A DNA stretch of 63,602 nt, counting the filler. It is 8 parts of 8 records of this genome, joined end to end, with 100 filler letters (N's around TTAATTAATTAA, not from the genome) between each part and the next. Parts side by side here need not be neighbours in the genome. Positions count along the whole stretch, not along the records: positions 58,558 to 63,602 come from SRR31156797_28204; 7 more parts are not named here. One strand, given 5' to 3'. The stretch's first letter is position 1, and every line of letters starts with the position of its first letter. Both the position numbers and the translations under genes were made by a program. Positions 1 through 63,602 of the stretch are shown in pieces. The notes under the pieces are model-generated. The model was not told where the DNA came from. It saw only the letters and a program-made list of their open reading frames with translations, and ran no database searches.

Positions 1-99
1 TACTTTCAGACCGCTTTCCTGGAATATCTTCCCCAGACCCATACAAATAGAACTCTTACCAGAGTACTCTTCTGATGAACTGATCAATATTGAAGTCAT
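1..99 (-). CDS. Phosphotransacetylase-family (BioD-like/DRTGG) protein, N-terminal fragment running off the window
   Basis: Manual translation MTSILISSSEEYSGKSSICMGLGKIFQESGLKV has a BioD-type P-loop; ATG at 97-99 with GAGG upstream; lies directly downstream of the acetate-CoA ligase, a common archaeal pairing. Confidence 0.8.
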   Translation of the reverse strand, partial: MTSILISSSEEYSGKSSICMGLGKIFQESGLKV

Positions 100-120
100 A
101 CTATCCTCTCCTTTTCCTCA

Positions 121-2214
121 TTAACTATCCAGCGTGAACCTGATATCCATTGCAACACAACCCTGGCCTTCGGGCATGACCATTAAAGGATTTATCTCGA
201 ATTCCAGAATCTCCGGGAAATCTGTAACCAGTTGGGAAACCTTCAGCAATGTATGTAATATAGAATCAATATCAGATGCTGCCTCTCCCCTGACACCTGC
301 GATCAGAGGATAGGTCTTGATCGATGAGACCATGTGTCTTGCCTCTGAAGCACTGATAGGAGCCACAGCGAACGAGACATCCTTCAGGAACTCTACATAG
401 GTTCCTCCGAGACCGAACATGAGCAACGGACCAAACTGCGGATCCCTGTCCATCCCTATAATGACCTCCTTTCCTCCACTTATCATCTTCTGGAGCTGAA
501 CACCTGTGACTGCAGCATCAGGCATGTAGTGCCTCACATCGGACATCATTGAATTATACGCACGTTCCACATCGTCTGCATGTTTCAGATTCAGACGGAT
601 ACCGCCAACATCGGTCTTGTGGGATATATCAGGTGACAGGATCTTCATGACAACAGGATAGCCCATGTCCTCTGCTGCCTTTATAGCTTCAGGAAGTGTC
701 TTTGCGATCCTTGAGTCCACAACTGGGATATCATAGGCTTTCAATATATCTAATGACTCAAGACCATGTGTTCTCCTTTTTCTCACCGAGGCTGTTTCTA
801 TGAAAGAACCAGCAACCTCTTTATTGCATTTCAACTTTTCAGGATCTTCCTGTTTGCGGTTCTTTATCGTAAAGTAGTTACAGAGGGCATTCATGCTTGC
901 AACCGCCCTTTCAGATGAAGAGTAATTGGGTATGCCATAGCTGTTGAGAACTTCCTCACCTGCAGCTATTCTGCTGCCTCCTGCAAAGTTACACAGGATG
1001 GGTTTTTTCGACTGTTGTATCTTTTTCGCAACGGTTTCAGCGATTCCCGGTACATCTGTCATAGACTGAGGTGACACAAGGACAATGATACCATTGACAT
1101 TGATATCCCCAAGGACAACATCAAGAGCATGCTCGTATAAGTCCGCTCCTGCATCCCCGAGAACATCCACCGGATCATAGAAGTTTGCTGCAGGTGGTAA
1201 TTTCTCCCTGAGACGTTCCACCGTTGATTCTTCAAATGAGGCAATCGATAGTCCAGCATTGGAGCACGCATCTGCAGTCAGGATCCCGAGACCACCTGCA
1301 TTGGTGATGATAGCGATATTCCTGCCCTCAGGTAAAGGACATACAGAAAAGGCACGACTGTAGTCGAGCATCTCCTCAAGGGAATCAGCCCTGATGACAC
1401 CTGCCTGTTTAAAGCCTGCGTTGTAGGCGGCATCCGACCCTGCAAGTGTACCGGTATGTGAGGATACTGCCCTTGAACCAACAGAAGTGCGTCCTGATTT
1501 TACGATTATTATGGGTTTTGAACGGGAAACACGCTGTGCTATCTTTATGAACTCAGGTCCGTCCTTGACGCCTTCAAGATAGGCTGCTATGACAGCAGTT
1601 GTGTCGTCCTCTTCGAACATTTTCAGGAAATCGTTCTCTGCAAGGACTGCTTTGTTACCCAGACTTATAAACTTTGAGAAACCGACACCTATCCTCTCTG
1701 CCCAGTCAAGTGTGACCGTACATATGGCACCTGACTGTGACATCATTGCTATATTGCCCTCGTATGCCATATTAGCTGCAAATGATGCATTGATACCTGA
1801 TGCAGTGTCGATGATACCAAGACAGTTAGGACCGATCATATTGATGCCATACTGTTGACAAAGGGAGATGCATTCACGTTCAAGACGTGCACCCTCCACA
1901 CCAGCCTCTTTGAATCCGGCGGAGATGACTATTACGTTTCCCACACCTGCATGGCCGCATTCATCAACAGCCTGTGGTACGAACTTTGCCGGAACCACGA
2001 TAACAGCCATATCCGGCTTTTGATCATCCGGAACATCCATTATATTATGATAGCAAGGCAAACCCAGTATCTCATCTGCACCGGGATTTATTGGTATAAT
2101 AGTAAGCTCACTATTCTGCATGAGATTCTCAAGCACGGCTCTTCCTACTTTACCCTCTTTTCTGGAAGCACCGATAACAGCTACAGAATTCGGATTGAAC
2201 ATTCTTTCCAGCAT
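121..2214 (-). CDS. ADP-forming acetate/acyl-CoA ligase, fused alpha+beta (ATP-grasp) type
   Basis: SVAVIGASR CoA-binding fold, GPNCLG, SQSGA, SHTGTLAG phospho-His loop, C-terminal GYPVVMK/SHKTDVGG/FGPLLMFGLGG ATP-grasp. Confidence 0.92.
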   Translation of the reverse strand: MLERMFNPNSVAVIGASRKEGKVGRAVLENLMQNSELTIIPINPGADEILGLPCYHNIMDVPDDQKPDMAVIVVPAKFVPQAVDECGHAGVGNVIVISAGFKEAGVEGARLERECISLCQQYGINMIGPNCLGIIDTASGINASFAANMAYEGNIAMMSQSGAICTVTLDWAERIGVGFSKFISLGNKAVLAENDFLKMFEEDDTTAVIAAYLEGVKDGPEFIKIAQRVSRSKPIIIVKSGRTSVGSRAVSSHTGTLAGSDAAYNAGFKQAGVIRADSLEEMLDYSRAFSVCPLPEGRNIAIITNAGGLGILTADACSNAGLSIASFEESTVERLREKLPPAANFYDPVDVLGDAGADLYEHALDVVLGDINVNGIIVLVSPQSMTDVPGIAETVAKKIQQSKKPILCNFAGGSRIAAGEEVLNSYGIPNYSSSERAVASMNALCNYFTIKNRKQEDPEKLKCNKEVAGSFIETASVRKRRTHGLESLDILKAYDIPVVDSRIAKTLPEAIKAAEDMGYPVVMKILSPDISHKTDVGGIRLNLKHADDVERAYNSMMSDVRHYMPDAAVTGVQLQKMISGGKEVIIGMDRDPQFGPLLMFGLGGTYVEFLKDVSFAVAPISASEARHMVSSIKTYPLIAGVRGEAASDIDSILHTLLKVSQLVTDFPEILEFEINPLMVMPEGQGCVAMDIRFTLDS

Positions 2215-2429
2215 GTATTTCTCCCTGTAAATTTTCCCTTTTTATTAATACAGTTCGATGATAGATAAAATTAAGGGAAAGATAAAAAGGGATACCAGCA
2301 TTTTGGATGAATAAAGGTATGAAAAGATGCTCTCGAAAAAAAAGTATTGGTGATAATAATGAAACAGGAGTTGTTTTAACACACCTGCAGCACCTTACCA
2401 CCTGTTTTATTGATGTTGAATTTATCCTT

Positions 2430-5183
2430 TTACTCCATCTTGACAGCCCAGTAAATAATACCCAGTCCTGCGATTATCAGGATTAATACAAATCCAAATG
2501 CTGAAACACTTTTCTGCGACGGACCTAATTCCTCAAGTGAATCTACAGTCGATGCCAAAACACCTTCATCGCTCTGAGGAATTTTTATAGTACTCTTAGG
2601 CACCGGTTCCACCAAAGAAGCCGGATCTACACTTGAAATCGCAAATGAAGAAAAACCTGGTGATTCAGATGTGAAATATAAATATTCTGAATCTTCTTCA
2701 GTCATTTCCGTTGGCAACAGTTCCCATTTACTGCTGGTATATCTGCAAAGTACTATATGGGAAATATTGACATTGTTCTTAGTTACCCAGCTCTTTTCAA
2801 CTTCAAATGATATTTTAACGTCATCTATTGCAGCCGGTACAAGAGATGTATCAAGATATATGTTCACATTCTTGTAAACGTCTCCCGGAGCATCTGAGTT
2901 GACCTGTGACGAGGTATCCTGAAGTATTTCAACCACTGCCTTGGACTTGCCACCGTTGACATTTGGAGTAAAGCTAACTGCTGTTATGCTGTTTTCAGGC
3001 TTCTCGAAGGCAAAAACAACATCATCATTCCTAAGAACTGATGTCTTAAGGACATAATCCTTAAAGCCTATATTTTCATACTTTTCACCGCTGGCACCAC
3101 CGCCGCCTCCACCGCCACTGCTACTACTGGAGCTGGAGCTTGAACCGCCACCACTGCTACCGGAGTTTGTAGACGGCTCGGTAACGGTGATTGTCACGTT
3201 CTCTGAATCATCAAGTTCCCCATCACTGACCAGGAACAAAGCATAGTAAGTTCCTGCGCCCTCATCCTCAGGCGTCCAGCTAAACACTGCAGTAGATTCA
3301 TTAAAGGTTGAGTTTCCAGGCAGGTTCTGGGCAGAATAAGTGATATTATCGGAATCTGGATCTGTAGCTGAAAGAGTTATTGTGAGATTGCTACCTTCCT
3401 CGATGGTCTTTGAACCTATCGATGAAAGCTCAGGAGGTCTGTTATAATCACCAACAGTAATAGTAATAGACTCACTATCACTAAGATCATTCGAAGTAGC
3501 AATGAACTCTACAGCATAGTTGCCGGATGAATTATAGCTGGGAATCCAGCTAAAGGTGGCATTCGTTGAATTGAATGTAGCACCATCTGGTAAATCGTTC
3601 GCAGAATATGTAATCTCGTCACCATCAGAATCAGTGGCAGAAATCGTGAAACTAAGGAGATGATTCTCATCAACCGCTTTATTATTAATAGGAGCAAGAA
3701 CCGGAGGAGTATCGACATTATTCACAGTGATTACGATAACCTCACTGTCACTAAGATCTCGGGAAGTAGCAACAAATGTTACACTGTGCTTGCCTGAAGA
3801 ATTATAAGTAGGGGTCCAGCTGAATACACCAGTTGATGAATCAAGAGTGGACCCATCTGGCATATCGGTGGCTGAATAGACAGGAGTATCATCATCAGGA
3901 TCAAGTGCATAAATCGTGAAGCGAAGGAGAGACCCTTCATCAACTGATTTATCCCCTATTGAAGAAAGTACTGGAGCACTATCATCTACAACGGTAATTC
4001 TAACACTTTCAGTATCACTTTGACCGTTAGCAGTTGCGGTGAAATATATTGTTGTAGAATAACCTGAAGAAGTAGGCGTCCAGCTAAAATCTCCACTTGT
4101 ACTATCAAGAGTAGCGCCAGTTGGCAGTCTAGTAGCAGAGTAAACAATGGGATCGTTATCTGCATCAGTTGCTACTATTGTAAATTCAAGAGGGTGATCT
4201 ACTACCGCATTTTTGTTACCAATTGTAGTCAACACAGGGGCATTGTCACCAGTTACAGTTATTGTAATTGACTCACTGTCACTTGCACCATTAGCAGTCG
4301 CGGTAAATGTGATATCATAATTGCCTTCATCCCTATAATCAGGAGTCCAACTAAATACACCAGTATTGGATTTAATAGAAGCACCATCTGGCAGACCTGT
4401 GGCAGAGTACGTAGGCTTATCACCATCCTCATCAGTTGCGACAACTGTGAATTCCAGAAGTTCTCCTTCTCTGACTGACTTATCCCCAATTGACTTAAGA
4501 ACTGGAGCAGAATCCGTCGATTCCACGTTTATTGTCATTGTCTGGGTATCGCTGGAAGCATAATCTGAAACACCGAAGTCTACAGAATAAGTACCTGCAG
4601 TATCCGGCGTCCAGGAACCTTCACCGGTATCGGCATTGAAATCACTAAACTTATCGGTATCACTACAACTAAAAGTGGGTATGTCATCATCTGCATCAAT
4701 AAAACCTGCATCAACATTGACAGTTTCACCAACACTGACAGAATAGGTAGATGAAACACCGGTTATAGATATTCGATTATTAGGAATCTGGGCTGTGCTT
4801 GTTACCTCAGATGATGTTGTGTCTGTGCTTGCATTATAAGCAACTATTATGATTGTTGATGTAGCATGAGGATTAAGAGTATGAGTAAAACTTGTTTCAG
4901 TGGTATCATGCCAGGAATCATCATAGTATATTCTATAACCGTCTGTAGTATCCCCATCTGTGCCGGGTGCCCAGCTATGAAGAACCCAGAAATTTCCGGT
5001 AGATGGTTGTGATACAACCGGGGCGGCTGGTGCCGCACTTGCTGCTGAAGACAAAAGTACGAATGAACATGTAATTAAAGTAAGAATTGATATTGTTTTT
5101 AGCGCTGTTAACCCCAAAACAGCATTTTTTAACTTTTTTGAATTTCCATTTAAGCATGGAAATTTATGCTTGATTAACTTCAA
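2430..5183 (-). CDS. Archaeal cell-surface protein with tandem Ig-like (putative Ig/cadherin-like) repeats, Ser/Gly linker, PGF-pre-PGF domain and C-terminal TM anchor
   Basis: Signal peptide; repeated APVL..IGDK...DxDGD...FSWTP units; SSGGGG linker; ESPGFSSFAIS motif; hydrophobic tail. Confidence 0.85.
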   Translation of the reverse strand: MKLIKHKFPCLNGNSKKLKNAVLGLTALKTISILTLITCSFVLLSSAASAAPAAPVVSQPSTGNFWVLHSWAPGTDGDTTDGYRIYYDDSWHDTTETSFTHTLNPHATSTIIIVAYNASTDTTSSEVTSTAQIPNNRISITGVSSTYSVSVGETVNVDAGFIDADDDIPTFSCSDTDKFSDFNADTGEGSWTPDTAGTYSVDFGVSDYASSDTQTMTINVESTDSAPVLKSIGDKSVREGELLEFTVVATDEDGDKPTYSATGLPDGASIKSNTGVFSWTPDYRDEGNYDITFTATANGASDSESITITVTGDNAPVLTTIGNKNAVVDHPLEFTIVATDADNDPIVYSATRLPTGATLDSTSGDFSWTPTSSGYSTTIYFTATANGQSDTESVRITVVDDSAPVLSSIGDKSVDEGSLLRFTIYALDPDDDTPVYSATDMPDGSTLDSSTGVFSWTPTYNSSGKHSVTFVATSRDLSDSEVIVITVNNVDTPPVLAPINNKAVDENHLLSFTISATDSDGDEITYSANDLPDGATFNSTNATFSWIPSYNSSGNYAVEFIATSNDLSDSESITITVGDYNRPPELSSIGSKTIEEGSNLTITLSATDPDSDNITYSAQNLPGNSTFNESTAVFSWTPEDEGAGTYYALFLVSDGELDDSENVTITVTEPSTNSGSSGGGSSSSSSSSSGGGGGGGASGEKYENIGFKDYVLKTSVLRNDDVVFAFEKPENSITAVSFTPNVNGGKSKAVVEILQDTSSQVNSDAPGDVYKNVNIYLDTSLVPAAIDDVKISFEVEKSWVTKNNVNISHIVLCRYTSSKWELLPTEMTEEDSEYLYFTSESPGFSSFAISSVDPASLVEPVPKSTIKIPQSDEGVLASTVDSLEELGPSQKSVSAFGFVLILIIAGLGIIYWAVKME

Positions 5184-5340
5184 GATTGAAACTCCTCCAT
5201 ATTGGTGGTATCTTGAGTTTTTAAGCTGATAAACCTAATTGATAATATTAATTCAAATATATAAAATAAGAATATAAAATATTCAGATAATGTCAGTATT
5301 ATAAATTAAGAGCAAATTGTAATGTAATAATAATTAAAAA

Positions 5341-5361
5341 GATCCATGCTTAACATGGATC
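5341..5361 (-). terminator. Hairpin between the two surface-protein genes, probable terminator
   Basis: GATCCATG-cttaa-CATGGATC followed by a T-run on the minus strand. Confidence 0.5.
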
Positions 5362-5384
5362 CAAAAAGAACGCCATCATCAATA

Positions 5385-7604
5385 CTATTGCTCCATCCTG
5401 ATGGCCCAGTAAATAATTCCCAAACCAGCCAATATCAGTACAAACACGAATGGCAATGCAGATTTGCTTTTTGTCTGGGAATCTTCAGACTCTAGCTCCA
5501 AAGAATCATCTGTTGACATCAGGCTGTTTCCTGTATTAAATACACTTACAGTGTTTCCTGATGCATGCACATCTTCTTCCAGCGAGGGGTCAATACTTGT
5601 GATTGCAAACTGGGAGAATGTTGGAGTTGTTGACAGGAAATAGAAGTAATCCTCATCTTCCCCTGTCATCACAGTTGGCAACTTATCCCAGCTACCACTT
5701 ATGTATTTACAAAGTACAATGTTAGTAACATTAACTTCGTTTGCATTCACCCAACTCTTCTCTACCTTGAAATCAACCATTGAGTTACCCAGCACATCAG
5801 GTGGAAGGGTCGAGTCTGAGTAGATATTTATATTCTTGTAAACAACGCCAGGTGCCGGTGAATTTACCTGGGTGGATGTATCCTTCAGCATTTCAACAAC
5901 TGTCTTTACCTGACCTGCGTTGTACTTTGATGTAAAGCGTACGGAAACAATATCATTGGTCTCCTTAAATGTGAAGACTGTCTCAGCATCCTTAATTACC
6001 GAAGCAAGCACATAGTCTGCAAGTTCAATGTTCTCAAATTTTTCACCGGAACCAACCGCACTGCCGCCGCCGCCACCACCACTGCTACTGCTGGAACCAC
6101 CACCGCCCCCACTTGAACCTGTGGAAACTGTTGTAACAGTTATAGTCACAGTCTCTGAGTCAACATCTGTTCCATCACTGACATTGAACAGCACATAATA
6201 TGTTCCTGCATCACCGGAAGCAGTAGTCCAGGTAAAAGACGCAGTTGTCTCATTGAAAACCGAACCATTCGGAATATTCTCAGCTGAATATGTCAGGGTT
6301 CCATTGTCGACATCAGTTGCACTAAGATTAAATGAAAGCGTAGATCCTTCCGTAATACTCTTAGAGCCTATGGAAGTAAGCACCGGTGGAGCATTTACAT
6401 CGTTTACTGTTACAGTGGTTGTTTGAACTGTTGTATTTTTGCCATCAGAGACTGCAAACTCAATCTCATAAATGCCACTGTCATGATAACCAGTTTCCCA
6501 TGTATATACGTCCCCAAGGAGTGCACCAGAGGCATTCCCGGTATTGTTTACCGATTTTTCCAGGGAATCATTATCTTCATCACTTGTACCCAGAGTGATC
6601 TCCAGTAGTTCACTTTCATTTACTGTGTAGCCAGGCTGCAGTGAAGTAAATTCAGGTGCATGATTGAAATCATCGACTTCTATAGGTACAACAAGGTAGT
6701 CATCATAGACACTATCAGATACCTTAAAAGTAACACTGTGATTACCAGCATCTTCACTGTCAGGTGTCCACGAAAATATAATTCCTTCTGAATTGAATGA
6801 TACCAACGAACCTTCTGGTTGGTCAGGGACTGAATATGTCAGAACATCATTTTCATCAACATCAGTTGCAGAAACTGTAAATGAAAGTGTTGAACCTTCA
6901 GTTACATTTTGCGGACCTACAGGGTCAAACTCCGGTGGAGCATTCTGGTCATTTACACCAATAGTTGCAACCTCGGTATCTGTAAGATCACCATCACTAA
7001 CTGTAAAACTTATATGATGGGTTCCATTGTGAGTATAATCAGGAGTCCATGTGAATATATTTCCTGTAAGGTCACCAACAGTTGCATTTGTAGTGTAAGA
7101 GAGAGAGTCTCCTTCATCATCATCAGTTGCAGTAAGGGCTATAGTAACTGTTTCTGTTTCGTTTATGCTCTGGCTTGGAATTGGATCAAGTTCAGGTGCA
7201 CGATTGACATGATTGACAGTTATTGTGATAGTCTCATCGTCAATTTTTCCGTTAGCACGAGCAATAAACTTGACAACATGATCACCTTCATCGCCATCAT
7301 AAGCAGGAGTCCAGCTAAAAGCACCACTTGTCGAATCAAATGTAGCACCACCTGGCAAATCTTCATAGTCATAGGTTACAGTGTCACCATCATCATCTGT
7401 AGCGTGAATTGTGAAATTGATAGGGCTGCCTTCGTAGGCTGTCTTATCACCGATTGGATCAAGGACAGGAACCTGATCAACGTTTGTTATAGCAATAGTA
7501 ATTGTCTCACTGTCTGTTAGACCATTAGCAGTAGCAATAAAGGCAACATCATAACTGCTCAAAGAGTCATAAGCTGGAGTCCAGCTGAAATAACCAGTTG
7601 AAGG
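5385..7604 (-). CDS. Second Ig-repeat PGF-pre-PGF surface protein, 5'-truncated by contig end
   Basis: Same repeat units and STTPTFSQFAIT motif; frame stays open upstream of the ORF-track start (PSTGYFSWTPAYD) to the gap. Confidence 0.85.
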   Translation of the reverse strand, partial: PSTGYFSWTPAYDSLSSYDVAFIATANGLTDSETITIAITNVDQVPVLDPIGDKTAYEGSPINFTIHATDDDGDTVTYDYEDLPGGATFDSTSGAFSWTPAYDGDEGDHVVKFIARANGKIDDETITITVNHVNRAPELDPIPSQSINETETVTIALTATDDDEGDSLSYTTNATVGDLTGNIFTWTPDYTHNGTHHISFTVSDGDLTDTEVATIGVNDQNAPPEFDPVGPQNVTEGSTLSFTVSATDVDENDVLTYSVPDQPEGSLVSFNSEGIIFSWTPDSEDAGNHSVTFKVSDSVYDDYLVVPIEVDDFNHAPEFTSLQPGYTVNESELLEITLGTSDEDNDSLEKSVNNTGNASGALLGDVYTWETGYHDSGIYEIEFAVSDGKNTTVQTTTVTVNDVNAPPVLTSIGSKSITEGSTLSFNLSATDVDNGTLTYSAENIPNGSVFNETTASFTWTTASGDAGTYYVLFNVSDGTDVDSETVTITVTTVSTGSSGGGGGSSSSSGGGGGGSAVGSGEKFENIELADYVLASVIKDAETVFTFKETNDIVSVRFTSKYNAGQVKTVVEMLKDTSTQVNSPAPGVVYKNINIYSDSTLPPDVLGNSMVDFKVEKSWVNANEVNVTNIVLCKYISGSWDKLPTVMTGEDEDYFYFLSTTPTFSQFAITSIDPSLEEDVHASGNTVSVFNTGNSLMSTDDSLELESEDSQTKSKSALPFVFVLILAGLGIIYWAIRMEQ

Positions 7605-7605
7605 G

Positions 7606-7705
7606 NNNNNNNNNNNNNNNNNNNNNNNNNNNNNNNNNNNNNNNNNNNNTTAATTAATTAANNNNNNNNNNNNNNNNNNNNNNNNNNNNNNNNNNNNNNN
7701 NNNNN
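7606..7705. other. Artificial contig spacer
   Basis: N-run with central TTAATTAATTAA (stops in all six frames). Confidence 0.99.
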
Positions 7706-7706
7706 T

Positions 7707-7940
7707 TCCATTATTTATTATTTCGTAAACATTATCTTCCAGTTTATTAACTTCTAATCCTAATTTTTTTAAAAGTTTCATCATAGTTCTGATATCTTTT
7801 AGTTCAGGAACATTTTTTAGCAAATATCTTCCCTCTTCTACCAATGTTGCTGCCAAAATAGGTAAAGCTGCATTTTTCGAACCACTTACACTAATTTCTC
7901 CTGCAAGCTCTGCTCCACCTTTAATTCTGTATGCGTCCAT
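7707..7940 (-). CDS. murA: UDP-N-acetylglucosamine 1-carboxyvinyltransferase, N-terminal fragment
   Basis: MDAYRIKGG..LAGEISVSGSKNAALPILAA..NVPELKDI; ATG at 7938-7940 with GAGG upstream. Confidence 0.93.
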
Positions 7941-7959
7941 CAAGTTCCTCCGAATGTTT

Positions 7960-8520
7960 CTAGTTTTTCTCACTTTCACATATAGGGCATTTCTCTCCCC
8001 ATAGTTTATCCCAAAAATTAAGCTTTTTAAATTCAGGTAAATATTCAGGTAGTTTCTCTTTCACTTCGGTATAATGCTCATTACAAAGTTTTTTTCCTCT
8101 ACTTTTACTAAATATCTCTCCTAAACCTGCATCTATAAAATCTTGATCCATATCTCTTACTAATAAATTCTCCGGTTCAATAGTCAGTGCATCTTCCGCA
8201 GCCAGAACAAGTCCAATATCTCCCCGATATGTAATTCCATCTACCAGCTGATATTTCAAACTGATCTTTTCAGCTTCTTTAATATATGGTTTAAGTTTTG
8301 CAATTTTTACTTCTCTACTCATCTTTAAGATATAAGCTTCTTTATGCTTCATTGCAATCAATATTTCATCATAAACATCATCTTCGATAAGTTGATCCTT
8401 AGTAAGAGCTGCTATTACTCTCTCTTTATATTCGCCTAAATACATATTTTTTTCATTCTGTATTTTCAAAAATTGTTTTTTTCTTTTTTCATTTTCGTTT
8501 AGCTGGCTCATATTCGTCAC
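7960..8520 (-). CDS. DUF1694/YueI-family protein
   Basis: YLGEYKERVIAALT motif; C-terminal LCNEHY and CPIC. Confidence 0.75.
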   Translation of the reverse strand: MTNMSQLNENEKRKKQFLKIQNEKNMYLGEYKERVIAALTKDQLIEDDVYDEILIAMKHKEAYILKMSREVKIAKLKPYIKEAEKISLKYQLVDGITYRGDIGLVLAAEDALTIEPENLLVRDMDQDFIDAGLGEIFSKSRGKKLCNEHYTEVKEKLPEYLPEFKKLNFWDKLWGEKCPICESEKN

Positions 8521-8599
8521 CGTCTCTTATGTAGTTTAGTTTATTTCATTATAAGCCTAGTAATTACTAGGCTCCGAAAATCAAATGCTTCGCAATTCT

Positions 8600-8627
8600 A
8601 TTATAGCACATTTTTTCTAAAATTCAA
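8600..8627 (-). promoter_or_regulatory. Sigma70-type promoter for DUF1694-murA
   Basis: TTGAAT-16 nt-TATAAT with extended -10 TG. Confidence 0.55.
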
Positions 8628-8826
8628 GTGTCCCGAAACTCGCTATTTCTGCTAATTGAACAGTTTAGCCTGCCTTTACAGTGTAAACAGCTCTGTTTGA
8701 CTTAAAATTTCCTTAAATAAAAAAAACAGGAGTTTTTCTTCTCCTATTTTTTCATTATATTTATTAATATGTTTTTGATTTTTCATTAATGTAATTTTCT
8801 TTGGTAGTAATTTAAATTTTATCTAT

Positions 8827-9126
8827 TTAGTTTTTCTTTTCTTTATTATTTTCATCAATTAATTCCATAGTAAAGAGAAGGAATACACAAATAGCAATTG
8901 CTCCAAATACAATTTCAAGATAATTACCAGCAACTATATTTTCCTGTACATGTTCTGCAGATACTCTGGCTAAATAACCCGCTTTTGTTAGAATTTCCGG
9001 ACTGTCTCCAACTCCTAACATTACATCTTTTCCTGAATTTATATTAGCGTAAAGATTCACATCTTTTGAGAATAGTGACATCAGCATAAGCACTAACAAA
9101 CCATATCCCATTCTAAAGCTTTTCAT
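8827..9126 (-). CDS. Small membrane protein, unknown function
   Basis: 99 aa, two hydrophobic segments, GAGGTG RBS. Confidence 0.65.
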   Translation of the reverse strand: MKSFRMGYGLLVLMLMSLFSKDVNLYANINSGKDVMLGVGDSPEILTKAGYLARVSAEHVQENIVAGNYLEIVFGAIAICVFLLFTMELIDENNKEKKN

Positions 9127-9168
9127 TTAAATCACCTCATCATAAAACAACAAATATTAATTTATCTC

Positions 9169-10317
9169 TTATTTTATAACATCGGCATTTTTCAGTTCTT
9201 CATAAGCAATTTTATAAAAATTCTTCTCTCCAAAACCTCCCGGTTTTGTAATCACTCTAAAATCTTTATATTTTCCTAGAGAAATTCCTGTATCAACTTC
9301 TCTTTGAATTTCTAAATAATTTATTTCTAATTTATCTAAAATTTTTAAACTTGTTTCACCGCCACAAATAATCATATTTTTAATATTATTTAATTCTATG
9401 ATTTTTTTTACTTCATCAGCAATAAAATCACCAACTTCATCAAAATTATATCTTTCCAAAGTTTTATGCATTTCATCTATATTTCTAATTGATCTAACTA
9501 GAATATCTGACTCGCTCTTTATTTCTCCGGTAAAACTTTGAGTTAACGGTTCTAGTTCCACTATACTGATTTCTTCCAAGTTATTTTCTAAAAAATACTC
9601 AACTTGTTCAATATTGTGAGTATTACACGAACCTGCAACGATCATTACCTGCTCTCTTGAGTACCCCCAATACTTCATCAAATATTCCATTATTCCCGAT
9701 GAACCAACCACATGTTTATCCATCTCCAACTCTGTTAAGACTCCGGCTATCAAATCCAGATCAGAATCAGTTTCAGTATCAAATATCAAAACCTGTTCAT
9801 CAATTTTTTGCAAAATTTCACTTAAATCTCCTCTTATTTCTTCAAGAGTAACTATCCGTCCTCCGAAATATTTAAGTAAATCATTTGTTTTGATAGGATA
9901 AATCGGATCATTTTGAAATTGAGTTTCATGAAGAGCGGTCTCTCCTATATAATGTTTTCCATCTATTATTTTCCTATTCGTTTTAGGAAAACCTACAACT
10001 ACTACTATTTTATCATTTTTATTAAGCTGCTCTTTAATTGCATCAAGCTCTGCCTTTACAGGACCTCTAAGTGTTGAATCGATTTTTTTATAAAATCTAT
10101 CATAACCACTACTCTTTATATTTTTAAATAGTTCTTTTACTACTTCATAAGCTTCTAATTCGTTTTTATTTCTTGTTTCACTTGAAATTACACTTACATC
10201 TGATTCTAATTCAGGAACATTTTTCATTACAGATGTTACTTTCAGACCATATTTCCTAAGTTGTATCCCAATATCATTTGCTCCGGTAAAGTCATCTGCG
10301 ATTATCTCTATTTTCAT
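9169..10317 (-). CDS. Four-carbon acid sugar kinase family protein (DUF1537)
   Basis: IIADDFTGAND, YKKIDSTLRG, GGETS and TKPGGFG motifs. Confidence 0.9.
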   Translation of the reverse strand: MKIEIIADDFTGANDIGIQLRKYGLKVTSVMKNVPELESDVSVISSETRNKNELEAYEVVKELFKNIKSSGYDRFYKKIDSTLRGPVKAELDAIKEQLNKNDKIVVVVGFPKTNRKIIDGKHYIGETALHETQFQNDPIYPIKTNDLLKYFGGRIVTLEEIRGDLSEILQKIDEQVLIFDTETDSDLDLIAGVLTELEMDKHVVGSSGIMEYLMKYWGYSREQVMIVAGSCNTHNIEQVEYFLENNLEEISIVELEPLTQSFTGEIKSESDILVRSIRNIDEMHKTLERYNFDEVGDFIADEVKKIIELNNIKNMIICGGETSLKILDKLEINYLEIQREVDTGISLGKYKDFRVITKPGGFGEKNFYKIAYEELKNADVIK

Positions 10318-10397
10318 CTTTTTGTTCTCCTAACTATTTTCTCTTAATTTAACTCTATAGAAAAGGCTTCACTTTTAACAAGCAAAGCCTTCGTATT

Positions 10398-12797
10398 TTA
10401 ATTTAATTTTGCTAAATAAAAATATACTTCTGTTCCTTGATTTTCCTTACTTAACAGATAAATCTTTTCATCATAATATGAAAGTATTTTATCTACAACA
10501 GTAAGACCAAGTCCAAGACCTCTGTATTTTCTGGTATTTCCTTCTTCAAGCTGTCTGAAGCTTTGAACAACATGTTCAAGTTTCTCTTTATCCATACCTA
10601 CACCATTATCTTTAATGGTTATTTTATATTTAGAATCTTCCTCTTCAATTTTAATATCAACTATAAGATTGTTTTTCGAAAATTTAATCGCATTTGATAT
10701 TAAATTTATAAATATCTGTTTAATTGCGTCTCTATCCCCATATATCTCTGCACCTTTAGTAGTTAATTTTCTCCTGATTACTACTCTTTCAGTTTCGATT
10801 ACATTTTCCATTCTATCTAGTGCTTCAACTAAAACATCCTCAAGATAAAGTTTTTCGTTTAACATCTGATATTTCCCACTCTCTATTCTAGAGTAGTTAA
10901 GTATATTCTCTATAATCTCTTGAAGTCTCTCTACATTGCTTATAGATGTTTTAAGCGCTTTTCTTTGCTTAACAGAGATGTTACCTATCCTGGCATCTAA
11001 TAAAAGCTCAGTATAACCTTTAATTGGAACTAGAGGAATTTTTAGTTCATGAGAAACATTTGATATAAATATATTTTTCATTCTTTCTGATTCCTGAAGC
11101 TCTTTAGTTGTAATCTCCATTTTTTTATTTTCTTCTATAAGCTTGATATACAGTTTTCTGTTTTCAATTGCAAGAAGTATAGCCTTAACATATGTAAGAA
11201 GTGATTTTCTCATTTCCTGAGTTAATTTAATTCCATTATCCACAAGCATAACACCATAAAATTGAGAATCATTATTTTTATTTCCAACTAATGGCAGAAA
11301 ATACGGCTCTCTAAACTCTGTATAATACGAAAAATCATACACTTCATTTGCCTGAAGAATATCTCTTTTACTCAAGTATTGTACATACTCCTCTATCGGA
11401 AGTTCCTGTGGAGTTTCTCCTATCCCAACACCTTTTTTATACTCAAGTTTTTTAGTTTCTTCGTTATAAAGATAAATTGCTGCCTTTTGAAGAATTAGTC
11501 CTTCACGAACCCCTTTTAGGATAATATCATAAAAATTCTCATCTACTATATATTTTGAGATATTAACCATCAAATAATACATATTTGTTATCTCAGAAAT
11601 TCTACTGTTAAGCAGTTTATTAATTCTATCTATATTTTGATTTTTTTCTTTCATTTTTTTCTGAGCTTCTTTTAAATCTTTATTCATAAGTTCAAGTCTT
11701 TGAGATGAATTTTTGTTATTTCTATCTGCCTCTTCAAGCTCTTTGATCTTGTCTTTTAATTTAATCATCATAGTTTCAAAATCCTGAGCTAAAATCCCTA
11801 TTTCATCACCGGAATTTTTAAGTTTTCCTAAACTGATATTTAAATTTCCATCTTTTAATGAATTAATTTTTAGAGTTAATTGCTTAATCGAATCTACTAA
11901 TACATTTAATATGGTGGTTGAGATTAAAAACAAAACGGCAAATATGAAAAATAGAGCCATAAACAGATAACCTGTAACTTCAGATATATCATCCAATAAC
12001 TTTTTAGTATCAAAGGCAAAAATCATTTTCCCATCTGATCCCAAATCTTTCATATCAATCTCTCGACTTATATAAAGTTTATTATCTATTTCCAGATAAC
12101 CATCTCTTCTATAGTTTAACCTATCCAATTTACTATTTAGTGTAGACATCACATAGTTATTCTGAGAATCCTGTAACACTATATCAGCATTATATGTTTT
12201 TTTTAGCCCATATAACCTACCAAGACCTAGTTTATAGCTTAACGCAACAGCTCCCAGCAATTCTCTAGATTTACCTTTTGTGACGGCTGAGTATGCTTTT
12301 AAATAATAATTCCCCTCTTCATCAAGATAAAACATACTTAAATCTTCTATATGATCAGAGGTAATTCCCATACTTTTCTTTAATAATTCTTTGTTTTCAT
12401 TAATTTGATAATTCGTTCTAAATAATTCATTTAAATCAGCATCAACTATACAGATATCAACTATAGCAAAATCATTTATTCTCAGTTTGGTATACTCAAA
12501 AAAATCATTAAACTCTCTGAAATAATTATTTTCTTCATCTCTATCTGTTTTTATCTCTTGCAATAGTTCTATAAGTTCCTGGTTTTGAGCTATTAGATGT
12601 CCCTCTCTTCTAAAAGCTCCTTTTAAATCTTGCAGACTAAGTTTTATATAGTCTTTTTTCTCTTCAATATGATTGATGTACTCATCTCTCAAATTCGAAT
12701 ACACGATCTCACTGGAGATAATATATGCAAAAATAAGTGATAAAACACTCATAAATATTATAATAACTGAAAACTTGCTCTTAATACTTACGTTCAT
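10398..12797 (-). CDS. Membrane sensor histidine kinase (HAMP, GAF-like, HisKA, HATPase)
   Basis: Two TM segments, DEIGILA HAMP, SNVSHELKIPL H-box, NLISNAIKF, DNGVGM, GLGLGL. Confidence 0.92.
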   Translation of the reverse strand: MNVSIKSKFSVIIIFMSVLSLIFAYIISSEIVYSNLRDEYINHIEEKKDYIKLSLQDLKGAFRREGHLIAQNQELIELLQEIKTDRDEENNYFREFNDFFEYTKLRINDFAIVDICIVDADLNELFRTNYQINENKELLKKSMGITSDHIEDLSMFYLDEEGNYYLKAYSAVTKGKSRELLGAVALSYKLGLGRLYGLKKTYNADIVLQDSQNNYVMSTLNSKLDRLNYRRDGYLEIDNKLYISREIDMKDLGSDGKMIFAFDTKKLLDDISEVTGYLFMALFFIFAVLFLISTTILNVLVDSIKQLTLKINSLKDGNLNISLGKLKNSGDEIGILAQDFETMMIKLKDKIKELEEADRNNKNSSQRLELMNKDLKEAQKKMKEKNQNIDRINKLLNSRISEITNMYYLMVNISKYIVDENFYDIILKGVREGLILQKAAIYLYNEETKKLEYKKGVGIGETPQELPIEEYVQYLSKRDILQANEVYDFSYYTEFREPYFLPLVGNKNNDSQFYGVMLVDNGIKLTQEMRKSLLTYVKAILLAIENRKLYIKLIEENKKMEITTKELQESERMKNIFISNVSHELKIPLVPIKGYTELLLDARIGNISVKQRKALKTSISNVERLQEIIENILNYSRIESGKYQMLNEKLYLEDVLVEALDRMENVIETERVVIRRKLTTKGAEIYGDRDAIKQIFINLISNAIKFSKNNLIVDIKIEEEDSKYKITIKDNGVGMDKEKLEHVVQSFRQLEEGNTRKYRGLGLGLTVVDKILSYYDEKIYLLSKENQGTEVYFYLAKLN

Positions 12798-12872
12798 TAG
12801 TGGCCTCCTTGATAATAAGCAAAAAACGTGTTACACTAGTTTCAGGTGAATACACAGTATAAGCCATAGTTC

Positions 12873-12901
12873 ATTATACATAATTATTTTTCAAAGTTCA
12901 A
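12873..12901 (-). promoter_or_regulatory. Sigma70-type promoter for the sensor kinase
   Basis: TTGAAC-17 nt-TATAAT. Confidence 0.6.
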
Positions 12902-12902
12902 G

Positions 12903-13002
12903 NNNNNNNNNNNNNNNNNNNNNNNNNNNNNNNNNNNNNNNNNNNNTTAATTAATTAANNNNNNNNNNNNNNNNNNNNNNNNNNNNNNNNNNNNNNNNNN
13001 NN
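12903..13002. other. Artificial contig spacer
   Basis: N-run with TTAATTAATTAA. Confidence 0.99.
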
Positions 13003-13182
13003 TTTTTCGGATCGTGCCGGCTTCGCCGTACCCTTCGGGCCAGTTTAAGTTATTCATACCTTTCAACCAGTCAAACTTATTTTTCCCGAAACCTTCACTA
13101 GCATCCTTAAAGACTGCTCAAATAATGAGTTACTAAAAATTGCTGAGATCAAAGCTGCAATTAACAGGATTTCTACAGAACC
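13003..13182. mobile_element. End of an IS/MITE-like element at the contig edge
   Basis: ATTTCTACAGAACC (13169-13182) is the exact reverse complement of GGTTCTGTAGAAAT at 18924-18937; contig breaks 180 nt inside, as expected for a repeat. Confidence 0.5.
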
Positions 13183-13311
13183 GGAATTAAGTTCCTTTAA
13201 ATAAAGATAAAACAAATATTATCTAAAATGTGATTTGAAAACTGTGTTCAAAATGAGTGTTGTCGGAATAGTTCCAACAAAATACCGAGAATCAGAGGCT
13301 AAAAGCATACC

Positions 13312-14172
13312 ATGGAAGAAGAAAAGAATGACAGCTTAAAGGAGCAAAAAGGAGACCTCTCCTGGCTTAAGGTGTTCACCGGAGGACTGGCACTTTATAT
13401 ATTTGGAGTATTCGCCCTAGCTGCAACACGTAACACCAATATATTTCCCACAGTTGTCATGCTGGGGAATTTCCTCGTTCCCATCACCTATGTAGCATTC
13501 TTCTACCAGAGACGACACCTGAGCAAGCTTGGTATGCCAACAACTGCATGGGCCTTCTTCTACGGAGGGCTTCTGGGTGTGCTGGCAGCAGCGACATTGG
13601 AACCGATATTCCTGTCACAGCATCCACTGTTTTTCTCTTTTGAGGTTGGGTTAATAGAGGAGTTTGCCAAGATACTGGGAGTTGTGATCATTGCCAAACG
13701 CTGCTTCCATGATTCAGAAATGGACGGACTTATCCTCGGGGCTGCATCAGGAATGGGATTTGCGGCGCTGGAAAGTACAGGCTATGCGTTCACGGCATTC
13801 CTGGCAAGCGGTGGGAGCCTGACACAGACAGTGCTGATCACACTTGTCAGAGGTGTTATCGCACCGATAGGACATGGTACGTGGACAGCTATACTTGTAA
13901 GCGTGATGTTCAGGGAGAGCGGACCCAGAATGTTCCACGCAAACTACAAGGTGGTCGGAGCATACCTGACCGTGGCAATACTTCACGGGCTCTGGAATGG
14001 GTTGCCTGAAGTACTGTCAATATTCCCCATACCTGTGGTGAATGTGTTCACCGGGCAGATGATAATAGCGGCAGTAGGATTCTTCCTTTTGTGGAGACGA
14101 TATGAAGAAGCAAAGAAGCTCCAGATAGAGAGACTGAATAAAGGCGTACCTCAGGCAGATTGCTGGAAGTGA
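13312..14172 (+). CDS. PrsW-family intramembrane glutamic metalloprotease
   Basis: GLIEEFAK, GMGFAALES, HGTWT and HGLWN motifs; multi-TM. Confidence 0.92.
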   Translation: MEEEKNDSLKEQKGDLSWLKVFTGGLALYIFGVFALAATRNTNIFPTVVMLGNFLVPITYVAFFYQRRHLSKLGMPTTAWAFFYGGLLGVLAAATLEPIFLSQHPLFFSFEVGLIEEFAKILGVVIIAKRCFHDSEMDGLILGAASGMGFAALESTGYAFTAFLASGGSLTQTVLITLVRGVIAPIGHGTWTAILVSVMFRESGPRMFHANYKVVGAYLTVAILHGLWNGLPEVLSIFPIPVVNVFTGQMIIAAVGFFLLWRRYEEAKKLQIERLNKGVPQADCWK

Positions 14173-14288
14173 GCAAAAGTAGTACATCCTCATACAAAAA
14201 TAATAATTTTTTTATATAAGTATCGCATTGTTCGTAAAGAATACATAAGTCTGGACGTATGATATTCATTTTTCTGGTTGGTAACCAT

Positions 14289-14897
14289 ATGGACAAGGAG
14301 AAAACGATCGAATGGGACATCGATGTCTCGATATTGAACAACAGGTTCATCGTGAAAGAGCTCATGAAGGTACTTGGAATAGCAACCGGTTTCACTGCTG
14401 CTATTGTGCTCCTGATAAGTCTTCCTGCTATCCTTGATGGAACTATCAGTTCGAATAGTAGCAATGCAAGAGGCATAAAATATGCATTGATACTTGTGAG
14501 TGTCACTTTTCTCTTGACCGTATTGTTCATATTCGCGTACTATGGGAACAGATACTCGCTCTCTTATACCATAAACAGTAAGGGAGTCAGCACGATCACC
14601 AGAGAGGATCAAAAGAACAGGAACAACAAATTGAATTTCCTGATCGTGATCATAGGGATTCTCGCACGGAGCCCCTCCGCAGCAGGAGCAGGCTTGCTGG
14701 CAAGCTCTCACCAGAACCAGGACATAAAATGGAAGAATGTTAAAAAAGCGAAATTCTATCCTGGCAATAATACGATAACACTCTCCGCAGGATACGGAGA
14801 GAAAAGCATTGTATTCTGCAATGTTGAGAACTACAGCAGGATCGCAGAGTATGTCAGGTCTAGCTGTTCCAATAACTGCAAGATAATTGAAAAATGA
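14289..14897 (+). CDS. Hypothetical membrane protein
   Basis: Three hydrophobic segments; likely start at MDKEK, though the ORF is open from 14259. Confidence 0.7.
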   Translation: MDKEKTIEWDIDVSILNNRFIVKELMKVLGIATGFTAAIVLLISLPAILDGTISSNSSNARGIKYALILVSVTFLLTVLFIFAYYGNRYSLSYTINSKGVSTITREDQKNRNNKLNFLIVIIGILARSPSAAGAGLLASSHQNQDIKWKNVKKAKFYPGNNTITLSAGYGEKSIVFCNVENYSRIAEYVRSSCSNNCKIIEK

Positions 14898-14909
14898 AGG
14901 GGAAATCCT

Positions 14910-15719
14910 TCATTCGAGACATGGGCTTTCAAGGCATTCTTTCATAAGGGCGAATCTGTCCACTATCCCGATCAGATGAGAATCCTCGGTGACACATAAG
15001 CGACCAACATTGTGCTGGACAAAAGCTTCCACAGCCCTTGATATTGTAGTTGTTGAGCTGATAGAATACAATGGTGTTGACATGACTCTTTCCACTTTTG
15101 GCGAATCTCCAGACACACTGTCGTGAGTGTCCGCCGACCTGTTACCAGTCCTTATAAATCCAACTTTCAGAATGTCTCTTCTTGTAACGATGCCCAGAAC
15201 CTCATCCTCATGGGAAAGAACAGGAATTCCCGAATAGTCCCATTCCAGCATGCTTCCCCACACTCTGGAAACTGTATCATCATTGTATACAGTCTTGACT
15301 TTTGTGTTCATTATTTCACTGACATTCTTCCGGTGCAGTTTCATTGGATGCATGTGGTGAAGGATATCTGTATCGCTAAGTACGCCTGCAATGACCTTAT
15401 CGGTGGAAGATCTCATGACAGGTGCACGGTGCTGTCTGGAGTCAAGAAGCGCCTTTGCAGCAGCCCGAACATCCATGTCCGGAGTTATCAACGGAAACTC
15501 GTGAGCATAGCCACCAGCTGTCACTTCCGACGTGTTGGACTGCAAGCGTAGAACGTCACTGTCATCAAGCATCCCGACTACACGTCCTCTGTCGTCAAGC
15601 ACAGGAAGACTATGCAGGTGATTATCACGCAATAGATGTCTGGCGTATGTCATTATGTCATGCTCTTTTATGCAGACCAGATCAGTGGTCATTATGTCCC
15701 CAACTATCATTCGTTTCAC
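14910..15719 (-). CDS. CBS-domain protein (four CBS repeats)
   Basis: VGDIMTT, SLPVLD, VSEIMNT, GIPVL, VERVMSTP repeats. Confidence 0.9.
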   Translation of the reverse strand: MKRMIVGDIMTTDLVCIKEHDIMTYARHLLRDNHLHSLPVLDDRGRVVGMLDDSDVLRLQSNTSEVTAGGYAHEFPLITPDMDVRAAAKALLDSRQHRAPVMRSSTDKVIAGVLSDTDILHHMHPMKLHRKNVSEIMNTKVKTVYNDDTVSRVWGSMLEWDYSGIPVLSHEDEVLGIVTRRDILKVGFIRTGNRSADTHDSVSGDSPKVERVMSTPLYSISSTTTISRAVEAFVQHNVGRLCVTEDSHLIGIVDRFALMKECLESPCLE

Positions 15720-15961
15720 TCCTGAAAATTAAATATAAGATACAAGGTTCGATGCAAAGTTCGATAGCAATTTCAGCACCAAGTTTGACATCGATAGCAA
15801 GTTTGTTCCCGCTTCTCCATCCCACTGGATCTGCAGGAGCTTTCACTCCAATATGATATTATGCGTCAATAGTATTTGTAAATCCCGCCAGCTCAACAGT
15901 TAAAGAGGTTTTCTGGCTCTGACCCATAGATTATTATGCGAACGGATACAAGGACAGATAT

Positions 15962-16351
15962 ATGATACCAGTTAATTTTGTGCTGATAGCTATCCTTATA
16001 CTTCTTCTTGCAGGACTGGCTATGTCATACTTTGCATTCAAGCTCAAAAGGCAAGAATACAAGACCACCGGAAAGTACCCTAAGGGACACTACATGGGAC
16101 AGGGACTTGCCATCGGTATCGCTATCGGTATCCCTCTGGCCTTTGCACTTGATAATATCTTCCTGGGATATATGATAGGTCTTGTGATCGGTACCGTCCT
16201 GGGTACACGTAATGAGAATAAACACGAACACGAGTTAAGACCTCTCACCCCAAGGGAAAGGGAACTGAGAAAGAAGACGATCCTCATATTCGGAGCACTC
16301 TTCGTACTGGGTCTTGTAATCTTTGCAGCAATGTACTTCGCCAGCGTCTAA
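15962..16351 (+). CDS. Small membrane protein
   Basis: GHYMGQGLAIGIAIG and LRPLTPRE motifs, typical of a Methanosarcinaceae hypothetical family. Confidence 0.75.
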   Translation: MIPVNFVLIAILILLLAGLAMSYFAFKLKRQEYKTTGKYPKGHYMGQGLAIGIAIGIPLAFALDNIFLGYMIGLVIGTVLGTRNENKHEHELRPLTPRERELRKKTILIFGALFVLGLVIFAAMYFASV

Positions 16352-16383
16352 AGAACGACACTGCTTACGGAAAATACACACTC

Positions 16384-16408
16384 ATGGCAGGTCCACTCAT
16401 CCTGCCAT
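16384..16408. terminator. Hairpin between convergent genes
   Basis: ATGGCAGG-9 nt-CCTGCCAT. Confidence 0.45.
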
Positions 16409-16419
16409 TATTAAAAAGA

Positions 16420-16551
16420 CTATTTTGAGTTATCAGAAGTTCCGGAATCATCCTCATTCTTATCTTCGGATTCTTCCCTCTCTCCAAAGTCAACCATTAT
16501 ATGGTTGCATCTTCCACTTTTTGCACCGCATACTTTACAATATCTTGCCAT
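16420..16551 (-). CDS. 43-aa zinc-finger-like microprotein (not in ORF track)
   Basis: MARYCKVCGAKSGRCNHIMVDFGEREESEDKNEDDSGTSDNSK; CxxC...CxH; GAGG RBS; downstream hairpin. Confidence 0.65.
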   Translation of the reverse strand: MARYCKVCGAKSGRCNHIMVDFGEREESEDKNEDDSGTSDNSK

Positions 16552-16670
16552 GGGTTTTCCTCTTAGGTAATTAGGTTGTGGATTGGAGATAAGGCTGTGG
16601 GTGTACTGGTTTTTGGAGGGGGGTTATAGAGGTACTCTGCTTAAAGTGAATAATTGATAAGTGAGTTTAA

Positions 16671-16820
16671 GCAGGCATTCAGGAGTCATTAATCAAGTAC
16701 ATGGTCGGCCACTCCAATGGATCTGTACTGATGACTAATTACTTAGATAAGCTGAATAATTCAACAGTGAGTTATAGAAAAGTCATGCCTAAGCTGATGG
16801 AAGTTATGGCTGATTTATAG
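16671..16820 (+). pseudogene. C-terminal remnant of a tyrosine recombinase/integrase
   Basis: AGIQESLIKYMVGHSNGSVLMTNYL... resembles box II (GH...Y); preceded by in-frame TAA and lacks the upstream catalytic region. Confidence 0.55.
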
Positions 16821-16836
16821 GATATATAATGAGTAT

Positions 16837-17952
16837 TCAATCCAAAAATGGATTGTATTCATAGATTTTCTTGAAATGATGCCCATTTTCTTCAAAAATA
16901 CTAGGCATTTTGCTATCAATTTCTTTTATTATATTTAGGGATAAATTAACATCTAGGCAACGAATACAATCTATTTCTACAAGGTGCTCCTCCATCTTAT
17001 TACAATAGTTGTAAGAATAAGGAAGTGATGAAATAAAACCTCCATTTTCACAATTAAATTCGTAGATATCAGGAATTTCTGATATACAAAAAACCATGAC
17101 TCGAAGTAAATAATTTGATGTATCATATTTAAATCGAAGAAGTATTCTCTCAGTATCATGATAATTTTGGTTGTTTAATGAATCAATACTTTGAAATGAA
17201 GATTTCGTTTAATATTCAGCTGTGAATCCTTGCATATTTTTCGCACACAGCCATGTATCTTCATAGAAAAACTCATGATTCGCACAAAGTTCCCTTAATA
17301 ATCTTATAAGTTCTTCTTTATTTATTTTATTTTTAAAGTGATAGAGGTTATATGGATGTTCTGAGTCTAGTGCTTCAATTCGCGACTGGTGAACAGGGAT
17401 TAACATTTCAGCAGATTGCTGATATTCTTTTTCAGTAGAAGTAGATTTAACCCAATGAAAATGTATATTTTTATATTCTTCAATAAGTTCCTGTATAGTG
17501 TTGTCCTTAACAAAATAACAACATACTTTGTATACCTCTATATTATTTGATTTAAGTGTTTCAATTATTTTTCTTATTTCATTTCCATTTCTGATAGCAT
17601 CAGTTAACACAATTACAGGTTTTTTTACTTCCATACACTAGGCTCTTATTTCTGTAATAGGAGTGTCGTGATAATTTCGTACATAAGCAATAGCATGCTT
17701 TTTAGAAAGTAAACGATTTAAAAAAGGATGGTATAAATGGTCTCCTCTTCTTTCTGTAATATAAATAGTTGTAGGATGTTCTTTTACAACTTCATCTATT
17801 ACAGTAGACAGTTCTATATCAATTTCAGCAATTATTTCAGAAGGGTCTTTTTTGTGAACATTCGGAAAAATATCTTTCAGACCTATTTCTTCTTCGTCTA
17901 TTATTTCTTTTTCGTCTGTTATTTTTTTCTTGGAAGGGTCCACAAATTTCAC
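16837..17952 (-). pseudogene. Phosphoribosyltransferase-like gene of 372 codons broken by two in-frame stops
   Basis: ORFs 17638-17952, 17209-17634 and 16837-17097 share one frame, separated only by TAG (17638-17640) and TAA (17209-17211); PVIVLTDAIRNG resembles a PRPP-binding loop. Confidence 0.7.
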
Positions 17953-18402
17953 CTCGCTTCCTATGTAGTTAACCTATTAAAGTATATCGAAGTGATGTAA
18001 GCAAATATGCTTAATTGTATGTGAATGTATAATATTTATTCTGCATGGATGTTTATTAGGATTGTTTCACAAAAGTTATATATAATGTATACAAATCTAT
18101 ACATATAGTACACTGTGGTTGAAACTATAATAGGTACTGTTATTTATATATTATACTTGTAATATTTGGACTGTTGGCAGTTTGCCGATAATCATATGAG
18201 GATAAAAAGTATACCTTATGTATCAAAAAGAGTTATATAGGATGATGATTATGTGTGCTCCCATATCTTTGATTAAAAAATCAAATGAAAATATAATGAA
18301 TAAAAAAAAGGATAACATTAGAATCTTACATATTATGCAGTTTACTATTACTGAATATTTTAGTATTTAGATTTATGGAACACTTAATGGAGGAATGTAG
18401 GA

Positions 18403-18738
18403 GTGTCAAACAATACGGTGGAAGTTGTAAAGAGAAAAAGCAACCCATTGTCAAACGAATTAAAAGTTGCAGCGGAAATATTCCGATGTAGCGAATCAAA
18501 TGAAAGAATATGGTTTGGAAAATTAGTTGATTTGTTACAAGGTGAAGTATCCAAGGCTACAATTTCAAGGTCATTGAATGTACTTTTCGATTGGGGCATT
18601 GTCAAAGCAGAGTATGGAGAAAGTGAGAAAGGAAGGGCTGCTCGCTTGTTGAAAATCAGCAATGAGAACACACCCCTAATAAAAGAACTATATGATAAAT
18701 ATTGGAAAGAATACAGAAAAGATTTGCCATTCAAGTAA
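18403..18738 (+). CDS. Winged-helix DNA-binding protein
   Basis: VSKATISRSLNVLFDWGIV HTH plus wing; divergent from the PRTase-like gene. Confidence 0.7.
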   Translation: MSNNTVEVVKRKSNPLSNELKVAAEIFRCSESNERIWFGKLVDLLQGEVSKATISRSLNVLFDWGIVKAEYGESEKGRAARLLKISNENTPLIKELYDKYWKEYRKDLPFK

Positions 18739-18923
18739 TTAAACATGATGGCTATTCTCAACGATAAATATCGCTGCTTAGGTATTTATAAAGATAATCG
18801 ATGCATTTTTAGTTCCATAAGGACTTAAATCCGGTTACCTTTTTTTTTGATTTTTTTGTGTGTATTCTTTAATTTCCTCATAAAAAATTAATCAGAGTAC
18901 ATTATTTACTTTCATTTTTTGTT

Positions 18924-19045
18924 GGTTCTGTAGAAATACTCAATATTTAGTTGGAGATTTAGGTATACACTGATTTTAAATGTATTATAAGAAAATGGTA
19001 GTAATTACCTATTTCTCCCTATTGAGATTTTTTTTCTACAAAGTC
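18924..19045. mobile_element. Putative 122-bp MITE
   Basis: Imperfect terminal inverted repeats GGTTCTGTAGAAA / TTTCTACAAAGTC, with inner CTCAATA / TATTGAG; no coding capacity. Confidence 0.5.
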
Positions 19046-19065
19046 ATTATCTTTATATATTTTTA

Positions 19066-19954
19066 TTATTCTTCTCCATCCTTATCTATTTCAGTGCTCC
19101 ATTTTCTCCATAAAGTATGCACTGTATGTATATTGGGTGAATCTGTGAGTTTTTCATCTTTTACTAATTGATCAATCTTTTTACATGCTAAAAGCTTTAG
19201 TTTTTCTAGATGTTTCAAACTAAACAATTCCTCACTTTCAATGTTTCCTGGTGTCTCTGTGTTGTGGATACTATCTTGGAAATCTATTAACCACACAATT
19301 GTGTATATACTTCTGTTATTGTTCTCTATTGATTTTTTGAGAATCTCAAACCGTTCATCTTGTGACTTAATTTGACTCAATAAAGAGGAAATTAACCAGT
19401 ATATTTTCATTTCTAGTTCACAAAATGTGCTTTTGTCGTCTTCTTCTTGAAATAAATCTGCAACATCTAATATGGCAACTATAAATGGATCTATGTTAGC
19501 ATATGGTATTTTTTCTATATTATGTGTAAATGTATCTAAAAAGTCCAAAATGTTACCATCATCTCTAATATTTAATAACAATTCTGAGATTTTAGTAACA
19601 TCACCCATCTCTTTCTTAAAAAACACCCTAATTTCACGTTGCGGCACTTTTCCATTTGGGAGGGACAATGTAAAGTAGATGTCAAATATATCTTCCGAAC
19701 AAATACAACGATTTTTTTTCCATGTATCCATAATTTCGACATTGTGAGTATTGTTGCTATAATATGAGCTGACTTTTGGAAACAATTCAGACAAATACTC
19801 TTTTAAGAAGGCTTGACTTCTATTATCCCCTTTATCGATAGTGTTATCGAATATTATTTTGTAGTCAGCTTTTCTAGACATGTTGCTAGGCTCTAAGATA
19901 CCTGCAAATACATCTTTATTATTTTTTATTTCATGATAGACTTCGGGCAAAAAA
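19066..19954 (-). CDS. C-terminal part of a KAP-family P-loop NTPase-like protein (5'-truncated)
   Basis: PEVYHEI..., LFPKV, RCICSEDIFDIYF resemble the conserved post-NTPase region of KAP proteins; the P-loop itself is not in the window. Confidence 0.6.
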
Positions 19955-20054
19955 NNNNNNNNNNNNNNNNNNNNNNNNNNNNNNNNNNNNNNNNNNNNTT
20001 AATTAATTAANNNNNNNNNNNNNNNNNNNNNNNNNNNNNNNNNNNNNNNNNNNN
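19955..20054. other. Artificial contig spacer
   Basis: N-run with TTAATTAATTAA. Confidence 0.99.
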
Positions 20055-21127
20055 CTTGTTCCGTCTGTTTTGGTCAGTGTTACTTCGCCGGTTGCATATG
20101 TGATTAATTCTAAAGATGTTCTATCTAATCTGAAATTATGAACTTCAAATGCACCGCCTTGATTAAAATTATTCACCCACAATTGACCATTTAGTGATCC
20201 TCCAGTAGTATTGAGTGTTGCATTTGGTGCAATTACAGAACCTACAATTCCATAATATGTAGTATTAATTGTTGTTGCATTTGGGAATACAAATAATATC
20301 TTAGGTGCAAGTACATCCATATCGTTTCCAACACTGTATGGCTCAGCTGTATTTATTACTGTCTCATATGTACCGTCGTTATCTTTATCATAAACCATTG
20401 CTCCGCTACTAAAAGTGATTGTTGTTGCATCTGAATATATTAGCAATAAATCATATGAATCCATATTTGGTATATTTATGGATGAAATGTTCAGAGTCCC
20501 AATTCCAGTAATTCCAGATGAAATAAGAACATTAGAATTCTCTGCATTCGTACTTATTCCCAGAGAAGCTCCCGTAATTTGTGTATCTGGGGTAAGAGTA
20601 GAAATATCACTTGCATAAGCAACAACTTGATTTTCTATCGTATCAATTGCATTCTTTATATTTGCATATGTCTCAATTGTATGCTGAATAGGTTGAGAAG
20701 ATATAATGTTACTAGGATCAGAAGTTGATGTATAAACTGCATTAGCACTCCCTGGTGTCCCAGAAACAACTGACTCAATTACCATACTGCCCCCACCGCT
20801 GACACTAGACATTGTTCCGCCAAGCATTAATGTAGGATAACTTTCATCAGCCGCTGTGATTGGTTCACCTATTAAAAATGCTCCTCCACTAGCACCTGCC
20901 CCAATAGTATATGATTGCCCTGCTAAAGCAGGGGCATGAAGATCACCCAAAACCGCCAATGGGCACTCAACATCTGCTTGATCAGCCACCATATCACCAA
21001 AAACTACAGTACCATAATGATCAATATCACCTAAACCCATTAATGGTGCTGCATAAGCATTTTCTGTAAAAATGATTGATGATATAAAAAGTCCTGCAAT
21101 CAAAACAGCATTTATTAGTTTTCTCAT
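20055..21127 (-). CDS. Secreted choice-of-anchor A / collagen-binding-like surface protein, 3'-truncated
   Basis: Signal peptide; ADVECPLAVLGD; ILFVFPNATTI..GSVIAPNA..GGSLNGQ..EVHN; start of a SpaA-like domain (GEVTLTKTD). Confidence 0.8.
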
Positions 21128-21451
21128 TTATTATGTCTCCTTTAACATATAAGCATCATAAAAAATGCTTACTTCTTTATGTTTGCATTTAAATGTTATA
21201 TTTTATAAAATTTTAATAGTGATCCAATAATATAATTACATTTGTGTATTTATTACATAATTATTCAGCTAATGCCCTATTATGAATGTATAACTTTTAA
21301 TTTTTGTCACACTCTGTGCAAATTCTCAATATATATATCATATATATCAATATTTGTCAATGCATGTGACAAATATTTGTTGTAAATATTGTTAAAAGAG
21401 TTTTTTAACCTTAAAATGATAGCAATTTCTGCTCAAATAGTTCCCGTAAGA

Positions 21452-22300
21452 TTATATCATCAGTCTTATTTTGTTTGTTACTGAATCCATAAACCTACGA
21501 ATATATCCAACAATATAATCTTCAATATCCATGTCTTTATCAATAATTAAAGGGGTTAAGTCTATAGCATAGTTAATTGCTGATGATTCATCTGTTGCAT
21601 GACTTTGTGAAAATGTAGCATTTTCTTTTCGCCTTGCAATAGCTGCCAAATCATACCTTTTGCCACCACATATCTGAGAGTCAAACACACCAACCAAACT
21701 TGATGCAATATTACTTCTTTTATCTGCATCCATAATCACTTTCTCATTATCACACACCCAGTCTAAATCACGCCATACTTCACATCCATACACTGCTTTA
21801 GGCATATGCTCACTATCTAGTTGGCGAAGAGCTTTAATAACCTTTATTGCAACACCTACATGAGTATCATGCTTATCTGCTAAATTATGTGTATATATAA
21901 TATTAGGGTTGGCAGCCAAAATTAACTGTGCAATTTCATTTATCACATCAGTGTTAGTGGAATCCTTAACATCAGAACTAGAATAATCAAGCATCGCCAA
22001 CGCTCCAAATTCTCCGACATATGCTGCCTTTTTCTGTTCTTTCTTACGTATCTGCTGCATTTGTTCATCGGAGTAGTCAGCATATATTCCTTTTCTTGGA
22101 CTTCCCGCTCCATCAGTAACTACTATACCAAAATGCCACATATCGTCTCGCCCAAAACAATCTGCTATACCCTCGTATGCCATAATCTCTATATCATCCT
22201 GATGTGCTGCTATAGTCATATGAGTTGTTCGCTTTATAGCTTTCTCTTCCTCTGTATTATCAGGAATAAATATTTCAGTTCTTTTTATATTCTGCATCAT
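21452..22300 (-). CDS. PIG-L/LmbE-family deacetylase
   Basis: AAHQDDIE, VTDGAG, RKKEQKKAA and DKHDTH motifs. Confidence 0.88.
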   Translation of the reverse strand: MMQNIKRTEIFIPDNTEEEKAIKRTTHMTIAAHQDDIEIMAYEGIADCFGRDDMWHFGIVVTDGAGSPRKGIYADYSDEQMQQIRKKEQKKAAYVGEFGALAMLDYSSSDVKDSTNTDVINEIAQLILAANPNIIYTHNLADKHDTHVGVAIKVIKALRQLDSEHMPKAVYGCEVWRDLDWVCDNEKVIMDADKRSNIASSLVGVFDSQICGGKRYDLAAIARRKENATFSQSHATDESSAINYAIDLTPLIIDKDMDIEDYIVGYIRRFMDSVTNKIRLMI

Positions 22301-22338
22301 TTATAATACCTCACACCAAATTACATATCTATATAACA

Positions 22339-23094
22339 CTATTTGGTATCAACTTGATTACGATATGTATTTGCACTAACACCAATTACTTTCTTGAAGA
22401 CTCGTGAAAAATGACCAGTATCTGCATAGCCTACCATATCACTTATATCGCAAATCCGGAGACTAGGATCTTCTAGTAACTCCTTAGCTTTTTCGACCCT
22501 AACAGCATTTAGAAGATTATAAAAGCTTTTTCCAGTGTGTCTATTTAATAATTTAGATAAATGCCACTGCGATACATAGCAATAATCTGCCAAATCCTGA
22601 AGTGATATCTTTTCCTTATAGTTCTCGTCCATATATGCTAATGCCTGACGTACAATAAAGCTGTTAGCACTGTTTTCACTGTCCTGATTTTCACGTTCTT
22701 TACTATTATCACTATTAATTTTCCTCAGATTTGCAACCATAGTAGATATAGCTTCATTAATCTCATCCATCCTGGATGGTTTCAGCAACAAACGAGTAAC
22801 ACCAAGTCGTACGGCTTCCTGTGCATACTCAAAATCTCTATAGCCCGTAAGTATAGTGACCTGCATATCAGGATATTCGCTGCGCAGTCCTGCCAACATA
22901 GTTAATCCATCCATGTCCGGCATTCTGATATCGGTAATCACCATATGAGGAGAATGCTCTCTGATTGCTCTCGTACCTTGTACGGCAGTATAGGCAGAAC
23001 TCACCACTACACAATCATATTCTTGCCACTTGACAACGCTCTTTAGCCCTTCAATTATATTGGCTTCATCATCTATAAGCACTACTTTGTACAT
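22339..23094 (-). CDS. AraC-type response regulator (YesN-like)
   Basis: IDDE, TDIRMP receiver plus AraC HTH. Confidence 0.93.
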   Translation of the reverse strand: MYKVVLIDDEANIIEGLKSVVKWQEYDCVVVSSAYTAVQGTRAIREHSPHMVITDIRMPDMDGLTMLAGLRSEYPDMQVTILTGYRDFEYAQEAVRLGVTRLLLKPSRMDEINEAISTMVANLRKINSDNSKERENQDSENSANSFIVRQALAYMDENYKEKISLQDLADYCYVSQWHLSKLLNRHTGKSFYNLLNAVRVEKAKELLEDPSLRICDISDMVGYADTGHFSRVFKKVIGVSANTYRNQVDTK

Positions 23095-23132
23095 ATTGCC
23101 TCCTGCTTATTAGTGACTTAATAATATCATAT

Positions 23133-24029
23133 TTATCCTTTTACTGCACCTACTGTCAAGCCCTTAATAATGTTCTTCTGCAGTGCAATATAAACTAATA
23201 ATACTGGTATTACAACCAAAACAACAGAAGCTGCCATCAAGCCATAATTAACCCCTGCCTGTGAATTAATTTCATTAAGAAGCAAGGTGATTGTTTTTTC
23301 CTTTGGATAGCGAAGTAAAAACATCTGTGTAAACAAATCATTATAAGACCAAAGAAATGCAAATATAGCTACCGTAGCAAATGATGGTCTGGCAATAGGC
23401 ATTATTATTTTGAAGTAAATCTTAACTATTGAGCATCCATCCATATAAGCTGACTCTTCCAATGATATAGGTAAAGATCTTATAAAGCCCATAAGTACTA
23501 TAATCGCAAACGATAAATTCCCTGCTATCTGGGGCAGTATTACTGATAATAAAGAAAGCCACCTGTTACCTGTACTAGCTATTCCCCATGCTACTTCCAT
23601 ACGAAATACTGGAATAATAGTAGAAAAAACCGGGAACATCATACTAGCAATTATTAAGCTGTGTAATATTTTTTTACTTCTAAAGCTATAGCGAACCAAT
23701 GCATATGCTGCAAATCCTGCTATCAGAATAACAACCAAAGTTACAGATATCGATACTATCAAACTGTTTAAATACGCATTAGCAAAGTCAGCTCTCTCTG
23801 AGGCTACTATATAATTATCAAATGTAAAGCTATCTGTCCAAGGAAAAGGAATAGAGAATGAATCTGAACGTATCTCCCCCTTGACTCTGAATGAATTTAT
23901 TATTACCCAGAAAAATGGATATAATGTTGTTATTCCCCATATTATCAGAACGATATATATGAAAAGCTGGGATATAGAAAACTTCTTTTTATTCTTATAT
24001 GATTTTATTTTCTCATAATAATGTGTCAT
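23133..24029 (-). CDS. Carbohydrate ABC transporter permease
   Basis: LEESAYMDG EAA loop; multi-TM; GAVKG end. Confidence 0.93.
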   Translation of the reverse strand: MTHYYEKIKSYKNKKKFSISQLFIYIVLIIWGITTLYPFFWVIINSFRVKGEIRSDSFSIPFPWTDSFTFDNYIVASERADFANAYLNSLIVSISVTLVVILIAGFAAYALVRYSFRSKKILHSLIIASMMFPVFSTIIPVFRMEVAWGIASTGNRWLSLLSVILPQIAGNLSFAIIVLMGFIRSLPISLEESAYMDGCSIVKIYFKIIMPIARPSFATVAIFAFLWSYNDLFTQMFLLRYPKEKTITLLLNEINSQAGVNYGLMAASVVLVVIPVLLVYIALQKNIIKGLTVGAVKG

Positions 24030-24043
24030 ATTCCTATCCTCGC

Positions 24044-24934
24044 CTAATAATCTTTTTGTTTAAATAAAATATTTGATACTCGGGCAAACAATACACCCAG
24101 CACTACTATCGCTACTGCTATTGTAGATGAATAATCAACATCACCTCGCAGGAAAGCCTGATTGTACATATATGTACCCATTAACCATGACCTATCCAAT
24201 GGTATTCCTGCCCCCATCATTACCCATGGCAGATCGAATACTTTGAGTGCACCTGTAATAGCTAGTATCAAGCATGTAGAAATTACATTTCTCAATAACG
24301 GCAATGTAATAAACCTTATACGCTGCATACCGCTTGCACCATCAATTTTTGCGGCTTCATACATTTCAGGTGAAATATTGCTAAGTCCTGTTACCAATAC
24401 TACAAAATAAAATCCTACATACTGCCACATAACTGGAGAAAGCATAGTTCCTAGGTAATGTTCTTCGTCTTTCCAATTAATATTTTCTGCTGTGTTAAAT
24501 AACTTTTGCAGCAATTGATTCAGCATACCGCCTTTATACAGAAATACCAGGTTAAACATTAGTCCCAAAGCAGTTGCACTTATTACTATTGGGAAAAAAT
24601 AAACTGTTCTAAATAGCTGAGCACCTTTTTTAATCCTGTCTACTAATAACGCCAGAACAAGTGCTAGACCTACCTGAATGACTATTGTTGTTCCTGTCAA
24701 TATCATTGTGTTTTTAATAGCTGTACCCATATTAGGGTCTTCTGCCATCTTCACATAGTTGCTGTACCATGGATCCAGTATTCCTTTGGAAGCTGTTCCT
24801 AACCCTGAAATATTCAAAAAACTATTTATTATATTTTGAACAAAAGGGTAATACAAAAACAATGTCAGAAATACAAAAGCTGGTATTAAAAACAGCAAAA
24901 GCGGCTTTTTATCTTTATATATTGCTGATTTCAT
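24044..24934 (-). CDS. Carbohydrate ABC transporter permease
   Basis: YEAAKIDGA loop; ITLPLL. Confidence 0.93.
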   Translation of the reverse strand: MKSAIYKDKKPLLLFLIPAFVFLTLFLYYPFVQNIINSFLNISGLGTASKGILDPWYSNYVKMAEDPNMGTAIKNTMILTGTTIVIQVGLALVLALLVDRIKKGAQLFRTVYFFPIVISATALGLMFNLVFLYKGGMLNQLLQKLFNTAENINWKDEEHYLGTMLSPVMWQYVGFYFVVLVTGLSNISPEMYEAAKIDGASGMQRIRFITLPLLRNVISTCLILAITGALKVFDLPWVMMGAGIPLDRSWLMGTYMYNQAFLRGDVDYSSTIAVAIVVLGVLFARVSNILFKQKDY

Positions 24935-25106
24935 TTTATTTCTCCACCTTCTACATATGATTGATAATCTTATACCAAATTATCAGCCGAATTTCTCGCC
25001 TTTTTAAGTTCGCTAAACCAAGGGCTATGCTCATACTACTCTTTGCATCAATATATGAACCGCACTTATTATGATTAAAAATTAGCTTAGGGAATTTAAA
25101 GAGTTA

Positions 25107-25134
25107 TGAGGGCTGCCATAAGGGCAGCCACTCA
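25107..25134 (-). terminator. Hairpin after the solute-binding gene (terminator or mRNA stabiliser)
   Basis: TGAG-GGCTGCC-ataag-GGCAGCC-a-CTCA. Confidence 0.55.
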
Positions 25135-25147
25135 TTTTTATTTTTTA

Positions 25148-26491
25148 TTATTGTCCAGAATTGATTGCTAAAGCTGAGTCAATTGCTTCGTCTATTGTCA
25201 TTTTTCCTGCTGCTATATTCTTAACATTTGAGAAAAGGTCTGAGCGTGCTTCTGAAATTAAGCTGTCTTGTACAGGAGCTACAATACCTGTTACGCCGCC
25301 TGTCATTTCTGCAGCTGATTGCTGGATTTCGTTTAGACCTGAAGGGCTTGCACCATTTTTCAGTGCTGTTACTTCAGTTGTAACGAATGTTGACAGTACT
25401 TCATCACTTGTCATATGTGATACGAAGTCAACTACTGCCTGACGCTTCTCATCATCTTCCCATGCCTGACGAGTAATGTAATATCCCATTGAGATACCAC
25501 CAATAATGTCAGTAGCTTTCCTATCGCCTTTGCCTGGTACATAGCCTAGCTTAAAGTCGCCTAAGTGATCGCTGCAGTTCTCTACGAAATAACCAACTTT
25601 CCATGAACCGTCGATTAAGAATGCTGCATCACCATCAGCTACAAGCTGTACAGTCTCTGCATCTGTTGCTGTCAGTGTATTCTCTGGTAAGTAACCTAAG
25701 TCATATAATTGCTTTAGATCCTCAAAGCCTGCTGCCCACTTCTGACCAGTTTCATCAGTTGCTGATTCAGGTATATCCAAATGATTAGCTACATTACCGT
25801 TATTGTATACTGTAAATTCAAACCAATAGTGCGGTACTTCCTGCAATGATACTGCTACAGGAGTGTAACCAGCATCTTTAATCTTCTGACAATCATCTAA
25901 GAATTGATCCCATGTATAATCAGCACCTGGTACATCTACGCCTGCTGCTTCTAATACTTTAGTATTAATGAACATGCTTTCCCAGAAACCACTTGACGGA
26001 ATAGCATACACTTTATCATTTACTGGTGATGATACTAATAGGTCTTCCTTCATGTTATCTGCATATTCTGGATATTCAGCACGGATTTCATCCAAAGATA
26101 CAACCTTATCAGCTTCAATAATTGAATTTGCATCTGCACCTAAGAAATAGAAAAGAACGTCTGGCTCTGTTCCTGTTTCAAAGTCTGTCATAACTTTAGC
26201 TTTCCAATCTTCATTTGATGTTGCTGAAGCATCAAGAACTGTATTGCCTGTTGCTTCTTCATATCCTGCTACTGCATTCTCATAGTTACTACGATTACCG
26301 TCGTCACCACCATATGAAGTTACTACAGTAATCTCAACAGGATTACTTTCATCTTTTGGTTGTTCTACTTCTTCTGTTTCTTCTGATACTTTTGTTTCTG
26401 CTTCTTCTGATACTTGTGCATCATCAGCACAGCCAGCAAATACTCCTATTACCATCACTAGAACTAGTAAAAATGTAATTAGTTTTTTCAT
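25148..26491 (-). CDS. Sugar ABC transporter solute-binding lipoprotein
   Basis: FAGC lipobox; family-1 SBP motifs (TWDQFL, AAFLIDGSW). Confidence 0.9.
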   Translation of the reverse strand: MKKLITFLLVLVMVIGVFAGCADDAQVSEEAETKVSEETEEVEQPKDESNPVEITVVTSYGGDDGNRSNYENAVAGYEEATGNTVLDASATSNEDWKAKVMTDFETGTEPDVLFYFLGADANSIIEADKVVSLDEIRAEYPEYADNMKEDLLVSSPVNDKVYAIPSSGFWESMFINTKVLEAAGVDVPGADYTWDQFLDDCQKIKDAGYTPVAVSLQEVPHYWFEFTVYNNGNVANHLDIPESATDETGQKWAAGFEDLKQLYDLGYLPENTLTATDAETVQLVADGDAAFLIDGSWKVGYFVENCSDHLGDFKLGYVPGKGDRKATDIIGGISMGYYITRQAWEDDEKRQAVVDFVSHMTSDEVLSTFVTTEVTALKNGASPSGLNEIQQSAAEMTGGVTGIVAPVQDSLISEARSDLFSNVKNIAAGKMTIDEAIDSALAINSGQ

Positions 26492-26605
26492 AGTCTTCTT
26501 TCCTCCATTATTTTATACAAGTAAAACTTATATAAAAATTATAGTTAATTAATTAGTCAATATCTATACACACCATTGTGCTTTATTGTTTGTAGTTGCC
26601 ATTTA

Positions 26606-28342
26606 TTAGTCAAAATCAACATTTGGTATGACAATTTTAGACAATACTCTGTTTTTTTTGATTTCAGTAATTGTTAATCCGCCTTCATCTCCATATAAGA
26701 TTTTTAGTCTTCGATTAACATTATGTATACCTATACAGTTTCTTTTACTTCCTTCTTTATTTTCCACATCTATTTTTAACAAATCATCTATTTTTTTCTT
26801 ATCCATTTTACTGATATGACCGTCGTTTTCCACCTCAATAATTAGATAACCATCCTCTAAAAAGCTTCGAAGCTCAATAGATCCCTTATCCTGCAATGCC
26901 ACTCCGTGATCTATAGCATTTTCTACTATAGGTTGTAATATCAGGCATGGTACTAATGCATTTAATGTATTTTCTCTAAAGTTCCTTGTAATTGTCAGCC
27001 TGTTGCCCAGCCTTTCGGATGTAATATGAAGGTAAGCATCTACGTATTCAATCTCCTGTGCCATCATACCTCTGGCACTGCCCCCTCTTGCCATTGCCGC
27101 ATTAAGCATTATGGACAAAGATTCAATCATTTTGCATACTTTAATATCATTTGCCATTCTAGCTGCCCAGAGTATGCTCTCCAAAGTATTATTTAGAAAA
27201 TGAGGATTTATCTGTGAGCGCAAAGCCATAACTCTAGCATCCTGCAATTCCCTCTGCTCTTCATAGATTTTTTCAAACTGTTTCTTTATCTGCGCAGACA
27301 TACTATTGAATCTGTTGGTTAAATATCGGAATTCTCTGCTATGAGGAACATGCTCAATAATATAGCCTCTCTCTCCTTCTTCCATCCTACCAGTGGCATC
27401 AATTAGCATGTCCATAGGATGTGATACAAAGCGGAAATACGCCAGCAATACCAGTCCCAATGCAATTACAATAAATATTACTATATACGGAAGTGCTTTC
27501 ATAAGATTAGGAAACTCATTAACCAATTGTGAGCTGTCTGAAATGATATTTAAAACAATTTTGTGATTTTCAATATTATCTGATGTTTGAATTGTATAGT
27601 ATGAATTGGAGCTGTCATACCATATTCCATCGCTTTCACTGAGTTCATTTTTGCTCCCTGGTAATACCTCCCGTGTGATACCAGACAGCTCTATACTTGC
27701 TTCCTTCAGCCAAACTACACTCCGTAAACTCTCATAAATGATAGTCTCATCACATTCCATTACTAGGACGGCATAAGGATTAAAGGACTTGTCTACTATA
27801 TTTCTAACCATGTATAATTCATCACCACTTTCATAGAATACAATACCTGTTCCTATTTCGGGATAGATTTCTACAATCTTTTTATGTATTCCGCTGCGGT
27901 AATTGGACAATCCATAATATTCTTTGGTGTTTGTTCGCTTAGTTGTATAGTAAATATTATTCGGTGAAGAAGTGAAGAATAAAAAGACAGCATTAAAACG
28001 ATCATCATAACCGTATTTCTGAAGCAAAAAATGAGTAACTGTATCATATAATACTATCTCATCCTGTGTATTAGTGAAAGAATTGTATGCATTTTCAATA
28101 GTTTCGTCATAACTTAGGGCACGAGATGCATCAATAGCTCCACAGAATCTTTCTACTGTCTGAGCAAAAGCAGTATCCACACTAGCAGCTATGGTATCCT
28201 CAATTCGGTCCTGAACATTGTGAGATATTGTATAACCAGAATATGCTACTATGACAACTACAGGTATAATCCAGCACAGAGCAATTATCATCATTAATCC
28301 CTTTTTAAGCGATAATCCTCTGCTTTTTTGAATGTTTTTCAT
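26606..28342 (-). CDS. YesM-like sensor histidine kinase
   Basis: ALRSQINPHFLNNTL and LQPIVENAIDHG. Confidence 0.93.
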   Translation of the reverse strand: MKNIQKSRGLSLKKGLMMIIALCWIIPVVVIVAYSGYTISHNVQDRIEDTIAASVDTAFAQTVERFCGAIDASRALSYDETIENAYNSFTNTQDEIVLYDTVTHFLLQKYGYDDRFNAVFLFFTSSPNNIYYTTKRTNTKEYYGLSNYRSGIHKKIVEIYPEIGTGIVFYESGDELYMVRNIVDKSFNPYAVLVMECDETIIYESLRSVVWLKEASIELSGITREVLPGSKNELSESDGIWYDSSNSYYTIQTSDNIENHKIVLNIISDSSQLVNEFPNLMKALPYIVIFIVIALGLVLLAYFRFVSHPMDMLIDATGRMEEGERGYIIEHVPHSREFRYLTNRFNSMSAQIKKQFEKIYEEQRELQDARVMALRSQINPHFLNNTLESILWAARMANDIKVCKMIESLSIMLNAAMARGGSARGMMAQEIEYVDAYLHITSERLGNRLTITRNFRENTLNALVPCLILQPIVENAIDHGVALQDKGSIELRSFLEDGYLIIEVENDGHISKMDKKKIDDLLKIDVENKEGSKRNCIGIHNVNRRLKILYGDEGGLTITEIKKNRVLSKIVIPNVDFD

Positions 28343-28373
28343 AATATGCTCCCCATAGATTATTCAATCTATA

Positions 28374-29126
28374 TTATAGCACCTGACAAATCTCATTATC
28401 AAATAAATGTGCAGCTTCTTTATCCGCAATTACTATTAAATGATTGTGTAATTGCAGTACAGATGCTGGTATCTGGGGCGTTACTCCTCCGCAGAGGGAT
28501 TTGTATAGTATTTCAGCCTTGTCTTTACCTGAAACCAACAATACTATTCTTTTAGCTTTCATTATATTTCCTATTCCCATAGTAATAGCTTTTTGAGGAA
28601 CTTTATTCTCATCTCCATCAAAAAATCTAGAATTAGCATTGCGTGTCTTTTCCGCTATCTCCACCACATGTGTTCCAAGAGTAAATTCAGTTCCAGGTTC
28701 ATTAAATCCAATGTGTCCATTGTGACCTAAGCCCAATAACTGCAAATCAATTCCACCCCAATTCTCTATCAAATCATTATAGTGCCTGCATTCTGCCACA
28801 GTATCATTACTCATACCATTAGGCAGCACATAATTTTCTGTCTTAATATTAATATAATCAAACAAATGCTTCTGCATAAAATATCTGTAGCTCTGATTGT
28901 GAGTTGGCTCAAGTCCAATATATTCATCCAGATTTACACTGCGTACCATGCTAAAGTCCACCTGTCCCATCTTACATCGCCTTACTAATTCACTATATAA
29001 AGGAATCGGTGTAGACCCAGTAGCCAGCCCTAGCAAGCTATTAGGTTTTTGTTTTATCTGCTCAGCAAATATTTGTGCACCTCTTCGTCCCATTTCTTTT
29101 TTGTCATTTACTACTATTATTTTCAT
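28374..29126 (-). CDS. nagB: Glucosamine-6-phosphate deaminase
   Basis: LGLATGSTP, NLDEY, GHIGFNEPG, AITMGI. Confidence 0.96.
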   Translation of the reverse strand: MKIIVVNDKKEMGRRGAQIFAEQIKQKPNSLLGLATGSTPIPLYSELVRRCKMGQVDFSMVRSVNLDEYIGLEPTHNQSYRYFMQKHLFDYINIKTENYVLPNGMSNDTVAECRHYNDLIENWGGIDLQLLGLGHNGHIGFNEPGTEFTLGTHVVEIAEKTRNANSRFFDGDENKVPQKAITMGIGNIMKAKRIVLLVSGKDKAEILYKSLCGGVTPQIPASVLQLHNHLIVIADKEAAHLFDNEICQVL

Positions 29127-29216
29127 TCCATTCCCTCATAATTCACACAATCACATTTAGAAAAACACCATCTCAAATTATCAGCATGATACATAACTGT
29201 TTATTCTTAACTAGCA

Positions 29217-30566
29217 CTATTTATCAATTGTCGGTAATGATGCTGCAGCCATTGATTGCCCTACTCGTCTGAATTTATCATCAGGCAATAATATATCAAT
29301 ACTTATATCATTATATTCTTCGGATAATACACGCTTAGCAGTCATATATACTGTCTCACCACCTGCTCCGCTCATAACTCTGCCCAAAAGCAATACACTC
29401 TTGATATCATAAATATCACTGTAGAATGCCAATGTATGTCCTAAGTAACAACCAATATCTGCGAATATCTGCATTGCAGTTACATCCTGCATAGCAGCTG
29501 CCTGCTGTAATGCCTTTAATTTTTGAGCTGGTGAAGTATTCGGCAGTTCATAACCAGCATATTCAGCAAGCTTAATTGCTCCGTCCTGTGAAAAGTATGA
29601 TACACCACAGCCTATATCTCCTGACCATTCATCAATAATAGCGTCTTCATTCATATCTACTGGAACAAATGCCAGCTCATTTAACCAGCCTGTTATATTA
29701 CCGTTTTTATCAATATAACCTGCTGCCTCACTAGTACCCATTGCTATACCCAAAAGAGCATTACTGTCAAAGTACATAGAACCAGCCAGTGCAGTCACAT
29801 CACCATCATTGCATACCTGTATTGGAACATCACCGATTTCCTTTGCTGCACGAATATAAATATCCCTTATATATTTATCAAAATCTTCCTCTGGTACTTG
29901 ACGGAATAACGACGCTACAGCAGTATAGTTATCCACGAAAATCCCAGCAGAAGATATACCTATAGCGTCAACTCTTGGCATTTTTACTGCTGCAGATTTT
30001 ATGCCAGATACAATACCTTCATAATGATAATCAGAGTTTTCATTTATCTTTGGGTACCAGACTACTTCCTCGGAAAACACTGTCTTTCCATCAATTACTG
30101 CCGATACTTTCCTGTCACTGCCTCCTGCATCAAATCCTATCCTGCAGCCATTTAAATTCCTGCCGATTTGCTTAACCGGTTCAGTCTGCTCCGGTTTATC
30201 AGTATAATCTCTATACTCCACCTCAAATGGCTTTCTGTAAACTTTCTCCATCATATTAGCATCAAAGTTCCTGCTGCCGCCAGAGGTATATGCTCCCTTT
30301 ATATATTCATATACATCTTTACTGCCGCAGATTATCAGCTTATGTCCGCCTTTTTGCCAAAGTAGTGTCTTTACCATACGCTCAGCAAAACGAATATCCT
30401 CTATGTCCCCTCCACGGAGCTTCAGTTCAATTACGCTTACTGCATCATTCCTCTCAACAGCTATACAAACTGGTATATTAGCAAGTTTTTCGTATTCTCT
30501 TTTATATGCACCTATAGGAATAAAATCTTTGTCAAATTTCGGCTTGTTTTTTATATCTATTTTCAT
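29217..30566 (-). CDS. Long ROK-family sugar kinase with N-terminal extension
   Basis: IGFDAGGSDRK, NDGDVTAL, GIAMGTS; likely ATG at 30564-30566 with GAGG RBS. Confidence 0.85.
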   Translation of the reverse strand: MKIDIKNKPKFDKDFIPIGAYKREYEKLANIPVCIAVERNDAVSVIELKLRGGDIEDIRFAERMVKTLLWQKGGHKLIICGSKDVYEYIKGAYTSGGSRNFDANMMEKVYRKPFEVEYRDYTDKPEQTEPVKQIGRNLNGCRIGFDAGGSDRKVSAVIDGKTVFSEEVVWYPKINENSDYHYEGIVSGIKSAAVKMPRVDAIGISSAGIFVDNYTAVASLFRQVPEEDFDKYIRDIYIRAAKEIGDVPIQVCNDGDVTALAGSMYFDSNALLGIAMGTSEAAGYIDKNGNITGWLNELAFVPVDMNEDAIIDEWSGDIGCGVSYFSQDGAIKLAEYAGYELPNTSPAQKLKALQQAAAMQDVTAMQIFADIGCYLGHTLAFYSDIYDIKSVLLLGRVMSGAGGETVYMTAKRVLSEEYNDISIDILLPDDKFRRVGQSMAAASLPTIDK

Positions 30567-30585
30567 TGTTAAAATCCTCAAAATA

Positions 30586-31998
30586 CTATAAGTTTAGGAA
30601 ATATCTCCAAATGTCTACACAATTTTTTGCATCTGATTCGTAATCCATCTCTGCATATATCCGCAGCAAAGGCTCCGTACCAGAAAAACGACAAATTACC
30701 CATCCTCCATTTTTAAAATACACTTTACACCCATCCTCATATGACACTTTATCAATATCATATGGGAACTGCGGCATCTTCTTCTCTTTAAAGAGCATAT
30801 CCATTAATACTGATTTTTGCTCAGGTTTCATCCCCAAGTCAGCATCATACATATATACATGTCCATACTGTTCCTCTATCTCACTATATATCTGAGATAA
30901 TTTTTTACCTGTCCTAGCTTCCATTTCAACTAATAACATTGCTGCATATATGCCGTCCTTGCCCAGAATATGTCCCCGAACAGTCATGCCGCCTGATGAT
31001 TCTCCACCTATAAGCGCATTCGTTTCCTGCATCTTTGATGATATATGTTTAAATCCAACAGGCACTTCATAGCACTTCTCACCAAAGCCTTCAGCTATGC
31101 GATCTAATAGATGTGTAGTTGAATTATTTCGTACAGCAGGACCCTTCCAGTTACGGTACTTCAAAAGGTAATAATACAACAATGCCAGTAATTTATTTGG
31201 ATGAATAAAATTACCTTGATTGTCTATTACCCCTATTCGGTCAGCATCTCCATCTGTTGCAAGCCCCATGTCGCAATCATTCTCAACCACAAAGTTAGAT
31301 AAAGCTGTCAAAGTCTTCAGTGTAGGTGATGGGAGTCTGCCGCCAAAAAGTGTATCATGTCTGTCATGTATCACTTCTACTTCGCACCGTGATGTCAAAA
31401 GTAAAGTCTGTAGGCTGGTACGACTCACGCCATACATGGGGTCAAGTGCTATTTTTAAACCCTTTTCCTTAATGATATCAACATCAATCAAATTCAGTAT
31501 GCTGTCGATATATTTATTAAACGGATTTATCTCCTCTATCAAGCCCTCACTTAATGCTTTATCATACGGCATTGTAGTAATGCTTTGATATTTCAGTGGA
31601 ATTATATTCTCTTCCAGCTCATCAGTCACCCTTTCAGTAGCATCTCTGCCACCTTCAGTGAACACTTTGATACCGTTATACAAAGCTGGATTGTGACTTG
31701 CTGTCACAGCTATCCCATAGGGTAATTCCATATCACGAACTGTATGCATGATTAATGGAGTTGGTGCTTCACGATTAAATACCATGCACGGTATACTAGC
31801 ACCTGCTATTACTTCTGCTGCCCATTTTGCAGCTTCCTCTGATAAAAACCTGCGATCATATCCAATGCATATTCCCCTTTTTTCCACATTTTTTGATATC
31901 ATCATTTTGCATAATGCGGCAGTCAGGAGCTGTACATTGCTCTTTGTAAAACCATCGCCGATTATTGCTCTCCATCCGCCTGTTCCGAATTTAATCAT
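30586..31998 (-). CDS. Phosphohexomutase (PGM/PMM family), probable GlcNAc-phosphate mutase
   Basis: FGTGGWR, TASHNP, DGDADR, GGESSGG, RFSGTEP; directly after the GH94 gene as in Vibrio chb operons. Confidence 0.92.
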   Translation of the reverse strand: MIKFGTGGWRAIIGDGFTKSNVQLLTAALCKMMISKNVEKRGICIGYDRRFLSEEAAKWAAEVIAGASIPCMVFNREAPTPLIMHTVRDMELPYGIAVTASHNPALYNGIKVFTEGGRDATERVTDELEENIIPLKYQSITTMPYDKALSEGLIEEINPFNKYIDSILNLIDVDIIKEKGLKIALDPMYGVSRTSLQTLLLTSRCEVEVIHDRHDTLFGGRLPSPTLKTLTALSNFVVENDCDMGLATDGDADRIGVIDNQGNFIHPNKLLALLYYYLLKYRNWKGPAVRNNSTTHLLDRIAEGFGEKCYEVPVGFKHISSKMQETNALIGGESSGGMTVRGHILGKDGIYAAMLLVEMEARTGKKLSQIYSEIEEQYGHVYMYDADLGMKPEQKSVLMDMLFKEKKMPQFPYDIDKVSYEDGCKVYFKNGGWVICRFSGTEPLLRIYAEMDYESDAKNCVDIWRYFLNL

Positions 31999-31999
31999 A

Positions 32000-34396
32000 T
32001 TACTTCACCCCCATAACTACTTGTACACTGCATTCATTTCCTACCGGAAGTATTGGCAGTTTATCTACCTTGTTGCCGTCAATTATTATCTCTTTTACAC
32101 CACGTTCTACACAATCAGGATTAGTAATACTAATATGATAAGTTGCTCCCCGCCATCTGCGCGTAATACTCATATTATCCCATGTGCTTGGTATACACGG
32201 ATCTACTATTAATTCATCAAAATCAGGACGGATCCCCAGAATATACTGGGTTGAGGAGAAGTAGGCCCATCCTGCAGTTCCTGTCATAAATGGATGTCTT
32301 GCACGTCCATGTGCCTTATGTGCACTACCGTATATAAACTGGCAATATGAATAGGGTTCAGACTCCCTTATTTCAATAATATCATTCTGATGATATGGGC
32401 AAAGCGCATCATAAAAATTAATAGCATCTGTTCCCATCCCCAGCATACAAGCTGCAGCCCAGCACCATGGATTTGGGTGAGAAAATACAGCACCATTTTC
32501 TTTAACTCCTGGATATACACGTGTTACAAAACCAATAGCATCATCTGGCTTAGTATAAGGTGGTGCATTCAGCATAATACCATAGTCAGTCATTAAGTAT
32601 TTTTTTACAGACTCCAATGCAGTCTTTCCTCTTTTTATTGATGCTACCCCAGATAAAACTGCCCATGTATTACTCTCTAAATGTATCATGCCTTCTTTAT
32701 CTGTATGAGTACCTATCTTTCGTCCGTCTGCTGTAATACCTCTGATGTACCATTCACCATCCCATAATACATCTTCGCATACTTTTCTCACATTTTCTGC
32801 TATTTTGCGGAAATCATCTGCATCATCCTTTTTCCCAATATGTTCTGCTAACTCAATAAACTGAATTAATGCCCAGTGGAACAAGAAGCTTACCATTGCA
32901 CTCTCTCCGCCGCCTAAATTTAAGCAATCATTCCAGTCTGCACGAAGCCCTTTACAGATACCGTTTGCTCCAACTTGATTATCAGAAAACTCCAATATTT
33001 TTATCATATGCTCATATACGCTGCCTTCGCCTCCATCAGCATATGTAATAATTTCATCCAGCAGGCTTACTTCACCAGTCTCCTTAATATAATTTACTAT
33101 AGCTCCAATAAGCCACAGTGCATCATCTGCACAGGCATCCTCTATACCGTGGACATATGAATCCTTATCTGGAGTGGGAACAACTGTAGGTGACTTAAAG
33201 CTCTGCTCACTACGATCTTTATCAAACCAAATAGGCTCAAACAAATGCAGTCCATATCCTGTAGTTGTTAATGCCTGCAGTAATTCAACTATACGCTGTC
33301 TGCATTTTACAGGATTTGAATGCGGAATACACATAGCATCCTGTGCTGTGTCTCTATAACCTAGTCCCGTACGCCCTCCTACCTCTACAAATGAAGAAAA
33401 TCTAGAAAACATAACATTAATTTCACTCTGGTAAAGTGTCCATTGATTTGTCAGTGTGTTCAAACCATCATCTGGAGTTTTAATCTGCAATGCTTGACAC
33501 TTCTTATCCCAGAATTTTTTCAATTCATTAAACTGCTCATCAACTTTCTTTTCATCTATATACTTTTGGCGTATTCTTCTGCCTGCATCTATACCACCCT
33601 CACCCAAAAGATAAATCAACCGTACTTCTTCGCCAGGCTTTAGTGTCAATTTCTTTTGCAGGCATCCACAGTGATTGCCTGTAGTATCATAGCTATTTGT
33701 ACATGACCCTGTTTCGACTACTAATGGATTCTTTTCTGTACGATATGAACCGATAAAGGTGTCCCGTAAGCAATCATATCCATCAGGCTTAAAATTGGAG
33801 GTAAAGAATTGATATCCTCTTTCCTCATAATACAAGTCATGCTCTATTATTCCATCTTCGTATCTGGAACCTGCTGCATATAAGCTCATCTGAAAATTAC
33901 GATTATCCATATCTATGTGGTGGAAAGAGAACTCCAAATATGTATAAACACTCAAAGTTCGCATTTTATCATCTGAATTTTTAATAACTACATCCCATAT
34001 CTCAACAGGATCATCTGGTGCTATAAATAGCTTCTGTTCAGCTTCTATACCATTGTAACAGCAAGAATACTTAGAATATGAAAAACCATGTCTGCATTCA
34101 TACTTTGCTTTGTCTAACGGTTTACCTACCGGCTGCCATGACACGCTCCAATAATCTTCCGTCTCATCATCACGTAAATATACGTAATGACCTGGTCTGT
34201 CCATTGGTACGCCATTTGGACGAAAACGTGTAATCCTGTGATACTCTGGCGTTTTATAAAACAAGTATCCTCCAGCAGTATGATTGAATACACCGCACAT
34301 GTCATTTGTACCTATATAATTGGTCCATGAAACGGGCAAATTAACCTTATCTATCACATATTCATGATTTTCTTGGTCAAAATATCCATAACGCAT
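32000..34396 (-). CDS. chbP: GH94 N,N'-diacetylchitobiose phosphorylase
   Basis: PEYHRITRFRPN..DRPGHYVYLRD, GRTGLGYRDTAQD, ADWNDCLNL, HPFMTGTAGW; closely resembles Vibrio ChbP; nagB context. Confidence 0.88.
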   Translation of the reverse strand: MRYGYFDQENHEYVIDKVNLPVSWTNYIGTNDMCGVFNHTAGGYLFYKTPEYHRITRFRPNGVPMDRPGHYVYLRDDETEDYWSVSWQPVGKPLDKAKYECRHGFSYSKYSCCYNGIEAEQKLFIAPDDPVEIWDVVIKNSDDKMRTLSVYTYLEFSFHHIDMDNRNFQMSLYAAGSRYEDGIIEHDLYYEERGYQFFTSNFKPDGYDCLRDTFIGSYRTEKNPLVVETGSCTNSYDTTGNHCGCLQKKLTLKPGEEVRLIYLLGEGGIDAGRRIRQKYIDEKKVDEQFNELKKFWDKKCQALQIKTPDDGLNTLTNQWTLYQSEINVMFSRFSSFVEVGGRTGLGYRDTAQDAMCIPHSNPVKCRQRIVELLQALTTTGYGLHLFEPIWFDKDRSEQSFKSPTVVPTPDKDSYVHGIEDACADDALWLIGAIVNYIKETGEVSLLDEIITYADGGEGSVYEHMIKILEFSDNQVGANGICKGLRADWNDCLNLGGGESAMVSFLFHWALIQFIELAEHIGKKDDADDFRKIAENVRKVCEDVLWDGEWYIRGITADGRKIGTHTDKEGMIHLESNTWAVLSGVASIKRGKTALESVKKYLMTDYGIMLNAPPYTKPDDAIGFVTRVYPGVKENGAVFSHPNPWCWAAACMLGMGTDAINFYDALCPYHQNDIIEIRESEPYSYCQFIYGSAHKAHGRARHPFMTGTAGWAYFSSTQYILGIRPDFDELIVDPCIPSTWDNMSITRRWRGATYHISITNPDCVERGVKEIIIDGNKVDKLPILPVGNECSVQVVMGVK

Positions 34397-34961
34397 AATC
34401 GTTATCTCCTTCTAATCCTGATAATCCGATTATACGTTATTGCTATTATTTAGATAATGGATTGAGTTGTATTATATTGTATTTAATTGTGGATATGATA
34501 AAAAAAATTCGGTCCTGGTGCAAATGACCATAAAATAGAGGATTTTTATGTTTACTCAGAAATAATGAATACTTTACTATGATTTCACCTTTAAGTAATA
34601 ATGTTTTTAGAGAATATTTGAAAATGAATATCATACCCTCTTCCCATAACTATCTATGAAGCAGAGGAGTAAATCAACATGTACCTCGATTATGTTGTAT
34701 TTATAATCAGAAAATTACTTTTCTATGATAAATATAATTCTTTAATTAATAATCTTACTAATTTTTTTGAGTTTAAACGTAATTCTTCAGCCGCAGTTCC
34801 TTGAGCAATTGAAACATTTTTTAATGCTATAGCATCAGTGATGGCATTGCCTCCATTCATAAAGTAATGATTAAGGTTGGAATTAATATTTATATTAGTA
34901 ATTAATTATTATCAAGACTTAAAATGAAATTTTGGACTCTTAACAAAACGTCCACCTTGTT

Positions 34962-35186
34962 CTATTGCGTTATCTTCCTCACAATTCTCTTAACTATCGG
35001 CATCAATACCAATCCTGCTGGTACAGCAACGCATATTGCTATTTTCCATGTTTTCACAAAAGCTTCTAGTAGAAGCAAATCGAACCCTACATTTATTAAT
35101 GTAAGTGAAAAAGACATTACAGTAGCCATTAATGTTGACATCAATAAGGCTGTCAATACACCTGAATACTTTTTATTAATCTTCAT
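34962..35186 (-). CDS. DUF2798-like small membrane protein
   Basis: LMSTLMATVMS...W..A..VAVP pattern. Confidence 0.7.
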   Translation of the reverse strand: MKINKKYSGVLTALLMSTLMATVMSFSLTLINVGFDLLLLEAFVKTWKIAICVAVPAGLVLMPIVKRIVRKITQ

Positions 35187-35221
35187 ATACACACTTCTTT
35201 CTAATGATTTCACTTATTCCC

Positions 35222-36427
35222 TTAATTGGAGTTAAAATAAATCTTTTGTTTGTATTCAACAGGAGTGTACCCCGTTATCATTTTAAACTTCTGACTGAAA
35301 TATCTTTGATTTGCAAAACCTACTCTTTCTGCAACCCAGTAAATTTTGTTTCTGGAATCTTTAAGCAAATCCTTAGCAACTTCGATTCTATAATTATTGA
35401 TAAAATCAACAATATTAATACCCATTTGCTTTTTGAACGAATTGGATAAGTAAGTCGGATGCACATATAGTTCCTCGGCAAGAGTAGCCAGGGATATCTT
35501 CTTTGAGTAGTGCTCCTTTATATATTGTATTGCACTTACTACATGCGGTGAGCTGACTTTTCTATCTATACTTTCTATATTCGAATAATAGCTATCAATA
35601 TTTTTAGTTTTAGAGTATAAATCCTCCTTAAGTTGAGACATCATATCATAGTTCATATCAGATAATTCAAGAATACTATCTGAATATTTGACTTGACCTA
35701 CTACAAATTTGGGGCAGCTTACATTTACTTTTTTGATTAATATATCCACTTTAGGATTTTCTTTTTGATCTTCGCATACTACCATTACATTGTAGTTGCT
35801 TTTACTGGTATACAAGAATATTCTATAATCTTCTTTATTCAGCTTTTCTACAATTCTTGAGATTTCATCAGTATCATCAAGCATAAAACTAATTAATGAG
35901 AATCGTTTATTAATCAATTCACAGTATTTTAAGCCTTCTTCAATTTCTTGCTCACTTAAACACCTGGTCTCAAACATCATGTCAAAAATAAAATTCTTTG
36001 TAATAGAGATTATATTATTTCTAATAAATCTTTCATCACTTTGAGTTTTCTTCTTATCTTCAATGATTTTTTCAGTTTTACATATAGCTTCTATCAAATT
36101 TTTGACAGAAACTGGCTTAATAATATAATCTATTGCCTTTTGCTGCAATGCCTTTTGGGCATATTCAAATTCGGTATAACCGCTAATAAAAATTACCTGA
36201 ATATCATGTCCTCTGTCTTTTAATATATCAACAAGTAATAAACCATCAATATTAGGCATATTAATATCTGACAATAGTAAGTCAACCTTGTCCCAATCAC
36301 AAAATTCCAGTGCTTCTTCAGCATCAGTATATACTTCATATGCAATCCAATCATTATCTGTTTTATTAATTATATTTTCTATACCATTGCATATTACAAC
36401 TTCATCATCAATAATTACAATATTCAT
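35222..36427 (-). CDS. AraC-type response regulator
   Basis: IIDDE, SDINMP receiver; YVHPTYLS...RYFSQKFK AraC HTH. Confidence 0.92.
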   Translation of the reverse strand: MNIVIIDDEVVICNGIENIINKTDNDWIAYEVYTDAEEALEFCDWDKVDLLLSDINMPNIDGLLLVDILKDRGHDIQVIFISGYTEFEYAQKALQQKAIDYIIKPVSVKNLIEAICKTEKIIEDKKKTQSDERFIRNNIISITKNFIFDMMFETRCLSEQEIEEGLKYCELINKRFSLISFMLDDTDEISRIVEKLNKEDYRIFLYTSKSNYNVMVVCEDQKENPKVDILIKKVNVSCPKFVVGQVKYSDSILELSDMNYDMMSQLKEDLYSKTKNIDSYYSNIESIDRKVSSPHVVSAIQYIKEHYSKKISLATLAEELYVHPTYLSNSFKKQMGINIVDFINNYRIEVAKDLLKDSRNKIYWVAERVGFANQRYFSQKFKMITGYTPVEYKQKIYFNSN

Positions 36428-36428
36428 A

Positions 36429-38216
36429 TTAATCGTTCACAATCAAAGGAATTTCAATTCTAATAGTCGTTCCGCTTCCGAATTCACTAATAATATAGAA
36501 TTCGCTATGTTCATACATATGTTTTATTCTTTGTTCAACATTTTTTAGACCTATATGACTTTTTTTGCCTGGTGACTCAATACTATCCAATTTAATATTA
36601 TTTATCTGTTCTTTTGTCATACCAATCCCGTTGTCAATAATATCTATTGTATATTTATTATCTAGTACAGTTCCGATGATTTTTATAGTATTACCCTTCT
36701 TCCTACCAGCAAACCCATGAGTTATTGCATTCTCAACTATTGGCTGTAAAGTTAGTTTAGGCAATACTAAATATATAGTTTTATCCATATCAACTTCATA
36801 TTCAAACATGTTTTTACTATTTGCATGGCGTAAATATAGATAATCCATTACATTATTTATCTCATCTGTTAGTATTGCTCCAGATGATGCACTTTCTGCT
36901 GAATATCTAAGCAGATTACCTAATGCAACTATTGACTGACTGACTTCTTCCTCACCTTTTTCTATTAGCCTCCAGTTTATCATGTCCAATGTGTTGTGCA
37001 GAAAATGCGGATTAATTTGAGCTTGCAATGCCCGGTACTCTGCTTCCTTTGTCATTATTTCCTGCTCATATTTTTGTTTGATTAATTTATTTGTATTCTC
37101 AACCATAGCATCAAATACATTAGAAAGCTCACCTATCTCGTCAATTCTGCCTGTATTTATCCTGGTATTGAAGTCACCCTTTCCTACTCTTCTCATCTTT
37201 TCTGCCAGAGTTTTCAGCCCTTTGGTAATAAAGTCTGAGATTCCGCTTGCTAGAAAGAAACACGTAACTAATGATACAATTAGTGTAATAAATAATATAG
37301 TCACTGTCCTGTTAAATGTAGCTCCCAAATCTGAAGCAGTGCTAATAGAAACCAAGTGCCAACCCATAGCATTATTCTTTATATATGAAACAAGATATTC
37401 ATCATGCTCATCTGTCTTTTGAGCAGTAAAAGCCCCCCTTTTTGTCTGGGTATCAATATTCATGAAAATATAATCTTCAAGCTCATTGCCATTGGAATTC
37501 ATCGGAATTATTACAGATTTATCTGGTGACACTAGATAAAATAATACATTTTCCAACTCTTGATTTGAATATTCAATGTTATTAAAATAATTATTCTTAA
37601 TAACAAGTATTAATAGTCCTTTTATTTCATTGCTTGAGTAATCCTTGATAACAGCAGCACCAGAAATACCGCCTAAAGGTCTTAGCAATATTGTATCCTT
37701 TGCATAGAGTTCATTCAAATCATTCTTACTTAACCATACCACTCCGCCATTGTATTCTTTTGCTTTTTCAAAGACTTGGGTATCCCTTATGTCAAAATCG
37801 GCAGGCAAATAATATGTAGCTCGCACACTATATGTATTCGAATTAATATCTATTATTGAAATATCCAAATATCCATATTCGCTGATCGTTTTGCTGTTTA
37901 AATATGCTGTGATATCTCTTTTTGCTTTACCTATTTCAAGCTCAGTTTCCAGGTTTAGACTCTGCTTTATCTCTTCCCTTATTACTATACTTAACGCATC
38001 TGAATTAAATGATTCCATTCTACTCTCAAGGTCTTGATTGACAGTATTAATCAGCTGATTAAGATGTGACTTTTCGCTGTCTAGGATAATTTTGGAATTG
38101 GTTAGATAGACAACAGCTCCAATAATTATAACTTGCATTATACTAAGCAGTATAAACGCCAGCCATACTTTGTTTCGGAGTTTAATATTAGATATTTTCT
38201 TTGAAAAATCGAACAT
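36429..38216 (-). CDS. YesM-like sensor histidine kinase
   Basis: HAMP; ALQAQINPHFLHNTL; LQPIVENAITHG; DNGIGM. Confidence 0.93.
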   Translation of the reverse strand: MFDFSKKISNIKLRNKVWLAFILLSIMQVIIIGAVVYLTNSKIILDSEKSHLNQLINTVNQDLESRMESFNSDALSIVIREEIKQSLNLETELEIGKAKRDITAYLNSKTISEYGYLDISIIDINSNTYSVRATYYLPADFDIRDTQVFEKAKEYNGGVVWLSKNDLNELYAKDTILLRPLGGISGAAVIKDYSSNEIKGLLILVIKNNYFNNIEYSNQELENVLFYLVSPDKSVIIPMNSNGNELEDYIFMNIDTQTKRGAFTAQKTDEHDEYLVSYIKNNAMGWHLVSISTASDLGATFNRTVTILFITLIVSLVTCFFLASGISDFITKGLKTLAEKMRRVGKGDFNTRINTGRIDEIGELSNVFDAMVENTNKLIKQKYEQEIMTKEAEYRALQAQINPHFLHNTLDMINWRLIEKGEEEVSQSIVALGNLLRYSAESASSGAILTDEINNVMDYLYLRHANSKNMFEYEVDMDKTIYLVLPKLTLQPIVENAITHGFAGRKKGNTIKIIGTVLDNKYTIDIIDNGIGMTKEQINNIKLDSIESPGKKSHIGLKNVEQRIKHMYEHSEFYIISEFGSGTTIRIEIPLIVND

Positions 38217-38236
38217 AATATATTATTGTCAATCTT

Positions 38237-39091
38237 TTAGCCTTTTAGTCCAGATGTCACTGATCCTTTTATATAATACTTCTGTAAAGGTATAAGTGTC
38301 AACACAGGTATAATAATGGCAATAACTGTTGCGGCAAATATTACACCCCACAGGACAGTAAATTCCAATGTGAAATTACTAATTGCTACCTGAATTACTT
38401 TCATACTATTTTTTGTTGTAGCTAACATAGGCCATAGGAATGCATCCCATTGCTTTATAAAAAGCATCAAACTGGCACTAATAATCACTGGCTTTGAAAC
38501 CGGCACAATGATTGAAAAGAAAATTCTGAAAAAACCAGCTCCATCTATAGTGGCAGCTTCTATCAAACTATCTGGTATGTCCATGAAAAATTGTCTGTAT
38601 AAAAAAACAATCATTCCGTTTGCTACCATAGGTAATATTAATGCAGCATAAGTATCAATTAGATTGAGCCCTTCTGCTGTTTTATATAGAGGTACTGCAA
38701 TCATCTCAAATGGTATCATAAATGAAAATAGATATATAATAAACAAAATATTTCTGCCAGGAAATTTAAATTTGGCAAACGCAAAACCTGCCAGAGCGTT
38801 TACAATAAACCCAAATGCAACTGTTGCAATCGCTACTACTAATGAATTTAGTATAGGTCTCCAAAACGAATACTCTGTAAACAATGCCTTGTAGTTATCA
38901 AAAATTAAATCTACCGGCAATAACGTATTAATTGTAAATGGCGTTGCATAATGAAAAATCTCTTCGTCTGACCTTAATGATGACCCTAGTGCAAAAAATA
39001 TTGGAAGCATTGTTGCTGCAATAATTAAAGCAATAACTATTACATAAATAGTATTAGACAAGATTTTTACTGCTTTTTTATTCTTTTTCAT
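38237..39091 (-). CDS. Carbohydrate ABC transporter permease
   Basis: LIEAATIDGA loop. Confidence 0.92.
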   Translation of the reverse strand: MKKNKKAVKILSNTIYVIVIALIIAATMLPIFFALGSSLRSDEEIFHYATPFTINTLLPVDLIFDNYKALFTEYSFWRPILNSLVVAIATVAFGFIVNALAGFAFAKFKFPGRNILFIIYLFSFMIPFEMIAVPLYKTAEGLNLIDTYAALILPMVANGMIVFLYRQFFMDIPDSLIEAATIDGAGFFRIFFSIIVPVSKPVIISASLMLFIKQWDAFLWPMLATTKNSMKVIQVAISNFTLEFTVLWGVIFAATVIAIIIPVLTLIPLQKYYIKGSVTSGLKG

Positions 39092-39519
39092 ACCCTTTCA
39101 CCTCTAGGTCTTCTTTGTCTTCTTGGTTTATCTTTGTCCCTTAGGAACCAAAACTGAATACCAATTATTAAACAAGTTATCATAAGCAAAATCGTTATTA
39201 TTGCATAGGATCTTCCGTAGTTAGAATATTTGAATGCTGATCTATATGCTTCATACATCAATACGTTTGTCGAACCCTGTGGACCTCCGCCTGTAAGCAT
39301 ATATACTGGAACAAACATAAACAGATTTATCATAGTATCTGAAATCGCTACAAAGACCAATGAGTTCTTTAATAGAGGCAGTGTCAGGTAGAAGAACTCA
39401 GTAATGACATTCGTGCCATCTATTTTGCCTGATTCATATATGCTGTCATTTACATTTTGCAGCCCAGCAAGCAAGAACATCATCCAGTACGCTACACCTT
39501 TCCAGCAGCATACTATCAT
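39088..39519 (-). CDS. Carbohydrate ABC transporter permease, 5'-truncated
   Basis: YESGKIDG, LTGGGPQGST. Confidence 0.88.
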   Translation of the reverse strand: MIVCCWKGVAYWMMFLLAGLQNVNDSIYESGKIDGTNVITEFFYLTLPLLKNSLVFVAISDTMINLFMFVPVYMLTGGGPQGSTNVLMYEAYRSAFKYSNYGRSYAIITILLMITCLIIGIQFWFLRDKDKPRRQRRPRGERV

Positions 39520-39520
39520 A

Positions 39521-39620
39521 NNNNNNNNNNNNNNNNNNNNNNNNNNNNNNNNNNNNNNNNNNNNTTAATTAATTAANNNNNNNNNNNNNNNNNNNNNNNN
39601 NNNNNNNNNNNNNNNNNNNN
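39521..39620. other. Artificial contig spacer
   Basis: N-run with TTAATTAATTAA. Confidence 0.99.
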
Positions 39621-40177
39621 ATAAAGGTGATAAAATATAAAGGTGCATTTGAATCTATACCTAGTCCATCATTTAAAAGTAATACTCCAACAATCACTCC
39701 AATAAGTCCAACTAATGAAGATAATGAAGAGATTTTTAATACTTTCGCACAAAAGAACCATGCAATTGCTCCAATAATTGTAGGAATAGGGATAAGGATT
39801 ATAAAAGCTCCAAGAGCTGTAGCAACCCCTTTACCACCTTCAAAATTTAAAAACACACTATAACAATGCCCAAGTACACTTAATACTCCAATTCCCCATA
39901 GTGTTTCTGTACTCATCCCTAAAGCCATAGCTATTAAAATGATAATTGCACCTTTTGCAGCATCAAGTGCAACTGTAGCGATACTTAGTTTTTTTGCTAA
40001 TGCGGGATTTTGTTCTTTTACCACTCTTAAAACATTTGTAGCACCTATACTTTTGCTACCAGACTCTTTGATATTTACTCCAGCAAATTGTTTTGCTAAA
40101 AGAAGTCCAAATGGGATACCACCTGCAAGATATGCAACTAAATAAAAAATGATATTTGGGTTTGTAAGAAAATCCAT
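39621..40177 (-). CDS. plsY: Glycerol-3-phosphate acyltransferase, 3'-truncated
   Basis: GIPFG, GSKSIGATNVLR, GHCYS..GGKGVAT. Confidence 0.95.
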
Positions 40178-40274
40178 ATAAAGTCCTTGGGTAAAATAAA
40201 AAAATAGTATAGCTAATTTTTACTTGCAAAATTTCTTAACATTGAATTAACCATACTTAGGTAATATTCTTTTT

Positions 40275-41408
40275 ATGAAAAATAGATTTATAAAAACACT
40301 GATTATTTTACTATTCACTTCCTCTTTATTTGCCTTAAATGATGTGAAAAATACAACGGTAGCGTTGGTTCAAGAGAGTGACAAACTTTGGTGTCCAGTT
40401 ACGGGACTAAGTATTGAGAAGTATTATGAGACCTCATATGTTGCAGAGCTAAAATCCAATAAAAGAAAACGGCAATATAGCTCTTTATATGCCCTAGTAA
40501 AAGATATGCAAGAGTATGAGATAGATCAGTCAAGTATTCAAGTTTTTGATCAGATCGAACAAAAATATGTACCAGCATCACAAGCATATTTTATCATCGA
40601 AAGTGATAAAAAAGGGACACTTTCAAAAGTGAGTAAATTTGCTTTCTCTTCCCAACAAGAAGCAAAAAAGTTTCAAAATAGGTATAAAGGGCGATTAGTT
40701 CATTTTGATGAAGCTTTACAAGTAGCACAAGAAGATCTTAAAAAAGATGAAGAGCACTTTTTAAAGATAAAAAAGAAAAAAGAGTACCCAAGAGGGAAAA
40801 AGATATTTGAAAAAGCGTGCAAGCAAGATATAGACCCAACGGAATATTTAGAGATCAATGAACTTAAAAGTGCTATTGTCTATGATAAATTATGTAAGCC
40901 TTTAAAAGAGAAAGATCTTCATGCCTTAGCTTTGTACTTATGGGAAGTGAGACGTTTTGGAACACTGGAAAGTATAGAAAATAGAGTAATAGTAAAAGAG
41001 GAAGAGAAGTGTCCAGTGTGTGGAATGTTTACCTATAAATATCCTAGATGGGCAGCTCAAATTTTTTATGAGCAAGGTGATAAAAAGGTACATTACTCTT
41101 TTGATGGAGTGAAAGATCTTATGAAGTTTTATTTTAATTCAAAAAAATGGGGCAATTATCCATTGGCAAAAAAAGAGAATATCGCAAAAATCTTAGTCAC
41201 AGATTATTATTCGCAAGCTGGTATTGATGGAACAAAAGCGTATTATGTGATACGAAGTGATATTTATGGGCCTATGGGACATGAGTTTATCCCATTTAGT
41301 TCACATGAAGATGCGAAAATTTTTTTAAAAGATCATTTTGGAAAAAAAATATTAACATTTGCTGAGATAACAGAAAATCAAACATATCAATTAGATTTGA
41401 ATGAATAG
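40275..41408 (+). CDS. Two-domain NosL-family exported protein
   Basis: Signal peptide; degenerate first NosL domain (CPVTGL); intact second (CPVCGM, FDGVKD, GPMGHEFIPF). Confidence 0.85.
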   Translation: MKNRFIKTLIILLFTSSLFALNDVKNTTVALVQESDKLWCPVTGLSIEKYYETSYVAELKSNKRKRQYSSLYALVKDMQEYEIDQSSIQVFDQIEQKYVPASQAYFIIESDKKGTLSKVSKFAFSSQQEAKKFQNRYKGRLVHFDEALQVAQEDLKKDEEHFLKIKKKKEYPRGKKIFEKACKQDIDPTEYLEINELKSAIVYDKLCKPLKEKDLHALALYLWEVRRFGTLESIENRVIVKEEEKCPVCGMFTYKYPRWAAQIFYEQGDKKVHYSFDGVKDLMKFYFNSKKWGNYPLAKKENIAKILVTDYYSQAGIDGTKAYYVIRSDIYGPMGHEFIPFSSHEDAKIFLKDHFGKKILTFAEITENQTYQLDLNE

Positions 41409-41470
41409 TTTTTAACATAAAATTAACATTAAAAAAATATAATAAGCTAAAATTTTTATAAAGGATAATA

Positions 41471-42235
41471 ATGAAAAAATTATTACACAAAGTATTAATG
41501 ATAGTACTTTTCTCTTTTGCACTTGTAAATGTAGCCCAAGCAGAGATGAAATGTGGGCAAGGCAAATGCGGTAGTACTGGAAAATGTGGCATGGGAAAAG
41601 GTCAACAAAAAAAGATGGATGATTTTCGAACAGTGCCACCAAGTAGTGAAACGATTATCCAAGATGGAAAAAATAAGATGTATTGTCCAGTGTGCGGAAT
41701 GACTCTTCCAAAATTTTATAGAACAAATCATGCAGCAACAGATGATAAGGGACATGTACATCAATATTGTTCAATAGTATGTGCTATTGAAGATGCGGTA
41801 GTAAATGGGAAAAAACTTACCAATCATAAAGTGGTAGATAATAGTTCTTTAAAATTTATTGACTCAAGCAAAGCCTATTTTGTAGTAGGAAGTAATAAAC
41901 CTGGAACCATGAGTGTTACAAGTAAATATGCTTTTGGTACATTAGATGCAGCACGTGAATTTGCTAATAAAAATGGTGGAAAGATCATGGATTTTAAAGA
42001 TCTATATATGATGGTAGAAAAAAATCTTGAAAAAGATATGGCTGCAACAAAAATGAGACAATCAAAAGCAGCAACAATGGGTGAAAAGATCTATAATAAA
42101 ATGTGTGAAAAAACAGACAAGAGATTTAGCTCAGTAGCAGATGCTAAAAGTTTTTTAACTGAGAGTGGTATTTGTGGGAATATTGCTGGGAAAAAGCATC
42201 AGCAGGTTGCACTTTTTTTAAGTGGCAAAAAATAA
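41471..42235 (+). CDS. NosL-family exported protein with N-terminal KCG repeats
   Basis: Signal peptide; MKCGQGKCGSTGKCG; CPVCGM, QYCSIVC, PGTMS..SKYAF. Confidence 0.85.
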   Translation: MKKLLHKVLMIVLFSFALVNVAQAEMKCGQGKCGSTGKCGMGKGQQKKMDDFRTVPPSSETIIQDGKNKMYCPVCGMTLPKFYRTNHAATDDKGHVHQYCSIVCAIEDAVVNGKKLTNHKVVDNSSLKFIDSSKAYFVVGSNKPGTMSVTSKYAFGTLDAAREFANKNGGKIMDFKDLYMMVEKNLEKDMAATKMRQSKAATMGEKIYNKMCEKTDKRFSSVADAKSFLTESGICGNIAGKKHQQVALFLSGKK

Positions 42236-42378
42236 TCAACTTAAAGCTTTTAAGCTTTAAGTTTCTATTCTAAACATATTTAATCTTTCTTATTTACCAA
42301 TCGTAACAATTCAGTAATAACTAACACAAAATTCGATATATTCCCTCTACTAAAAATACAATAGGATAGTAATATTTT

Positions 42379-43371
42379 ATGGATTTAAAACAAGAAATAA
42401 ATAAATTAAAAAAAGAACTAGATGTGACTATTGTCGCTCACTTTTATCAAAAAGATGAAGTGTTTGAGATGGCAGATATTACAGGGGATAGTTTAGAGCT
42501 TGCTAAAAGAGCAATTGCCACGCCAAGTGAAAAGATCATTTTTTGTGGGGTTGGATTTATGGGGCAGAGTGTAAAAGTATTGGCTCCAAGTAAAAGAGTC
42601 TTTATGCCTAAGATTGCATGTTGTGCTATGGCAAAGATGATCGATGTGGATTATTATAATATGAATCTAAAGATTTTAAATGAAGCTGGGATATCAAATG
42701 ATGATATTTTACCTATTACTTATATCAACTCTTCTGCAGAGGTAAAAGCTGAAGTTGGGAAAATGGGTGGATATGTATGCACTAGCTCAAATGCCTATAA
42801 GATTATCAATAAAGGCTTAGAAAGTGGTAAAAAAATCTTCTTTGTACCAGATCGTTGTCTTGGGCAAAATTTTGCAAAACAGATTGGTCTAAAATCAGCA
42901 GTCGTAGGGATCGATGATATTGAAGATGTAAAAACAGCTGATATTATCTGTTTTAATGGATTTTGTTCAGTTCATCAGCTTTTTACTCCTGAAGATGTGG
43001 ACTTTTATAAAGAGAAATATCCAGATATCTTAGTGGCTGTACATCCTGAGTGTGATCCAGCAGTTGTAGATAAAGCTGATTTTGTTGGAAGTACTTCACA
43101 ACTGATTAAATATATTACTGAGGAACTATCTCCAGATCAAAAAGTAGTAGTTGGGACTGAGTTTAATATGGTAAATCGTTTAAGAGAGAAAAATACTTAT
43201 GTATTAAGCTCCACTAAGCCAGAGTGTCCAACGATGAATGAAACAACTCTACAAGATCTCTATGATACCTTGATCTCGATCAAAGAGGAAACTTATAATA
43301 ATGAAATATCTGTAGATGAAGATGTGATCAAGTATGCACAGATTGCACTACAAAGAATGTTTGAGGTATAA
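42379..43371 (+). CDS. nadA: Quinolinate synthase
   Basis: VAHFYQ, GDSLEL, FCGVGFM, YINSSA, CSVH, HPEC, CPTMN. Confidence 0.96.
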   Translation: MDLKQEINKLKKELDVTIVAHFYQKDEVFEMADITGDSLELAKRAIATPSEKIIFCGVGFMGQSVKVLAPSKRVFMPKIACCAMAKMIDVDYYNMNLKILNEAGISNDDILPITYINSSAEVKAEVGKMGGYVCTSSNAYKIINKGLESGKKIFFVPDRCLGQNFAKQIGLKSAVVGIDDIEDVKTADIICFNGFCSVHQLFTPEDVDFYKEKYPDILVAVHPECDPAVVDKADFVGSTSQLIKYITEELSPDQKVVVGTEFNMVNRLREKNTYVLSSTKPECPTMNETTLQDLYDTLISIKEETYNNEISVDEDVIKYAQIALQRMFEV

Positions 43372-43377
43372 TATAGT

Positions 43378-44202
43378 ATGGGTTTAGAGATAAAAAAATT
43401 TGTAAAAAATGCTATATTAGAAGATAATGGAAGAGGTGACCTCTTTTTTGATGTTGCACCAAAAGGGCGTTTTACTGCTCGTGTGATTGCTAAAGATGAG
43501 GGGATCATCGCAGGAGTAAAATACGCTAAAGTACTTGCACGAAGTGAAAAATTTGATTGTAAATTTCTTTTAAAAGATGGATGTGAAGTAAAAAGAGGGG
43601 ATGTGATCGCTGAACTTGAAGGAAAAGCTTCTGTTCTTTTAAGTTCGGAGAGAACTTTTTTAAATATTTTACAGCATGCTTCAGGAATAGCAACAAACGC
43701 AGCAAAATATGCAAAACTCTTAGAGGAAAGTAATATTGTTCTTCTTGATACAAGAAAAACACGACCAGGGTTAAGAGATTTTGAAAAGTATGCAAGTAGA
43801 GTAGGTGGAGCGATCAATCATAGACTTGGACTTGATGATTGTTTGATGTTAAAAGATACGCACTTAAAAACAATCCCTGATCTTCATGAATTTGTAGCTC
43901 AAGCTAGAAAAAGAATCTCTTGGGTCACAAAAATAGAAATTGAGTGTGAAACATTTGAACAAGTAAAAGAAGCGATGTCAGCTGGAGCTGATATCATTAT
44001 GTGTGATAATATGACCCCTGATCAGATAAAAAAAGTATCAGAATATCGAAGAGAGGTTCACCCACATGTACTATTAGAAGCGAGTGGAAATATCACTGAG
44101 AAAAATGTAGAGAAATATATTGATACTGGAATTGATGCAATTAGTTCTGGAGCGATTATCCACCAAGCAACGTGGTTAGATTTTTCTATGAAGTTTGATT
44201 AA
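43378..44202 (+). CDS. nadC: Nicotinate-nucleotide diphosphorylase (carboxylating)
   Basis: DTRKTRPG, NHRLGL, KDTH, EASGNIT. Confidence 0.96.
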   Translation: MGLEIKKFVKNAILEDNGRGDLFFDVAPKGRFTARVIAKDEGIIAGVKYAKVLARSEKFDCKFLLKDGCEVKRGDVIAELEGKASVLLSSERTFLNILQHASGIATNAAKYAKLLEESNIVLLDTRKTRPGLRDFEKYASRVGGAINHRLGLDDCLMLKDTHLKTIPDLHEFVAQARKRISWVTKIEIECETFEQVKEAMSAGADIIMCDNMTPDQIKKVSEYRREVHPHVLLEASGNITEKNVEKYIDTGIDAISSGAIIHQATWLDFSMKFD

Positions 44203-44374
44203 TAAACTATCCTTCCCTCTTCTCTTATTTAAAAAGTTTGGTTTTAACCAGCTTTTTCCATATATTGTTGTAAATATCGTCACAGCAATACCAAAAAGTT
44301 TTTAAAAATATCCAAAAATCTTTTTTGTGACACTTTTTGGGTAGCATAGTAAGAACTTTAAAATAAGGACTTCC

Positions 44375-44908
44375 TATGAAAAACTTACCTCTGCATCTTA
44401 TACCCTGGATGATCAAGTAGAAGTATATGGAGATAATGCCTATACCTATGACAATGATGGATATTTAAGTTCAAAAGTTACCCCTGAAGGAACTACCACC
44501 TATAGCTATTCAATACTTGGAGAACTAAAAGAAGTTGTTACACCAACTTAAACTATTACATATAAGCATAATGCTTTAAATCAAAGAGTAGCTAAACTAG
44601 TCAACGGTATCGTAATAGAGAAATACCTATGGGCAGACTTAACAACTCTACTTGCTGTATATGATAAGGATGATAACTTAGTTCAAAGGTTTGAGTATGC
44701 TGATTTAAGGATGCCTGTATCGTTTACTACTGCTGATAATAGCAAATACCATTTACATTATGATCAGGTAGGATCACTAAGAGCTGTAACAGATACCTCT
44801 AATACAATTATAAAAGAGATAGTTTATGATACATACGGTAATATTTTAGAAGATACAAATCCTGATTTTAGTGTACCATTTGGGTTTGCTGGTGGATTGT
44901 ATGATCAA
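44375..44908 (+). pseudogene. Orphan RHS/YD-repeat core fragment with internal stop, 3'-truncated
   Basis: One frame reads YTLDDQ..YTYDNDGYL..VVTPT*TITYKHNALNQRVAK..YDQVGSLR..YDTYGN..PFGFAGGLYD; TAA at 44549-44551. Confidence 0.8.
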
Positions 44909-45008
44909 NNNNNNNNNNNNNNNNNNNNNNNNNNNNNNNNNNNNNNNNNNNNTTAATTAATTAANNNNNNNNNNNNNNNNNNNNNNNNNNNNNNNNNNNN
45001 NNNNNNNN
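44909..45008. other. Artificial contig spacer
   Basis: N-run with TTAATTAATTAA. Confidence 0.99.
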
Positions 45009-45319
45009 GGCGATGGTAGTTAATGTTATTTCATTTTAAATTTAGTACTTCATTTCAAGAAAAACTACTTAGTGACAAATCCGAAATTTTAAGTTAATAA
45101 CCCTTAAGATTTATACCGAATGACCCAAAATGCAAATTTTTAACCCGTAACTGACTGATTTTCAAGTGTGGGTTTCAGGGCGTCGTTATGGTGCCCAAAA
45201 CAGAAAGGTGCAAAAGTGTTAGTTTTTTATTAAGGTCTCATTGCTCTGAAGGAGCAAAAGAATCAATCTCGAAATGTGTTATTGTCGACCTTAAATCGGA
45301 ATCTGAGAATAGTTGTTCT

Positions 45320-46222
45320 TTATGGCAATTCCTCTCCCTTCGATGCTACATAAATCCGATACCATTGTTCATCACTCATATCAACCTGTGTAGCTTCCAC
45401 GGCATTTTTTATTCGATCCATTTTACTAGTGCCAATAATTGGAATTATTCCAACAGGATGTTTCAGCAGCCAACTATAAATAATCTTGTCAATCTTTTCT
45501 TCACCTAGCTCTTCAGCAACTTTCGATAGTTCTTTCAATATCCGTGTCCCTTTATTATTTACAGGCTTAAAAATACTTCCTCCAGCTAATGGCGACCATG
45601 CCAGTGGTTTAATTTTTTCTTTTAGAAGGTAATCTATATTTCCGCTTTCAAATGCTTCAAGGTGATAAGGCGATATTTCTATCTGATTAGTTATCAGATC
45701 AATATCTAAATGTGTTTTGAGCATTTCGAATTGCATTGGTGTAAAGTTAGAAACCCCAAAGTGCAATACTTTTCCACTTTTTTTAAGGTGATTAAAAGCT
45801 TTGGTTACTTCATTAGGGTCAAATAGAGGAGAAGGTCTGTGAAGTAAAAGTAAGTCAATATAGTCTGTTCGTAAGTTTTGGAGCGAGTTTTCTACTGAAC
45901 TTACAATGTGATTATATGAGTAATCATAAGTTTTAATTTTTCTTTCAGGGTATTTGTCAGACATTAATTTAATGCCGCATTTAGTAATTAATTGAATATC
46001 TTTCCGAAGACCGGGATGAGTTTTTAATATATGTCCAAATGCTTTTTCACATTCATAGTCACCATATATGTCAGCGTGATCAAATGTTGATATACCCAAA
46101 TCAACTGTTTTACGTGTCAGTTCATAGAGTTCCTGAATAGAATATCCCCATTCCATTAAACGCCAGTGTCCATGTATAATTTGAGATATCTCGAAATCTT
46201 TTGCCAATTTAATTTTCTTCAT
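45320..46222 (-). CDS. Aldo/keto reductase (YdhF/YcsN-like)
   Basis: FDHADIYG, ITKCGI, LLLHRP, GVSNF, AWSPLAGG. Confidence 0.93.
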   Translation of the reverse strand: MKKIKLAKDFEISQIIHGHWRLMEWGYSIQELYELTRKTVDLGISTFDHADIYGDYECEKAFGHILKTHPGLRKDIQLITKCGIKLMSDKYPERKIKTYDYSYNHIVSSVENSLQNLRTDYIDLLLLHRPSPLFDPNEVTKAFNHLKKSGKVLHFGVSNFTPMQFEMLKTHLDIDLITNQIEISPYHLEAFESGNIDYLLKEKIKPLAWSPLAGGSIFKPVNNKGTRILKELSKVAEELGEEKIDKIIYSWLLKHPVGIIPIIGTSKMDRIKNAVEATQVDMSDEQWYRIYVASKGEELP

Positions 46223-46443
46223 ATTAGTGCTTAATTTCTATAAAAGTAAAAGACTAATTTCAAATCACAAATTTCTTGTCTTTGATATTTCTTTTTTATA
46301 AAAACAGAAGAATATTATAGTCTTTCTGAAAAACTATAAATAATAAATTGTAAATAGATATCTTATGCTTGTTTCATTTTGTCATTTTTTATTATCTTCG
46401 TGCCCTGAATTATTTTTTTGAAACACATAATATTAGTTAGAAT

Positions 46444-48567
46444 ATGGCTACATTAGAGAGAATTAGGAATCGAATGGGGATTTTAGTCTCGATTGTTATT
46501 GGAATGGCTTTATTAGCGTTTATACTTGGCGACCTTTTTAGCAGTGGTACAAGTTTGTCATCTGATCAATTTGAAGTGGCTGAAATCAATGGTACTGCTA
46601 TCGACTATCGTAACTACGACAAGCGAGTTGAGACAGCAGTTGAGAATGCCAAAAGAAATAATAATCAAACCACACTTGATGATCAAACAATGAATGCTGT
46701 GAGAGATCAAGTATGGCAGAATTTATTGCAAGAGTATATTTTAGGTGAGCAAATTGAATTATCAGGTATTAATGTAAGTGTAGCTGAATTGAGAGATATG
46801 GTTGCAGGGAACAATATTCACCCTCAAATTCGTCAGGCAGCAGCATTTCAAGATCCTGAAACAGGTCAGTTTGATCCTCAAAGAGTACTGCAATATATTG
46901 CTAGTTTAGATCAAATGTCTGAGCAAGATCGTCAAAACTGGGTCGCATATGAGCAGTATTTAAAAGAAGATCGTTTAGGCAGTAAGTATTATGCAGCCAT
47001 TCAAAAGGGAATGTATGTAACTGGTTTTGAAGCGCAGCAATCTGCCATTAATAAACAAAAGAAAGTAAACTTTAAATATATCTCCTTGCCTTATACAGAG
47101 CTAAAAGATGAAGAGATTAAAGTTGAAGAAGCTGAACTACAAAAATATTATAACGAGCATAAAGAGCTTTTTAAGCAAGAAAAAGCTGTAGATATAGAAT
47201 ATGTTGTTTTCTCTGTTGAACCAACTCAGGAAGACATCAACAATATTAAGGAAGAGGTTGCTTCTTTAATTCCGGAATTAAAAAATACAGATGAAGAGGC
47301 TCAATATGTGACTGCTACTTCTGATACGCAATTTGATGCTCAGTTTTATCAAAAAGGTGAGTATGAAAACGCTGAAGTTGATTCAGTAATGTTTGTTGCA
47401 GAAGAAGGTACCGTATATGGTCCATACAAGTATATGGATAGCTGGAGAATTGCAAAAATTGCACATATTGAAGAACGTCCGGATACAATTAAAATACGTC
47501 ACATTGTTTTGGCTCCTTCAGCTGAACGTAGTGCTCAAGCTACTAAAGAATTAGCTGATAGTTTAACACAGATAATTGAAGAAGGAGCAGATTTTGCTGC
47601 CCTTGCACGTGAATATTCTCTAGACGAAGAAACTGCAGAAAAAGGAGGAGACCTGGGCTGGAGAAACCTTGAGGAAATGGTTTACGGTGAAGCATTACTT
47701 GATGCGGGAATTGGTGAAGTTGTTCAGGTGCCTACTAACCAGGTTATTTTCATTGCTGAGATGACTGAAATGGGTAAAAAAGCTAAGCAAGTTCAGGTAG
47801 CAGTAATTTCAAGAGATATTGTTCCTAGTGAAAATACACGTGATGAGATATTCCAAAAAGCTAATATGTTTGCTGGAAAGAATCGTACAGTGAAACTATT
47901 TAACGAAGGTGTCGCTAACGAAGGTTTAATCAAAAAACAAGCGAATAACCTTAAAACCACATCAAGACAAATTGCAGGTTTAACTAATGCCAGAAGCCTT
48001 ATTCGTGAAGCATTCTTTTCAGAAGAAAATCAGATTATTGTAGCACGAAACTCACAAAGTCCAATTTTTGAGTTAGGTGAAGACTATGTAATTGGAGTTG
48101 TGACTAAAAAATATGATGAAGGGTATGCTCCTTTGGAAGATGTTAAAACTACTGTGGAGAAAGCTGTAAAGAAAGAGAAAAAGGCTGAAATGTTAATGAC
48201 GAAAATGAAAGATGCAATTGCCAATGCTGAGAATATTGAGGCAGTTGCAGAGGCACTTTCTGCTGAAGTTAAAACCAGTACAAATGTAACTTTTTCAGCA
48301 TTCAGTGTTCCTGGAATTGGAATTGAACCAAATGTTCAGGGTACAGCATTAGCATTGAATAAAGATGAAATGTCTGCTCCTATCGAAGGAGGTAACGCTG
48401 TATACCTAGTTCAAATTACAGAAGTTACTCAACCAGGTGAGAACCTAAATCTTGAAATGGAAAAACGCTCAATCAAACGTCAGTTTGTATCACGCGTAGC
48501 AAATGAAGCTTTTGAAGCATTAAAAGATAATGCTGATATTGAAGATAACAGACTAAACTTTTACTAG
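46444..48567 (+). CDS. PpiD/SurA-type parvulin peptidyl-prolyl isomerase (Bacteroidota type)
   Basis: MATLERIRNR + N-terminal TM; RHIVL..FAALAREYS..KGGDLGW rotamase; IEDNRLNFY end. Confidence 0.9.
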   Translation: MATLERIRNRMGILVSIVIGMALLAFILGDLFSSGTSLSSDQFEVAEINGTAIDYRNYDKRVETAVENAKRNNNQTTLDDQTMNAVRDQVWQNLLQEYILGEQIELSGINVSVAELRDMVAGNNIHPQIRQAAAFQDPETGQFDPQRVLQYIASLDQMSEQDRQNWVAYEQYLKEDRLGSKYYAAIQKGMYVTGFEAQQSAINKQKKVNFKYISLPYTELKDEEIKVEEAELQKYYNEHKELFKQEKAVDIEYVVFSVEPTQEDINNIKEEVASLIPELKNTDEEAQYVTATSDTQFDAQFYQKGEYENAEVDSVMFVAEEGTVYGPYKYMDSWRIAKIAHIEERPDTIKIRHIVLAPSAERSAQATKELADSLTQIIEEGADFAALAREYSLDEETAEKGGDLGWRNLEEMVYGEALLDAGIGEVVQVPTNQVIFIAEMTEMGKKAKQVQVAVISRDIVPSENTRDEIFQKANMFAGKNRTVKLFNEGVANEGLIKKQANNLKTTSRQIAGLTNARSLIREAFFSEENQIIVARNSQSPIFELGEDYVIGVVTKKYDEGYAPLEDVKTTVEKAVKKEKKAEMLMTKMKDAIANAENIEAVAEALSAEVKTSTNVTFSAFSVPGIGIEPNVQGTALALNKDEMSAPIEGGNAVYLVQITEVTQPGENLNLEMEKRSIKRQFVSRVANEAFEALKDNADIEDNRLNFY

Positions 48568-48583
48568 AATATACTAGATCAAA

Positions 48584-48622
48584 GAAAGAGGTTGGTGGTT
48601 TTGCACTCAACCTCTTTTTTTT
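48584..48622 (+). terminator. Intrinsic terminator
   Basis: AAAGAGGTTG...CAACCTCTTT plus T-run. Confidence 0.7.
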
Positions 48623-48640
48623 ATAAGACAAGTTGCCTTT

Positions 48641-49744
48641 ATGGATGAGAGATTATATTTGCTTGCATTACAATTAATTGATGGCATCGGTCCTTCAACT
48701 TTGCGTAAATTAGTTGATTCGGCTGGTAAGCCTTCTGCGGTATTCGATTTACATAAGAATGTAAAAAAAGTACCTCGCTTAACGGATAAAATAAAGCAGG
48801 CTCTTCAGAATAAAGATTACTTAAAAAGGGCAGAAGAAGAAATAGCTTTTTGTGATAAGCATAATATCAAGGTGCTCCCATATTTTGATGAAGCATATCC
48901 GTCTCGATTGCAACATTGTAAAGATGCACCGGCTGTTTTGTTTTACCAGGGTAATGCGGATTTAAATTATAAAAAGGTAATTGGAATTGTAGGTACACGA
49001 AATGCTACAGTTTATGGTTCCAGTCTGGTTGAAAAATTAATTGAAGAACTAGCTGCAAATAGACATAGTGTGGCAATAGTAAGTGGATTAGCATATGGTA
49101 TAGATATTACTGCTCACAAAGCAGCTGTTAAAAATAAAATTCCTACTATTGGTGTGATGGGAACCGGAAGTGATGTAATATATCCTTCTGCACATCGAAG
49201 TGTGGCTATGCAAATGATTAAAAATGGTGGCCTTATCACAGAATTTGGAAAGGGAACAAAACCTGATCGACCAAATTTTGTGACACGTAATCGGATTATT
49301 GCAGGAATGTGTGATGCTATAATTGTGGCAGAATCTGGAGAAAGAGGAGGTTCATTAATTACTGCTGATATGGCATTTGGTTATAACCGGGATGTGTTCG
49401 CATTTCCAGGCAAAGTGGGTGATGCCAGTTCTGCCGGATGCAACAAATTGATTAAATCTCAAAAGGCAGCATTGCTGGAAGGGATTTCTGATTTGGAATA
49501 TGCCATGAATTGGGCGCCAGAGACTGCAACAGCAGAGCCAGTTCAAACAAGTCTTTTCGAGGGTTTGATGCCAGATGAGAGAGCTATTATGGAACTAATT
49601 TTGTTAGATGAAAAGGTAACTGCAGATTACCTGGCAGTAAAATTATCATTGCCTATAAGTCAGCTCAATGGTATTTTACTTAATCTGGAGTTGAAAAATA
49701 AAATTAAATCATTGCCAGGCAATCAATATACAAAAACACTATAG
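48641..49744 (+). CDS. dprA: DNA-processing protein DprA
   Basis: IVGTRNATVYG, VSGLAYGID..AH, RNRIIAG, GGSLITA; C-terminal wHTH. Confidence 0.95.
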   Translation: MDERLYLLALQLIDGIGPSTLRKLVDSAGKPSAVFDLHKNVKKVPRLTDKIKQALQNKDYLKRAEEEIAFCDKHNIKVLPYFDEAYPSRLQHCKDAPAVLFYQGNADLNYKKVIGIVGTRNATVYGSSLVEKLIEELAANRHSVAIVSGLAYGIDITAHKAAVKNKIPTIGVMGTGSDVIYPSAHRSVAMQMIKNGGLITEFGKGTKPDRPNFVTRNRIIAGMCDAIIVAESGERGGSLITADMAFGYNRDVFAFPGKVGDASSAGCNKLIKSQKAALLEGISDLEYAMNWAPETATAEPVQTSLFEGLMPDERAIMELILLDEKVTADYLAVKLSLPISQLNGILLNLELKNKIKSLPGNQYTKTL

Positions 49745-49748
49745 TACA

Positions 49749-50516
49749 ATGACATTGATTGATACACATTCTCATTTATACCTTGATGAATTTAATGAAG
49801 ATATAGTTGAAGTTGTTGCGAGAGCAAAAGCTTCAGGTATTTCAAACATATTGTTGCCTAATATTGATAAGGACTCTCTGGAGACAATGAATAATCTGTG
49901 TTCCCAATATCCGGGTTACTTTTTACCAATGATTGGATTGCATCCAACTTCAGTAAAAGAAGACTATAAAGACCAATTGAATGTTGTTGAAAATGAATTG
50001 AAAACTGGTAAGTATATTGCTATTGGTGAAATAGGTATTGATTTGTATTGGGATAAAACTTTTCAGGAGCAACAAGTTGATGCTTTTAAACATCAAATTG
50101 AGTTAGCATTAGAATACAACTTACCCATAGTTGTGCATGCACGTGACTCATTTGATGAAATATATGAAGTGCTTAAGTTGTATAAAAACAGCGGTTTAAG
50201 AGGTGTGATGCATAGTTTTACAGGCAGTGCAGAGCATGCCCAAACTGCATTAGACATGGGTTTTTATTTAGGTGTAGGAGGCATTTCTACCTTTAAAAAT
50301 TCTGATGTTGGCCGGATTATTGCAGAGCAACCTATGGAAAAATTGTTGTTGGAAACTGATAGTCCCTATCTGGCTCCAACGCCCAAAAGAGGAAAAAGAA
50401 ACGAGAGCGCATTTATAGTTCATATTGCCGAACATTTAGCCAAAATGAAAGAGATGAAAGTAGAAGAGGTCGGAGCAATTACAACTCAAAATGCAAAAGA
50501 ACTATTTAAAATATGA
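49749..50516 (+). CDS. tatD: TatD-family hydrolase
   Basis: DTHSH, GEIGID, HSFTG, LETDSPY. Confidence 0.92.
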   Translation: MTLIDTHSHLYLDEFNEDIVEVVARAKASGISNILLPNIDKDSLETMNNLCSQYPGYFLPMIGLHPTSVKEDYKDQLNVVENELKTGKYIAIGEIGIDLYWDKTFQEQQVDAFKHQIELALEYNLPIVVHARDSFDEIYEVLKLYKNSGLRGVMHSFTGSAEHAQTALDMGFYLGVGGISTFKNSDVGRIIAEQPMEKLLLETDSPYLAPTPKRGKRNESAFIVHIAEHLAKMKEMKVEEVGAITTQNAKELFKI

Positions 50517-51559
50517 GTAAACCACGTATTTTATTGCTTTACACAGGAGGTACCATAGGTATGGTTACTAATCCTAAAACGGGTTCACTTATTCCATTTA
50601 ACTTCGAACATATGGCCGGACAAGTTCCGGAACTCAATAAATTAGGCGTAGATTTACACGCTATAACATTTGATCCAATCATTGATAGTTCTGATATGAG
50701 ACCTGATTATTGGATTCAAATGGCACAAATTATTTACGATAATTACGAAAACTTTGATGGCTTTGTTGTGTTGCAGGGGACTGATACCATGGCGTATACA
50801 GCTTCAGCAATGAGTTTTATTCTGCAAGGGCTTTCAAAACCAATAGTATTAACCGGATCACAATTGCCCATTGGTACAATAAGAACTGATGGCAAAGAAA
50901 ACCTCATTACGTCAATACAGATTGCGGCAGATAAAAAGGATGGGAAGGCAATAGTGCCTGAAGTATCAGTATATTTTGAAAACCAGCTTTTCCGTGGAAA
51001 TCGTACGACTAAGCATAATGCTGAATATTTTTATGCATTCAGATCTGATAACTATCCGGCGTTGGCAGAAGCAGGAATTGACATTCATTACAATACAAAT
51101 GCTATTTTACCCGTTAGTAATAACAGAAGGCCGGAGTTTCATAAAACGTTTGACCAATCTTTGGCTATGCTGCGCCTATTTCCGGGGATTCAAAAAAAGC
51201 TTGTTGAGCAGATCTGTCGTATGGATGGTATGAAAGGATTGATATTACAATCATACGGTGCAGGCAATGTAATGACGGACCAATGGTTTTCCGATATTAT
51301 GCGTGAAACTGTTGAAAGAGGAATATATGTGCTAAATGTGACCCAGTGCAGGGCCGGTGGAGTGAAGATGGGTAAATACGAAAGTAGTAAAGGGTTGATT
51401 GATGCAGGTGTGTGGAGTGGATATGATATGAGTTTGGAGGCAGCCATCACAAAAATGATGTATGTCTTAGGTAAAAATATGAATAGACAAGAGGCAGAAG
51501 CATGTTTTAAAAAATCTTTAAGTGGAGAAATTAATGAGAATTTAATCGCTTTGGATTGA
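50513..51559 (+). CDS. ansA: Type I L-asparaginase
   Basis: YTGGTIGM, IDSS, GTDTMAYTAS, TGSQLP. Confidence 0.92.
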   Translation: MSKPRILLLYTGGTIGMVTNPKTGSLIPFNFEHMAGQVPELNKLGVDLHAITFDPIIDSSDMRPDYWIQMAQIIYDNYENFDGFVVLQGTDTMAYTASAMSFILQGLSKPIVLTGSQLPIGTIRTDGKENLITSIQIAADKKDGKAIVPEVSVYFENQLFRGNRTTKHNAEYFYAFRSDNYPALAEAGIDIHYNTNAILPVSNNRRPEFHKTFDQSLAMLRLFPGIQKKLVEQICRMDGMKGLILQSYGAGNVMTDQWFSDIMRETVERGIYVLNVTQCRAGGVKMGKYESSKGLIDAGVWSGYDMSLEAAITKMMYVLGKNMNRQEAEACFKKSLSGEINENLIALD

Positions 51560-51606
51560 TATTTTTTGTAATTTGCCGCTTGTTTTACCGCCACGCGGTT
51601 TTTAAA

Positions 51607-51693
51607 GGAGGGATGGCCGAGTGGCTTAAGGCGCACGCCTGGAAAGCGTGTTTACCCGAGAGGGTATCGTGGGTTCGAATCCCACTCTCTCCG
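51607..51693 (+). tRNA. tRNA-Ser(GGA)
   Basis: GGAGGGA/TCTCTCC acceptor stem, CACGC-CTGGAAA-GCGTG anticodon arm, long variable arm, GGTTCGAATCC T-loop; CCA not encoded. Confidence 0.97.
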
Positions 51694-51766
51694 CTTTGGA
51701 ATTAAAGTAAAACTAATTAATTTTGATATTGGATTGAACATTAAAACTAAATCTAAATTTTTAACC

Positions 51767-52357
51767 ATGAGAAAGTTACTTGCATTTTTCGCGATTTTTG
51801 GGATGCTTTTTATTGGTGCATCCAACATGGTCCTTGCACAGGAAGAAACACAAGCTGACACAACAGTAGTTGAAGAAGCAACTACAGAAGCTGTTGATAC
51901 TCCTGCAGAGGCAACAACTGACGAAGGTCAAGACGAAGAGGAAACAAAAACTCTTCACCAAATTTTGAAACAGAAGTTTATTGAGGGTGGTGCCGGATTT
52001 ATGGGCGTTGTATTGTTAGCTTTAATCTTCGGATTGGCATTAGCAATTGAGCGTATCATTTATCTTAACCTAGCTTCAACTAACACTGAAAAATTACTTG
52101 AGAAAGTTGAAAGCGCACTTGAGAACGAAGGCGTAGAGGCTGCTAAAGAGATCTGTCGTAATACACGCGGACCTGTTGCTTCTATTTTCTATCAAGGTCT
52201 TTCACGTATTAACGAAGGTATTGAAGTAGTTGAAAAGTCAGTTATCTCGTACGGTAGTGTACAAATGGGATTACTAGAAAGAGGTCTTACATGGATTTCT
52301 CTTTTCATCGCTTTGGCTCCTATGCTTGGATTTATGGGTACTGTAATCGGTATGATT
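51767..52357 (+). CDS. MotA/TolQ/ExbB proton-channel protein, 3'-truncated
   Basis: FIEGG..M, APMLGFMGTVIGMI; likely ATG at 51767. Confidence 0.92.
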
Positions 52358-52457
52358 NNNNNNNNNNNNNNNNNNNNNNNNNNNNNNNNNNNNNNNNNNN
52401 NTTAATTAATTAANNNNNNNNNNNNNNNNNNNNNNNNNNNNNNNNNNNNNNNNNNNN
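52358..52457. other. Artificial contig spacer
   Basis: N-run with TTAATTAATTAA. Confidence 0.99.
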
Positions 52458-52458
52458 A

Positions 52459-53034
52459 ATTGGTGAAGATAGAGGTGAAGAGTTTACTCCTGATGTATTC
52501 CAAGATATGACTTGGGAAGCTTTAGAAGACCAATATAATATTGAAGCTAGAAAGAAAAAACACGAAGTTATCGAGAACTGGAGAGCTGCATTAGAGCAAG
52601 CAAATGAAAGAATCAAAATTGAACAAGCTTCTAAAGAGGAGTTGAGTTCTACTGGTGAAACAAAACTTGTGGCTGTTACAACTGCTGGAGAGGGAACTAT
52701 TAACTTACACTTTGGTAGTGCAACTGAGTTCTTAATCTATGAAGTTGGTGACAAAGCTATTAAATTTGTAATGCATAGAAAAGTTGAAAATGCATACTGC
52801 AAAGGACCAGAAGATTGTGATGGTTCTTATCCAATAGAAGAGATTAAAAATACTCTGAAAGATATAGATTTACTTCTTACAGAGAAAATTGGAGATTGTC
52901 CACAAGGGGAATTACAATCAATTAATTTAATATCTGATGATTCTTATGCTCTTCAACCTATAGAAAAATCAGTATTTGAAGCTGCAAAAAAATATTTCTT
53001 TGAATCAAAAGAAACAGAAAAAGAGTTAGGGTAA
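52459..53034 (+). CDS. nifB: Nitrogenase cofactor biosynthesis protein NifB, C-terminal part (5'-truncated)
   Basis: IGEDRGEEF follows the radical-SAM domain in NifB; NifX-like domain VAVTT..INLHFGSATEF..YCKGPEDC. Confidence 0.85.
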   Translation: MGEDRGEEFTPDVFQDMTWEALEDQYNIEARKKKHEVIENWRAALEQANERIKIEQASKEELSSTGETKLVAVTTAGEGTINLHFGSATEFLIYEVGDKAIKFVMHRKVENAYCKGPEDCDGSYPIEEIKNTLKDIDLLLTEKIGDCPQGELQSINLISDDSYALQPIEKSVFEAAKKYFFESKETEKELG

Positions 53035-53128
53035 TTCCTAACTTTTTATTATGAATAATCCAAAAATAATACTTTAAAAAGATAATAGTACTGTTTTATT
53101 CAGTCCCAAATCTTAAACTTAGGCTAAA

Positions 53129-53144
53129 TGGAACAGTTTTTGCA
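53129..53144 (+). promoter_or_regulatory. Sigma54 (-24/-12) promoter upstream of nifV
   Basis: TGGAAC-AGTTT-TTGCA with exact GG-N10-GC spacing. Confidence 0.75.
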
Positions 53145-53171
53145 TAAATATTTTTAATTCAACTAAAGGTA

Positions 53172-54293
53172 ATGCAGATGTTACTTATAAACGATACAAC
53201 TTTAAGAGATGGAGAACAAGCTCCATATGTAGCATTTAACACTCAAGAAAAACTTGATATCGCACAAAAACTGTATGAAGTTGGTGCTGATGAACTAGAA
53301 GTTGGAATACCAGCTATGGGTCAAAAAGAGCAAGATGATTTAAAAGAGATTCTTGGTTTAAATTTGCCTATTAGAATTATGAGTTGGAACAGAGCAACTT
53401 TAAAAGATTTAGAAGCGTCATTAAATTGTGGCCTAAAAGCTGTAGACCTTTCAATCCCTGTATCAGATATTTTAATAGATGTTAAATTCAAAGGTGACAA
53501 ACATAGACTTTTAAAGCAGTTAGAAGAGGTTGTAACAGAAGCTAAAAAAGAGAATCTTTTTGTTTGTATCGGTGGAGAAGATTCAAGTAGAGCAGACTTA
53601 GGGTTTTTAAAAGAGTTAATGTCTTTAGGAAAATCAATAGGTGCAGATAGATTTCGATATTGTGATACTGTAGGGATTTTAACTCCTAATAAAACTTATG
53701 AAAATATTAGTGAATTAAGCTCTTTAAACCTTTTAGATATAGAGATGCACACACACAACGACTTTGGAATGGCAACTGCAAATGCAATTGCAGGTTTTGA
53801 AGCTGGAGCGTATAGTTGTAATACAACAGTTATTGGACTTGGGGAGAGAGCAGGAAATGCATCATTTGAACAAGTTTTAATGACACTTGCTAGACTTATG
53901 GGAAAAGATGTAAGAATCGATTCTCAAAAATTGAAGTCATTAATTGCAACTGTAAGTGCCGCATCAAATAGAAGAATAGATACAAATTTACCTATTATTG
54001 GTGAATATATCTTTTCACACGAATCAGGAATCCATGTAAACGGGATGATGAAGTCAAAATCTTCATATGAACCATTTACACCTAAAGAGGTTGGACTAAC
54101 AAGATGCTTTCCTATTGGTAAACACTCAGGAACTTCAACACTACTTTATCACTTAAGGTCTGTTGGAATTGAACCCAAAAAAGAGATTTTAGAAGAAATC
54201 TTACCCTTGGTTAGAGAGATAGTTACAAATAGAAAAAGAGTATTAGAAACTGAAGAGTTAAAAGAGTTATATTTATGTTCGTCGGATATTTAA
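53172..54293 (+). CDS. nifV: Homocitrate synthase
   Basis: DTTLRDGEQ, EDSSRAD, HTHNDFG, GERAGNA, HESGIH; nif context. Confidence 0.93.
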   Translation: MQMLLINDTTLRDGEQAPYVAFNTQEKLDIAQKLYEVGADELEVGIPAMGQKEQDDLKEILGLNLPIRIMSWNRATLKDLEASLNCGLKAVDLSIPVSDILIDVKFKGDKHRLLKQLEEVVTEAKKENLFVCIGGEDSSRADLGFLKELMSLGKSIGADRFRYCDTVGILTPNKTYENISELSSLNLLDIEMHTHNDFGMATANAIAGFEAGAYSCNTTVIGLGERAGNASFEQVLMTLARLMGKDVRIDSQKLKSLIATVSAASNRRIDTNLPIIGEYIFSHESGIHVNGMMKSKSSYEPFTPKEVGLTRCFPIGKHSGTSTLLYHLRSVGIEPKKEILEEILPLVREIVTNRKRVLETEELKELYLCSSDI

Positions 54294-55081
54294 GAAATGA
54301 TTTTGAAGAGGATATTCAAGATATCCTTGAGAGTGACAGGCTTTTTGAATTAGAGTTACTAAAACAAACTTATGAAGCTTTCCCCCAATATTGCTTTGCT
54401 GCATATGAAGAGGGAAAAATTGTAGGAGTGGTTAGTGCTTATGAGTTTCAAAAACATATATTTATAAATGTAGTAAATGTTATGAAAGTATATGAAGATG
54501 TTTTAACAAGACTTTTAAAGCTTCTTATTCAAAACAGCAGTAGTATGAACATATACATATTAGTAGATAGGAAATTAAAAAGTTTTGTTGAGGCTTTTAA
54601 ATTCCAAGAGCATTCATCTTTCAATAGATATGAACATAGTGGAGATGCTGTGCCTTTTAACTTTTCAAATTCTATCGCAAAACAAGTAAGTGGTGAAGAT
54701 TATGAAAATGTGTCAAAAAGAATCGATAAAGAGGTGTTCTTAGATAACAGAGAAGACTATATAACTAAAGATTGTGTTTTTTCTAACTCTTTGAAGCTTT
54801 CTACTCAAACTGGATTTTTACACTCTTATGTGGTTAACAAAAGACATATTAGACTTTCACCTTGGTTAATGCAAAGTGAATCTTATTTAGATGCAGAGAA
54901 ACTTTTAAGAGGAGTTCTTTATTATAGAGGTTTAAAAAAGTTATTTGCTTATGCTCCTAGTGAAGTAAAAGAGATAACTGAGTTATATGAAAGTTACAAA
55001 TTCAAAAAAAATGGAAGTTTCTTACTTATGTATTTAGGTGAAGAACCCCATTTAAAACTTGAAAACTTGTATGCAATCTAA
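54275..55081 (+). CDS. Hypothetical protein, tandem GNAT-like fold suspected
   Basis: CFAAYEEGKIVGVV and ELYESYKF resemble GNAT strands; overlaps nifV stop. Confidence 0.55.
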   Translation: MFVGYLRNDFEEDIQDILESDRLFELELLKQTYEAFPQYCFAAYEEGKIVGVVSAYEFQKHIFINVVNVMKVYEDVLTRLLKLLIQNSSSMNIYILVDRKLKSFVEAFKFQEHSSFNRYEHSGDAVPFNFSNSIAKQVSGEDYENVSKRIDKEVFLDNREDYITKDCVFSNSLKLSTQTGFLHSYVVNKRHIRLSPWLMQSESYLDAEKLLRGVLYYRGLKKLFAYAPSEVKEITELYESYKFKKNGSFLLMYLGEEPHLKLENLYAI

Positions 55082-55096
55082 ATAAAAGGAGAAAAT

Positions 55097-55306
55097 ATGG
55101 CAGGATTAACAGAAGAACAAAAAGAAAAGAAAAAAGAGTTAGCAAAATATAAAAGAAAGGTTGTTGAACTTGCAGGTGTTGTTCACGATATTGTTGAAGA
55201 TACAATTTGGACAGATTATGACAAACTACCTGAACTAAGTGAAAAAATTGCAGTTGCTATGAAAGATGTAAATACCTTCAAAGAGCAACATCCTTATTTG
55301 AAATAA
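55097..55306 (+). CDS. CCE_0567/Rop-like nif-associated small protein
   Basis: Helical hairpin with VHDIVED motif; AAGGAG RBS. Confidence 0.7.
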   Translation: MAGLTEEQKEKKKELAKYKRKVVELAGVVHDIVEDTIWTDYDKLPELSEKIAVAMKDVNTFKEQHPYLK

Positions 55307-55320
55307 TACAGAAGTCATAA

Positions 55321-55563
55321 ATGGAAGATTTAAAAAACAAAAGAATCTGTGAATGTGGTGAAAAAACTATTGAAGAAGCCATAGAGATTTTTAAAGAAAC
55401 AGATCTTCCTTATAAAAAGGCTAAGAAACTTGTAACAGGTTGTAGTAAAACTTGTTGCAGAAAACCTTTGATGGCTCTATACAATATGGTAGATTTTGGA
55501 TATGTTGATTATGAAGAGATATCTTTTTTGATTGATGCGATGAATGATAGATTAAAGGGCTAA
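55321..55563 (+). CDS. BFD-like (2Fe-2S)-binding protein
   Basis: ICECG...GCSKTCC. Confidence 0.65.
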   Translation: MEDLKNKRICECGEKTIEEAIEIFKETDLPYKKAKKLVTGCSKTCCRKPLMALYNMVDFGYVDYEEISFLIDAMNDRLKG

Positions 55564-55565
55564 TT

Positions 55566-56561
55566 ATGAGTAGTGATTTAGATAATTTTGTTAGATGGGT
55601 TAGAACAAATCATTTAGAATCTGTAGTATCAACTAGTATTGGTGATATAGAGATGATGACTCATTTAGACCTTTCTAAAAACAAAGTTAGAGAATTACCT
55701 GATTCTATACATGTATTAAAGAATCTATCTGTACTTAAACTTTCTAATAATAGAATTAAAAAGTTACCGGAGTCTATTGGTTCGTTAAAAAACTTAAAAA
55801 ATTTACAATGTGAAAACAATCTTTTAGAAGAGATTCCTTCAAGTATAGGAAATCTTTCTAAGTTAATGATATTAAATCTAAATGGAAACCGTTTAGAATT
55901 TTTACCTGAAGAGATATATAATCTTAAATCTCTTACTAGGTTAACCCTTGCGGCAAATAAAATTAAATCTTTGTCTGAGGGCTTAGGAAAGCTTACAAGG
56001 CTTTTATATTTATCTTTAGATACAAATGAGTTAGAAGAGTTACCAGATGCATTTTCACAAATGCAATCATTGTACTATTTAGACCTTTCTTTCAACCGTC
56101 TAAACTATCTTCCAAACTCTATATCTAAAATAGAGGAGTTGGAGACTCTTTTGTTGGAAGGTAATCAGTTGATGAATCTTCCTTCTTTGGAATCTCATGA
56201 TATGTTGATAAAACTTGATTTAAGTGATAATTCACTTAAGTCTTTGGATTTTAATATAAGTAGTTTAGAGGATTTGAGAATACTTATTTTGGATAATAAC
56301 TTCTTAAGAGTCTTACCTGATGAGGTGTGCACTCTTAAGAAGTTAACTAATCTTAGTGTTAGCTCTAACTCTTTAGTAAATTTACCTGTAAACATTGGTG
56401 CTCTACAAAACCTTGAAGAGCTAGATATTGAAGATAATGATATTGAAGAACTACCACACTCTATATCATCACTAAAAAATCTAAAAAATCTTTATATAGA
56501 CAACAATAAAGATTTGAAAAAACCAGTAGATTTGGAATTAGAATTTTGTGATGTAGACTAA
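55566..56561 (+). CDS. Leucine-rich repeat protein
   Basis: About 12 tandem 22-23-aa LxxLxLxxNxLxxLP repeats. Confidence 0.93.
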   Translation: MSSDLDNFVRWVRTNHLESVVSTSIGDIEMMTHLDLSKNKVRELPDSIHVLKNLSVLKLSNNRIKKLPESIGSLKNLKNLQCENNLLEEIPSSIGNLSKLMILNLNGNRLEFLPEEIYNLKSLTRLTLAANKIKSLSEGLGKLTRLLYLSLDTNELEELPDAFSQMQSLYYLDLSFNRLNYLPNSISKIEELETLLLEGNQLMNLPSLESHDMLIKLDLSDNSLKSLDFNISSLEDLRILILDNNFLRVLPDEVCTLKKLTNLSVSSNSLVNLPVNIGALQNLEELDIEDNDIEELPHSISSLKNLKNLYIDNNKDLKKPVDLELEFCDVD

Positions 56562-56574
56562 GAAAGGAGAAATT

Positions 56575-56895
56575 ATGAGTGATTTTGAAATTATGGAAAT
56601 AGAAGTACTACAACTTCTTCAAACAAATGCAAATGATGATTATGCAAAGGATACATTAGCACCTTGGATTGCTAAAACATCTCTTAGAATGGGACATCTT
56701 TATTCTGATTTAGGTTTAATTAGTAGAAAAGAGATGGGAAGATTGATGAAAAACAACTTTTCTAAACTTGCAAAAACAAAACCTAGTGATGTTAGATGGA
56801 AAAAGTATATATATGATTGTATTGGAAAAACTGCACCAGCATGTTCTACATGTAAAGATATAACTAATTGTTTTCAGTGTACGCTGGCATCATAA
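56575..56895 (+). CDS. nifQ: Nitrogen fixation protein NifQ (short form)
   Basis: HLYSDLGL.SR.E...LM, RWKKY, APACSTC.....CF. Confidence 0.88.
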   Translation: MSDFEIMEIEVLQLLQTNANDDYAKDTLAPWIAKTSLRMGHLYSDLGLISRKEMGRLMKNNFSKLAKTKPSDVRWKKYIYDCIGKTAPACSTCKDITNCFQCTLAS

Positions 56896-56901
56896 AAGAG
56901 T

Positions 56902-57801
56902 TTAATCAAACTCTTTATATATATCTTTATTTTTTGAGAAGACTTTATATATAACGCTTTTGTAAGTAAACTCTAAATAGTTTGCTTGTAACCATAATCG
57001 ATAAGAGCCTGTAGCTTTTATTCTATTTTCTTCAAGAAGTGTTTTATTTAAATAGTCTTCAGCAACTTCATCTTCCACTCCATATATTGGATCTCCCAAT
57101 ATTGTATGCCCTATAGAGTGAAGGTGTATTCTTATTTGGTGTTGTCTACCTGTTATAGGTGTAACTTCTAAAAGTGTAATATCTCTTTGTTTGTTGTATT
57201 TTAGAGGTTTTATATGTGTTATTGAACTTTTGCCCTCATCACTTTGGCAAGTTGCCATTCTAACACCAATATTCTTCCCCTCTTTTTTAAGGTTTTTATC
57301 AATAGTTTGTGAATTTTTAACTTCACCTTTTACAATTGCAAGATAAGATTTTTTGTACTCTTTTTTTTCAAACATAGAAGCTAATGCATTTGTAATTTTT
57401 TCATATTTCCCTACTAAAACTAATCCTGAAGTCTCAGCATCTATTCTATGAGCTTGGTTTGCTTTGTCACCAAAATGAAACCTTATTTCATCTAAAAGTG
57501 AATATTTTGTATTTTTTGAAATTGGATGAATCATCAAATTTGAAGGCTTGTCAAATATGGCAAAATCCTCGAAAACAAGGAGTGGTTTGAGTCCTTTTGT
57601 ATGCCCTTCAAACACTGCTAATACTATTGTGTCTTCTTCAATTATATCAGATAATTTATAAGGCTTGTGATTTGTGTCAAAAACTCTGCTTTTAGCTAGT
57701 AAACGACTGGCATTACGGGGCTTTAACTGTAAATCTTGCATAAGTGAAATCTGTATTTTTTTCCCTTTTATAACGGGAAAGCTTTTTAAAATGAATGGCA
57801 A
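56902..57801 (-). CDS. RluA-family pseudouridine synthase
   Basis: DKPSNL..HP, HRIDAETSG, TGRQHQIRIH, GDPIYG. Confidence 0.93.
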   Translation of the reverse strand: MPFILKSFPVIKGKKIQISLMQDLQLKPRNASRLLAKSRVFDTNHKPYKLSDIIEEDTIVLAVFEGHTKGLKPLLVFEDFAIFDKPSNLMIHPISKNTKYSLLDEIRFHFGDKANQAHRIDAETSGLVLVGKYEKITNALASMFEKKEYKKSYLAIVKGEVKNSQTIDKNLKKEGKNIGVRMATCQSDEGKSSITHIKPLKYNKQRDITLLEVTPITGRQHQIRIHLHSIGHTILGDPIYGVEDEVAEDYLNKTLLEENRIKATGSYRLWLQANYLEFTYKSVIYKVFSKNKDIYKEFD

Positions 57802-57938
57802 AATAATTCCTAAAATTTAAGTAAAAAGTAAACAAAGATTAAACAAAATCTTTGGCTAAATTAGATACGATATCATACTTAAAATATAGAAAAAATTTCA
57901 TAAAAATTACTCAAATATTGATTACAAGGGATTACTAG

Positions 57939-58457
57939 ATGGTTGAAAGATATGCCAGAGAAGAGATGAGTTCAAAGTGGACACAAGAAGCAAGATATGC
58001 AGCATGGCTTGAAGTAGAAAAAGCAGCTGTAAAAGCTTGGAATAAAATTGGGCTTATCCCTGATGAAGATTGTAAAAAGATAGTAGAAAATGCTACTTTT
58101 TCAGTAGAAAGAATAGAAGAGATTGAAGCAGTTACAAAACACGACTTAATTGCATTTAATACAAGTGTTTCAGAATCACTTGGTGAAGAATCAAGATGGT
58201 TCCACTATGGAATGACTTCTTCAGATGCAGTTGATACAGGAGTTGCTCTTCAAATGAGAGACTCTTTAAAAATCGTAATTGATGATGTTAAAATGTTAAT
58301 GGAATCAATCAAAAAAAGAGCAGAAGAACACAAATTTACTTTAATGGTAGGAAGAAGTCACGGTATTCACGGTGAGCCTATTACATTTGGACTTACTCTA
58401 GCTGTATGGTATGATGAAGTGGCGCGTCATCTTAAAAACCTTGAAGAGACTATGGAA
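57939..58457 (+). CDS. purB: Adenylosuccinate lyase, 3'-truncated
   Basis: MVERYAR, TKHDLIAF, HYGMTSSD, GRSHGIHGEP. Confidence 0.95.
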
Positions 58458-58557
58458 NNNNNNNNNNNNNNNNNNNNNNNNNNNNNNNNNNNNNNNNNNN
58501 NTTAATTAATTAANNNNNNNNNNNNNNNNNNNNNNNNNNNNNNNNNNNNNNNNNNNN
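58458..58557. other. Artificial contig spacer
   Basis: N-run with TTAATTAATTAA. Confidence 0.99.
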
Positions 58558-58559
58558 AA

Positions 58560-59666
58560 GTTGCAGTTACTTATGAAGGATTTGCAAAAGATTTAAATGC
58601 AGGAAATACAATCTTATTAGATGATGGTCTAATTGAACTTGAAGTTAAAGAGACTACAGAGACTGAAGTAAAGTGTACTGTAATTAACTCAGGAGAACTA
58701 GGAGAGAAAAAAGGTGTTAACTTACCAGGTGTATCAGTTAAGTTACCTGCTCTAGCTGAAAAAGATATCAACGATCTTAAATTCGGATGCGAACAAGGTG
58801 TAGACTTTGTTGCTGCTTCATTCATCAGAAAAGCTTCTGATGTAAAAGAAGTAAGAGACGTACTTGATACTAATGGTGGAAAAAACATCCACATTATCTC
58901 TAAAATTGAAAACCAAGAAGGAATCGATAATTTCGATGAAATCTTAGAACTTTCAGACGGGATCATGGTAGCAAGAGGAGATCTTGGTGTAGAAATACCA
59001 GTTCAAAATGTTCCATTTGCTCAAAAAATGATGATCGAAAAATGTAACGATGAAGGTAAAGTTGTAATCACAGCAACTCAAATGCTTGATTCAATGATCA
59101 GAAACCCAAGACCAACTAGAGCAGAAGCAGGAGATGTTGCTAATGCGATCTTAGATGGTACAGATGCTGTAATGCTTTCTGGAGAAACTGCAAAAGGAAA
59201 ATATCCTGTAGTATCTGTAAGAACTATGGCTGAAATCTGTGAAAAAACAGATGCTGAAATGGCTGGATATGGTATGTTACCTCATGAAGACTTAATGGAT
59301 CTAACTAGAACTGAAGCAATTGCTGAAGGAGCTGTTAGAACTGCTGAAATTTTAGGAGCAAAAGCACTTATCGCTTTAACTGCATCTGGAGAAACAGCTA
59401 GAAATATGAGAAAATTATTCCCATCACCATTTATCATTGCACCAACAGTTGATGAAACTGTAGCAAATCAATTAATGCTTGTTAGAGGAGTTTATCCTTT
59501 AGTTACAGAAGAAGTAAAATCTTTTGAAGACTTTAATGACAGAGCACTTAAGATTGCTGTTAATACAGATTATATCGCTGATGGAGATACAGTAGTAATT
59601 ACATCAGGAAATCATACAGAAGCTCATACAACTGACTCTATGAGAGTTTTAACTGTTAAGAAATAA
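58560..59666 (+). CDS. pykF: Pyruvate kinase, 5'-truncated
   Basis: Frame open from 58560 (VAVTYEGF..LLDDGLI..KIEN..DGIMVARGDLGVE), ATQMLDSM, DAVMLSGETA. Confidence 0.95.
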   Translation, partial: VAVTYEGFAKDLNAGNTILLDDGLIELEVKETTETEVKCTVINSGELGEKKGVNLPGVSVKLPALAEKDINDLKFGCEQGVDFVAASFIRKASDVKEVRDVLDTNGGKNIHIISKIENQEGIDNFDEILELSDGIMVARGDLGVEIPVQNVPFAQKMMIEKCNDEGKVVITATQMLDSMIRNPRPTRAEAGDVANAILDGTDAVMLSGETAKGKYPVVSVRTMAEICEKTDAEMAGYGMLPHEDLMDLTRTEAIAEGAVRTAEILGAKALIALTASGETARNMRKLFPSPFIIAPTVDETVANQLMLVRGVYPLVTEEVKSFEDFNDRALKIAVNTDYIADGDTVVITSGNHTEAHTTDSMRVLTVKK

Positions 59667-59711
59667 TTTAGCAGTAAAAAAGAAAATTATTGAGAATTAA
59701 AAATATATAGA

Positions 59712-59818
59712 GGCTGACCTAAAAGTATCAATTAATAATAAGTTGAGTTTGCTGGTTCTTTGATTTTTAAGAACTAGCTTGAAACTTATTCAATTGAAAA
59801 TGGACTTTTCGGTCAGCC
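59712..59818. repeat. 107-nt imperfect long inverted repeat followed by a T-run
   Basis: GGCTGACC.AAAAGT / ACTTTT.GGTCAGCC ends; inner TCAATT/AATTGA, AATAAGTT/AACTTATT, GCTGGTTCTT/AAGAACTAGC. Confidence 0.75.
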
Positions 59819-59845
59819 CCTTTTTTGTAACTTAATTTTTTCTAG

Positions 59846-59916
59846 TTACACGGTGTAAAATTATAAAAAAACAAAAAATAAAAAAGTGGAAGTTACACCG
59901 TGTAACTTCCACTTTT
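59846..59916. promoter_or_regulatory. Two TTACAC-N-GTGTAA palindromes, candidate parS-like sites; the second lies within a 35-bp perfect inverted repeat that may also terminate
   Basis: 59846-59858 TTACACGGTGTAA; 59882-59916 AAAAGTGGAAGTTACAC-C-GTGTAACTTCCACTTTT right after the parB stop. Confidence 0.55.
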
Positions 59917-59918
59917 AT

Positions 59919-60791
59919 TTATAAACCTGCAATAAATTCTTTAATTGCTTTTAACTGATCTTCATTTAGATTTTTATTTATTTTAACAGTTGTAGTTTTT
60001 TTGTTTGATTTAATTTCAAACATAGGTTTAATCTCATTTGCTTTTAATGCTTTTAATTCCTCTTCTAAATCTGAGGCAGGAAGATCTTGATAATCCTCTA
60101 AAATTTGAGAAACAGTTTTTTTGGTTCTTAAAATTTTTATTAATCTATTTAAAATCTCAGCTTTTTTAATTCCAACTTCATTTAGAACTTCAATTAACTC
60201 TTTATCATAGTTAACAGTAGCTTTTAGCCTCTTAGCATAGCCTGCACTGATACAATAATCATCAGCAATATCATCAAAACTTTTATTAAGTACAGTTGAA
60301 TCTTTATAAATTTTAAATGCTAATTCAGAGAGCTTAAGTTCTTCTCGGTGAAGATTTTCATGAATAGAAATTTTTTCTAAATCCTCTTTTTCAATTGCTT
60401 CAGGAAGAATTACTGCTTGTCCTTCAAATTCATAATTATCATAGTTATCAAAACCGTTTTTTATAGCTGCGGATCTTCTAAATCCACTTAAAATTCTGTA
60501 CTTCCCATCTTCTCTCACTTGTAAATACACCGGGTTGATTAATCCAGTGAAGAAAATACTCTCAGTTAATTCTTCAAGTTTTGGATCTGCAAGAAGTTCC
60601 TCTAATTCAATAGACCTGTTAATAAACTTTCTATCACCGAAATCAATCAACTTTAAAACCTCTTCGGTGTAGTTAGTTAATTTTGAATTTGGGATAATAA
60701 GTTTAAGATTATCATTTCCACTGTTTTTTAATTTATCAAAATCAGGAAGAGAATCAAAAGGATTATGAGAAATAATATCGTCTTTGTTCAT
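59919..60791 (-). CDS. parB: Divergent ParB/RepB/Spo0J-family protein
   Basis: GLINPVYL..YRILSGFRR CTP motif, ENLHREEL, HTH. Confidence 0.85.
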   Translation of the reverse strand: MNKDDIISHNPFDSLPDFDKLKNSGNDNLKLIIPNSKLTNYTEEVLKLIDFGDRKFINRSIELEELLADPKLEELTESIFFTGLINPVYLQVREDGKYRILSGFRRSAAIKNGFDNYDNYEFEGQAVILPEAIEKEDLEKISIHENLHREELKLSELAFKIYKDSTVLNKSFDDIADDYCISAGYAKRLKATVNYDKELIEVLNEVGIKKAEILNRLIKILRTKKTVSQILEDYQDLPASDLEEELKALKANEIKPMFEIKSNKKTTTVKINKNLNEDQLKAIKEFIAGL

Positions 60792-61721
60792 CTAGATCTC
60801 CTCTCTTTCAATTATTTCTTTTACTAATTCTTTATAGTCTGTTGCACCATTTGATTTTGGTGCGTACTCAAATACAGTTAAACCTTTAGAAGGAGCTTCT
60901 GCTAATTTAACATTTTCTCTAATAATAGATTTAAGAACTGTATCTGCGAAGTATTCCTCAATTTTCTTCTTTACTTCTTTATCTAAATTTCTTCTACCAT
61001 CATACATTGTGCAGAATACACCACCAAGTTTTAGATCTTTATTTGTTAATCTATTTTTAGCCATGTCTATAGTTTGCATAAGTTGAGCTACACCCTCCAT
61101 AGCAAAATACTCTGTTTGGATAGGGACATATACTCTGTTAGCAAATGTAAGGGCATTAAGAGTTAATTTTGTAAGATTTGGACCACAGTCAATTAATACA
61201 TAATCATATTCACTTAAATCTTCACCTTCAACTCTACTTCTTAATAAAAATTCCTTACCGGGAACATCTAAGTACTCAAAACCTGCAAGAGATAGAGTTG
61301 CCGGAATAAGGTGCATTCCCTTAACTTCCTCAATACAATCTTCAAGTTTAGTATCACCCTTTAATAATTCGTAAACAGTAGGTTTTTTAGTATCATAGAC
61401 TCCAAGACCTTTTGTAAGATTTCCTTGTGAATCCATATCTATTAATAAGACTTTTTTACCAAGATTACTAAGTTCAGCTCCAATATTTACAACAGAAGTA
61501 GTTTTAGCAACTCCTCCCTTTTGATTGAAGAAAACAATTTTTTTAACTTGTTTTTTTTGTTTACGTAAATATTCTTCTAATGCATGATCAATAAGTTCAG
61601 ATTCGCTTTCAGAATTTTGTTCCTTCAATTTTTTTAGAAGGTTTTCCTTTTCAGTATCAATGCTGATATTTTTTCTGATTTTTTTCTTTTTGTCGAGCGT
61701 TTTTTTGCCTTTTTCTGCCAT
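60792..61721 (-). CDS. parA: ParA/Soj ATPase with N-terminal ribbon-helix-helix-like extension
   Basis: NQKGGVAKTT, DMDSQGN, IDCGP, RENVKLAEAPS; N-terminal RKNISIDTE...SESELIDHALEEYL. Confidence 0.92.
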   Translation of the reverse strand: MAEKGKKTLDKKKKIRKNISIDTEKENLLKKLKEQNSESESELIDHALEEYLRKQKKQVKKIVFFNQKGGVAKTTSVVNIGAELSNLGKKVLLIDMDSQGNLTKGLGVYDTKKPTVYELLKGDTKLEDCIEEVKGMHLIPATLSLAGFEYLDVPGKEFLLRSRVEGEDLSEYDYVLIDCGPNLTKLTLNALTFANRVYVPIQTEYFAMEGVAQLMQTIDMAKNRLTNKDLKLGGVFCTMYDGRRNLDKEVKKKIEEYFADTVLKSIIRENVKLAEAPSKGLTVFEYAPKSNGATDYKELVKEIIEREEI

Positions 61722-62089
61722 TATTTTTTAACCTCCAGGATAGATTAGTCTATCTAAGAGCTTTGCATGACGGTCAAATATCAATAAAAAATTAGTCAAG
61801 TAAAGCTCAAATGTAGTATTTTTTTATAAAAGTACCAACGATGTTAAATTATATCTAATTCAAAAATTTAGCAATAAATTTGCACATCTTAATTTGAGTT
61901 TACTATATCTGTACATTATTGTCAATGAAAAACCAAGCTGTAAAAAAGTTAAAAACAATGTTTTTACATAATAAATCTCATTCATAATTGAAATTTTTAC
62001 TAAATATGATATAATCAAAATATACCAGATAATTTTTATGTAGAATTATTTGGAAGATTTTTATTTTGAATTTTGGAGATGAAAATTGA

Positions 62090-62548
62090 ATGTGGTTTGA
62101 AGTAAGAGATGCAATAGAGGCTGATATTCCAGAAATTTATAAACATATTCATGAAAGATTTATGCAAAAATATACAGATATAAATAATGATGAAGCTTTT
62201 AATAAACATTATGATTGGTATAAAGAGGCTTTTCGATCTGATGAACATAAAGTCCATATAATATATAATCAAAATGATAAATTTATAGGACAGGTAAGAT
62301 ATGAGATAAACAAAACTAAAGCTCGTATTGGAATATATCTGATAGAGGAAGCAAGAGGAAAAGGAATAGCAAAAAAAGCTCTTGAAAAAAGTATAAGTAT
62401 GCTGACGAAAGAGAATAAAAAAATCAAAATAATAATAGCCAATATAATGGATGAAAATGATAAATCAATTAAGCTTTTTGAAGAGTGTGGATTTAAATAC
62501 TCGAAAACAAATATAGATATGTTAAAGTACATAAGAAAAATAAGCTAG
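62090..62548 (+). CDS. GNAT-family N-acetyltransferase
   Basis: FIGQVRY, EARGKGIA, NDKSIKLFEECGF. Confidence 0.88.
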   Translation: MWFEVRDAIEADIPEIYKHIHERFMQKYTDINNDEAFNKHYDWYKEAFRSDEHKVHIIYNQNDKFIGQVRYEINKTKARIGIYLIEEARGKGIAKKALEKSISMLTKENKKIKIIIANIMDENDKSIKLFEECGFKYSKTNIDMLKYIRKIS

Positions 62549-62570
62549 AAAAATCAAGTCCTATCTTTGC

Positions 62571-62599
62571 TTGTTTAATGAGTTTAATTATGATATAAT
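62571..62599 (+). promoter_or_regulatory. Sigma70 promoter of the tyrS leader
   Basis: TTGTTT-17 nt-TATAAT with extended -10 (TGaTATAAT). Confidence 0.75.
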
Positions 62600-62639
62600 T
62601 AATTCAGTAAGACAATTATTATTGATATTGGAGAATGAA

Positions 62640-62693
62640 ATGAAAAAAATAATCGCAGAAACTAATAACTATTATTACTACTATTATATATAG
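62640..62693 (+). CDS. Tyr-rich leader peptide MKKIIAETNNYYYYYYI (not in ORF track)
   Basis: GGAG at 62630-62633, ATG 62640, TAT TAT TAC TAC TAT TAT at 62670-62687, TAG 62691-62693; upstream of tyrS. Confidence 0.85.
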   Translation: MKKIIAETNNYYYYYYI

Positions 62694-62801
62694 GGTTTGT
62701 ATGAATTTGAATTATCTGTTTAGCAGAGAATAATTTGGATTGATGTAAGCCCTGTTTGTAGTGTAACAAAGTTTGAAGGGCTGCGAGAGAAAAGAGTATT
62801 T

Positions 62802-62836
62802 AACTCACAGCCAAGCGCTGTGAGTTTTTTTATTTT
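62802..62836 (+). terminator. Intrinsic terminator (attenuator) in the tyrS leader
   Basis: AACTCACAGC-caagc-GCTGTGAGTT then TTTTTATTTT. Confidence 0.88.
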
Positions 62837-63092
62837 AAAGCGAATTCTTTTTTAATAGCAATTGTAGTGCGAGAATCTTATGGTGATGATCGAAAAATAA
62901 ATTTATAAGTATTCTGTTGTGGAAGTTGGATAGTTAATTGAGTTTTTAGTTAAATATTTATTTGATGCAACGTAAGGTTGCCGCAGCTTGCCGCGAAGGC
63001 AAGATTTAATGTTTTGTGAATTAGTAATCTAAAATAAGAATAAAAAATAATATAGAGATAAGCTGTGGAAACAGCAAATGAAAGGGGAAAAA

Positions 63093-63602
63093 ATGAGCGA
63101 AAACGTGAATATGAACGTTGAACAAGAAGTAGAAAGACAGTTTAATATCCTTATGAGAGGTGTAGAGGATTTAGTATCTGAAGAAGAGTTTAAAAAGAAA
63201 CTTAAAAAATCTATCGAAACAAATACACCATTAAATGTAAAATTAGGTGTAGATCCTACAGGAAGTGAGCTTCATATCGGACATGCAGTTCAACTTAGAA
63301 AATTAAAAGCATTCCAAGAATTAGGACACAATGTAAAATTCCTAATTGGAACTTTTACTGCTAAAATCGGAGATCCTACCGGTAAATCTGAAACTAGAAA
63401 AATGTTATCTGATGAAGATATAGCTGAAAACGTAAAAGGTTGGTTAGAGCAGGCACAAATTATACTTGATTTAGATAAAATTGAAGTTGTATATAATGGA
63501 GACTGGCTGGAAAAATTAAATCTTGAAGATGTACTTAAATTATTATCTCAATTTACTGTAGCACAAATGGTGCAAAGAGAAGATTTCGCTAACAGATTAA
63601 AA
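63093..63602 (+). CDS. tyrS: Tyrosine--tRNA ligase, running off the window
   Basis: Manual translation MSENVNMNVEQEVERQFNILMRG...VKLGVDPTGSELHIGH...FTAKIGDPTGKSETRK..VYNGDWL. Confidence 0.95.
   Translation, partial: MSENVNMNVEQEVERQFNILMRGVEDLVSEEEFKKKLKKSIETNTPLNVKLGVDPTGSELHIGHAVQLRKLKAFQELGHNVKFLIGTFTAKIGDPTGKSETRKMLSDEDIAENVKGWLEQAQIILDLDKIEVVYNGDWLEKLNLEDVLKLLSQFTVAQMVQREDFANRLK

Follow-up and report, generated by a model that had tools for sequence, protein, structure and literature searches.

A putative tyrosine-sensing leader-peptide attenuator upstream of tyrS and related leaders in Fusobacteriales

Results

Organisation of the tyrS leader region

The stretch of DNA analysed here (63,602 nt in all, hereafter the window) carries near its end the 5′ part of tyrS and, upstream on the same (+) strand, a promoter, a short ORF with a run of Tyr codons and an intrinsic terminator. 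Reading of the sequence places the leader promoter at 62571..62599, with TTGTTT at 62571-62576, a 17-nt spacer and the TG-extended −10 TGaTATAAT at 62591-62599; TGTGATATAAT, TGTGGTATAAT or TATGTTATAAT occupies the equivalent position 5′ of the leader ORF in relatives. This promoter is absent from the output of a consensus promoter scan because its −35 is weak. A Shine-Dalgarno sequence (SD; GGAGA at 62630..62634, in the arrangement GGAGA-N5-ATG) precedes the 17-codon leader ORF, MKKIIAETNNYYYYYYI (62640..62693), which starts with the ATG at 62640, not 62641, and ends with TAG at 62691-62693. Its six Tyr codons, TAT TAT TAC TAC TAT TAT (62670..62687), are the proposed sensing codons. Segments that can form four helices (A to D) follow, the last of these being the terminator and its T-run. 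The tyrS gene, identified by TIGR00234 (E 3.3e-48) and Pfam tRNA-synt_1b, occupies 63093..63602 and runs off the window; its likely start is the ATG at 63093, preceded by AAAGGGGA. The extended −10, ribosome-binding site, 17-codon Tyr ORF, helices A-D, U-run and tyrS that an earlier note on this DNA had described were thus all found where it had placed them.

A search of both strands of the 63.6-kb window for ORFs that jointly have an ATG, an SD, a length of 6-35 codons, a run of at least three identical residues and a terminator no more than 220 nt away yielded this single ORF. In a terminator scan of 62000-63602, three terminator-like sites were found against 0.3 expected.

Terminator and tyrS are separated by a spacer of ~250 nt (62832..63077) with a REP-like hairpin at 62964-62981 and a second hairpin at 62987-63003, on which the earlier note had not remarked. 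A shared GATGCAACGTNANGTTGC hairpin considered as a second tyrS-specific element was rejected, being a dispersed repeat. The long spacer of the window may hold a promoter or a second terminator; tyrS, an essential gene, requires basal expression. Its unusual length, the inserted repeat that it includes and the many weak −10-like sites that AT-rich spacers offer would suit an arrangement in which ORF and terminator form an independent small gene or sRNA and tyrS is transcribed from a promoter in the 250-nt spacer, with no amino-acid control. We consider this improbable: the consensus scan found no promoter-like site scoring ≥9/12 on the + strand in 62832-63092; in most relatives the long spacer is missing and the SD of tyrS follows the terminator by only ~25-60 nt; conservation of the peptide is limited to the Tyr run; and, as described below, the antiterminator shares sequence with the terminator, with which it covaries, and the residue run fits the downstream gene across many gene classes.

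Conservation of the Tyr-codon leader in related Fusobacteriales

The Tyr codons are conserved in relatives, as the earlier note's reading required. Upstream of tyrS in related Fusobacteriales we found 26 distinct leaders, in nine sequence groups, that keep a Tyr run (3-7 codons), SD and ATG, and a terminator. A Tyr-run ORF with SD and ATG stands 145-190 nt before tyrS in 10 of the 13 Fusobacteriota loci having upstream DNA, and such a leader was present in 19/29 further loci and then in 5/59 further regions; each of the 11 leaders listed for comparison has an SD before its ATG. Outside the Tyr run the peptides vary (MKKIIAETNN, MKFDDNQT, MNRKINYNR, MIVIARRT and others). The leader stands before two types of TyrS, the second being 35-40% identical (L168 and L169; also L226, L235 and L239), and the genomes with this second type, in which some family members lie, are probably those of Fusobacterium and relatives. 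In ~55 other Fusobacteriales regions tyrS has neither a Tyr leader nor a T-box, and a Phe-run leader was found before pheS in none of five relatives.

Search for T-boxes and known leader families

tyrS is a textbook T-box gene, and T-boxes are modelled on a Stem I with a specifier loop and on the conserved T-box sequence in the antiterminator. The T-box covariance model RF00230 gave no match at E≤10 in 61700-63602, in agreement with the earlier reading of a leader lacking T-box motifs, and gathering-level Rfam matches were nil both in 15 tyrS loci of relatives and in 10 further loci with Thr, Trp, His, Asn or aromatic leaders. Rfam also holds curated enterobacterial leader families (Thr_leader, Trp_leader, His_leader, Leu_leader and similar); none of these models matched in the window region, the 15 tyrS loci or the 10 other leader loci.

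Alternative helices between leader ORF and tyrS

All four helices that had been drawn by hand exist, with support from covariation for D, C and B and from shuffle controls for A. Helix D, the intrinsic terminator (62802..62831), consists of a stem at 62802-62826 and a T-run to 62831. RNAalifold analysis of 31 leaders gave it 10 pairs, of which nine show compensatory changes.

Helix C, the antiterminator (segments 3:4; 62779..62812), joins GGCTGCGAG at 62779-62787 to CTCACAGCC at 62804-62812 through 8/9 pairs, and in the window its energy (−14.2 kcal/mol) was equalled by 5/300 shuffles. In the alignment of Tyr, Thr and Trp leaders, 83.6% of its cells are paired, compared to 19-57% when the arms are slid, in a register six columns off that of the window's own helix. 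Covariation was 0.347 versus 0.220 in shuffles (0/500 as high), statistics that are inflated, as throughout our shuffle and non-cognate tests, since these ignore sequence relatedness. One pair swaps between GC (14) and AU (9). A cognate/non-cognate comparison also supports helix C, which uses the 5′ arm of the terminator, is mutually exclusive with D and covaries with it.

Helix B (segments 2:3; 62748..62782; −12.2 kcal/mol) pairs AGCCCT (62748-62753) with AGGGCT (62777-62782) and encloses a loop, 62757-62774, that is complementary to the Tyr codons. In the family-wide alignment A4, whose model contained D only, 79.9% of its cells are paired (26-48% when slid), covariation is 0.311 versus 0.217 in shuffles (0/500 as high) and both sides have changed in 10/11 pairs. 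The larger alignment A4 is the only one to lend this support: in A2, a plain MAFFT alignment in which the register of B shifts by one column between groups, 56% of cells are paired, no better than in shuffles. A trimmed alignment (A3), with segment 3 misaligned, was dropped.

Helix A (segments 1:2; 62691..62754, RNAfold) is a long hairpin whose 5′ arm opens with the leader stop codon. Its duplex in the window (−13.1 kcal/mol) was equalled by 1/300 shuffles, and in 59 of 84 family members no more than 5/200 shuffles were as good as the equivalent hairpin. Across lineages it begins 0-5 nt past the leader stop codon, a position that fits melting of A by a terminating ribosome. Alignment-free tests of A and B in 15-nt windows were underpowered and failed in groups d and i, the lineages whose hairpins have short loops, and the non-cognate A/B swaps failed because the segments are homologous between groups.

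Pairing of the leader ORF with the antiterminator strand

A fifth pairing (P0), missed in the earlier note, emerged from the comparison: lineage by lineage, the RNA of the leader ORF is complementary to the 5′ arm of the antiterminator. In the window the 5′ strand of P0 as given by RNAduplex and RNAfold (62652..62682) comprises codons 5-8 (TCGCAG/AAACT, 62653-62663) and the Tyr tract at 62667-62682, and would pair with 62757-62787 in the absence of a ribosome on the ORF. The two duplexes have energies of −10.3 and −6.8 kcal/mol (RNAduplex), and this pairing is weak in the window itself (z = −1.16; 40/300 shuffles pair equally well). In unmasked folds the ORF pairs with the loop between segments 2 and 3 and with segment 3 in every lineage. 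In pairing with its own leader, the N-part of the cognate ORF outperformed ORFs of other lineages in 12 of 15 representatives (0-1 of 12-14 equally good). Family-wide, the cognate duplex averages −17.9 kcal/mol compared to −11.3 kcal/mol, and in 55/85 leaders at most 5% of the ORFs of other classes pair equally well.

P0 bears on the version of the switch that uses helices A-D only, in which a stalled ribosome gives A+C (ON), a ribosome at the stop gives B+D (OFF) and an untranslated leader gives A+C and hence read-through. That these helices are real, that the position of A follows that of the stop codon, and that ORF-to-segment-3 complementarity in the window is matched by so many shuffles all agree with this version, which we nevertheless hold to be unlikely: most leaders have strong complementarity that is specific to their lineage, and in 11/11 leaders the unmasked folds, with P0, hold the terminator at a probability of 0.97-0.99. 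Since these folds leave the terminator intact, the untranslated state is predicted to be OFF, as in trp, and the untranslated leader is predicted to terminate, contrary to the read-through put forward in the earlier note.

Folding with ribosome masks

Two pairings, P0 and B, are candidates for an anti-antiterminator governed by ribosome position. Constrained folding with ribosome footprints was consistent with a ribosome-driven switch in some lineages only. When the A site was placed on the first Tyr codon, terminator probability was 0.09-0.16 in L002 and L019 and 0.47 in the window, and when it was placed on the last Tyr codon or on the stop the probability was 0.93-0.99; in L001, L003 and the L004 group, full-length RNA keeps a terminator probability of at least 0.9 under every mask. 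The masks thus switch the terminator in L002 and L019, do so partly in the window, and do not in other lineages. In transcripts lacking the 3′ arm of the terminator, the antiterminator was favoured with the ribosome stalled and at the stop alike (probability 0.83-0.94 in the window, L001, L002, L019 and L003), and termination with a ribosome at the stop would therefore rest on kinetics, with helix B forming before segment 4 is made. We give little weight to equilibrium mask folding, which leaves the stalled and stop states unseparated in most lineages.

A wider family of leaders with gene-matched codons

A covariance model (R1) seeded with 25 Tyr, 4 Thr and 2 Trp leaders has matches at E≤0.01 in 39 of 151 Fusobacteriales genomes. 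A short ORF ends at the start of the match in all 70 places examined of the 73 listed, and the leader stop lies 6-10 nt past the match start in 52/65 places found by script. The window (62710-62831; 55.3 bits, E 7e-6) matches by construction, being a seed sequence, and its match begins within hairpin A, which is unusually long here. Leaders outside the seed, of the His, aromatic, Asn and Pro kinds, match at E 1e-5 to 2e-3.

The residue run corresponds to the gene that follows: a Tyr run precedes tyrS (13/13), TTTT thrS (8/8), a Trp-rich peptide trpS (6/6, one with an in-frame TGA), HHHH(H) hisZ (6/6), HHHH(H)R the gene of a polar amino-acid ABC binding protein (23/23), NWYFYYYFR that of DAHP synthase (4/4), N9 asnA and PIPP putP.

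A Tyr leader was also seen before the gene of an agcS-family carrier. Matches to the pattern ACARNCCN{10,40}TGTATCT in five genomes were mostly noise (controls gave 1-6 matches per genome), and among them terminators occurred only at the known tyrS, thrS and trpS leaders; the pattern was discarded.

The range of codons also weighs on whether the leader is read by a factor in trans, for instance a tRNA, as T-boxes use, or an RNA-binding protein like TRAP, that binds the UAU/UAC repeats or the leader independently of translation. The Tyr tract is indeed a simple UAY repeat that pairs with a conserved loop; we found, however, no T-box or other Rfam family, SD, ATG, frame and stop position are conserved while the N-part of the peptide varies, and sister leaders carry in-frame His, Thr, Trp, Asn or Pro codons that match their genes. 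A single repeat-binding factor would not account for these different, gene-matched codons, and trans-acting readers of this kind as a whole appear highly improbable, the least likely of the alternatives weighed here.

Discussion

Taken with the comparison among relatives, the sequence of the locus contains a leader ORF, a Tyr run, helices A-D, P0 and a codon-gene match, and no recognisable T-box. We conclude that the element is very probably a Tyr-sensing leader-peptide attenuator. The fuller explanation, that of a ribosome-mediated transcription attenuator sensing Tyr-tRNA(Tyr) and controlling tyrS, we regard as likely, with slightly less assurance. Of the interpretation in the earlier note we retain the core, that tyrS is under a Tyr-codon leader-peptide attenuator and not a T-box, and give up read-through of the untranslated leader, proposed without P0.

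How ribosome position maps onto the folds, the kinetics and the response to tyrosine we infer as follows. The leader promoter would give a short transcript encoding a 17-residue peptide that ends in six Tyr codons, and six RNA segments would interact, segment 0 being the leader ORF and segments 1-5 lying downstream. With the ribosome absent or already released (state U), P0 would form around A, joining the ORF to segment 3 and the 2-3 loop and leaving segment 4 free to form terminator D (4:5), with tyrS OFF. When Tyr-tRNA is scarce (state S), a ribosome stalled in the Tyr run would cover the ORF and halt before hairpin A; A would hold segment 2, and the free segment 3 would pair with segment 4 (C), blocking D so that RNA polymerase continues into tyrS. 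When Tyr-tRNA is plentiful (state T), a ribosome at the stop codon would melt the base of A, and the freed segment 2 would capture segment 3 (B), allowing D to form, with tyrS again OFF. For this three-state detail, our confidence is evenly balanced.

The predicted behaviour resembles that of the trp and his attenuators, in which a stalled ribosome leads to the antiterminator, and a released ribosome or one at the stop to the terminator; termination in the untranslated leader is a further predicted likeness to trp, and the his attenuator also has several chained alternative helices. The regulatory codons of trp and his lie inside segment 1, whereas here the additional hairpin A stands between the codons and their partner, the OFF state at the stop would be indirect, through melting of A and release of segment 2, and the gene controlled is a synthetase gene instead of a biosynthetic operon.

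E. coli pheST is controlled by a leader-peptide attenuator (PMC1262725). The tyrS leader shares with pheST (pheM) a synthetase gene as its target, the run of cognate codons and the choice between terminator and antiterminator, and differs in amino acid, phylum and sequence, with no Rfam leader match. It also appears to differ from the pheM structure in that its regulatory codons lie just 5′ of a hairpin starting at the stop, and in having five alternative pairings (P0 and A-D).

The T-box of B. subtilis tyrS acts on the same gene, and the element described here would share with it both signal (too little charged tRNA-Tyr) and output (antitermination in the 5′ leader). T-boxes, however, work independently of translation, through direct binding of uncharged tRNA, and none was detected here or in the 15 related tyrS loci. 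The main text of one report gives no T-boxes for two Fusobacteria/Thermotogae genomes (PMC2494555).

Predicted uORF attenuators of other synthetase genes, according to the main texts of the sources, comprise the cysS uORFC-8-2 motif of Rhodobacterales (PMC8632094) and trpS and leuS in Streptomyces (PMC1262725). Like the present element, these are computational finds in which a leader ORF that carries cognate codons, and a terminator, precede a synthetase gene; they concern other amino acids and lineages, and those texts report none as a scaffold of multiple specificities. The literature searched, at the level of main text and including PMC4833913, PMC5314783 and PMC2965389, mentions neither a Tyr-leader attenuator on tyrS nor a Fusobacterial attenuator family; a prior computational report, should one exist, may most likely be found in Lopatovskaya et al. 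2010 (Mol Biol 44:128), cited in PMC4833913.

In the wider family the leader stop codon would come first, followed by hairpin A, then by segment 3, which includes the conserved motif GTCTGTATCT, and last by the terminator. It is about equally plausible as not that one ancestral scaffold of this kind spread through Fusobacteriales as a modular family resembling T-boxes and was retargeted by swapping the codon run and the ORF-pairing strand, with the terminating ribosome also acting as effector. The structural effector would then be a ribosome that terminates at a set distance from hairpin A, besides the stalled one, and the family would serve at least Tyr, Thr, Trp, His, aromatic, Asn and Pro genes, among them three synthetase genes, biosynthetic genes and transporter genes.

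The tyrosine signal that T-boxes sense would here apparently be read by the ribosome, in a phylum with few studies of gene regulation by amino acids. The family constitutes a natural specificity-swap series for the evolution of attenuators and for the coupling of ribosome position to RNA folding, and its scaffold is a candidate new Rfam family. Its leaders could also serve to annotate transporter specificity, as for the ABC binding proteins with His leaders, the agcS-family carrier with a Tyr leader and putP with a Pro leader.

A tyrosine-codon leader upstream of tyrS

The features that an earlier note had read in the tyrS upstream region were all present, displaced by at most 1 nt. On the + strand, a TG-extended -10 element (TGaTATAAT, 62591-62599) with TTGTTT 17 nt upstream is followed by a Shine-Dalgarno sequence (SD; GGAGA, 62630-34) and by a 17-codon leader ORF (MKKIIAETNNYYYYYYI; ATG at 62640, TAG at 62691-93), whose translation includes six Tyr codons, TAT TAT TAC TAC TAT TAT (62670-87). 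Five segments of the downstream RNA can pair as hairpin A (segments 1:2, 62691-62754), helix B (2:3, 62748-53 with 62777-82), helix C, the antiterminator (3:4, 62779-87 with 62804-12), and terminator D (4:5, stem 62802-26), behind which a T-run extends as far as 62831. The likely start of tyrS (TIGR00234, E 3e-48) is at 63093. The scan over 1.6 kb that identified D found three terminator-like sites (0.3 expected), and in a combined ORF/terminator scan of both strands (ATG and SD, 6-35 codons, at least three consecutive identical residues, terminator within 220 nt) the leader ORF was the sole match in the window. With Rfam models and a cutoff of E<=10, 61700-63602 yielded four weak matches, each far under its family's gathering score, with no T-box among them, as had been expected.

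A GNAT acetyltransferase gene (62090-62548, +) lies directly 5' of the leader promoter, and a similar acetyltransferase-like ORF ends, by eye, upstream of the leader in five related loci (L001, L002, L019, L003 and L013). Further upstream in the window are ParB-like and ParA-like genes (59919-61721, -).

Conservation of the leader in Fusobacteriales

In a species-representative genome collection, the closest TyrS relatives (70-85% identity) were from Fusobacteriaceae, Ilyobacter and Psychrilyobacter MAGs. Of 13 Fusobacteriota loci with upstream DNA (L012, which has none, is outside this count), 10 contain a short ORF ending in 4-7 Tyr codons, 145-190 nt 5' of tyrS; L005 (Streptobacillus), L008 and L010 lack one. 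When 187 Fusobacteriales genomes were searched for TyrS, 181 gave a match, and two TyrS types emerged, that of the window and another only 35-40% identical. Tyr leaders were present in 19 of the 29 best loci with upstream DNA and in 5 of 59 further usable regions, two of these five being SSYYYC leaders preceding the second TyrS type. The poly-Tyr ORFs that the earlier note proposed to seek in relatives thus amount, after removal of duplicates, to 26 distinct leaders in nine sequence groups. Recurring in the leaders shown for each group are a TGTGaTATAAT-like promoter, SD, ATG, Tyr run, a stop codon 0-5 nt 5' of the hairpin and a U-tailed terminator. The peptide N-terminal to the Tyr run is unconserved between groups, which argues against a functional peptide. 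Neither a T-box nor any other Rfam family was detected in 15 related tyrS loci.

Two other arrangements were noted. In L084 (- strand, leader at oriented 1346-1399) a shorter variant, MHRNYYYSYYYNKINKK, has six further codons past the Tyr codons and a terminator only ~75 nt away; the helix definitions did not fit it, and the alignments were made without it. Neither Tyr leader nor T-box precedes some 55 tyrS genes that encode the window's TyrS type (L100-L131, L134-L157), and in many of these loci the upstream gene seems to reach the tyrS start.

Most relatives have 25-60 nt between terminator and tyrS SD, compared to ~250 nt in the window (62832-63077); L086, L087, L132 and L133 carry similar insertions, of 150-215 nt. 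The window spacer carries a REP-like hairpin, GATGCAACGTAAGGTTGC (= GATGCAACGTnAnGTTGC), at 62964-81, the one copy in these 63.6 kb, which also precedes tyrS in L004 (2945-2962), L086 (2035-2052, -) and L087 (1444-1461), there with a T-run 3' of it, just before the SD. Counted on both strands, it has 56 copies in genome G123, 68 in G127, 8 in G004 and none in G002 and G006, and a reversed-pattern control gave none in all five. The hairpin is therefore a dispersed repeat that was inserted, and not part of the switch. A second spacer hairpin, at 62987-63003, was flagged as terminator-like by the scan. The window spacer may contain a weak promoter; no promoter-like site scoring at least 9/12 was found on its + strand.

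Covariation of the competing helices

Helices were assessed on two alignments, A2 (25 Tyr, 4 Thr and 2 Trp leaders, aligned with MAFFT) and A4 (92 family members aligned to a model containing only D), in tests that ignore sequence relatedness. On A2, compensatory changes occurred in 9 of the 10 pairs of D. For C, 83.6% of cells were paired on A2 versus 19-57% with the partner slid, and its covariation score was 0.347 versus 0.220 shuffled (0/500 as high, kinship ignored), with one pair split GC:14, AU:9; the window, like groups b and c, has its C in a register 6 columns off and counts as unpaired here. Without alignment, shuffles were as good as C in 5/300 cases for the window, 0-1/300 for L002 and L019, and 51/300 for L001. 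Helix B did not exceed shuffles on A2, in which the MAFFT register shifts by one column between groups. On A4, 79.9% of B cells were paired versus 26-48% when slid, the score was 0.311 versus 0.217 (0/500 shuffles as high, kinship ignored), and both sides had changed in 10 of 11 pairs (e.g. GC:32, AU:30). Since the loops of A vary, A was tested without alignment columns: for 59 of 84 members its two arms paired better than shuffled ones (at most 5/200 shuffles as good), and in the window 1/300 shuffles did as well. The four helices drawn by hand in the earlier note are thus borne out, B, C and D by covariation and A by shuffling. Together with the conservation of the leader and the lack of a T-box, they support the core reading that it had put forward, and we consider it very likely, from sequence, that the element is a Tyr-sensing leader-peptide attenuator of tyrS.

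A proposed three-state switch

Folding of the whole leader without a ribosome pointed to a fifth pairing, P0, which spans hairpin A and joins the ORF to RNA further downstream: leader codons 2-8 pair with segment 3 (the antiterminator 5' arm), and the Tyr tract pairs with the conserved loop that separates segments 2 and 3. The complementary sequences vary by lineage, being TCGCAG with CTGCGA in the window, TTATAGCTA with TGGCTGTGATA in L002 and L019, and GATGACAACC with GGTTGTATC in the L004 group; in L132 the duplex is of 21.6 kcal/mol. For 12 of 15 representatives, the leader was paired equally well by no more than 1 of the 12-14 ORFs that other groups supplied, and shuffle z-scores ranged from -1.2 (window, 40/300 as good) to -5.9. 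Among 85 members, with kinship ignored, duplexes with the cognate ORF averaged -17.9 kcal/mol versus -11.3 for other codon classes, and in 55 of them at most 5% of other-class ORFs matched the cognate duplex. P0 leaves the terminator predicted to form, with a terminator probability (Pterm) of 0.97-0.99 in all 11 unmasked folds, and so the untranslated leader should be OFF. P0, absent from the scheme in the earlier note, would therefore probably reverse the read-through predicted there for an untranslated leader, a prediction that is probably wrong.

In the proposed switch, P0, A and D would form when there is no ribosome or it has been released, and tyrS would be OFF. A ribosome that stalls near the beginning of the Tyr run would cover the short ORF without reaching A, the 7-10 codons before the run being about one ribosome footprint; A would then keep segment 2, segment 3 would pair with segment 4 (C) and the blocked terminator would leave tyrS ON. 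At the stop codon, the ribosome's leading edge would melt the G-C base of A, 0-5 nt past the stop, allowing segment 2 to capture segment 3 (B) and D to form, again OFF. In folds masked for the ribosome, placing the first Tyr codon in the A site gave a Pterm of 0.09-0.16 in L002 and L019 and of 0.47 in the window; when the last Tyr codon or the stop codon occupied the A site, Pterm in the same leaders was 0.93-0.99. The switch was hence reproduced in L002 and L019 and partly in the window, but not in other lineages, where the terminator was still favoured at equilibrium under the masks. In transcripts cut 5' of the terminator 3' arm, C outcompeted B even when the ribosome had reached the stop codon, and the stop-codon OFF state would therefore depend on synthesis order and kinetics. 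The helices and their conservation are observed; which fold each ribosome position would favour we infer from these models, and we give the three-state detail about even odds.

One scaffold with many codon runs

Among the genomes of five relatives, four have a TTTT leader before thrS and three a Trp-rich leader before trpS (one by eye, with a GTG start), and no Phe-run leader was found before pheS in any of them. The thrS and trpS leaders share the layout of the Tyr leaders: stop, GGGTTTGTA...TACAAACCC, TTTTGT, GGnTTGTATCT and terminator. R1, a covariance model built from A2 and hence from a seed without His, aromatic, Asn or Pro leaders, had matches at E<=0.01 in 39 of the 151 Fusobacteriales genomes sampled, and at most five in any one genome. 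All but three of the 73 listed places were examined (the exceptions being the known trpS and thrS leaders of G001 and one place in G178), and a short ORF ended at the start of the match in all 70. An SD-preceded ORF was found by script in 65, with the stop 6-10 nt past the match start in 52 of these, and the other five were taken from printed frames.

Downstream genes, named by NCBIfam, agree with the codon runs: Tyr runs precede tyrS (13/13), TTTT thrS (8/8), WIHWWF or YWWC trpS (6/6, one with an in-frame TGA), HHHH(H) hisZ (6/6), HHHH(H)R a polar amino-acid ABC binding protein (23/23, four by inspection only) and NWYFYYYFR DAHP synthase (4/4). TTTTIII precedes asd, 600 nt downstream, in two cases, and single cases are N9 before asnA, N7 before an ammonium transporter, QPIPPR before putP, SDYDHD before non-discriminating aspS, FCFFFYFR before a TrpX-like binding protein, FWWWP before a sodium-dependent transporter, AYYYYY before an agcS-family carrier and TWQSWYFED before a peptide ABC binding protein. 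No Rfam family matched in 10 loci with Thr, Trp, His, Asn or aromatic leaders. The codon-to-gene match is strong circumstantial evidence for reading these ORFs as amino-acid sensors, and suggests a single scaffold retargeted through codon swaps. It would also suggest that the ABC transporters behind the His leaders (~23 binding-protein genes; R1 loci within L216-L285) carry histidine.

Two loci deserve separate mention. In L244 (G010:C1:850311-850429) the leader has five Tyr codons (…NAYYYYYKNKDWC), and the agcS-family amino-acid carrier behind it may transport tyrosine and be controlled in a like manner. In the trpS leader of L256 (G102:C4:230632-230756), …NWIH TGA TGG TTT TAG, the in-frame TGA is at the position of a Trp codon in the sister leaders L248, L250 and L252 (WIHWWF), and may reflect either mutation or an error in sequencing.

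Relation to known attenuators

By analogy, the tyrS element would work like classical leader-peptide attenuators, the closest case being E. coli pheST/pheM, which also controls a synthetase. Two papers describe predicted leader attenuators on trpS and leuS in Streptomyces (PMC1262725) and on cysS in Rhodobacterales (PMC8632094). The element differs from a T-box, none being found at 61700-63602 or in the 15 tyrS loci, and matches none of the curated Rfam leader families. A full-text literature search, whose scope did not extend to the likeliest source, Lopatovskaya et al. (2010), turned up neither a tyrS attenuator with Tyr codons nor a description of any fusobacterial attenuator family. What appears to be new is the pair of amino acid and gene, the principle being already known. 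The architecture is unusual, with codons 5' of a stop-codon-anchored hairpin and five competing pairings. The conserved scaffold serves many codon specificities. Altogether, the family is well supported and apparently undescribed; unsurprising in its underlying principle, it represents a natural experiment in the retargeting of specificity.
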